Shown: positions 1 through 31,150, numbered from the stretch's first letter. The stretch is 31,150 bases of DNA from an uncultured archaeon (GCA_937921685.1 CAKZUF010000006.1:1-31150), one strand, 5' to 3'. The notes: generated by a model not told the origin, from the letters alone. Program-made: numbers and translations.

Positions 1-9
1 AACTTCTTG

Positions 10-15
10 AAAAAA
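10..15 (-). terminator. oligo-T tract (C-TTTTTT) directly after the tRNA discriminator base
   Basis: The plus strand reads aaaaaa at 10..15, which is T6 on the tRNA strand. Archaeal RNAP terminates at oligo-T. Confidence 0.4.
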
Positions 16-51
16 GTAGCCCGGGCCGGATTCGAACCGGCGTCCCCGGGT

Positions 52-71
52 ATCTCCTCCACGTAGGGGAT
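52..71 (-). other. tRNA intron at canonical position 37/38 (20 nt)
   Basis: The insert AUCCCCUACGUGGAGGAGAU lies directly 3' of the anticodon-loop sequence CUUUGG. Removing it restores the 7-nt loop CUUUGGA and the CCGGG/CCCGG stem. Confidence 0.7.
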
Positions 72-89
72 CCAAAGCCCGGGATCCTT

Positions 90-118
90 GGCCCCTCACG
101 TCTGGCCATTGGGGGTTT
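90..118 (-). other. non-canonical tRNA intron in the D-loop (29 nt; boundary ambiguous by up to 4 nt because GGCC precedes both junctions)
   Basis: The insert AAACCCCCAAUGGCCAGACGUGAGGGGCC interrupts the D-loop motif AGCGGCC/AAGGAU. The cloverleaf only forms after it is removed. Confidence 0.6.
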
Positions 119-164
119 GGCCGCTAGACGACCGGGCTGTCCGGGCAATGGATGTGGCAGGCGG

Positions 165-171
165 TATTTAA
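165..171 (-). promoter_or_regulatory. TATA box (TTAAATA on the minus strand) about 27 nt upstream of the tRNA-Gln 5' end
   Basis: The plus strand reads tatttaa at 165..171, with archaeal TATA-to-start spacing relative to position 138. Confidence 0.45.
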
Positions 172-186
172 CTGGTTATCGCTGCT

Positions 187-369
187 TCAAACTGTTTTCT
201 CGACCTTGCCTGACGTCTCCCTCCAGCACCCCATCCCAGTCTTCTCGCTTATCCAGGCGAGGAAGATGTTTCGGAGGACCTCTGCGTCGCTGTTCCCCAT
301 CTTTCCCTTGAGCTGGCTTATACACTGGTACTGCTCGTCCGTGAGGGTTACTAATACGTGTTTTACCAT
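187..369 (-). CDS. ribbon-helix-helix (CopG/antitoxin-like) DNA-binding protein, 60 aa
   Basis: The N-terminal beta-strand and helix pattern VKHVLVTLTDEQYQCISQLKGKMGNSDAEVLRNIFLAWI is typical of RHH proteins. A TTTAAAAA box lies about 20-25 nt upstream on the minus strand (386..394). Confidence 0.55.
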   Translation of the reverse strand: MVKHVLVTLTDEQYQCISQLKGKMGNSDAEVLRNIFLAWISEKTGMGCWRETSGKVEKTV

Positions 370-437
370 TTCACATAGTCAGTAGCGTGTCTGGTTTTTA
401 AAGGTTTATAGCGGGTTTATGAGGCTATAATATTGGC

Positions 438-1289
438 CTAAACTATTGCAACCGGGTTAACTAGGCTGGCCGTAGCCCCGCGGACTCTTATTGGGCAGCA
501 TATGAATAGGAACTGGTAGACCCTGTCTCTTGAGAGCTCCTCTAGGTTGAGGTTCTCAAGCATGAATATCCCCCTCTCGACTATTAGGTGTTGGTGGACT
601 GGCTCTTCGTGGGGGGTGTCTGGCGACTCAGCCTGAATCCTCTCGACCGAGGGCGTATCGCCTCCAACTAAGACAATCCTTCGCGAAGAGAGCCACTTCG
701 CGACCTCAAGAGATATCCCCGGCATAGGCGGGCCGATGTAGCGACTGTTGTCCCTAGCCCACAGCCCACCCCACCCTGTCCTAAACAGTACCGCATCACC
801 TTCAGAGGGCTCGTCTAAGCCCTCAAACCTGAGGGCTTGGAGGACATCCTCCACCGTGATTAAGTAGTCGTCGGGTAGGATGTCTCTTCCTTTGGAGGCG
901 GCCACGTCTAAGAGGATGCCCCTGGTGACTATCGGCTGGAAATTCTCGGCGCCCAGCTCCACAGTCCCTCTCTCTGACTCAACCTCGTCAACCACCACGC
1001 CGCCATAGAGTCTCTTCCCAATTGAGACGTGGTTTAGAGCGTCTACATGCGTCCCCGTGTGGTCTGACATCTCCAGCCTGATGTTCATGGCCCCGAAGCT
1101 TCCACGCCACATCCGCAGAGAGTCTTTCACCCGTCTAAAGGTGGAATAGAAGAGGGGGCCGTGGAAGGGGTGTGTGGGGGTGCCCTCGTCTAGAATCCAG
1201 CCGAGCTGGTAGATGCGGCCCCTCCTCACGAGTGAGACGGACTGAGCAACCTTGGACTCCGATAGATACTCTAAAGCACCGTACACCAT
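438..1289 (-). CDS. cyclase-family protein (kynurenine formamidase-like, PF04199-type)
   Basis: Contains the metal-binding motif H-x-G-T-H-x-D-x-x-x-H (SDHTGTHVDALNH). Length of 283 aa is typical. Confidence 0.8.
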   Translation of the reverse strand: MVYGALEYLSESKVAQSVSLVRRGRIYQLGWILDEGTPTHPFHGPLFYSTFRRVKDSLRMWRGSFGAMNIRLEMSDHTGTHVDALNHVSIGKRLYGGVVVDEVESERGTVELGAENFQPIVTRGILLDVAASKGRDILPDDYLITVEDVLQALRFEGLDEPSEGDAVLFRTGWGGLWARDNSRYIGPPMPGISLEVAKWLSSRRIVLVGGDTPSVERIQAESPDTPHEEPVHQHLIVERGIFMLENLNLEELSRDRVYQFLFICCPIRVRGATASLVNPVAIV

Positions 1290-1389
1290 TCAGCCTCTAG
1301 CATCCCTTCACTGGGCCCCTATATTTGATTTCAGCACCTCTCGGGCATGGATGTGAAAATGTTATTGGGCGCGGCGGGGTTGTCTAAGC

Positions 1390-2388
1390 GTGATTGACTT
1401 CGGGTATCATGTCCTGCCGGAGTGGTTTAGCCCCGAGAGGATCATAGAGGGCCTGACCCTAGCCGAGGAGGCCGGCTTCACGACTGGATGGATCAGCGAC
1501 CACTTCCATCCGTGGTTCGATGAGGGCGCCCACTGCAGCTTCGCTTGGACAATACTCTCAGTAACTGCCGAGAGAACCAAAAGGATGAAACTAGGCACGG
1601 CCGTTACTGCGCCAATTCTCAGATACAATCCTGCGATCGTCGCGCAGGCGTTTGCGACGATGGATTATCTCTATCCCGGCAGGGTTGTCTTAGGTCTCGG
1701 GACTGGTGAGGCACTCAATGAGGTTCCCGTAGGATGTGGGTGGCCCAGCTTCAGGGAGAGGCTCGAGAGGCTTGAGGAGGCTGTACAGATAGTCAGGCTC
1801 CTCTGGAGGGGCGGGTTTGTGGATTTCCGCGGGAAATACTATAGGCTTCGTGGTGCCAAGCTATACACCCTCCCCAAGTCGAGCATCCCAATCTACATAG
1901 CCGCGAGCGGTCCGTCAACCGCGTATCTGGCAGGGAAGCTCGGGGTTGGACTCATCACGCTCGCAGGCCTCGGCTTGGACTGGCTAAGGGATAATGTCCT
2001 GAGAAGCTATAGGCGCGGATTGGCGGACTCGGGGCTGACGCAGGCGAGGCCGAGCATCGTGTGCGAAGTAATATGCTCATACGACGAGGATGAGGAGAAG
2101 GCCTTGAAGAACTGCTGGCCATTCGCAGCAACACTCTTACCGCTAATCTTTAGAGCGAACATTCACGACCCAAGAGAGATAGAGCAGTACGGCTATATGG
2201 TCCGAGAGGAGTTAATCAGGGAGCGCTGGATCGTTTCACCCAAGCCCGAAGACCACATAGAGAGATACTCAAAGCTTGCCGAGCTAGGCTTCACCCACAT
2301 AGAGATTGTAGACATAAGCCCTGACCACAAGAAATTCATCAAATTCTACAAAGAGAGAATACTCCCCCACTTCCAGCAGACCCAGTAA
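1390..2388 (+). CDS. LLM-class F420-dependent oxidoreductase (G6PDH-family type luciferase-like protein); GTG start
   Basis: The N-terminus FGYHVLPEWFSPERIIEGLTLAEEAGFTTGWISDHFHPW...FAW...GTAVTAPILRYNPAIVAQAFATMDYLYPGRVVLGLGTGEALNE matches the conserved LLM/F420 G6PDH-family pattern. Confidence 0.8.
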   Translation: MIDFGYHVLPEWFSPERIIEGLTLAEEAGFTTGWISDHFHPWFDEGAHCSFAWTILSVTAERTKRMKLGTAVTAPILRYNPAIVAQAFATMDYLYPGRVVLGLGTGEALNEVPVGCGWPSFRERLERLEEAVQIVRLLWRGGFVDFRGKYYRLRGAKLYTLPKSSIPIYIAASGPSTAYLAGKLGVGLITLAGLGLDWLRDNVLRSYRRGLADSGLTQARPSIVCEVICSYDEDEEKALKNCWPFAATLLPLIFRANIHDPREIEQYGYMVREELIRERWIVSPKPEDHIERYSKLAELGFTHIEIVDISPDHKKFIKFYKERILPHFQQTQ

Positions 2389-2440
2389 AACCAGCCTCCA
2401 CTGATATCCCGTATTTTCCCACATGCTCCACCCGGCGACT

Positions 2441-2450
2441 AATTTAAATT
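2441..2450 (+). promoter_or_regulatory. TATA box (AATTTAAATT) for the FKBP gene
   Basis: Centred about 28 nt upstream of the ATG at 2474. This argues that 2474, not 2423, is the real start. Confidence 0.45.
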
Positions 2451-2473
2451 TGGACGCTTCATTTAGGCTTAGT

Positions 2474-3211
2474 ATGAGCGGAGAGGAGAGACAGGGCGCG
2501 GAGCCCCAAGCCGGGGCAGAGGAGCTGAGGGTGGCGCCTGGCAGCTTCGTCGAGCTCGACCTCCTGATCAGGGTGAAGGATACGGGCGAGCTGGTAGACT
2601 CCACCATCGAGGAGGAGGCGAGAAAGGCGGGATGGACGGCCGGAAACTTCAGGCCCAGACTGACTATAGTTGGCAAGGGGTATCTGCTAAAGCCCGTTGA
2701 GGATGAGCTCATCAACATGAAGGTCTCAGAGCACAAGGTGTTTGAGCTCCCACCAGAGAGAGCCTTTGGTGCCAGAGACCCCTCCAAGGTCAGAGTAATA
2801 CCTCTCAGGAGGTTCAAGGACGTGGACCAGCCACTCACACCTGGGATGCGGGTGATCGTGGATGGGCGTGAAGGATATATCCGGAGCATAGAGTCTGGGA
2901 GGGTTCAGGTCGACTTCAACCACAGACTTGCAGGGAAGACGCTCGTATCGGAGGTCTGGATAAGAAGAATATTGACAGAAGACAAAGACAAAATACTGGG
3001 AATAGTGAAGATGCTACTCCCTGAAGCAACAGATGAGAATACTCACGTAGAGGTGAGTAAGCCTGAAGTGTCTATAAGGCTTCCCAAAGAGAGCCGCACA
3101 GTTTCAGGGATACAGCTAGTAAAGCAGTCAATCGCTAGGGAGATATTCGAAAACATCGAGGGGGTAACAAAGGTTACATTCACAGAAGAGTATCTGAAGG
3201 AGGAAAGTTAA
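2474..3211 (+). CDS. FKBP-type peptidyl-prolyl cis-trans isomerase (long archaeal type with IF insert and C-terminal domain)
   Basis: Contains VELDLLIRVKDTGELVDST..., GKGYLLKPVEDELINMKVSEHKVFELPPERAFGARDP and VDFNHRLAGKTL, the FKBP core with a flap insert. The start was moved to Met18 of the tracked ORF because of the TATA position. Confidence 0.85.
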   Translation: MSGEERQGAEPQAGAEELRVAPGSFVELDLLIRVKDTGELVDSTIEEEARKAGWTAGNFRPRLTIVGKGYLLKPVEDELINMKVSEHKVFELPPERAFGARDPSKVRVIPLRRFKDVDQPLTPGMRVIVDGREGYIRSIESGRVQVDFNHRLAGKTLVSEVWIRRILTEDKDKILGIVKMLLPEATDENTHVEVSKPEVSIRLPKESRTVSGIQLVKQSIAREIFENIEGVTKVTFTEEYLKEES

Positions 3212-3244
3212 CTATAAAACTGAATGATACCGGTTCTCTGACCG

Positions 3245-3439
3245 ATGGATATGGCATGGATGGGTGCTCTCTTGCTACTCTTCTTCGGCGTCCTAGGCGT
3301 TGGGGTGGGGCTGATACTCGGGGGGTATCTGACGGGGGAGAGGCTCTATATCTATTTGGGCGTGACCGCGGCGCTCCTCTCAACCATCCCCCTATTCCTC
3401 TCAGCCATCCTAGGCGGTTCTAAAACTGCCCAGACTTAA
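3245..3439 (+). CDS. small hypothetical membrane protein (two predicted TM helices, 64 aa)
   Basis: Has two hydrophobic stretches (GALLLLFFGVLGVGVGLILGGYL and LGVTAALLSTIPLFLSAILGG). There is no family signature and coding status is uncertain. Confidence 0.35.
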   Translation: MDMAWMGALLLLFFGVLGVGVGLILGGYLTGERLYIYLGVTAALLSTIPLFLSAILGGSKTAQT

Positions 3440-3695
3440 TCGTTTCTAGGAGCGATATAGCCAGCCAGAGCTGGGTCCTAGCGAAGCTGGGAATATTACT
3501 GTCCGAGATGATCTCCTCTATCTTCTCTATGGCGTTCGCCGCCCTAACGGCGGGTGAATACTTCTCATTAAAGAGCTCCTGGGAGACCTCCTTAACCGTC
3601 CTCCTCACATTGCGGGGCATCGTCATATCATTGGCAACCGCCTCTAAAATTTGGACAATCCTCTGGCGTTTCTCCTCCCAGGACGAGCCAGACAT
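3420..3695 (-). CDS. UPF0147-family small helical protein (conserved archaeal, unknown function)
   Basis: A 91-aa all-helical protein with the characteristic D-x-x-x-P-R-N-V-R-R block (NDMTMPRNVRRTVKEV). Confidence 0.6.
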   Translation of the reverse strand: MSGSSWEEKRQRIVQILEAVANDMTMPRNVRRTVKEVSQELFNEKYSPAVRAANAIEKIEEIISDSNIPSFARTQLWLAISLLETIKSGQF

Positions 3696-3786
3696 ATCCC
3701 AACACTATCAGGCATCAGACAAACGCATTATATAAGCATAGACTGGCCATGAGCAGTAAGATTAGAGAGTTGTTACCAGTTAATGG

Positions 3787-3794
3787 TTTTATAG
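3787..3794 (+). promoter_or_regulatory. TATA box (TTTTATAG) for the HExxH gene
   Basis: It abuts the TTG at 3795 and lies 25-32 nt upstream of the in-frame GTG at 3819. Confidence 0.4.
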
Positions 3795-3818
3795 TTGAAC
3801 AACAGGCTAGCACCAGAA

Positions 3819-4301
3819 GTGACTACAATAGTTGACGAGGTGGAGAATGCGCAAGACTTTGACTCCATTCTCCGCGTAGTTAAACGCGTAGTTGGGGAGA
3901 AATTAGGGATGCGGAGGGCGGGTCTCATGCTGATAATTGCCGACGCGCCACCCGGCATACTAGCCTATCATGAGGTGGGCTCCAACTCCATTGTTGTGAA
4001 TAGGAGGCATTTGGAAGTGTGGATGTCCGGTAAGTCGAGAACTGAGAAAAATTCATACATCTTCGTAGTCCTCCTCCACGAGTATCTCCACAGCCTAGGG
4101 ATCTTGGATGAGATTGAGGTGAGGAGGCTGGTAAGGGCCCTCGTCCAAGAATACTTTGGACAAGACCATATCGCCACTAGACTGGCAAGCGGTGAGCCTA
4201 TTATTGGCAGAGAGTTTATCCAAGGCGTCTATTTGGGAAGGCCTAGAGAGCCGGTCCTAGTCAGGGATTTTGACACGGAGAACCTGAGCTATATAGGCTA
4301 A
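3819..4301 (+). CDS. hypothetical small HExxH protein (putative minimal zinc metallopeptidase)
   Basis: The HEYLH motif sits in VVLLHEYLHSLGILDE. The start is placed at GTG 3819 because of the TATA position, and the tracked ORF starts at TTG 3795. Confidence 0.5.
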   Translation: MTTIVDEVENAQDFDSILRVVKRVVGEKLGMRRAGLMLIIADAPPGILAYHEVGSNSIVVNRRHLEVWMSGKSRTEKNSYIFVVLLHEYLHSLGILDEIEVRRLVRALVQEYFGQDHIATRLASGEPIIGREFIQGVYLGRPREPVLVRDFDTENLSYIG

Positions 4302-5599
4302 CCAAGCACCGTTTCTACCTCTCCTATCAGGCAGTGTCTCCGTGCATCCACCACTTCTGCCTCCACAAATCTGCCCAAGAGCTCTGCTCCACTTACTCGG
4401 GGGAAGGCGATGGGCCTGTATGCATAGTTCCGACCGATAGCCTCTCCCTTCGCGCCTACCTCGTCGACTAAAACCTCGCCACGCCAGCCCACCCACTCCT
4501 CATTCCTTGCAATAGATATCTCGTTACAAAGCCTGGTCAGGATTCTGCTCCTCTTGTTCACCTCTTCCGGGGGGAGGGGGTTCAGTTTTGCCGCCTCCGT
4601 ATGCGGCCTCGGATAGAAGCGGGATATGTTGACAAAGTCGGGCCTAACTTTCTCGACGAGGCTGAGCGTTTCCTCAAAGTCTTCCCAACTCTCCGTCGGA
4701 TAACCAACTATGATGTCGGTCATTAGCGTGAGGTCGCGGTGAGCCTCTCTAAACAACTCAACAAACCTCAAGAAATCGTTGACGGAATACCCCCTCTTCA
4801 TGTCTCTAAGGACCCTGTCGCTTCCACTCTGCACACAGAGATGGAGGAACTTGAAGACCCGATGGTCCCTGTAGGCGTCCACCAAGCGCTTCAATTCGAG
4901 CTTCTTAAAGTGGAGAGGATTCATCATCCCCACCCTTATGAAATACTTTCCGGGTATGTGGTCGAGTATTGAGCGTAGGAGCAGCGAGATGTCCACCCCT
5001 ATGTCTCTACCGTATGCCGAACAGTCTTGAGACGTGAGCCAGACCTCTCGGCACCCTTCCCTAACAGCCCTAGCTACAGCCTCTCGAACCAACTCAGGCC
5101 TGTAGCTAAGCAAGCTCCCCCTAGCCAGCTTTGTCTGGCAGAAGGTGCAACCTGAAAGACATCCAGAGCTTATCTCCACGATATCAACCGCCTTGTTTAG
5201 CCGGATGTGTGGTAGGAGAGGCTTCTCAACACCGTCATCCGACAGATAGACTCCTCTCCCGCCCTGTAGTGCAACACTTACAGCCTCCACTATCTTGGAT
5301 AGGGAGCGCGGTGATACGAGTGTGGCCCTAGGCGCGATCCGCCCCACCACCTCCGGCTCAGCCTTAGCCATACACCCAGCCACCACAAGCGGCTTACCAA
5401 AAGATTGTAGCAGCTTAATCCGGTGAACCATCCGGTGCTCAGTCGGCGTCTTCACGACACAGGTGTTGATTATGCTTACGTCTGCCTCGCGGGGATTGTT
5501 TACAAAAACGTAGCCAGCACTCTGCAGCAGACCCATGATTATCTGTGCGTCTTGAAGGTTCGAGGCGCACCCGTAGGTCTCGACGTATACTTTCTGCAA
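4298..5599 (-). CDS. archaeal MiaB-like radical-SAM methylthiotransferase (t6A37 methylthiotransferase, CDKAL1/e-MtaB type)
   Basis: Has an N-terminal UPF0004 domain (VYVETYGCASNLQDAQ), a radical-SAM CxxxCxxC cluster (SSGCLSGCTFCQTK) and a C-terminal TRAM-like domain. Confidence 0.85.
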   Translation of the reverse strand: MQKVYVETYGCASNLQDAQIIMGLLQSAGYVFVNNPREADVSIINTCVVKTPTEHRMVHRIKLLQSFGKPLVVAGCMAKAEPEVVGRIAPRATLVSPRSLSKIVEAVSVALQGGRGVYLSDDGVEKPLLPHIRLNKAVDIVEISSGCLSGCTFCQTKLARGSLLSYRPELVREAVARAVREGCREVWLTSQDCSAYGRDIGVDISLLLRSILDHIPGKYFIRVGMMNPLHFKKLELKRLVDAYRDHRVFKFLHLCVQSGSDRVLRDMKRGYSVNDFLRFVELFREAHRDLTLMTDIIVGYPTESWEDFEETLSLVEKVRPDFVNISRFYPRPHTEAAKLNPLPPEEVNKRSRILTRLCNEISIARNEEWVGWRGEVLVDEVGAKGEAIGRNYAYRPIAFPRVSGAELLGRFVEAEVVDARRHCLIGEVETVLG

Positions 5600-5651
5600 G
5601 CCTCTAGGCTAAAAATCCAAGAGTAGGATATTTACCTTCAAGACACGCCAG

Positions 5652-6260
5652 CTATCCCTCAGAATAGTCAGGCCCCCTCAGAAGCCGCATGGCCCTCTCC
5701 CTAGATATGCCAAGCAGGGATATCAGCCTCTCAGCCTCCTTATCCGAGGTATCCGCAAGCCCTTTAGAGAGCTGCCTCCAGCTCTCATACCTACTCCACG
5801 GATACAGGATCCAGCTACTGGTCTTTACGACGTAGTAATCGGGGTGGAAGGCGGTCCAGGGCTTAATGTGCAGCACAGCCGTCTTCACATCTTTTGGGGA
5901 GAGGGGGGCTAGTATTTTATTCAAGGCTGTCCATAGCGTTTTCCCCTCATCAGAGACATCATCTACTAGCAAGACGGTATGGTTGTTGAGCGGGGGAAGC
6001 TTAGGCCAGTGATATATATGGACCTCATCTCTATCGCCTATCCCCCTATAACTCCTCAGGCCGAGGGGATACACCTCGTCTATCGCAAGAATGTCCGAGA
6101 GGAGGTTTGCCACGAAGAGCCCACCCCTTAAAATACCGATGATCATGTCCGGCCGGTAACTATTCTCTATCATGGCAGCCAGTTCTTCAACCTCCTTCAT
6201 AATATCCTCCCAAGCAAGGAGCAGGAAGCTCCTCCCACCTATCTGAACCTCCCTAGCCAT
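5652..6260 (-). CDS. type-I phosphoribosyltransferase (purine PRT-like)
   Basis: Contains the PRPP-binding motif VLLVDDVSDEGKTL. Length is 202 aa. Confidence 0.75.
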   Translation of the reverse strand: MAREVQIGGRSFLLLAWEDIMKEVEELAAMIENSYRPDMIIGILRGGLFVANLLSDILAIDEVYPLGLRSYRGIGDRDEVHIYHWPKLPPLNNHTVLLVDDVSDEGKTLWTALNKILAPLSPKDVKTAVLHIKPWTAFHPDYYVVKTSSWILYPWSRYESWRQLSKGLADTSDKEAERLISLLGISRERAMRLLRGPDYSEG

Positions 6261-6300
6261 CTTGCGATGCTACCTCACCCTACAAAATGTGTCAGACACG

Positions 6301-6310
6301 TATTTTAAAT
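6301..6310. promoter_or_regulatory. near-palindromic TATA element (TATTTTAAAT), possibly shared by the divergent PRT and FAD-oxidoreductase genes
   Basis: It reads as a TATA box on both strands. It lies about 35 nt upstream of TTG 6341 (+) and about 45 nt upstream of ATG 6260 (-). Confidence 0.35.
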
Positions 6311-6340
6311 GGTGCCCACAGTGGAGGCTCGGCGGGAGGG

Positions 6341-7447
6341 TTGTATGACTTAGCGGTTCTGGGGGGCGGGGTCGTAGGCTGCTTCTCCGCCTTGAGGGCG
6401 GCTGAGCTGGGGTTGAGGACCATCCTAATCGATGAGAGAGGTGTTTTCGGAGGCGCCTCGGCAAGGTCCGCAGGGGTCTTCACAGTCCAGCTAGACACCC
6501 CCCTCGACGTCGAACTCACGGCTAAAAGCATAGAACTGGTTAAACGGTACATCGCGGGTAGAGCTTGGAAGGAGACAGGATTCCTACAGATCGGGAAGGA
6601 GCATGCCCTGAGGGAGAGTATGGAGTCGCTTGAAAAATGCGGTATAAGATACGAGGTACTCGACAGTGAGGAGATAGCAGATAGGTGGCCAGAGTTTGTG
6701 GTAGAGCCTGAACTCATCGGAGTCTACACCCAGCCCGACCTCTCCGTTGAGCCGAAGATACTAGGCCGTGAACTAAGGGGAATACTGGTTGAAAAAGGGG
6801 TCAAGGTAATCGAAGGGGTCAGGGCCACAAAACTTGACGTCACTTCGAGTGAAGCTACAGCAGTGGCTCTCTCAGATGGCTTGCGCATCGCTGCAAGCTA
6901 CTTCATTCTCGCTACAGGGCCTTGGACAAGGGAGATCTTGCACAATAGTCAGATGGAAGTTGAGACATTCCTCCTCACATGCTTTGCTTACAGGGTTAAC
7001 CTCGGCCAAGAGTTGAATATACCGAGCTTCTCAGACGAGTATCTCCACACATATTGGCGTCCCTGGGGAGCTACACTGGTCGGGGGAAGATATGATGCTG
7101 AGTTTGCTGAGACTCCCGACATATCCGACGCCCAGCCCCCAAGCAGGTCCTTGAGATTGGCCCTAAAGTTCCTGCTCAGACGGCTGAAAACCCCCTCGCC
7201 ACCTGAATTGGTCGAATACATGAGGGGCCCCTGCACCTTCACTGGCAACGGAATGCCAATTTTCGGACCAATCCCTTGCCTAAATAACGCCTTCATTATA
7301 GATGGTCTTGGCGGATATGGGTTGATGAGAGGCCCTGCACTTGGCTACTTAGCGGTCGACGCAATTGTGCTAAACCGAGAACTAGACAAGTATAGCGTGT
7401 ACTCGCCTCTGAGAGCTTTTAGATGGAATAAAAAAATGCTTTTATAG
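6341..7447 (+). CDS. FAD-dependent oxidoreductase (DAO/glycine-oxidase-like family)
   Basis: Has an N-terminal dinucleotide-binding fold, YDLAVLGGGVVGCFSALRAAELGLRTILIDE. The start is set to TTG 6341 because the only TATA lies downstream of the tracked ATG 6287, which remains an alternative. Confidence 0.7.
   Translation: MYDLAVLGGGVVGCFSALRAAELGLRTILIDERGVFGGASARSAGVFTVQLDTPLDVELTAKSIELVKRYIAGRAWKETGFLQIGKEHALRESMESLEKCGIRYEVLDSEEIADRWPEFVVEPELIGVYTQPDLSVEPKILGRELRGILVEKGVKVIEGVRATKLDVTSSEATAVALSDGLRIAASYFILATGPWTREILHNSQMEVETFLLTCFAYRVNLGQELNIPSFSDEYLHTYWRPWGATLVGGRYDAEFAETPDISDAQPPSRSLRLALKFLLRRLKTPSPPELVEYMRGPCTFTGNGMPIFGPIPCLNNAFIIDGLGGYGLMRGPALGYLAVDAIVLNRELDKYSVYSPLRAFRWNKKMLL
7439..7447 (+). 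promoter_or_regulatory. TATA box (CTTTTATAG) for gdhA
   Basis: Centred 28 nt upstream of the ATG at 7471. Confidence 0.45.
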
Positions 7448-7470
7448 CAAGATTAGTAGTTTGCGCGGGA

Positions 7471-8742
7471 ATGAGTGTCGGCAGTGGAGTCGCGACAAAT
7501 GGGGAACTTTTTCTAGAAACAGTACTCAAAAATGTTAAGAGAGCCACTGAACTCGCCAACATTCCATCAGACATATACGAGTTTCTCAGGATACCTAAAC
7601 GCGTAATTGTAGTATCGATACCCATCAGGGACAGGAATGGAAATATTAAGAACTATATCGGGTATCGTGTCCAGCACAATAACGCGCTAGGCCCATATAA
7701 AGGTGGAATAAGATACTATCCCACTGTAGACCTAGACGAAGTGACAGCACTAGCTATGCTGATGACATACAAGTGCGCGGCCCTCTCACTTCCCTTCGGA
7801 GGCGCAAAAGGAGGAGTCGCCTGTGACCCCAAGTCCCTGTCACTGGAGGAGATTGAAAAAATAACGCGGAGATATACCCACATGATTAGTGACATGATCG
7901 GCCCCTATGTTGACATACCTGCTCCCGACGTATACACGGATGCGAGAGTAATGGCTTGGATTATGGATACTTACAGCCAATTGAGGGGGAGGCAGGTTCC
8001 AGAGGTCGTTACAGGTAAACCAGTTTACCTTGGTGGGTGTGAGGGGCGTGAAGAGGCTGCCGGTTTCGGGGTGAACATAACTGTTAGAGAGGCTTGTAAG
8101 CTACTGGGCATACCCATAAAGGGTGCGCGAGTAGCTATCCAAGGGTTCGGAAATGTTGGCATGTATGCTGCACTACATCTAGCAAATCTGGGGGCAAGGG
8201 TCGTAGCCGTTAGCGATTCAAAGGGGGCAATATACAATAGGGAGGGATTTAACATAGAGAAGTTAATGTCTCATAAGAAAAACACAGGCACTGTCCTTGG
8301 CTTCCCGAGCTCTACTCAGATCAGTGAGAAAGAGCTATTCCAGCTTGACGTGGACGTTCTGATACCTGCCGCCGTCGAGAGGGTGATAACAAAGGAGGTT
8401 GCTGAGAAGATACAGGCTAGGATCATCGCAGAGGGCGCTAACGGGCCAACCACCAGTGAGGGTGACTCCGTACTTCAGGAAAGGGGGATTTTCGTTGTGC
8501 CGGATATACTTGCAAACGCTGGCGGCGTGACTGCCAGCTACTTCGAATGGATTCAAAATCTGCAGAGAGAGCACTGGTCAAGGGATAAGGTGCTTAACAT
8601 GCTTGAAGAGAAAATGGTGAAGGCATTCAACGATGTGGTAGAGACCTCGAAAAAGATGGAAATAGGGTTGAGGGACGCTGTAATGGTCTTCTCAGTCTCA
8701 AGGGTCGCTTTGGCCGTCCAGACACTCGGGATTTGGCCGTAG
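7471..8742 (+). CDS. gdhA: glutamate dehydrogenase (Glu/Leu/Phe/Val dehydrogenase family)
   Basis: Contains the catalytic motif LPFGGAKGGV, the NAD(P)-binding motif GFGNVGMYAA, and the C-terminal block PDILANAGGVTASYFEWIQN. Confidence 0.95.
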   Translation: MSVGSGVATNGELFLETVLKNVKRATELANIPSDIYEFLRIPKRVIVVSIPIRDRNGNIKNYIGYRVQHNNALGPYKGGIRYYPTVDLDEVTALAMLMTYKCAALSLPFGGAKGGVACDPKSLSLEEIEKITRRYTHMISDMIGPYVDIPAPDVYTDARVMAWIMDTYSQLRGRQVPEVVTGKPVYLGGCEGREEAAGFGVNITVREACKLLGIPIKGARVAIQGFGNVGMYAALHLANLGARVVAVSDSKGAIYNREGFNIEKLMSHKKNTGTVLGFPSSTQISEKELFQLDVDVLIPAAVERVITKEVAEKIQARIIAEGANGPTTSEGDSVLQERGIFVVPDILANAGGVTASYFEWIQNLQREHWSRDKVLNMLEEKMVKAFNDVVETSKKMEIGLRDAVMVFSVSRVALAVQTLGIWP

Positions 8743-9464
8743 CTGCTACAGACTACCTAGCTTTCTTTAACTCGACCTCTCTACTCGTAACTCTTTTTTA
8801 CGCCTCTTACCAAGACCTCAACGAGAGGTTAGTCGACGACTGGGTTTGGCTTACCTGTGCGTCTATAACCGCGCCAGTTACAACCTACTCTCTATTACTA
8901 GGCAACCTGAACCCGCTCCTAGCCACAATATCCATATCCATGACTATCGTCCTCTCTATCCTATTCTATACGGCTGGGCTCTACGGCGGCGCTGACGCAA
9001 AGGCGTTAATAGTTGTAGGTCTCGCATCCCCCCTCAGTACAGGTGGAGTTAGATACCACCCCTTCACACCATTAACTGTTCTCCTCAATGGTCTGATAAT
9101 CTCGCTTATAATACCAACAAGTCTCGCATTAATCAACACCTACAGAATCCTCATCAAGAGGGAAGACATTTTCAGAGAATTCAAACACGAGAAAACTCAC
9201 CGGAAAATCCTGGCAATCTTTCTCGGAACCATTCTAAACAACCCTGAGAGGCGGAAATACTGGGCGCCAATGGAGGAGTTTAGCGGAGAGTGGAGGTTTA
9301 GATTCACGGTCGGTATCGAAGAGTTCTGGCGGCCGCTAAGGCCTGGTGGGTGGGCAACACCATCTATACCACTTCTCGTGCCTATACTCGGAGGCCTACT
9401 GCTAAACCATGCGCTCGGAGATTTGTCGGCGCTATTCGTTAAACTACTGACCCTTAGTGGCTAG
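8733..9464 (+). CDS. A24-family aspartic peptidase (archaeal prepilin/preflagellin peptidase-like membrane protein); TTG start overlapping the gdhA stop
   Basis: A polytopic membrane protein with the two catalytic Asp contexts (YASYQDLNERLV and LYGGADAKALIVVG). Confidence 0.7.
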   Translation: MAVAATDYLAFFNSTSLLVTLFYASYQDLNERLVDDWVWLTCASITAPVTTYSLLLGNLNPLLATISISMTIVLSILFYTAGLYGGADAKALIVVGLASPLSTGGVRYHPFTPLTVLLNGLIISLIIPTSLALINTYRILIKREDIFREFKHEKTHRKILAIFLGTILNNPERRKYWAPMEEFSGEWRFRFTVGIEEFWRPLRPGGWATPSIPLLVPILGGLLLNHALGDLSALFVKLLTLSG

Positions 9465-9776
9465 CCTCTCAATCTCCCTGAACGAGACACCCAGACTCAA
9501 AACCTTTCTCAACGGCTTAACAACAGTCTTTAGAATTTTCTCAGCAGCTATTCTCCTAGCTACAACGGTTCTGCCCTTCTTAGTGAGCGCCCACCTCCTC
9601 GACCTCCTAGTGCCTAGAGGCTTGATTAATCCTTTCTTCTTCATCTTGTTCAGTGAAAGATATAGTGTCGGCTTCTTCAGTTTTGTAACCCGCTCTATGT
9701 CTCGTATCGACTTCTCCCCTTTGATTAAAGCCTTCATGATTATAGGCTCTGACGAGCCTTTAGGAAGCCTCTTCAT
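9444..9776 (-). CDS. winged-helix DNA-binding protein (putative transcriptional regulator)
   Basis: Contains SIRDIERVTKLKKPTLYLSLNKMKKKGLIKPLG...RWALTKKG, a wHTH recognition helix plus wing pattern. A TATA (AAATTTTATATAG on the minus strand) lies about 30 nt upstream. Confidence 0.6.
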   Translation of the reverse strand: MKRLPKGSSEPIIMKALIKGEKSIRDIERVTKLKKPTLYLSLNKMKKKGLIKPLGTRRSRRWALTKKGRTVVARRIAAEKILKTVVKPLRKVLSLGVSFREIERLATKGQ

Positions 9777-9827
9777 GCCGTAAATTGTTAAAGCATGTTC
9801 TATATAAAATTTATTTTCCCGCCGTAA

Positions 9828-10382
9828 TCAAACAATATTTTGGATCCTCCCCATAAAGTTTTGTACAGCCGTTATTATATAGTATTCTATGAAGGCAGCA
9901 GCTAAAATGACCGCCGAGAACAGCAGCAGTGTTAAGAGATAGTATTTTATTTCAACCCTAGCCTGCCTCTTTAATATTTTGTAGCTCATTATAATGGAGC
10001 CCGTTACCATCCCGCCGTACCCGATGAATTCCAGCAGACCATAGATGAGAAATATTGGTAGAAGTACTAAGAAAACCGAGTTAGTCTCCGTCATAATGGC
10101 CGCCGCGGCGAAATACCGGCCCGTCTCATATATTATCCAGCTAGCAATGAGAGGGCCAGCAAAAGGTAACGCCATCAGTAAGGAGAGGCTGAAGTTGTTG
10201 ATGAAGATGAAGTAGGGTGAGTCGATACCTCTCGCCAGCTCTTCAAGCTGCTCTGATAGCTGCTTCGCCTCTGAGGGATTTAATGCGGCCTGAGACCCTA
10301 GAATCAGTACTCCATATAGAGCGGTCGTGACTATCATCGTCATTATGAGCCTTTTCTTAAAATTAGGCCTCATATCATTCAT
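9828..10382 (-). CDS. SpoIIM/DUF95-family integral membrane protein
   Basis: The multi-TM topology and the block FIFINNFSLSLLMALPFAGP resemble the stage II sporulation protein M family. Confidence 0.55.
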   Translation of the reverse strand: MNDMRPNFKKRLIMTMIVTTALYGVLILGSQAALNPSEAKQLSEQLEELARGIDSPYFIFINNFSLSLLMALPFAGPLIASWIIYETGRYFAAAAIMTETNSVFLVLLPIFLIYGLLEFIGYGGMVTGSIIMSYKILKRQARVEIKYYLLTLLLFSAVILAAAFIEYYIITAVQNFMGRIQNIV

Positions 10383-10392
10383 TTAACACGCT

Positions 10393-11433
10393 CTATGTTT
10401 TTAACTTTGCTAGTTCACGCCTCAGCGCCGATATTTTGCTGACTGGGAGTGGGTCGATGTTTTGCAGGGCAGCGTGATAGACGCTGACGTAGTCTGACCA
10501 CATTATGGCTGAGAGGACCACTTCCGGGAGGGTTCCATCGAACCTCTCCTCAAAAACCCTTTCTCCGAGAAGTTTCTTCAAAAATTCGAGCTGTATCCTA
10601 ATCGACTCTTCCTCCTCGCTCCATCGGTATACTATATACCTGTCCCGCCTTGTGTCTGGTAGAGCCTCGAGAGTGTTGTGCATCGCCTCCGGCACGTCTA
10701 TAATCACACAGGGCCTCTTCGCGTTTTCGTTCAACTGGTTCTTCAAGCGCAGTGCTACAGGGTGTAGAGTGCTTTCAGACACTGCGTGGGGAAGGTGTTC
10801 CAGCAGAAAGATGGCTGCTTTCTTGGCTGAGTTGTCTGGTAGGTCCGCCTGGGCTGAGAATGACTTCTTCGCCCTCTCAAGAGACTTGACCGATGTTACT
10901 AACTCCTTCTCCGCCCCCGTCACTATGCCTGCGACGTCGAGTATGGATACAGCCGCGCCGACCATTTCTGGGACTGCCATCCGCGGCGCCATGCCTCCTG
11001 TAACTTTTACAGTCGGGATGCCCTCATCTAATGCCAACCTCTCTAAAGAGCCTCCCGAGCATATCGCGACCGCCTTGGCTCCGCTCTGCAACACCCTTCG
11101 AGCGGCCCTCAGGACCTCTAGTGTCTCACCAGAGTAGCTTAATAGAATTACCAAGGCGTTGGGGCCAACCCATGCGGGGATTGATGCGGTCGTGTAAGTT
11201 ATCAGTGGAGTCTTTGCTCTCTGTTGGAAGAGTGTGGACACTATGTGCCCCACTATTCCTGAGCCGCCCAGACCATAAAAAACAACAAATCCTATGTCGG
11301 TGGCCGAGACGTGTGTCTTCTTAGCAGCCTCTATACCGCGCATGTAGAGCTCGCCTTGCTCATCGATCAGTTGTAGCATGGTGTCTATCGCGGTCCTGTT
11401 CTTAAGCGATTCTGCGGAGAGGAGAAAGTTCAT
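10393..11433 (-). CDS. bifunctional phosphoglucose/phosphomannose isomerase (SIS-domain, crenarchaeal PGI/PMI type)
   Basis: Contains the SIS motifs FYGLGGSGIVGH and LLSYSGETLE. The length (about 345 aa) and C-terminal region are typical of PGI/PMI. Confidence 0.8.
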   Translation of the reverse strand: MNFLLSAESLKNRTAIDTMLQLIDEQGELYMRGIEAAKKTHVSATDIGFVVFYGLGGSGIVGHIVSTLFQQRAKTPLITYTTASIPAWVGPNALVILLSYSGETLEVLRAARRVLQSGAKAVAICSGGSLERLALDEGIPTVKVTGGMAPRMAVPEMVGAAVSILDVAGIVTGAEKELVTSVKSLERAKKSFSAQADLPDNSAKKAAIFLLEHLPHAVSESTLHPVALRLKNQLNENAKRPCVIIDVPEAMHNTLEALPDTRRDRYIVYRWSEEEESIRIQLEFLKKLLGERVFEERFDGTLPEVVLSAIMWSDYVSVYHAALQNIDPLPVSKISALRRELAKLKT

Positions 11434-11437
11434 GCCA

Positions 11438-12274
11438 TCACCTCTCCACGCTAACCTCTATTGCGCCAAGCTTTTCAAGCATCTTCCTCACCATCTGCTC
11501 TGCTTTAATTAGATTTGCCTCAGCCTTTTCCTTAGTTAACTCCTCGCTCACAAGTTCTATCCTGGTCGCTGAAACGCCATCTATGATGCCCCTGGGATGA
11601 GACTTCAAGTATACCTTCCTTTTGAGCGACCGATATATTTTTTCTAATTCCTGCGCATAAACAGATTCAGGTACACCTTTCACATCGAGCCAAATCCTAA
11701 CGCGGTATAGTTTCTTGGCCTCTTGCTCCATCCTCGGCTTGACTTCGTTTTCGAATATGTCCATAAGTTCTCTGGGTACGCCAGGTAGAGATACTATGTT
11801 CACTCCCCTAGCCTTTACTAGGCAGCCAGGTGCAGAGCCTGCGTTGTTTCTGAGGGCCGTGGCGCCTTTAGGCATGATGGCCATCTTTAGTCTGGCTCGT
11901 GTTAGCTCTGCGTCCTTGATGACTCCCTGGGCGTAAAGCCTCTCATACCTCTCCTTCAGCATTTTGACCGCCTCTTGGTTCACAACCAGTTTCCGCCCAA
12001 CAGCCTTAGCGACGGCCTCCAAGGTAATGTCATCAAACGTTGGCCCAAGCCCTCCGCTGGTTATTATCCACTTTGCACCGCGCCTCATAGCTTCCCTGAT
12101 AGCCCTGCTTATCTCTGAGACATCGTCCCTCACTGTCGTGATTCTTCTTAGGCTCAGGCCGAGCTCGTGTAGTCTTGCGGCCAGCCAGCCGCTGTTAGTG
12201 TCTTTTATGGAGCCGTTGAGAATCTCATTCCCGATTATGACTATCTCGCAGATAGTGCCTTTCAGTCCTGCCAT
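11438..12274 (-). CDS. CinA-like molybdopterin-binding (MoCF biosynthesis domain) protein
   Basis: EIVIIGNEILNGSIKDTNSGWLAARLHELG...ITSGGLGPTFDDIT is the MoaB/Mog/CinA N-terminal domain signature. Confidence 0.75.
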   Translation of the reverse strand: MAGLKGTICEIVIIGNEILNGSIKDTNSGWLAARLHELGLSLRRITTVRDDVSEISRAIREAMRRGAKWIITSGGLGPTFDDITLEAVAKAVGRKLVVNQEAVKMLKERYERLYAQGVIKDAELTRARLKMAIMPKGATALRNNAGSAPGCLVKARGVNIVSLPGVPRELMDIFENEVKPRMEQEAKKLYRVRIWLDVKGVPESVYAQELEKIYRSLKRKVYLKSHPRGIIDGVSATRIELVSEELTKEKAEANLIKAEQMVRKMLEKLGAIEVSVER

Positions 12275-12381
12275 TTCAAGTGTGTAGACCGTTTGCTAAT
12301 CAATTAAGATTTAGGGGAGAGTGGGCGTGCTCCTAACCTTTTCCTCGCATATAACCTTTTTATCTATTCCCGTATAGGTGG

Positions 12382-13878
12382 TTGTTGGATTTGGTTGATT
12401 GGGGAAGGCTTGAGTTGGAGCAGATAGGCATCGTGGCTAGCCCGAGCCGTGAGACTGACGCCGACTGCATCCTCCAAGAGGGAAAGGAGAAGGAGGTGAC
12501 CTCTGAGACCCTCGTCCTCATCGACAATAGGAATGGGAATAAAGTTCTCGCCGTGTGTAGGGGAGGCGTAGGACTCAACGACAATCTTAAGATAAACTAC
12601 TATAACCCCGGTGTTGCCTATGCCAGAAGCGGCAAGAGTGCTAGCGTTGCGAAAGAGTTCTTTAGCTTTAAACTCGTGGTCATAGGAGATGTCACGGATG
12701 GAGAGATTAGACAGAATAAGACGATCATAGCACCGGCCTCGCCTGTCTACAAGTTTAAGGAGGGCACAAACCCTATGGAGCTGCTCGGCTCAGCCAAGCA
12801 CACGCTCGGCTACTATGCGATGGGGTCTCCCCAGTGGAAGGTCCCTATTCTGGCAGAGTATATTCCACATCACATAGGCGTTTTCGGGGTTACTGGCTCG
12901 GGGAAATCCTTTCTCTGCAGGTATGAGCTAATCCCGCTTCTACAAAGGGCTGGATATGATATATTGGTCTTTGACTGGAAGGGGAGCGACTACGCGCCCT
13001 ATTATCCAGACTCCGTCATCAACATGGGGGATATAGAGCTTGACGAGGCTTCCGTCTACGAGTATTTGCTGGAGAGGCTGGATAGGTTTGGGAGCGGAAA
13101 GATTGCTGAGACGCTGCAGAGATATCTCGAGGAAGTAATCTTAGGGGGTGCTTGGCGCGGCTCAGACCCTCATGAAACTATTAGCCGGCTCAAGGATGCT
13201 ATGATGAAGACTATCACAGAGGAAAACTTGGAGAAGAGTGGTAGCCTGTCAAAGTGGGGGGAGATATATGCTAGGAGGGCTGAAAAGTATCTCAGTAGAC
13301 TAAGGCCAGAGGACGTTAGACCAGTTATGGGCAAGCTGAGCGCATTGGAGATAATCAAGCGGCTCAGGGAGAAGAAGGTACTTGTCATAGATCTGAGCTA
13401 CGGCTCGAAGGAGCAGAAGCTCAGCATCTTCCTCTCCATAACCCGCCGGTTAAAAGAGCTCATGGAGGAGAAGAACAGGCTTGATATCGCCGTGCTCGTC
13501 GACGAGGCCCCGCAGTATTGCCCCTGGAATCCCAGAGGAATCGAGGAGGAAACGACTAAGCACATAATAGGCCTCGCAGCCCTCGGAAGGTCCTATGGAC
13601 TCTCCCTGATCCTCGTATCGCAGGGAATTGCGGGTGAGATTGGAATTAACGCCGCTGTAAGGCGAAACCTCAACACACTCTTCATCGGCAAGATCCACCC
13701 CCTCGACGCCATGGAGGCTGAGAAGTTCTTCGCCACATCTTGGATTGGTGCTGACAGCCTGCTGAGGCTTCCCGAAGGCCAGTTCTATATGGTTGGAAAA
13801 ATGAACCCCTCACCTATCCCACTGCTGATTACCTTCCAGATAGAGGAGGGCGAGAAGATCCGGCATGGAAAGCGGTGA
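12382..13878 (+). CDS. herA: HerA-family (DUF87/FtsK-like) hexameric ATPase/translocase
   Basis: Has an N-terminal HAS-barrel-like region (IGIVASPS...LVLIDNRNGNKVLAVCRG), Walker A GVFGVTGSGKSF and Walker B VLVDEAPQY. It starts at one of several TTG codons about 25 nt downstream of a CTTTTTATC box (12356..12364). Confidence 0.8.
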   Translation: MLDLVDWGRLELEQIGIVASPSRETDADCILQEGKEKEVTSETLVLIDNRNGNKVLAVCRGGVGLNDNLKINYYNPGVAYARSGKSASVAKEFFSFKLVVIGDVTDGEIRQNKTIIAPASPVYKFKEGTNPMELLGSAKHTLGYYAMGSPQWKVPILAEYIPHHIGVFGVTGSGKSFLCRYELIPLLQRAGYDILVFDWKGSDYAPYYPDSVINMGDIELDEASVYEYLLERLDRFGSGKIAETLQRYLEEVILGGAWRGSDPHETISRLKDAMMKTITEENLEKSGSLSKWGEIYARRAEKYLSRLRPEDVRPVMGKLSALEIIKRLREKKVLVIDLSYGSKEQKLSIFLSITRRLKELMEEKNRLDIAVLVDEAPQYCPWNPRGIEEETTKHIIGLAALGRSYGLSLILVSQGIAGEIGINAAVRRNLNTLFIGKIHPLDAMEAEKFFATSWIGADSLLRLPEGQFYMVGKMNPSPIPLLITFQIEEGEKIRHGKR

Positions 13879-15148
13879 AATTCCCGAGATCTTAAAGATA
13901 CCACGCCCCCTCCAAGAGAAATTCTTCAATGCAGCGGAGGAGGAGGCTGACCGCCTCCTAAAACGGGTCGGAGAGATTGAGAAGCTCATTGAACACATCA
14001 GCAATGAGGTTGCCAAGGGTATCTCGCGCATCCGGTTGAGAAGTGACTGGCGGGACATGACTATAGCCGTTGTCGATGGTTCAGATACGCCTGCCATCGA
14101 TGAGAGGATTGGGGTCAGGTTTGGACTGTATGCGGCCGCCTACAAGCTCTTCAGGGGCGAGGATCCCTTGGAAAACGGTGAGGGATATCTCGGCGACAGG
14201 CTGAATGAGCAGATACGCGTGAGTAGGGAGACCTTCCTCAAGGTGTTAGACTTGGTGACAACATATCTGGAGAGGGTGCTCGCAGAACATCTCCTCAAGC
14301 AGAATGATCCGCGCGTAGACTTGCTTATCATGGATGGCAGCTTCTTAGGCTATAGAGCAGGCTGCAGCCAAGTAAAGCGTGAACAAATAGATCTCACGGA
14401 ACCAGTGACTGGAAAACACTTTAGGACCGTTTACGACCTGATCTCGGAGATTAATGTCCTCACAGTGAAGATAGCACGTTCTGGGAGGGCTGTAGGCATC
14501 ATCAAGCGCGTTCCAACAGAGGCGATTGACGGCTACATTAGATATAGATATGGTGAAGGAGAGGGTCTAAATCTAAGCGATAGGGCGTTGCTGAGTCTAA
14601 CGATGAGTCAGGGCGAAGTCTTCAGCTACGAGCAGTACTTCGGATCCAAGTTTAGGATTGACGCCCTGTCGTGGTATAGGACGGTTGCGAGAGACCCAAA
14701 GGTCAGGGGGAAGAGCCGGGACGAGATTTTAAGGGAGGCGGAGAGGCGTGTAAGAGTTCAGCTCAAGGCCGACCTGACCGCATCAACGTCTGGGGAAGGG
14801 GGTGGAAAAGATTCCCATGAGGGCATTCTGGAGCTTGCGGACAGGCTGTCTAGATTCTTTGTAAGGACCAGAGAAGGGTTACCGCCAATCTGTGTCGAGG
14901 TCCCTGACACCGTTTTGAATCGTGAGAACCTATTGGATAGTGTATTATCCTACTGTCTTGAGACCTCTTCTCCTGTCTCCGGGCTGCCGAAGAGTTTAGA
15001 CCTTGTCGATGATCTTGTCTCCCTCCCAAGGGGGTTGGGTAGGGATTTTGTTACTGAGGTAGAGGCGAGGCTGCTGATGCGGGGTGTGGATAGCAGTAAG
15101 CTGGTCGCCCTTTTCAGCCGGTTCAATCCGCAGAAGGACGAGTATTAG
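13865..15148 (+). CDS. nurA: NurA-domain 5'-3' nuclease
   Basis: Contains the two DGS motifs characteristic of NurA (IAVVDGSDT and LLIMDGSFLG). It overlaps herA by 14 nt, consistent with translational coupling. Confidence 0.7.
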   Translation: MESGEIPEILKIPRPLQEKFFNAAEEEADRLLKRVGEIEKLIEHISNEVAKGISRIRLRSDWRDMTIAVVDGSDTPAIDERIGVRFGLYAAAYKLFRGEDPLENGEGYLGDRLNEQIRVSRETFLKVLDLVTTYLERVLAEHLLKQNDPRVDLLIMDGSFLGYRAGCSQVKREQIDLTEPVTGKHFRTVYDLISEINVLTVKIARSGRAVGIIKRVPTEAIDGYIRYRYGEGEGLNLSDRALLSLTMSQGEVFSYEQYFGSKFRIDALSWYRTVARDPKVRGKSRDEILREAERRVRVQLKADLTASTSGEGGGKDSHEGILELADRLSRFFVRTREGLPPICVEVPDTVLNRENLLDSVLSYCLETSSPVSGLPKSLDLVDDLVSLPRGLGRDFVTEVEARLLMRGVDSSKLVALFSRFNPQKDEY

Positions 15149-16863
15149 AGTGGAACGCTTGTAGCGGTCTTCAACGAGTCGTCTATCTCGCCAACGTTGT
15201 TTGTGCGCCGCTTGATAAGGTCTAGAATCCAGTGGGTCAGCTGTTGTAGTGTCAGCCCCTTTACCAGCCTCCCCTTATAGTCTCTGAGGGTTAGTGTTCC
15301 TTTCTCCACCTCCTCGTCGCCGACTATTGCCATGAATGATGCCCTTAGCTGGTGGGCTGTCCTTATCCTCTTCTCCAGAGTGCCCTCCACCCAGAGCTCG
15401 GCCCTAATCCCCGCGCCACAAAGCGCGTCCTTCACCTTCGAGGCGTAATCCACATTCTTCTCACTTACAGGCAGAACAACTAGCTGTGTAGGCGACAGCC
15501 AAACAGGCAGTCTCCAATTATAGTGCTCCAATAGAATTCCCATAAACCTCTCAATGGAGCCGAGGATTGCGCGATGTATCATAACCGGCCTTCTATACGA
15601 CCCATCCTTATCGACGTACTTCAAATCGAGCCTCTCGGGGAGGAAGAAGTCCAACTGGATTGTGGAGCACTGCCACCTCCTACCCAGCGAGTCAACAACG
15701 TCAACATCGATCTTCGGCCCATAGAACGCGCCCTCCCCCTCCTTAACCTCGTAGCTCAACCCAGAGTTCAACAGGGCCTTCCTAAGCGCCTCGGTCGCCT
15801 CGTCCCATCTGGCAGGGTCGCCTATGAATGACTCCGGCCTCGTCGAAAGCGTCGCATATATCTCCCCATTCAAGGTTAACTCAAAAATATGGACGACCTC
15901 CCCGAGGATCTGAGCGATTGTGTGTTCAACCTGGTCGGGCCTGACGAAAGCGTGGCCATCATCCTGTGTTATGCTCCTGACCCTGAAGAGGCCTGTTAGC
16001 TCACCTGGCTGCTCGTTCCTATAAACTGTACCGAACTCTGAAAGCATTATTGGGAGGTCGCGATAACTTCTGGGCCTGCTTGCGTATATCATTGCGTGTC
16101 CCGGACAGTTCATCGGCTTTACGACATACTCCTCCCCCCGCGCGGTTAGGATGAACATTCTTTCACGATAGTGCTCGTAGTGGCCCGTCCGATACCATAT
16201 GTCTGATTTGAATAGATGGGGTGTCCAGACCTCCTCAAAGCCCAGCCGAGAGTTCGCCTCCCTTATCAACTTTATCAGCTCATCCCTGATTATCCTTCCG
16301 CGCGCGTGGAATATGGGGAAGCCGGAGCCGAGTAGGGGATGTATGCTGAAAAGGTCTAGTTCTCTCCCCATCTCGACATGTCTTGTCTCCCTCTCCTCAA
16401 CTACGGCGGCAACGGTGGGCTGAGCCTCTTCCGCCCTTCTTAACCTAAGCGTCTCGTGAGAGACAGCTCTGAACTGCTCGGCCAGGGGATGGCCCTTTAC
16501 CGAGATGCTGAAGCGCTTGTTCCAGCCGAATGGAGCCCTATGGACTTTTAGTCCCATTCCCAATGCTTTCTTCTCCATGTACCTCACCATGTGTAGCGCC
16601 TTCATGGGAGGGGCTAGTGCATTGCTAAGGTGAGCGTATGGGTATATGACCAGAGTTTCCGCCCCAAGCTTCTCCATGGACTCCGCAACCTCCTTCAAAA
16701 GGGCGTCAGCAACCTCCTCGTCATCCTTCTCCTCTATACTAGTGAATAGTACGACGGCATCCCTAACGCTGGTTGTGGTAGGCTGGATGTCCTCAAAAAC
16801 GGCACCCTCACGCCTGACAGGTTCATACTCTATGTAGTCAACATGTAGCTGGAGTGCTTTCAT
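15145..16863 (-). CDS. thrS: threonine--tRNA ligase, full-length archaeal type with N-terminal DTD-like editing domain
   Basis: The editing-domain N-terminus MKALQLHVDYIEYEP is followed by class II catalytic motifs (FRVRSITQDDGH, GAFYGPKID, HRAILGSIERF) and an anticodon-binding domain. The start is set to Met30 of the tracked ORF, which corresponds to where the archaeal editing domain begins. Confidence 0.95.
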   Translation of the reverse strand: MKALQLHVDYIEYEPVRREGAVFEDIQPTTTSVRDAVVLFTSIEEKDDEEVADALLKEVAESMEKLGAETLVIYPYAHLSNALAPPMKALHMVRYMEKKALGMGLKVHRAPFGWNKRFSISVKGHPLAEQFRAVSHETLRLRRAEEAQPTVAAVVEERETRHVEMGRELDLFSIHPLLGSGFPIFHARGRIIRDELIKLIREANSRLGFEEVWTPHLFKSDIWYRTGHYEHYRERMFILTARGEEYVVKPMNCPGHAMIYASRPRSYRDLPIMLSEFGTVYRNEQPGELTGLFRVRSITQDDGHAFVRPDQVEHTIAQILGEVVHIFELTLNGEIYATLSTRPESFIGDPARWDEATEALRKALLNSGLSYEVKEGEGAFYGPKIDVDVVDSLGRRWQCSTIQLDFFLPERLDLKYVDKDGSYRRPVMIHRAILGSIERFMGILLEHYNWRLPVWLSPTQLVVLPVSEKNVDYASKVKDALCGAGIRAELWVEGTLEKRIRTAHQLRASFMAIVGDEEVEKGTLTLRDYKGRLVKGLTLQQLTHWILDLIKRRTNNVGEIDDSLKTATSVPL

Positions 16864-16893
16864 TCCATCGCTAAACATCGGACAGAGACTGCC

Positions 16894-16908
16894 TATAATT
16901 AAAAATAT
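16894..16908. promoter_or_regulatory. A/T-rich bidirectional promoter region (CTATAATTAAAAATAT) between thrS and the CDP-alcohol phosphatidyltransferase gene
   Basis: This is the only A/T-rich block in the 78-nt divergent spacer. It lies about 34-41 nt from both start codons. Confidence 0.35.
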
Positions 16909-16941
16909 CTCGCTGCAGATTATTCGGGCCTGGGGGGTTGA

Positions 16942-17571
16942 TTGCAGCATCGGACAAGGAGGGAGCTGCAGAGGAGGCTGGTAAACTGGCTGGCAGGTGG
17001 CTTGATTAGATTTTTTGCGGAGCGGGGAGTGTCCCCTTTCCTTCTAACCTACGCCTCCTTCACTCTCTCAATCGTCTCTGCGGTCTTCTACGCCTTAACA
17101 GGTGCTTCAATCCTCTTCGCAGTGTACGGTGGGGTATCATGGCTTATTTCAGGATTCTTTGATGCCATCGACGGAGAGGTCGCGCGCCTTTCATCCAGAA
17201 CCTCTAAGCTGGGCGCTTATCTAGACTCTATGTTTGACAAAGCTGGTGAGGCTCTAGTATGCATCGGCATACTGCTCTCAGGAATAGTCGATGGCGCGGC
17301 GGTGCTCCTATTCTGCGTCACATCCCTCCTCGTAAGCTACGCGAGGGCTAGGGCAGAGGGTATAGGGGTCTCGCTGAAAGGTGTGGGGATAGCTGAGAGG
17401 GCTGAGAGGATAATCCTCATCTCAGCGGCATCCTTCATAGCCCCCCTCTATCCTGCCTCCCTAAACATAGCCCTATACCTTGGAGCGGCTCTGTCGTCGA
17501 TAACCGTAGCCTGGAGGACTCACTACGTAGTCAGATCTCTAAGGGGTGAGAGGGCCGGCGCCGAGGGATAG
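16942..17571 (+). CDS. CDP-alcohol phosphatidyltransferase (archaetidylinositol-phosphate/archaetidylserine synthase-like); TTG start
   Basis: Contains the signature D-G-x2-A-R-x8-G-x3-D-x3-D (DAIDGEVARLSSRTSKLGAYLDSMFDK). It is a polytopic membrane protein. Confidence 0.8.
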   Translation: MQHRTRRELQRRLVNWLAGGLIRFFAERGVSPFLLTYASFTLSIVSAVFYALTGASILFAVYGGVSWLISGFFDAIDGEVARLSSRTSKLGAYLDSMFDKAGEALVCIGILLSGIVDGAAVLLFCVTSLLVSYARARAEGIGVSLKGVGIAERAERIILISAASFIAPLYPASLNIALYLGAALSSITVAWRTHYVVRSLRGERAGAEG

Positions 17572-17580
17572 TTAAAATTC
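17571..17580 (+). promoter_or_regulatory. TATA box (GTTAAAATTC) for rps7
   Basis: Centred about 30 nt upstream of the ATG at 17605. Confidence 0.4.
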
Positions 17581-17604
17581 TGGAGATAACTCCATAGATC
17601 TCGG

Positions 17605-18162
17605 ATGCGCATACCCGAAGAGTGGAGCACTGAAAACATTGTCATCAACGACCCAGGGCTTAAGGCCTACATATGCCTGAAACCCACCCTTATACCTCAC
17701 TCGGGAGGAAGGCATGAGCACAGAAGGTTCGGCAAGGCTGATGTCCACATAGTCGAGAGGCTGGCAAACATGTTCATGAGACCTGGAAAAAATGGGGGGA
17801 AGAAGTATAGAGGGTTACAGATCGTGCTAAACGCCCTCAGAATAGTTCAACTGAGGACCCGGGAAAACCCCCTCCAAGTCCTTATAAGGGCGATAGAGAA
17901 CTCGGCCCCCCGCGAGGACGTAACACGCGTGACCTATGGGGGCATAACGTATTTCAAGGCAGTGGATATCGCACCCCAAAGGCGCCTAGACCTCGCGCTT
18001 AGGTGGCTGGCCGAGGCGGCTAGAATCTCTTCCTTCAGGAGCCCCCTTACGACGGAGGAGGCTTTGGCAAATGAACTTATCCTTGCGGCAAGCAATGATG
18101 TAAGGAGCTACGCCATAAAAAAGAAAAACGAGCAGGAGAGAGTAGCCCTAGCCTCTAGGTGA
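17605..18162 (+). CDS. rps7: 30S ribosomal protein S7 (uS7)
   Basis: Matches archaeal uS7 through PHSGGRHEHRRFGKADVHIVERLANMFMRPGKNGGKK, NPLQVLIRAIENSAPREDVTRV and AVDIAPQRRLDLALRW. Confidence 0.9.
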   Translation: MRIPEEWSTENIVINDPGLKAYICLKPTLIPHSGGRHEHRRFGKADVHIVERLANMFMRPGKNGGKKYRGLQIVLNALRIVQLRTRENPLQVLIRAIENSAPREDVTRVTYGGITYFKAVDIAPQRRLDLALRWLAEAARISSFRSPLTTEEALANELILAASNDVRSYAIKKKNEQERVALASR

Positions 18163-18190
18163 TTTTCTTGCTTATGGAGGCCAGAGTGGG

Positions 18191-18200
18191 CTTAAATAGG
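18191..18200 (+). promoter_or_regulatory. TATA box (CTTAAATAGG) for tuf
   Basis: Centred about 34 nt upstream of the TTG start at 18229. Confidence 0.4.
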
Positions 18201-18228
18201 AGCAGTATTAATTTTAATCGAGTCTGAA

Positions 18229-19527
18229 TTGTCTCAGAAGCCACACCTCAATCTCATAGTGATTGGACACGTAGACCATGGAAAATCGACGACTATGGGT
18301 CACTTCCTAGTGCTTAACAAGACGGTCGACGAGAGACAGCTGAAACAGCTGGAAGAGGAGGCTAAGAGGCTGGGAAAAGACACCTTTGTCTATGCCTTCA
18401 TCATGGACCAGATAAAAGAGGAGAGGGAGAGGGGTCTGACGATCCAGCTGAGCTTCCAGAAATTCGAGACTAAGAAGTACTTCTTCACAATCATCGACGC
18501 CCCAGGGCATAGAGACTTCGTCAAGAACATGATTACGGGCGCCTCACAGGCAGACGCAGCCATCCTAGTAGTCTCAGCCAAGAAAGGCGAGTATGAGGTA
18601 GGAATCTCGACAGGCGGCCAAACCAAGGAGCACTTATTCCTCTCATTCATGCTAGGCATAAGACAGTACATCGTCTTGGTAAACAAGATGGACGACGCAT
18701 CTGTCAACTGGTCGAAAGAGAGGTACGAAGAGGTCAAGCAGGGCGTCTCCTCGCTCATGAAACAGATAGGTATCGACCCTTCTAAGATTCCGTTCATACC
18801 AGTATCAGGGTGGACTGGCGACAACCTAGTCAGCAGGAGTGACAAGATGCCCTGGTATACGGGCCCCACACTATTAGAGGCCCTAGACCTGTTCCAAGAG
18901 CCCGCCAAGCCGATTGACAAGCCATTAAGGCTGCCCATCCAGGCGGTCTACTCAATTAAAGGTGTCGGCACTGTTCCAGTCGGGCGTGTAGAAACTGGCG
19001 TCCTGAAGCCTGGAGACCAGATAGTTATCATGCCCGGCAACATTAGGGCGGAGGTAAAGAGTATAGAGATGCACCACACACCCCTGCAGCAGGCTGTGCC
19101 CGGAGACAACATAGGGTTTAACCTGAAGGGTGTAGATAAGTCGCAGCTCGCTAGAGGCATGGTAGCAAGCCACGTGGATAATCCGTGTAAAGTGGCTGAG
19201 GAGTTTGAGGCGCAGATAATCGTGATAAACCATCCGACGGCTGTGGCAGTGGGCTATACTCCGGTAATGCACATTCACACCGCACAGGTTGCAGTCAAGT
19301 TTAAAGAGCTTAAAGCGAAGATTGACCCGAGAACGGGCCAAGTGGTTGAACAGAACCCACAGTTCCTCAAGACAGGTGATGCGGCTCTAGTTGTACTACA
19401 GCCACTTAGACCAGTAGCCTTGGAAGCCTACAGCGACTTCCCACAGCTCGGGAGGTTCGCTATAAGAGACATGGGAATAACTGTTGCTGCAGGCGTAGTG
19501 AAAAAGATAACAAAACTAGCCGCCTAG
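18229..19527 (+). CDS. tuf: translation elongation factor 1-alpha (aEF-1A/EF-Tu); TTG start
   Basis: Has the G-domain motifs GHVDHGKST, DAPGH and NKMD. The N-terminus (M)SQKPHLNLIVIGHVDHGKST is the conserved crenarchaeal EF-1alpha N-terminus, which fixes the TTG as initiator. Confidence 0.97.
   Translation: MSQKPHLNLIVIGHVDHGKSTTMGHFLVLNKTVDERQLKQLEEEAKRLGKDTFVYAFIMDQIKEERERGLTIQLSFQKFETKKYFFTIIDAPGHRDFVKNMITGASQADAAILVVSAKKGEYEVGISTGGQTKEHLFLSFMLGIRQYIVLVNKMDDASVNWSKERYEEVKQGVSSLMKQIGIDPSKIPFIPVSGWTGDNLVSRSDKMPWYTGPTLLEALDLFQEPAKPIDKPLRLPIQAVYSIKGVGTVPVGRVETGVLKPGDQIVIMPGNIRAEVKSIEMHHTPLQQAVPGDNIGFNLKGVDKSQLARGMVASHVDNPCKVAEEFEAQIIVINHPTAVAVGYTPVMHIHTAQVAVKFKELKAKIDPRTGQVVEQNPQFLKTGDAALVVLQPLRPVALEAYSDFPQLGRFAIRDMGITVAAGVVKKITKLAA
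19501..19516 (-). terminator. T-rich tract (TTTTGTTATCTTTTT on the minus strand) immediately downstream of the rps10 stop, embedded in the last codons of tuf
   Basis: The plus strand reads aaaaagataacaaaac. It is the only oligo-T signal available to rps10 transcripts because the two stop codons abut. Confidence 0.3.
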
Positions 19528-19842
19528 CTAAGTGCTAAGCCTCATCTCAACCGAAACTTCCTCAGGTATTTGTATCCTCATCAACTCTCTCATAACCCTA
19601 GGGTCATTGATAACAAGGTCTATCACCCGCCTGTGCATTCTCAACTCCCACTTCCTCCATGTCTTAGTCCCTTCTCCGCACGGGGATTTTCTCACAGGCA
19701 GAACCAGCCGACGCGTGGGTAGTGGCGTAGGCCCACGCATCTTCGCACCGGTCCTATCTACAATGCCTTTAATCTCCCTGCATATCGACTCGAGCTTCTC
19801 CAAGTCCGTCGACGTCAGCTTTATCCTCACGACCTGTTGCAT
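19528..19842 (-). CDS. rps10: 30S ribosomal protein S10 (uS10)
   Basis: VRIKLTSTDLEKLESICREIKGIVDRTGAKMRGPTPLPTRRLVLPVRKSPCGEGTKTWRKWELRMHRRVIDL is a clear uS10. ATG 19842 is preferred over GTG 19854 because of the TATA at 19873..19881. Confidence 0.9.
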   Translation of the reverse strand: MQQVVRIKLTSTDLEKLESICREIKGIVDRTGAKMRGPTPLPTRRLVLPVRKSPCGEGTKTWRKWELRMHRRVIDLVINDPRVMRELMRIQIPEEVSVEMRLST

Positions 19843-19872
19843 GGGAAACCGCACATGAGATAGCTAAGAGGA

Positions 19873-19881
19873 CTATATTAG
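19873..19881 (-). promoter_or_regulatory. TATA box (CTAATATAG on the minus strand) for rps10
   Basis: Lies about 35 nt upstream of ATG 19842 and directly after the stop of the upstream gene. This indicates an independent rps10 promoter. Confidence 0.4.
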
Positions 19882-19883
19882 CT

Positions 19884-20846
19884 TCAGCCTTGGGGTGTGA
19901 GGGCACCCAGAATGACGTATTGGAGGACAATTGACAGGTATATTAGAGAGAGGCAGATGAGGGCTGCGATATGCCACCTTATACTTCTGAGGTGTGAGAG
20001 GGAGCTTGTTAAAAGTAGAAAGCTGATGAACTGCGAGGACACTAGAACGATATTGGCTGCAAGCGAGGTGGGGACTACGCTGCTGGGGGAGTGGAACCAC
20101 GCCCAGCCCCTCACCTTCGCTATGAAGAGCAGGAAGGGGTATAACGACATGGGCAGGATGCCTATAGAGACTGCTGCTAACCCCTTCAGAGCCGACCTGT
20201 TAAATGTTACGACGCTGAGTATGAAGCCCTTAACATGTTTTAGGGTGTTGTCCTCCTGCTTTCCCACTATCCTTCTTTTTCTTAATTCGTCATAGAGGCC
20301 TGTAAGGGCTGACAGATAGATGTAGATGAAGGCGATCGTACCTAGCAGGGTTAGTATGGTGCCTGCTAGGTCAAAGTTTCTCCAGTGATAGACGTGGAGG
20401 CCAATGAGGGAGATCTTCCCATTAAGGTATAAGGCCATGTTCAAAAGAGCGCTTAGAGAGCCTAGAATCACGGCGATTACGGTTCTGTCGAGCGCAGGGC
20501 CTAGTATCCAGCTTGGATGGATAACAGTCGTGAATAAGCGGTCAAGAAAGCTTTGCGGATTCTTAACATTCTCGAGAAGGAGTGGGTCACCTGCTTTTAG
20601 CATCTTGTAAACTTCTAGCCCTTTCTCAGTTAGATAGTAGTTGCGCTTGCTATCCTGAGCAACGAATGGTTCAAGCTGTTTAAGATTATAGTATAGGCTC
20701 CCAGTGCTTATCTGTAGGCTTGCCCTGAGAGCTGATGCGCTGACTCTCCCCGCGTCGCCAATAGCCAGTATGATTCGACGCCTAGTCCTATGGTTGAGAA
20801 GCCATACTGGGTTATCTTCAGAAGTGTCATTTACAGACGCCACCAA
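19884..20846 (-). CDS. fusion protein: N-terminal ArsR-like winged-helix domain plus C-terminal multi-pass membrane domain
   Basis: The N-terminus RRRIILAIGDAGRVSASALRASLQISTGSLYYNLKQLEPFVAQDSKRNYYLTEKGLEVYKML is wHTH. About six hydrophobic helices follow. Confidence 0.6.
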   Translation of the reverse strand: MVASVNDTSEDNPVWLLNHRTRRRIILAIGDAGRVSASALRASLQISTGSLYYNLKQLEPFVAQDSKRNYYLTEKGLEVYKMLKAGDPLLLENVKNPQSFLDRLFTTVIHPSWILGPALDRTVIAVILGSLSALLNMALYLNGKISLIGLHVYHWRNFDLAGTILTLLGTIAFIYIYLSALTGLYDELRKRRIVGKQEDNTLKHVKGFILSVVTFNRSALKGLAAVSIGILPMSLYPFLLFIAKVRGWAWFHSPSSVVPTSLAANIVLVSSQFISFLLLTSSLSHLRSIRWHIAALICLSLIYLSIVLQYVILGALTPQG

Positions 20847-20891
20847 GGCTTACCTTACCTAATCGACTTCATGCATTTAAACATTGCAGGG

Positions 20892-20956
20892 GGCGGCTCA
20901 GATAAATGCCTTGAATACATCAAGATTCCTCGTAACTCTGAGTCTTCATCGCCGCC
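20892..20956 (-). ncRNA. candidate C/D box sRNA (2'-O-methylation guide), 65 nt
   Basis: The minus strand reads GGCGGC-G-AUGAAGA(C box, 1 mismatch)-CUCAGAGUUACG(12 nt)-AGGA(D')-AUC-UUGAUGU(C')-AUUCAAGGCAUUUAU-CUGA(D)-GCCGCC. A 6-bp terminal stem flanks the C and D boxes with k-turn spacing. A TATA box lies 28 nt upstream (20979..20988). Confidence 0.4.
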
Positions 20957-20978
20957 TAATCATCGTTATATGGCGTCT

Positions 20979-20988
20979 GCATATAAGG
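20979..20988 (-). promoter_or_regulatory. TATA box (CCTTATATGC on the minus strand) upstream of the candidate C/D sRNA
   Basis: Centred about 28 nt upstream of the proposed sRNA 5' end at 20956. It is not well placed for either flanking protein gene. Confidence 0.35.
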
Positions 20989-21049
20989 CTAGCAGCCTCC
21001 GACGAATGGTAAGTTTTAAAGAGGGGATAATAATTATCATCGTCAGCGC

Positions 21050-21880
21050 ATGTCTGAGATGTCGGAGTCGCGAATCACACACGGTGACAGAGTCTTGATC
21101 GTTACGGAGACGGGGCATAGATATTTTCTGACTCTAAGGAAGGGTCAGCTTTTCCACACAGCTGATGGCTATTTTGAGACGGACCAGATAGTGTCTCTGG
21201 CTGAGGGCGGCGAGATTCGGAGCAACATAGGGAGACGGGGGGTTGTATTCAGGCCGCTACTCCTAGAGCACTTGTTATCACTCCCTAGGAGGACACAGAT
21301 CATCTATCCTAAAGACTTCGGGTTTATTCTAGTCCTCTCAGGTGTTAGACCAGGTTCTCGGGTAGTTGAAGGTGGGACTGGAAGCGGTGTACTGGCACTC
21401 TTACTCGCGGCATATGTGGCGCCGAACGGCAAGATATACAGCTACGACATCGACGGAGAGAACTTCCCCGCCATTATGAAGATGGCTGAAAGGCTTGGTC
21501 TCTCACACGTCCTAGAGTTGAAGAAAGGTGATATCTACAGTGGCGTGGAGGAAGTGGGTGTGGACGCATTCATAGCGGACGTCCCCCAGCCTTGGGACGC
21601 CATAGACCAAGCTAAGAAGTCCCTCAGGGGCGGAGGCATGTTCGTCTCAATCGTGCCAACCGTGGAGCAATTGGTTAAGACGAGTGAGAAGCTCAGGGAG
21701 CGGGGATTTCTAGAATATTTCAGTGGAGAGTTAATTATAAGGCCTTGGAGGGTGAGGCATGGGATGACCCGACCTCACCACATATCGAGGGCTCACACCG
21801 TCTTCATAGTTGCGGCGAGAAAAACAGAGTTTGAGAGTCTTTCTGACTGGACTCTTAAACTACCTGACGGCCTCAGGTGA
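21050..21880 (+). CDS. trmI: tRNA (adenine-N1)-methyltransferase TrmI (m1A57/58; Gcd14 family)
   Basis: Contains the SAM-binding motif VVEGGTGSGVLALLLA, the Gcd14-type N-terminal domain (GDRVLIV...YFLTL..G) and the catalytic region DAFIADVPQPW. Confidence 0.85.
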   Translation: MSEMSESRITHGDRVLIVTETGHRYFLTLRKGQLFHTADGYFETDQIVSLAEGGEIRSNIGRRGVVFRPLLLEHLLSLPRRTQIIYPKDFGFILVLSGVRPGSRVVEGGTGSGVLALLLAAYVAPNGKIYSYDIDGENFPAIMKMAERLGLSHVLELKKGDIYSGVEEVGVDAFIADVPQPWDAIDQAKKSLRGGGMFVSIVPTVEQLVKTSEKLRERGFLEYFSGELIIRPWRVRHGMTRPHHISRAHTVFIVAARKTEFESLSDWTLKLPDGLR

Positions 21881-22486
21881 CTGGGCTCTATCTTCTTCCT
21901 CAAGGGAAGATAAATAGTGTATAAGCTTGGATGCGGCGTCGTCTACATGCTGGAATGGGTATGCCTCGGGGTATCTGAAGGAGAATTTAACGAAGTAGCT
22001 TGAAGAGTAGGTAGAGGATGCGATTGCATAGGCTATGCTGATCTTCTGGTGTTCTTCAATCTCTTCTATCGTCTCGCCCTCTCTTTTTCTGACGCCTGCC
22101 ACGTTGTCCTTAAGCCTTCTCGCCAGAATGTCCTCAGGCCTGAACTCTAAAAATATTATAGCCCTCGGCCTTATCCTTTGCGTCACGTTGGGAGGTAGTC
22201 CCGGGTAATATCCCTTTGGAGTTTTAACAGCTGCATGTGTATCTACGATGACTCTACCGCTAATTCCCCCTATTTTCTCGGCTGCCTTCTCCTGCAGCCT
22301 TATATAGGACTCAGAGTCCATGAGCCTTCTCATGTCGTCTCTACTCCTCATCCCGAGTCTGCGCGCCTCCTCAAACATGACATCCCCAAAATTCACGACG
22401 GATAAGTCCTCCACATTCTCAGAGACCCTCTTCAATATTGTGGACTTTCCCGCACCTGGAACTGCAATCAAAATGACCCTATACAT
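21860..22486 (-). CDS. adkA: archaeal-type adenylate kinase
   Basis: Has the P-loop VILIAVPGAGKSTI at the extreme N-terminus. The length and overall pattern match the archaeal AdkA family. Confidence 0.85.
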   Translation of the reverse strand: MYRVILIAVPGAGKSTILKRVSENVEDLSVVNFGDVMFEEARRLGMRSRDDMRRLMDSESYIRLQEKAAEKIGGISGRVIVDTHAAVKTPKGYYPGLPPNVTQRIRPRAIIFLEFRPEDILARRLKDNVAGVRKREGETIEEIEEHQKISIAYAIASSTYSSSYFVKFSFRYPEAYPFQHVDDAASKLIHYLSSLEEEDRAQSPEAVR

Positions 22487-22523
22487 GTCATCACATTTAA
22501 ACAGGTGTTCTTGGAAAATTTAT

Positions 22524-22745
22524 CTATAGTGCCGATTTCAGGACTATCTTCGCCGCCTTCTCCACATCCTCCTTCTTCACCGTACGCCGACCTGCATGCT
22601 GTGCAAGCTCGATAGCTTGGGATGCAACCTTCATGCCTATATCCTCTAATATCTTCCGAAGCTCCTCAACCGCCTCCTCACTGACCCGCGCTGCACCCGC
22701 CTTCCTTAAAATCCTGTGTAATGGCGCATTAGAGAGCTCGGACAT
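22524..22745 (-). CDS. archaeal histone (HMf-type histone fold)
   Basis: A single histone fold of about 70 aa: SELSNAPLHRILRKAGAARVSEEAVEELRKILEDIGMKVASQAIELAQHAGRRTVKKEDVEKA. ATG 22745 is preferred over TTG 22748 because the TATA lies 28 nt upstream. Confidence 0.9.
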   Translation of the reverse strand: MSELSNAPLHRILRKAGAARVSEEAVEELRKILEDIGMKVASQAIELAQHAGRRTVKKEDVEKAAKIVLKSAL

Positions 22746-22769
22746 CAAATTGTTGATGTGGGTGGCAGG

Positions 22770-22777
22770 ATATATAT
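22770..22777 (-). promoter_or_regulatory. TATA box (ATATATAT core) for the histone gene
   Basis: The minus strand reads GCATATATATCC, centred 28 nt upstream of ATG 22745. Confidence 0.45.
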
Positions 22778-22859
22778 GCCCGCCGACAGGATACTGGCAG
22801 ATACTTTAAAAAATACACTCGTATGTCTTTGGGTGGTGCTTTTTTGAACCGTGATGAAA

Positions 22860-22868
22860 CTTTATAAG
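22860..22868 (+). promoter_or_regulatory. TATA box (CTTTATAAG) for the zinc-ribbon coiled-coil gene
   Basis: Centred about 31 nt upstream of TTG 22895. Confidence 0.45.
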
Positions 22869-22894
22869 AGCGTGATAAAAAGGTGTAAACGGCA

Positions 22895-23755
22895 TTGGCG
22901 TTATTGAATAGGGTCGTCTGCCCGCACTGCAAGAGGTTGACCCTGAGGGGGAAATATTGCATGAACTGTGGTAAGGAGCTTCCGGCTGAGCTGGCCCTTG
23001 AGACTCCGCTTCAGCAGCCATCCCCCCCGCAGCAGGCTGAAGAGCTTATACCAGCGACTACTACCGCCACGCCGCAGGTAGTGCAGCCCCCGACGCCGCA
23101 GGTTCCAGAGGCTCCCGCTGCCGAGGAAGTGGCCGAGGAGCGGAAGCTTGTCGAGCAGCTCTCCAAGCTACACACCTGGTCCCTGAAGCTTATTGACCTA
23201 TTGCTGGCAGGTGAGGTCCCGATAACAGTCTTTAAAGAGCTGTACGATGAGTACCGCTCCAGGATCAGCACCTTAGACCAGAAGCGTGTTGACACCATGA
23301 ATAGGATTAGCGAGAGGATAAAGGAGCTGACGCAGAAATCTGAATCCCTAAAGATTAGGCACGAGGTTAATGAGATAAGTGACCGCGACTATATTAGGCA
23401 GAAGATTGAGCTGGACAAGGAGCTTACAAGGCTGAGGCCGAAGCTCTCAATACTCCAGAACCCCTTGGAGATAAGGCTCGCTGATATCCCAGCCTTCACC
23501 GAGAGCCTCGCCAGCAAGATCCAGAATGTAAAGAGTAATGGGGAGCAGGTAGGCCTCGACAAGGACACTATATCCACGATCGTAACTGACCTGCAGTCGT
23601 TGCTGGATGCCTGTCAGGGCCTAGTCAAGCAGCATGAGAAGATTCAACACGAGATCAAGAAGCTCGAGACAAGATATAAGATTGGGGAGCTCAAGCAGGA
23701 TGAGTATCTCGCCCAGAGGCAGAGGCTTGAGCGGCAACTGGAGCTGACATTCTAA
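22895..23755 (+). CDS. zinc-ribbon / Pro-Gln-rich linker / long coiled-coil protein (candidate crenactin-associated, arcadin-like); TTG start
   Basis: Has an N-terminal CxxC-x9-CxxC (CPHCKRLTLRGKYCMNCG), a low-complexity P/Q/T/A linker of about 60 aa, and about 190 aa of heptad-rich helix with a basic/acidic pattern. It lies directly upstream of the actin homologue. Confidence 0.6.
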   Translation: MALLNRVVCPHCKRLTLRGKYCMNCGKELPAELALETPLQQPSPPQQAEELIPATTTATPQVVQPPTPQVPEAPAAEEVAEERKLVEQLSKLHTWSLKLIDLLLAGEVPITVFKELYDEYRSRISTLDQKRVDTMNRISERIKELTQKSESLKIRHEVNEISDRDYIRQKIELDKELTRLRPKLSILQNPLEIRLADIPAFTESLASKIQNVKSNGEQVGLDKDTISTIVTDLQSLLDACQGLVKQHEKIQHEIKKLETRYKIGELKQDEYLAQRQRLERQLELTF

Positions 23756-23768
23756 GGCCCTGAGACGG

Positions 23769-23780
23769 TTTTTCGTTTTT
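23769..23780 (+). terminator. two T5 tracts (TTTTTCGTTTTT) after the coiled-coil gene
   Basis: An oligo-T termination signal 14 nt after the stop codon, ahead of the crenactin promoter region. Confidence 0.4.
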
Positions 23781-23832
23781 CGACGTCCCTCGCTAAACTT
23801 TAACAACTCCCCCTTTCCATCTCTTCATCGGC

Positions 23833-25101
23833 TTGTTCGAGGAGGATTATAAGCGTCGATTCGTCTTCGGCTGCGATTTCGGCACAAGCGACTACAAGTA
23901 TGGGCCGATAAGTCTGGGCGAGAGACCGCGCCTTATGGAGAATCGGGGGTATTTCCCGGAGAAGAGCATGGTTGCAGAGCTGTTGGGTGGGGGTAGGGAA
24001 GTTGTAGTGGGGGATGAGGTGACACAATTCCTTGGCAGCGGTCAAGACCTGATGAGTAGGCTGGTTTACCCGATGCGTGATGGGATTATAGGCGCTGGAG
24101 ATGAAAGAAGCTGGAAGGTTATCAGGGAGCTGCTGCTGAAGTCTCTGGGCGAGTTCAGGCCCAGCGGGTTCGGCTTTAAGGGCTACTATGTAGTCGCATC
24201 CCTCTCCGCGGTGGCCCCCCTCTACATGTATGAGAAGCTGTTCAGCTATCTTGACGAGATGGCTGAGGAGGGGCTGGTCCACTCCTCGACGCTTATCCCC
24301 CAGCCACTGGCCGTCGCCATAGCGCATAAGCAGACCTCCTGCGTAGTAGTCGAGAGCGGGCATGGGAATACTCAGGTGGCACCCATATCCAAGGCGCCGA
24401 TTCGGGGTGCGGTAGTCGCTTTGAACAGGGGTGGAAGTGAAGCGAACATGATAACTGCTGAGATTTTGAAGGACACGGGCTACGGAGACCTTGCCAAGGA
24501 AGAGAAGGTGGTTAGACGCGTCAAGGAGAAGCTTGGCCTCCTACCACTGGACTTGGATAGGGCCATTAGTTTTGCGCGGAGTAACAAGGAGGCTGTTCGA
24601 GGAACCTACCACATCGAGGGGACCAGGATTAGGATAGATTTGGGAGACCATTCATGGACCAGATTCCTCATTGGTGAGATTGTTTTTAACCCAGGTCACG
24701 AGGTGTTTCAGAGCTACTATAGGCGCGGGATGCCGCGGCCCTCCGACATAAGGATTGGCGATACGGTCTTCTACGGGATGATGGATATGGCAGAAACCGT
24801 AATCAGCGCGGTGGAGAAGTGCCCGGTTGAGCTCCAGCCACTCCTCTACGGCCAGATCATACTCTCGGGTGGGAACTTCTGCTGGACAGCCCCTGCCAAC
24901 CTCAAAGGCGTGGCATGCGACTCTCAGACAAAGCTCCAACACATGCTTCGGGAGAAGGGGATTGAGAATGCATCTGTCGTCTTGAGCCCTGAGCCTCAGT
25001 ATGCCGTCTGGAGGGGTTGTATTGTCTATGGCTATGCCCTACCCCACAGCTATGAGTGGAGCTGGGAGCGCATGGAGGGGTGGCTACATCATAAGGGTTA
25101 G
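23833..25101 (+). CDS. crenactin-type archaeal actin (actin/Hsp70 fold ATPase); TTG start
   Basis: Contains phosphate-1 FGCDFGTSDYKYGP, phosphate-2 VVESGHGNTQVAP and the adenosine motif IILSGGNF. At 422 aa it is close to actin and crenactin in size and is not MreB- or ParM-like. Confidence 0.85.
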   Translation: MFEEDYKRRFVFGCDFGTSDYKYGPISLGERPRLMENRGYFPEKSMVAELLGGGREVVVGDEVTQFLGSGQDLMSRLVYPMRDGIIGAGDERSWKVIRELLLKSLGEFRPSGFGFKGYYVVASLSAVAPLYMYEKLFSYLDEMAEEGLVHSSTLIPQPLAVAIAHKQTSCVVVESGHGNTQVAPISKAPIRGAVVALNRGGSEANMITAEILKDTGYGDLAKEEKVVRRVKEKLGLLPLDLDRAISFARSNKEAVRGTYHIEGTRIRIDLGDHSWTRFLIGEIVFNPGHEVFQSYYRRGMPRPSDIRIGDTVFYGMMDMAETVISAVEKCPVELQPLLYGQIILSGGNFCWTAPANLKGVACDSQTKLQHMLREKGIENASVVLSPEPQYAVWRGCIVYGYALPHSYEWSWERMEGWLHHKG

Positions 25102-25859
25102 TCGGCGACGTCGTAGACTACCTTGAAGCCATTCTCAACCTTGTCAACTCCTCTAATCAATATGCCGCCGACCTCGGCTGTGTTTGCCACGTGGGTCCCT
25201 CCACAGGGTATCGCGTTCACTCCGTCAATCACGATTACCCGGTACGTCTCCAGCTCAGGAAGCCTTGCAAGGTTAGGCGCACCACGGACAGTCTTAAGCA
25301 GCTCACCCCTAGAGACTAAGACAGGATACACTCTCTTAGAGGCTTTGACAACATCGTTTGAGATCTGCGCTAGTGAGGCCGAGTCGATTTCGCCGGCTCT
25401 GCCTATGTATTCCACGAAGCTTTCCGGTGGTCCGTGGAATGCTCTCGAGGATAGTAGGTCCTCCCCTAGTATCTGCACCACCGCGTAGTCTACTATGTGG
25501 CCAGCCGTGTGAAGCCTCATTACTCTGTACCTCCACTCCCACGCTATAGTCATGGAGACTTTCTCGCCCTCCCTCGGCACACCCTCCACGATGTCGCCAT
25601 AGTGTATCACGACGCCCGAGTGCTCCAACACTTTCTTAACTACAGCTTTAAAGTTCACGGACTCTATGGAGCCGGTGTCAGAGGGCTGGGCTCCGCCCTT
25701 AGGATGCATTATCGTGTCGGTAGTCACAAAGTATCCGCTCCTTCTCGTCTCCGGGACGTATCGGAGTAGTGTTGTCTCAGCGGTCTTGAGGTAGGAGTCG
25801 TTTAGATAGAGCTTATTGGTTGGCTGCAGTCCCGCGGATATTGACGACAGACTCACCAT
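25098..25859 (-). CDS. alaX: alanyl-tRNA editing protein AlaX (AlaX-M type)
   Basis: Contains the zinc-binding editing motifs HTAGHIVD (HxxxH) and CGGTHV (CxxxH) after an N-terminal beta-barrel domain. Confidence 0.85.
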   Translation of the reverse strand: MVSLSSISAGLQPTNKLYLNDSYLKTAETTLLRYVPETRRSGYFVTTDTIMHPKGGAQPSDTGSIESVNFKAVVKKVLEHSGVVIHYGDIVEGVPREGEKVSMTIAWEWRYRVMRLHTAGHIVDYAVVQILGEDLLSSRAFHGPPESFVEYIGRAGEIDSASLAQISNDVVKASKRVYPVLVSRGELLKTVRGAPNLARLPELETYRVIVIDGVNAIPCGGTHVANTAEVGGILIRGVDKVENGFKVVYDVAD

Positions 25860-25919
25860 TTTTGGCAGCTATAACATTGTGGCGGGCTTTAAACCATTCT
25901 AAGCCAATCAGACACCTCT

Positions 25920-27035
25920 TCACGTCCCCATGACCTCCATGTAGACACTGCTAGGCGAGGCCTGCAGCGCCCTTAACAGCCACTCAGCCCTCAATACAGC
26001 CCCACCCGAGGCCTTTCTCAGCCTGTTCTTGATAGCCAACCCGACTCCCCTCTCATCCAGCCACCCCTCGGCAACTATGACCTCAACCCCCTCTTCATCC
26101 ATCTCTCTCAGGGACACGAAGAGCCGCCTCGCCGCCTCGAGGGGGTTAGACCTACTCCCCATGTCGCGGACGACATTTGCCCGATAGCTATATCCGTCGC
26201 TTCCTAGGACGCCGACTCTGATTCCGCGAGACATTAACAGGTCCGCAAGTCGAGCAATGGCTCTGCGAACCTCCTCAAGCTCACCCTCGACAACTATTAG
26301 CTTGGCGGTAGGAGCGTAGTGTCTATATTTCATCCCTGGAGAGCGGGGTGTCTCCTCGCCGTGGAGAAGCAGCCCCAGGGCTGAGGGATGGACCTCAACC
26401 TCCCCAATGACTGCTTCTATCTCCTCCCGCGAGACGCCGCCAGGTCGAAGTATAACCGGCTTCTGAGAGGTCAGGTCAATAACAGTGGACTCGACACCGA
26501 TGTCAGTCGGCCCCGCGTCCAGTATCAGGTCTATCTCGTCCCCCAGGTCTTGGAGGACGTGTGCTGCCACTGTGGGGCTCGGTTTCCCCGACTTGTTTGC
26601 ACTGGGCGCGGCTATAGGTCTCCCTGAAGCCTCAATGAGCCTGAGGGCAACATTATGGCGAGGCATCCTGACTGCCGCAGTGTCAAGCCCTGCGACTGTG
26701 GCATCGGGCACGCGAGGCGACCTCTTTACGACTAGCGTGAGCGGGCCTGGCCAGAATCGCTTGGCCAGCTTCTCGGCCCTCCAGTCAACCTCCTCAGCCA
26801 CCGAATAGAGGTCATCGTAACTTGCAATGTGTATTATGAGCGGGTTATCAGGGGGTCTTCCCTTAGCCCTGAAAACCTTTTCAACCGCCCTCGGATTAAG
26901 GGCGTCGGCGCCCAGGCCATATACGGTCTCTGTTGGAAACGCGACGAGCCCCCCCATCCTAATGACCTCGGCCGCATGGCTAATTGCTTCAGGGTCTGGC
27001 GCCTCCCTGTCAACGCGGTATACCCGAGCCCTCAC
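25920..27035 (-). CDS. sua5: L-threonylcarbamoyladenylate synthase Sua5 (TsaC domain plus Sua5 C-terminal domain); GTG start
   Basis: Has the YrdC/TsaC motifs GGLVAFPTETVYGLGADA, KGRPPDNPLIIH and SANKSGKPSPT, plus a C-terminal Sua5 domain of about 130 aa. Confidence 0.9.
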   Translation of the reverse strand: MRARVYRVDREAPDPEAISHAAEVIRMGGLVAFPTETVYGLGADALNPRAVEKVFRAKGRPPDNPLIIHIASYDDLYSVAEEVDWRAEKLAKRFWPGPLTLVVKRSPRVPDATVAGLDTAAVRMPRHNVALRLIEASGRPIAAPSANKSGKPSPTVAAHVLQDLGDEIDLILDAGPTDIGVESTVIDLTSQKPVILRPGGVSREEIEAVIGEVEVHPSALGLLLHGEETPRSPGMKYRHYAPTAKLIVVEGELEEVRRAIARLADLLMSRGIRVGVLGSDGYSYRANVVRDMGSRSNPLEAARRLFVSLREMDEEGVEVIVAEGWLDERGVGLAIKNRLRKASGGAVLRAEWLLRALQASPSSVYMEVMGT

Positions 27036-27070
27036 CGGTCAACTAGTGGGTATCGGTCGCTAAAAAGGTG

Positions 27071-27697
27071 TCACATGGGCATCTTGATAAACTTGGGAGT
27101 CTCAGACAAGAGTAGCGACTGGACCTCCCTCCTCAGCAACTCGATGTTGATGCGGTAATACTCCCCATATTCCCATTGATTTAGATGTTTTAGGGCGGCC
27201 TCGAGTAGTCTGAAATAGGTTGACGCCTCCCCCTTCTGAGCGTGCACAAATGCCGCGGCGATTTTAATTAAGCCGTACAGGACCTCCCTCTCCGCACCCT
27301 TCTTTCCCCGCCAGACCTGTTCGAGGGCCTCGTGGGCCTCCCAGTACCTCTCGTCATTGAAAAGTTCGGCAGCGTGTTCTACCAGTTTTTCGTCTGAGGC
27401 GGCTTGTGGCTCTACTATTTCCCTAAAATACTCAATGGGGGCCCATTTTGCGAGAGCGGAGACAACCGAATCCACGTCACTTGCTAAGACGTCAATCTCA
27501 ACGCGCCTTCTACCAATCCGCACATCTACGAGGCGGCCCTGTGTGTTGGATAAAATTCTTTTAGCCCTGTTGCGGAGTTCTGTGTGAAGCCCAGGTGATG
27601 CTTCCAAGCCTTGAAGCTTCAGCGCGACTATTACTCTAGCCACGGCGTAGATAACCTCTTTAAGTCGGTATATAAGGGGTCTTAGGAGACGCGACAT
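27071..27697 (-). CDS. DUF309-domain protein with an uncharacterised N-terminal domain
   Basis: The C-terminal half, FNDERYWEAHEALEQVWRGKKGAEREVLYGLIKIAAAFVHAQKGE, is the DUF309 signature. The start is uncertain: ATG 27697 or GTG 27727. Confidence 0.6.
   Translation of the reverse strand: MSRLLRPLIYRLKEVIYAVARVIVALKLQGLEASPGLHTELRNRAKRILSNTQGRLVDVRIGRRRVEIDVLASDVDSVVSALAKWAPIEYFREIVEPQAASDEKLVEHAAELFNDERYWEAHEALEQVWRGKKGAEREVLYGLIKIAAAFVHAQKGEASTYFRLLEAALKHLNQWEYGEYYRINIELLRREVQSLLLSETPKFIKMPM
27668..27677 (+). promoter_or_regulatory. TATA box (GTATATAAGG) for the 27696 membrane-protein gene
   Basis: Centred 24 nt upstream of ATG 27696, implying a leaderless mRNA. It lies inside the first codons of the divergent DUF309 gene. 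Confidence 0.5.
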
Positions 27698-29297
27698 GAA
27701 GAATAGTCTGCCCGCGATTATTCTCACCTTTGCCGCCCTCTCAGCCCTTTTCCCAGCAGATACCTGGGCCCAGGGTGAAGGCGTCTTAGTGGAGCGATAT
27801 GTCTCTGTCTCGCCCTATGGACTCGTGTATGTTTGGGATAGTCTCGCAAAAGTTCCCCCGGGTAGTAGCTTCGAGCTGGGAATACCCGGCTCAATATACC
27901 CTAATCTGAAGAACCTCGATGTTAATGGCGCTATACTCTACGGCCGAGGGGAAAAAGACGGTCATACCTACTACAAACTAGTTGCCGAGTCAGAGCAGGT
28001 TACCATAAGGCATGTTTACAGCGGCTTAGTCGCGGGCCGGGGCGGAGACTCATACACCATCACAGCACCCTCCACACCATTCTTCACAGGGATAGACTAT
28101 TCCTCAAACTTATTCATCCAGCTACCCGGCGGAGCGCAAGTCCAAAAAATTCCCAACGGATTCACGCTCAACGGGACAACGCTGGTCCAGTCGGCCGCTA
28201 AGCCCGCTACACCGGAGCCCCAGACAGTCTCCTTCAGCTTCACCTCGACCGCTGTCCAGCTGATAGTTGCAGAAAAGCTCGCCATAGTATACGACTTGGA
28301 CTCCATGATGGTTACAATATGGGTGAAGGTGCGTAACGAAGATTACAGAAGCATAACCTCTCTTTCTCTCAACCTCGCATCTGGGCTTCAAGCCATCGAG
28401 GTGGGGGACTATTCGGGCAGAATAGACTATAGGACGCGCGGAGACGCCGTGACGGTCGACATATATCCCAGCAGGTTTGAGGTCCAGAGTGGGTGGAGAT
28501 ACGAGTTCTATGTCAAGGCAAGGATTCGTGACACCGACATCGCTACGCTATCAGGGGGGGTGGTCTCGTTAGAGACATTTCTACCACTAAATGCGACGAT
28601 AGAAAACTATAACGTCGAGGTGATTCTCCCTAAAGCTCAATCCCCGGCCTCCACCGACTATTTCGCAGAGATATACAAGGATAATGCAGGCCGCGTCGTC
28701 GCCCGGTTCAAAGACGTTATGACCAAACCATACAAGCCTGAAAAACTTGTGTTTGAGACAATCCCCCAGGGAACTCCTCCAATCATACCGCAGGCTCTTA
28801 TTCTCGCAATTCTATTCCTAGGCGTACTCGGCTTCATAGCCTACAGCCACACAGCACGCGTCAGAAAACAAAAACACGGCCCGTCTTTAGACCAAGTCAC
28901 AGCTCAGAAGTTGATGCGCGAATTCAAGGAGCTCAGAGACGTTTTAGAAGAGCTGGACAACGTCGCGAGCATAGGTAAGAGAGACATTAGACATGTCCAG
29001 CTTCAGCCCAGCATATCTAGGCTTAAGTCACGATATGACTCGCTGCTTGAGTCGCTGGGAGGGGTAAAAGGAGAGGAATGGGCTGCCCGCGTTATGAAGA
29101 ATCTGCAGCAAGGCATGGGTCGCGTGAACGAGACGTTAAAAATGTTGAGTAGGAGCTACAGTGAGCTTCAGAGAGGGGAGATCAGTAGGGAGAGCTATCT
29201 GAAGATCTACAGGGCCTTGAGGGGGGATATTAGGGAGTTTATATCCAGTGTTTCCGAGTCCGAGGACGAGGTTAGAAGACTATTGGAGAAGAGATAG
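27696..29297 (+). CDS. type-I membrane glycoprotein-like protein: signal peptide, about 345-aa ectodomain, one TM helix, about 150-aa cytoplasmic coiled-coil tail; possible ribophorin I/OST1-like protein
   Basis: Has the signal peptide MKNSLPAIILTFAALSALFPADTWAQ, the TM segment ALILAILFLGVLGFIAY followed by RVRKQKH, and a charged helical tail. It has the sequons NGT and NAT. The motif PSRFEVQSGWRYEFYV recalls the ribophorin I RPRFPLFGGW block, a comparison made from memory. The confidence given is for the CDS. The family assignment is about 0.35. Confidence 0.75.
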   Translation: MKNSLPAIILTFAALSALFPADTWAQGEGVLVERYVSVSPYGLVYVWDSLAKVPPGSSFELGIPGSIYPNLKNLDVNGAILYGRGEKDGHTYYKLVAESEQVTIRHVYSGLVAGRGGDSYTITAPSTPFFTGIDYSSNLFIQLPGGAQVQKIPNGFTLNGTTLVQSAAKPATPEPQTVSFSFTSTAVQLIVAEKLAIVYDLDSMMVTIWVKVRNEDYRSITSLSLNLASGLQAIEVGDYSGRIDYRTRGDAVTVDIYPSRFEVQSGWRYEFYVKARIRDTDIATLSGGVVSLETFLPLNATIENYNVEVILPKAQSPASTDYFAEIYKDNAGRVVARFKDVMTKPYKPEKLVFETIPQGTPPIIPQALILAILFLGVLGFIAYSHTARVRKQKHGPSLDQVTAQKLMREFKELRDVLEELDNVASIGKRDIRHVQLQPSISRLKSRYDSLLESLGGVKGEEWAARVMKNLQQGMGRVNETLKMLSRSYSELQRGEISRESYLKIYRALRGDIREFISSVSESEDEVRRLLEKR

Positions 29298-30344
29298 TAT
29301 AGCCTTTTCGATAAATGCTGTTGGGTCTTCTAGCGTTCTATACAGCTTTTCCGCCCTTCGCTCAATCTCTCTCCTAGTCCTACTGCTGGTCAGGTGCTCG
29401 GAGATCTTCCCAATCTTCCCGTAGTCTGTGGGCCTGAGGACGATTAGGAGCCCTTTAGACTGTAGGAATCTATGAACGGCTGGTGTTTCGCCGGGGTAAA
29501 AGAGAACTGTCGGCTTTCCGAGTAGCGCCGACTCCTGAGCAATGGTCCCTCCTCCTGAGAGCACAATGGATGCGTTTCTTATGTATGGTAGTGCGAGCAC
29601 CGGCCTAGAGAGAAGCACGACATTCCTCGGCACCCTATCCCTGAGTAGATGGGCTTCACCCTTATACCGGCACAGCACCACGACACGTCTATAGAGCTTG
29701 GAGACCCGCTTCACAACATCCAACACCTCGGCCATTCCGCGCCCCAGAATATATGATGCTTTATACTCTGGAACCCTCACAAGCGCATATTCATCCTCAG
29801 GTGGCTCCGGGGCTTTACCCTCTAGGCGGCTATACCTCCTGATCCATGCAACAGGGTCTAATGCCCTATACTTGAGTATGCTGTGGCGTCTAGCACCCCA
29901 CACAGCCCAGTCGCGATGCCTTATGACGAAGGGTGTGAGTATCTTGGTGGAGATCGGTACACACATCCTGTTGACGGGGGAGTGGGGAGAGTCTGACGCG
30001 AGGAGGTGTGGGATCTGGAGGCCGAAGCATATCCGCGCCATCTCCACCGAGCCGCTCGAGATCGCCACATCGGGCCTCTTGTTTTTTAAATGCTTCAAGA
30101 GAAGCATTTGGCGCTCTGTGCTGGACTCCAGCTTCTCCATAAGGCTTTCACCCCCGAAGCGTCCTAGAACCAGTGCGTCGAGCTCTAAGAGTCGGAGGAT
30201 CCAGTCAAGCTGCTCATATCTCCTCGCAGTAATGAGTGTACTGAGGCCGCGTCTCTCCAGCGACTCGGCAAGGGGCCAGAAGAAGAGAGCCTGCTTTGGA
30301 GTCAGCACCTCCATCCAAACCGTCGTCAATCTCTGACACCACAC
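29280..30344 (-). CDS. DUF354-family protein (GT-B fold glycosyltransferase/epimerase-like)
   Basis: The N-terminus VWMEVLTPKQALFFWPLAESLERRG matches the DUF354 start pattern (IWIDI..P....FF.P.I..L..RG). The C-terminal LSGGGTIAQESALLGKPTVLF is a GT-B nucleotide-sugar-binding-like motif. The start is GTG 30344 or TTG 30329. Confidence 0.7.
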   Translation of the reverse strand: MWCQRLTTVWMEVLTPKQALFFWPLAESLERRGLSTLITARRYEQLDWILRLLELDALVLGRFGGESLMEKLESSTERQMLLLKHLKNKRPDVAISSGSVEMARICFGLQIPHLLASDSPHSPVNRMCVPISTKILTPFVIRHRDWAVWGARRHSILKYRALDPVAWIRRYSRLEGKAPEPPEDEYALVRVPEYKASYILGRGMAEVLDVVKRVSKLYRRVVVLCRYKGEAHLLRDRVPRNVVLLSRPVLALPYIRNASIVLSGGGTIAQESALLGKPTVLFYPGETPAVHRFLQSKGLLIVLRPTDYGKIGKISEHLTSSRTRREIERRAEKLYRTLEDPTAFIEKAILSLLQ

Positions 30345-30832
30345 TTCCCTGGATTCATAAAAAAGGTGTTGGTGTTGAGGGGTTTATAACTGTGTGGCTT
30401 CAGTCCTCAAACCCTATAGTCTCTTCAGGCTCATAGGGCTCAAACTTTGTGTAAATAGTGAGCTGTTTCTCGATGAGATGTATGTTTTTATCGCCCATCT
30501 TTTTATCTCGCCGAAATAGATTCTCCTCATGGCCGTCTCTAACCCCTCTCTCAGATATTCGATACAATATCCTGCGGTATTATCTCGAGGTAGTAGTCCG
30601 TCCCCTCCTCAATCTATTGGAGATGTTCAGGCCTGATGAAATCCGCCACCGCTCGGTAACTCTCCTCTATCTTCTTCTTCAAGCGGCGGTCTTCATGGTG
30701 ATGGTGTAGGTGGATGTATAGGTCGTCGTACGTCTCAGAAAAAGAGTCAAGCCTAACCTGACCCTGCATGTGAAAATGCTCCCTCCACAAACCCCACGGC
30801 ACCTCCAAGTCTCGGGAGGAGGGCCGCCATAA

Positions 30833-31150
30833 CGGGCAAGAGGGGATGGTGAGAAGACAATAGCCTACGTCGACGTTGGCTTCAGAGACGGTAAGGCACA
30901 CCCGGTACTGCTGAAGAATGAGGGGGTGGAGGAGTTTAGGAGGGTTAGAAGCCTATTAGAACTATTAAACCTCCAGGTAAGCGAAGTCTATGTAGATTCA
31001 CTGACGTTCAGGATAATCCCGGAGCTGAGGACATTGACTGAGCATGGTGTCAAGGTCTTCTATTTACGAGATTTGAGACTGTTAAGGGTCTTTAGAGACG
31101 CAAACAAGGTGGTGAAGAGTGATGAAAATGATGCCAGATTACTGTCCCTG
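30833..31150 (+). mobile_element. partial ORF, open to the window end, resembling the N-terminal DEDD domain of IS110-family transposases; no canonical start codon found upstream of GTG at about 30926
   Basis: My translation is ...TIAYVDVGFRDGKAHPVLLKNEGVEEFRRVRSLLELLNLQVSEVYVDSLTFRIIPELRTLTEHGVKVFYLRDLRLLRVFRDANKVVKSDENDARLLSL. The K-x-D-x-x-D-A-R-L-L block after a G-V-x-V segment resembles the IS110 KTDxxDA motif. This ORF is absent from the supplied track because it has no stop in the window. Confidence 0.3.

Follow-up and report, generated by a model that had tools for sequence, protein, structure and literature searches.

Ost1/ribophorin I, a non-catalytic accessory subunit of the eukaryotic oligosaccharyltransferase (OST) complex, is usually listed as a eukaryotic signature protein whose only prokaryotic homologues are Asgard ones (Eme et al., 2023; PMC10307638), and no prokaryotic Ost1/ribophorin I was found by Lombard (2016; PMC4973528). 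The cytosolic four-helix bundle of the Asgard OST1 has been solved and it pulls down ribosomes, and ribosome binding by the cytosolic domain is known for both the human protein and the protein of Ca. Prometheoarchaeum syntrophicum MK-D1 (PMC11417166). The occurrence of OST1 in TACK archaea was stated in a single sentence and without detail (PMC11417166), which renders outdated the premise of the preliminary description of the DNA studied here, namely that archaeal homologues are reported mainly from Asgard.

Here, we report on a window of 31,150 nucleotides, the whole stretch of DNA that was analysed, from an uncultured hot-spring archaeon. Its source is a relative of the Calditenuaceae/Caldarchaeales ("Aigarchaeota") and stands outside the Asgard group; it had been labelled a crenarchaeote, which in the strict sense it is not, and the crenactin gene (23833..25101; Pfam Actin, E=7e-14) and the histone gene (a 74-aa ORF, 22524..22748) described for it are both present. 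Sequence profiles and predicted structure support a 533-aa protein encoded in this window as a genuine homologue of ribophorin I/Ost1 outside Asgard. The explanation which best covers the observations as a whole, and to which we assign a probability of roughly 70%, is that of a Caldarchaeales Ost1/ribophorin I homologue that would exert an accessory role beside AglB/STT3 and the ribosome. While OST1 in TACK archaea is already known (PMC11417166), this analysis adds a concrete and better-defined TACK family with its full architecture and its gene cluster. The family, which amounts to about 33 clusters when grouped at 50% identity, occurs in Caldarchaeales, Ca. Caldarchaeum subterraneum among them, and its members are annotated as "hypothetical" wherever they are named. 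The origin, or at least the spread, of this OST accessory subunit thus likely reaches beyond Asgard.

Architecture, sequence relationships and predicted fold

The gene occupies 27696..29297 on the plus strand, where an ORF with an ATG start encodes a type-I membrane protein of 533 aa, which carries the full build of the family, i.e., signal peptide, two beta-sandwiches, transmembrane (TM) helix and four-helix domain. The N-terminus (aa 1-26, 27696..27773), as read directly from the sequence, is hydrophobic and signal-peptide-like, ending in FPADTWA before QGEG, and the TWAQ or AHAQ at this site is kept among homologues; here the model has a pLDDT below 50. Two extracellular beta-sandwich domains follow, the first at aa ~28-200 (27777..28295; strands at 30-200) and the second at aa ~201-358 (28296..28769), and the AlphaFold model shows all-beta domains at about 30-200 and 205-357 with a pLDDT of about 85-93. 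The second domain contains the RFxxxxGW and ILP blocks and an N299-A-T sequon. N-x-S/T sequons are present in the ectodomain as described before; there are only two, N159 (NGT) and N299 (NAT), of which N299 and the following A300 are invariant within the close family, NAT being the consensus of the alignment of 31 family sequences. Residues ~363-385 (28782..28850) are the only strong hydrophobic segment by hydropathy; this segment corresponds to a helix at 366-387 in the model, aligns with the TM helix of RPN1 and is followed by the basic cluster ARVRKQKH. The cytoplasmic domain (aa ~388-533, 28857..29294) has 146 aa, a net charge of +7 and four model helices (400-428, 437-455, 461-492 and 498-531; pLDDT about 60-87), and its conserved motif LQRGEISRxSY aligns with RGKLpSKAAY and AGKLKKDTY. 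From hydropathy, sequence and model we thus find the type-I topology of ribophorin I/Ost1, with a signal-peptide-like start, a beta ectodomain, a single TM helix near the C-terminal third, a basic cluster and a helical tail, as had been proposed. The charged helical tail of about 150 aa also stands, although a helical bundle fits the model better than the long coiled coil envisaged for it.

Ribophorin_I (PF04597) is the top Pfam match of the 533-aa protein (14.2 bits, E=0.024, residues 214-313 against model positions 251-355), which alone falls short of the curated gathering threshold (14.2 vs 25 bits). The match recurs in 5 of the 7 close and 11 of the 31 wider family members, and the cut-off of 25 bits is exceeded by P0021 (33.8 bits) and P0033 (35.5 bits), whose family membership was assigned by exhaustive profile search (E=1.1e-14 and E=1.3e-5, respectively). 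The hmmscan comparison suggested in the preliminary description therefore returned the expected family as top match and placed two family members above the cut-off, but not the 533-aa protein itself. With the profile of the 31-sequence family, human RPN1 was matched with E=1.3e-8 over residues 275-605, which cover luminal domain 2, the TM helix and the tail. The cytosolic domain of the Asgard OST1 (8whn_A, "Ribophorin 1 superfamily protein") was matched by this profile with E=5.4e-5. As controls, 1000 composition-preserving shuffles were used with domain 2 and the tail profiled separately. The domain-2 profile matched human RPN1 275-437 with 24.1 bits (E=2.3e-4; 0 of 1000 shuffles) and the tail profile matched 8whn_A with 25.3 bits (E=1.2e-4), a score that none of the 1000 shuffles attained.

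Several observations count against an Ost1 reading. The match of the tail profile to the human RPN1 tail is weak (9.1 bits; 6 of 1000 shuffles), among the PDB sequences no match was obtained with the single 533-aa sequence or with a 7-sequence profile, and designed coiled coils are among the matches of the family profile as well (E about 2e-4). Identity of the 533-aa protein to human RPN1 is 14% over the columns aligned by hmmalign. In the same alignment, two of the local blocks which had been compared before hold, RFEVQSGWRYEF being paired with RFPLFGGWKTHY of human RPN1 and VEVILPKAQ with VKIILPEGA; the YLDTFGRPVIV block sits within an insertion of the human sequence.

The structure was predicted by AlphaFold from an input of 7 sequences, by a network that may have met OST structures in training. 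The top eight Foldseek matches of this model in the PDB (8b6l_O, 8pn9_E, 6s7o_E, 7oci_A, 6ezn_A, 8agb_E, 6s7t_E and 6c26_1) belong without exception to human RPN1 or to the yeast OST complex, with E values from 1e-23 to 5e-15; 6EZN_A and 6C26_1 are the yeast Ost1 chains of their entries. The alignments span whole yeast OST chains with 443-450 columns, and the next fold, AP-4 mu, follows at E=3e-7 after a gap of about eight orders of magnitude, so that in this structural comparison OST chains rank ahead of every other fold. The model predicts a two-domain beta-sandwich luminal fold like that of the solved Ost1 and RPN1 structures, and the four predicted helices together with the match of the tail profile argue for a cytosolic four-helix domain as in metazoan RPN1 and Asgard OST1.

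These data also bear on the view that the protein is an unrelated surface protein, S-layer-associated and Ig/CARDB-like, that resembles Ost1 by convergence of a beta-sandwich and a generic helical tail. Such convergence would agree with the low identity to RPN1 and the sub-threshold Pfam score of the 533-aa protein, with the commonness of beta-sandwiches and helical tails, and with the helical bias visible in the family profile matches. We nevertheless consider it very improbable: the shuffle controls render the sequence signals of ectodomain and tail significant and independent of each other, family members pass the curated Pfam cut-off, the OST chains lead the Foldseek ranking by their wide gap and in full-length alignments, and the order of the domains and the place of the TM helix are the same as in Ost1/ribophorin I. 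A lack of any profile or structural similarity, which had been named as one of two outcomes that would refute the ribophorin I reading, was looked for and did not occur, and homology to ribophorin I/Ost1 is thus supported.

The DUF354 gene and the conserved gene cluster

Convergent with the Ost1-like gene lies a DUF354 gene on the minus strand (29280..30344), with a longest ORF of 354 aa (342 aa in the public gene call, P0096). Both ORFs lie where they had been reported, and they share the 18 nt at 29280..29297 at their 3' ends. The product matches PF04007 above the gathering threshold (137.2 bits, E=9.5e-40, residues 9-345 against positions 3-340 of 349), and the proposed GT-B fold is borne out by a model with a pLDDT of 93.6 and by Foldseek, in which the top matches listed (E about 1e-13 to 1e-11) are all GT-B glycosyltransferases or UDP-HexNAc 2-epimerases. 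By TM-score the epimerases (0.71-0.76) come before GT1 transferases (0.6-0.67); with a sequence profile against the PDB, the best match is the diacylglycerol glucosyltransferase 9wde_A (E=1.1e-4), the epimerases following at E=0.2 or weaker. DUF354 proteins conserve the C-terminal nucleotide-sugar-binding loop GGGT..QE..L.G.P. The GGxGGH motif, which defines MurG/Alg14/Agl24 (PMC8993221), is absent together with its essential His in DUF354, the N-terminus of which reads D-[VI]-L-T-P-K-Q. No TM segment was found in the protein, which is predicted to be a soluble GT-B-fold enzyme and, for these lineages, is a candidate for an enzyme that the N-glycan pathway still lacks.

In 10 of the 12 distinct relative loci the order of genes is Ost1-like, DUF354, an AglH/Alg7-like transferase of the polyprenyl-phosphate HexNAc-1-phosphate transferase type, a small 2-TM ORF, a UDP-sugar dehydrogenase-like gene and a UDP-GlcNAc 3-dehydrogenase-like gene, the latter being a GFO gene that scores best with the archaeal UDP-GlcNAc 3-dehydrogenase (E=7e-85). 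This order is retained in relatives down to 17% identity, as in P0021, where it lies inside a larger glycosyltransferase island. In our window the cluster breaks at 30345..31150, where the contig ends and the AglH-like gene of the relatives is absent. Alignment with the relative locus L007 reveals that divergence begins exactly at the DUF354 start; no long ORF was found in 30345..31150, and the final 245 nt resemble an ORF in locus L011 whose one match is a weak one to an IS110 transposase. The small ORF of the relatives (~80 aa) gave no Pfam match and no Ost5/TMEM258 signal, and its profile matched the PDB at chance level, short TM proteins being hard to detect. Homologues of OST3/6, Ost4 or Ost5 were not seen near the Ost1-like genes.

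The genes of the cluster would start and feed the assembly of a lipid-linked glycan. The idea of an N-glycosylation module is strengthened because the conserved order ties the Ost1-like gene to DUF354, to an initiating transferase and to enzymes modifying UDP-sugars; the link to AglB is a candidate only. Two features of the neighbourhood speak against the Ost1 reading, since AglB/STT3 is absent within 8-10 kb in all 12 distinct loci, and the conserved neighbours are glycan-assembly genes of the cytoplasmic face, to the exclusion of OST itself. An alternative is a role of the Ost1-fold protein in serving the enzymes of lipid-linked glycan assembly rather than AglB: its tail would recruit the soluble DUF354 protein, and perhaps AglH, to the membrane, similar to Alg14 recruiting Alg13 next to Alg7 or to MurG beside MraY, and the ectodomain would serve a function of its own or a structural one. 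In line with this, DUF354 is the tightest conserved neighbour, its convergent overlap with the Ost1-like gene amounting to 8-24 nt (by gene calls) in all close relatives and in L014 and L015; moreover, it lacks a TM segment where the Ost1-like tail is cytoplasmic, the AglH-like and UDP-sugar genes come next, and AglB is never adjacent. However, the pairing is not obligatory: DUF354 is found at a distance of 4 kb in L017, and L016 has a GT2 gene as the partner in the overlap (20 nt). Genes that converge cannot share a transcript, and overlap alone is therefore no argument for a protein complex. In addition, the tail of Asgard OST1, to which the present one is homologous, binds ribosomes (PMC11417166). 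We judge this role in glycan assembly to be unlikely.

A further interpretation holds the protein to be a ribosome-docking or translocon-associated factor for general secretion or membrane-protein biogenesis, for which the glycosylation neighbourhood would be incidental. The homology of the tail to a ribosome-binding domain (PMC11417166) fits this, and ribosomal-protein and translation genes flank several of the relative loci; still, it appears distinctly improbable, given that the glycan-assembly block stays with the Ost1-like gene even where the other flank is wholly different (L005, L014 and L015 compared with L001) and that the characterised relatives are all OST subunits.

Proposed role and comparison with known systems

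For the preferred reading of an Ost1/ribophorin I homologue, we infer that the protein would assist the catalytic AglB/STT3 as an accessory subunit in the cytoplasmic membrane, with its ectodomain close to where glycosylation takes place. By analogy with the Asgard OST1 bundle, which pulls down ribosomes, the basic helical tail may contact the ribosome at the Sec translocon, and nascent secreted proteins could then be N-glycosylated while emerging; such a role has been put forward for Asgard OST1 and mammalian RPN1. More tentatively, and in our view doubtful, the Ost1 module of ectodomain and bundle could be older than the Asgard/TACK split, with ribosome-coupled N-glycosylation being ancestral in archaea, and the Aigarchaeota protein may also bridge AglH and DUF354 to the oligosaccharyltransferase. 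If this were true, co-translational N-glycosylation would be an ancestral archaeal trait instead of an Asgard/eukaryote innovation, and an Ost1-like protein would couple assembly to transfer, which is not known for eukaryotic Ost1. The family moreover offers thermostable proteins for structures of Ost1-AglB and Ost1-ribosome contacts.

Among the closest of the described systems is the Asgard OST1 of Ca. P. syntrophicum MK-D1 (8WHN; PMC11417166), which has the same signal peptide, Ost1-like ectodomain, one TM helix and four-helix tail of about 140-160 aa, and both tails contain the motif RG-x-[IL]-x-[RK]-x-x-Y. It differs in that identity over the aligned tail is about 10%, in its length (607 aa vs 533 aa here) and in lineage, Caldarchaeales belonging to TACK/Thermoproteota; in contrast to Asgard OST1, homologues of TRAP or of other OST subunits were not seen near the Caldarchaeales genes. 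Metazoan RPN1, represented by 6S7O chain E and 8B6L chain O, leads the Foldseek ranking (E from 1e-23 to 7e-19), shows the same domain order including the cytosolic bundle and conserves the RFxxxxGW and ILP blocks; RPN1 acts in an ER complex of 8-9 subunits, whereas here the cell membrane would be the site and no other accessory subunit is evident. With yeast Ost1 (6EZN, 7OCI, 8AGB, 6C26) the protein shares the two-domain luminal beta-sandwich and the single TM helix (E from 8e-18 to 5e-15, target-normalised TM-score 0.48-0.53 in whole-chain alignment), but the cytosolic helical domain of the Caldarchaeales protein has no counterpart in the yeast subunit. Finally, as in the pairs MurG-MraY, Alg13-Alg14-Alg7 and Agl24-AglH, a GT-B protein is combined with a member of the AglH/Alg7/MraY family, to the gene of which DUF354 lies divergently adjacent in the relatives; MurG, Alg14 and Agl24 carry GGxGGH, whereas DUF354 does without it and by TM-score is nearest to UDP-HexNAc 2-epimerases.

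Homology of the 533-aa protein to Ost1/ribophorin I

The Ost1-like protein is encoded at 27696..29297 on the + strand (533 aa). It begins with a typical signal sequence that ends in TWA|Q, and its sole strong hydrophobic stretch (residues ~363-385) is directly followed by the basic cluster ARVRKQKH and a 146-aa tail with a net charge of +7. The AlphaFold model, which was built on a shallow alignment of seven sequences, contains an ectodomain of two all-beta domains (about 30-200 and 205-357; pLDDT 85-93), a TM helix (366-387) and four cytoplasmic helices. The topology proposed in the preliminary description, i.e., signal sequence, beta-rich ectodomain, single TM helix, basic cluster and helical tail, is thereby recovered from sequence, hydrophobicity and model, with signal-peptide cleavage and membrane orientation as we infer them. 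Only two sequons are present in the ectodomain, and N299-A-T is conserved across the family.

Ribophorin_I is the top Pfam match of the window protein, but at 14.2 bits the single sequence stays below the 25-bit cut-off. Five of the seven close homologues give the same weak match. When 1.84 billion representatives were searched exhaustively with a profile, 33 proteins were recovered, nearly all of 520-560 aa, and 11 of the 31 family members that were aligned match Ribophorin_I. Two members, P0021 (33.8 bits) and P0033 (35.5 bits), pass the curated cut-off. The signal is consistent and rises with family depth. Searched against PDB sequences, the window protein alone or the 7-sequence profile gave nothing relevant and coiled-coil noise only; the match to human ribophorin I (RPN1) appeared only with the 31-sequence family profile (E=1.3e-8), covering luminal domain 2, the TM helix and the cytosolic domain up to its end. 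This profile also reached the chain 8whn_A, 'Ribophorin 1 superfamily protein' (E=5.4e-5), which is taken to be the crystal structure of the Asgard MK-D1 OST1 cytosolic domain described in PMC11417166.

Designed coiled coils were matched by the 31-sequence profile as well (E about 2e-4), and domain 2 and the tail were therefore tested separately against 1000 composition-preserving shuffles. The domain 2 sub-profile scored 24.1 bits on RPN1 275-437, which none of the shuffles reached (maximum 13.4), and the tail sub-profile scored 25.3 bits on 8whn, again reached by none (maximum 8.3). On the human RPN1 tail it scored 9.1 bits, a score reached by 6 of the 1000 shuffles. In the computed alignment, two of the three sequence blocks that the preliminary description had compared with the eukaryotic family are indeed aligned, namely RFEVQSGWRYEF with RFPLFGGWKTHY and VEVILPKAQ with VKIILPEGA, and one tail motif is common to all three lineages (LQRGEI-SRESY, LVAGKL-KKDTY and YKRGKLPSKAAY). 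A homologue search with the broad alignment returned close relatives and no bridging Asgard or eukaryotic sequence.

The predicted structure lends separate support to this homology. When the model was compared with the PDB, each of the eight top-ranking matches was a chain from a eukaryotic OST complex (E 1e-23 to 5e-15), followed by AP-4 mu as the next fold class (E 3e-7); the structural comparison suggested in the preliminary description ranks the OST chains first. The chain 6s7o_E is annotated as 'Dolichyl-diphosphooligosaccharide--protein glycosyltransferase subunit 1', the entries 6s7t, 8b6l and 8pn9 have an identical sequence, and 6ezn_A and 6c26_1 are yeast Ost1. Taking the family profile, the shuffle controls, the two members above the Pfam cut-off and the structural ranking together, homology to Ost1/ribophorin I is well supported, with a probability that we put at roughly nine in ten.

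A conserved gene cluster and the DUF354 partner

The DUF354 gene (29280..30344, - strand) encodes 354 aa as longest ORF and 342 aa in the public gene call (P0096); it is convergent with the Ost1-like gene, with an 18-nt overlap of the two 3' ends, in agreement with the two ORFs and the overlap first described. The cluster that follows the Ost1-like gene is kept in an 85%-identical relative and down to 17% identity. It comprises the DUF354 gene, which converges on the Ost1-like gene and overlaps it at the 3' end, an AglH/Alg7/MraY-family transferase gene (PF00953), a ~80-aa ORF with two TM helices, a soluble ~360-aa protein, which in one relative (L014) weakly matches the UDP-sugar-dehydrogenase N-domain, and a GFO_IDH_MocA enzyme scoring best as archaeal UDP-GlcNAc 3-dehydrogenase (E=7e-85). 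A locus search with the close alignment gave six loci, all from Caldarchaeales, and a scripted HMM scan found the cluster order, including Ost1-like, DUF354 and AglH-like genes, in 10 of the 12 distinct loci from relatives, which supports the pairing proposed as a candidate N-glycosylation accessory module. The two exceptions are L017, in which the same genes lie rearranged within 6 kb together with a hexapeptide acetyltransferase gene, and the locus of a distant member, L016, in which a GT2 gene takes the place of DUF354 as convergent partner with a 20-nt overlap (L016:8001-10599); the Ost1-like gene of L016 adjoins a ribosomal-protein operon. The cluster remains attached even where the other flank is entirely different, and in L014, the locus of P0021, it is embedded in a larger GT1/GT2 and nucleotide-sugar gene island. 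Across ~8 kb upstream of the Ost1-like gene (L014:1-7783), this island holds a sugar nucleotidyltransferase, a UDP-sugar dehydrogenase, an epimerase/dehydratase and five GT1/GT2 glycosyltransferases, and it is likely a full N-glycan assembly locus.

The two-TM ORF, which is absent from the window, encodes 70-96 aa right after the AglH-like gene (L001:13687-13926, with equivalents in L003, L005, L014 and L015), and its size and topology are reminiscent of Ost5/TMEM258, with which Ost1 is paired in OST subcomplex I. An assignment as Ost5/TMEM258 found no support in Pfam or PDB profile searches.

The DUF354 protein matches PF04007 (E=9.5e-40), and its structure, predicted from an alignment of database homologues, has a canonical GT-B fold (pLDDT 93.6). 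The GT-B part of the initial assignment holds, while the term 'glycosyltransferase' is not confirmed: the sequence profile reaches glycosyltransferases first (processive diacylglycerol glucosyltransferase, E=1.1e-4), whereas by TM-score the UDP-HexNAc 2-epimerases rank highest (0.71-0.76, against 0.6-0.67 for GT1 transferases at similar E-values), including UDP-2,3-diacetamido-2,3-dideoxy-glucuronic acid 2-epimerase among the top matches. Because of its neighbour genes, DUF354 could be a transferase extending polyprenyl-PP-HexNAc, by analogy to MurG beside MraY or Agl24 beside AglH, or it could be a WbpI-like epimerase of the UDP-diacetamido-uronic-acid pathway. DUF354 does not contain the GGxGGH motif of MurG/Alg14/Agl24 and is therefore not Agl24 itself. 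A literature search on DUF354 returned only unrelated 'DUF354x' terms.

Genomic setting and source organism

Similarity of the window to its relatives stops exactly at the start of DUF354; the AglH-like gene that would be expected next is missing, and the 806 nt left before the end of the contig (30345-31150) contain no ORF of more than 95 aa. No structured RNA or tRNA was found there, and no repeats beyond one 14-nt palindrome. The last 245 nt share 69% identity with L011:1641-1875, a stretch of a relative's locus that is overlapped by an ORF of 154 aa (L011:1711-2175) with a KxDxxDARLL motif and a weak DEDD_Tnp_IS110 match. An IS110 transposase at this end is unproven, as the window fragment has no Pfam match and its longer L011 homologue reaches E=0.039 only. 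Insertion of a mobile element or a break in the assembly may account for the right end. In HR02 (Calditenuaceae; L010:12674-13580), ~900 nt separate DUF354 and the AglH-like gene versus roughly 10-110 nt in other relatives, and insertions may occur repeatedly at this junction.

Upstream, a DUF309 gene (27071-27727, - strand) overlaps the start of the Ost1-like gene by 32 nt as a longest ORF of 218 aa. Since it encodes 190-194 aa in relatives, its true start is probably internal, which would make the overlap a longest-ORF artefact and the two genes simply divergent. The remaining window genes are archaeal housekeeping genes. These include Sua5, threonyl-tRNA synthetase and EF-1alpha, the adjoining HerA-like (DUF87) helicase and NurA nuclease genes (12382-15148, + strand) of archaeal DNA end resection, a histone ORF of 74 aa (22524-22748, - strand; PF00125 match at the homologous position in relatives), and a crenactin gene (23833-25101, + strand) directly downstream of a gene for a zinc-ribbon and coiled-coil protein (22895-23755, + strand) with weak CdvA-like and GvpG matches. 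The latter two genes are kept as a pair in all close relatives, and the zinc-ribbon/coiled-coil protein may be an arcadin-like partner of crenactin. The presence of crenactin and histone accords with the preliminary description, but its 'crenarchaeote' does not apply in the strict sense: the close relatives are Calditenuaceae/Caldarchaeales MAGs, which makes the organism an 'aigarchaeote' (TACK/Thermoproteota). Proteins of Ca. Caldarchaeum subterraneum are among the more distant members of the family.

Proposed role and relation to known OST subunits

Ost1 is a non-catalytic OST subunit. As an Ost1 homologue, the protein described here has the complete metazoan/Asgard-type architecture, and its gene keeps a conserved place beside genes initiating and feeding lipid-linked glycan assembly. 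Mammalian RPN1 contacts the ribosome through its cytosolic four-helix bundle, and ribosomes were recovered in pull-downs with the MK-D1 OST1 bundle (PMC11417166). Because of these established family roles, the Ost1-like protein would be placed in the cell membrane beside AglB, the catalytic subunit, and its tail would contact translating ribosomes at the Sec translocon, thus coupling glycosylation to translocation. The main rival is that the tail would scaffold DUF354 and AglH at the membrane, which builds on the conserved neighbours being cytoplasmic-face assembly genes and not AglB; within 8-10 kb, no STT3/AglB gene was found in any locus (the gene tables list no PF02516, and none of the large ORFs has a WWDYG-type motif).

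Lombard (2016) reported no prokaryotic homologues of non-catalytic OST subunits (PMC4973528), Eme et al. (2023) recognised only Ost1 and Ost3, both from Asgard archaea (PMC10307638), and the Agl24 paper cites ribophorin homologues from Asgard alone (PMC8993221). One sentence in PMC11417166 places OST1 and OST3/6 in 'TACK and Asgard archaea', and a search on ribophorin/Ost1 with TACK or Aigarchaeota returned nothing more specific. The named database entries of the family are all 'hypothetical' or 'uncharacterized'. As OST1 has already been placed in TACK by PMC11417166, the family is therefore not a new kind: it is better characterised here, and its kind is already known, while the conserved link of the Ost1-like gene to AglH and DUF354 appears to be previously undescribed.
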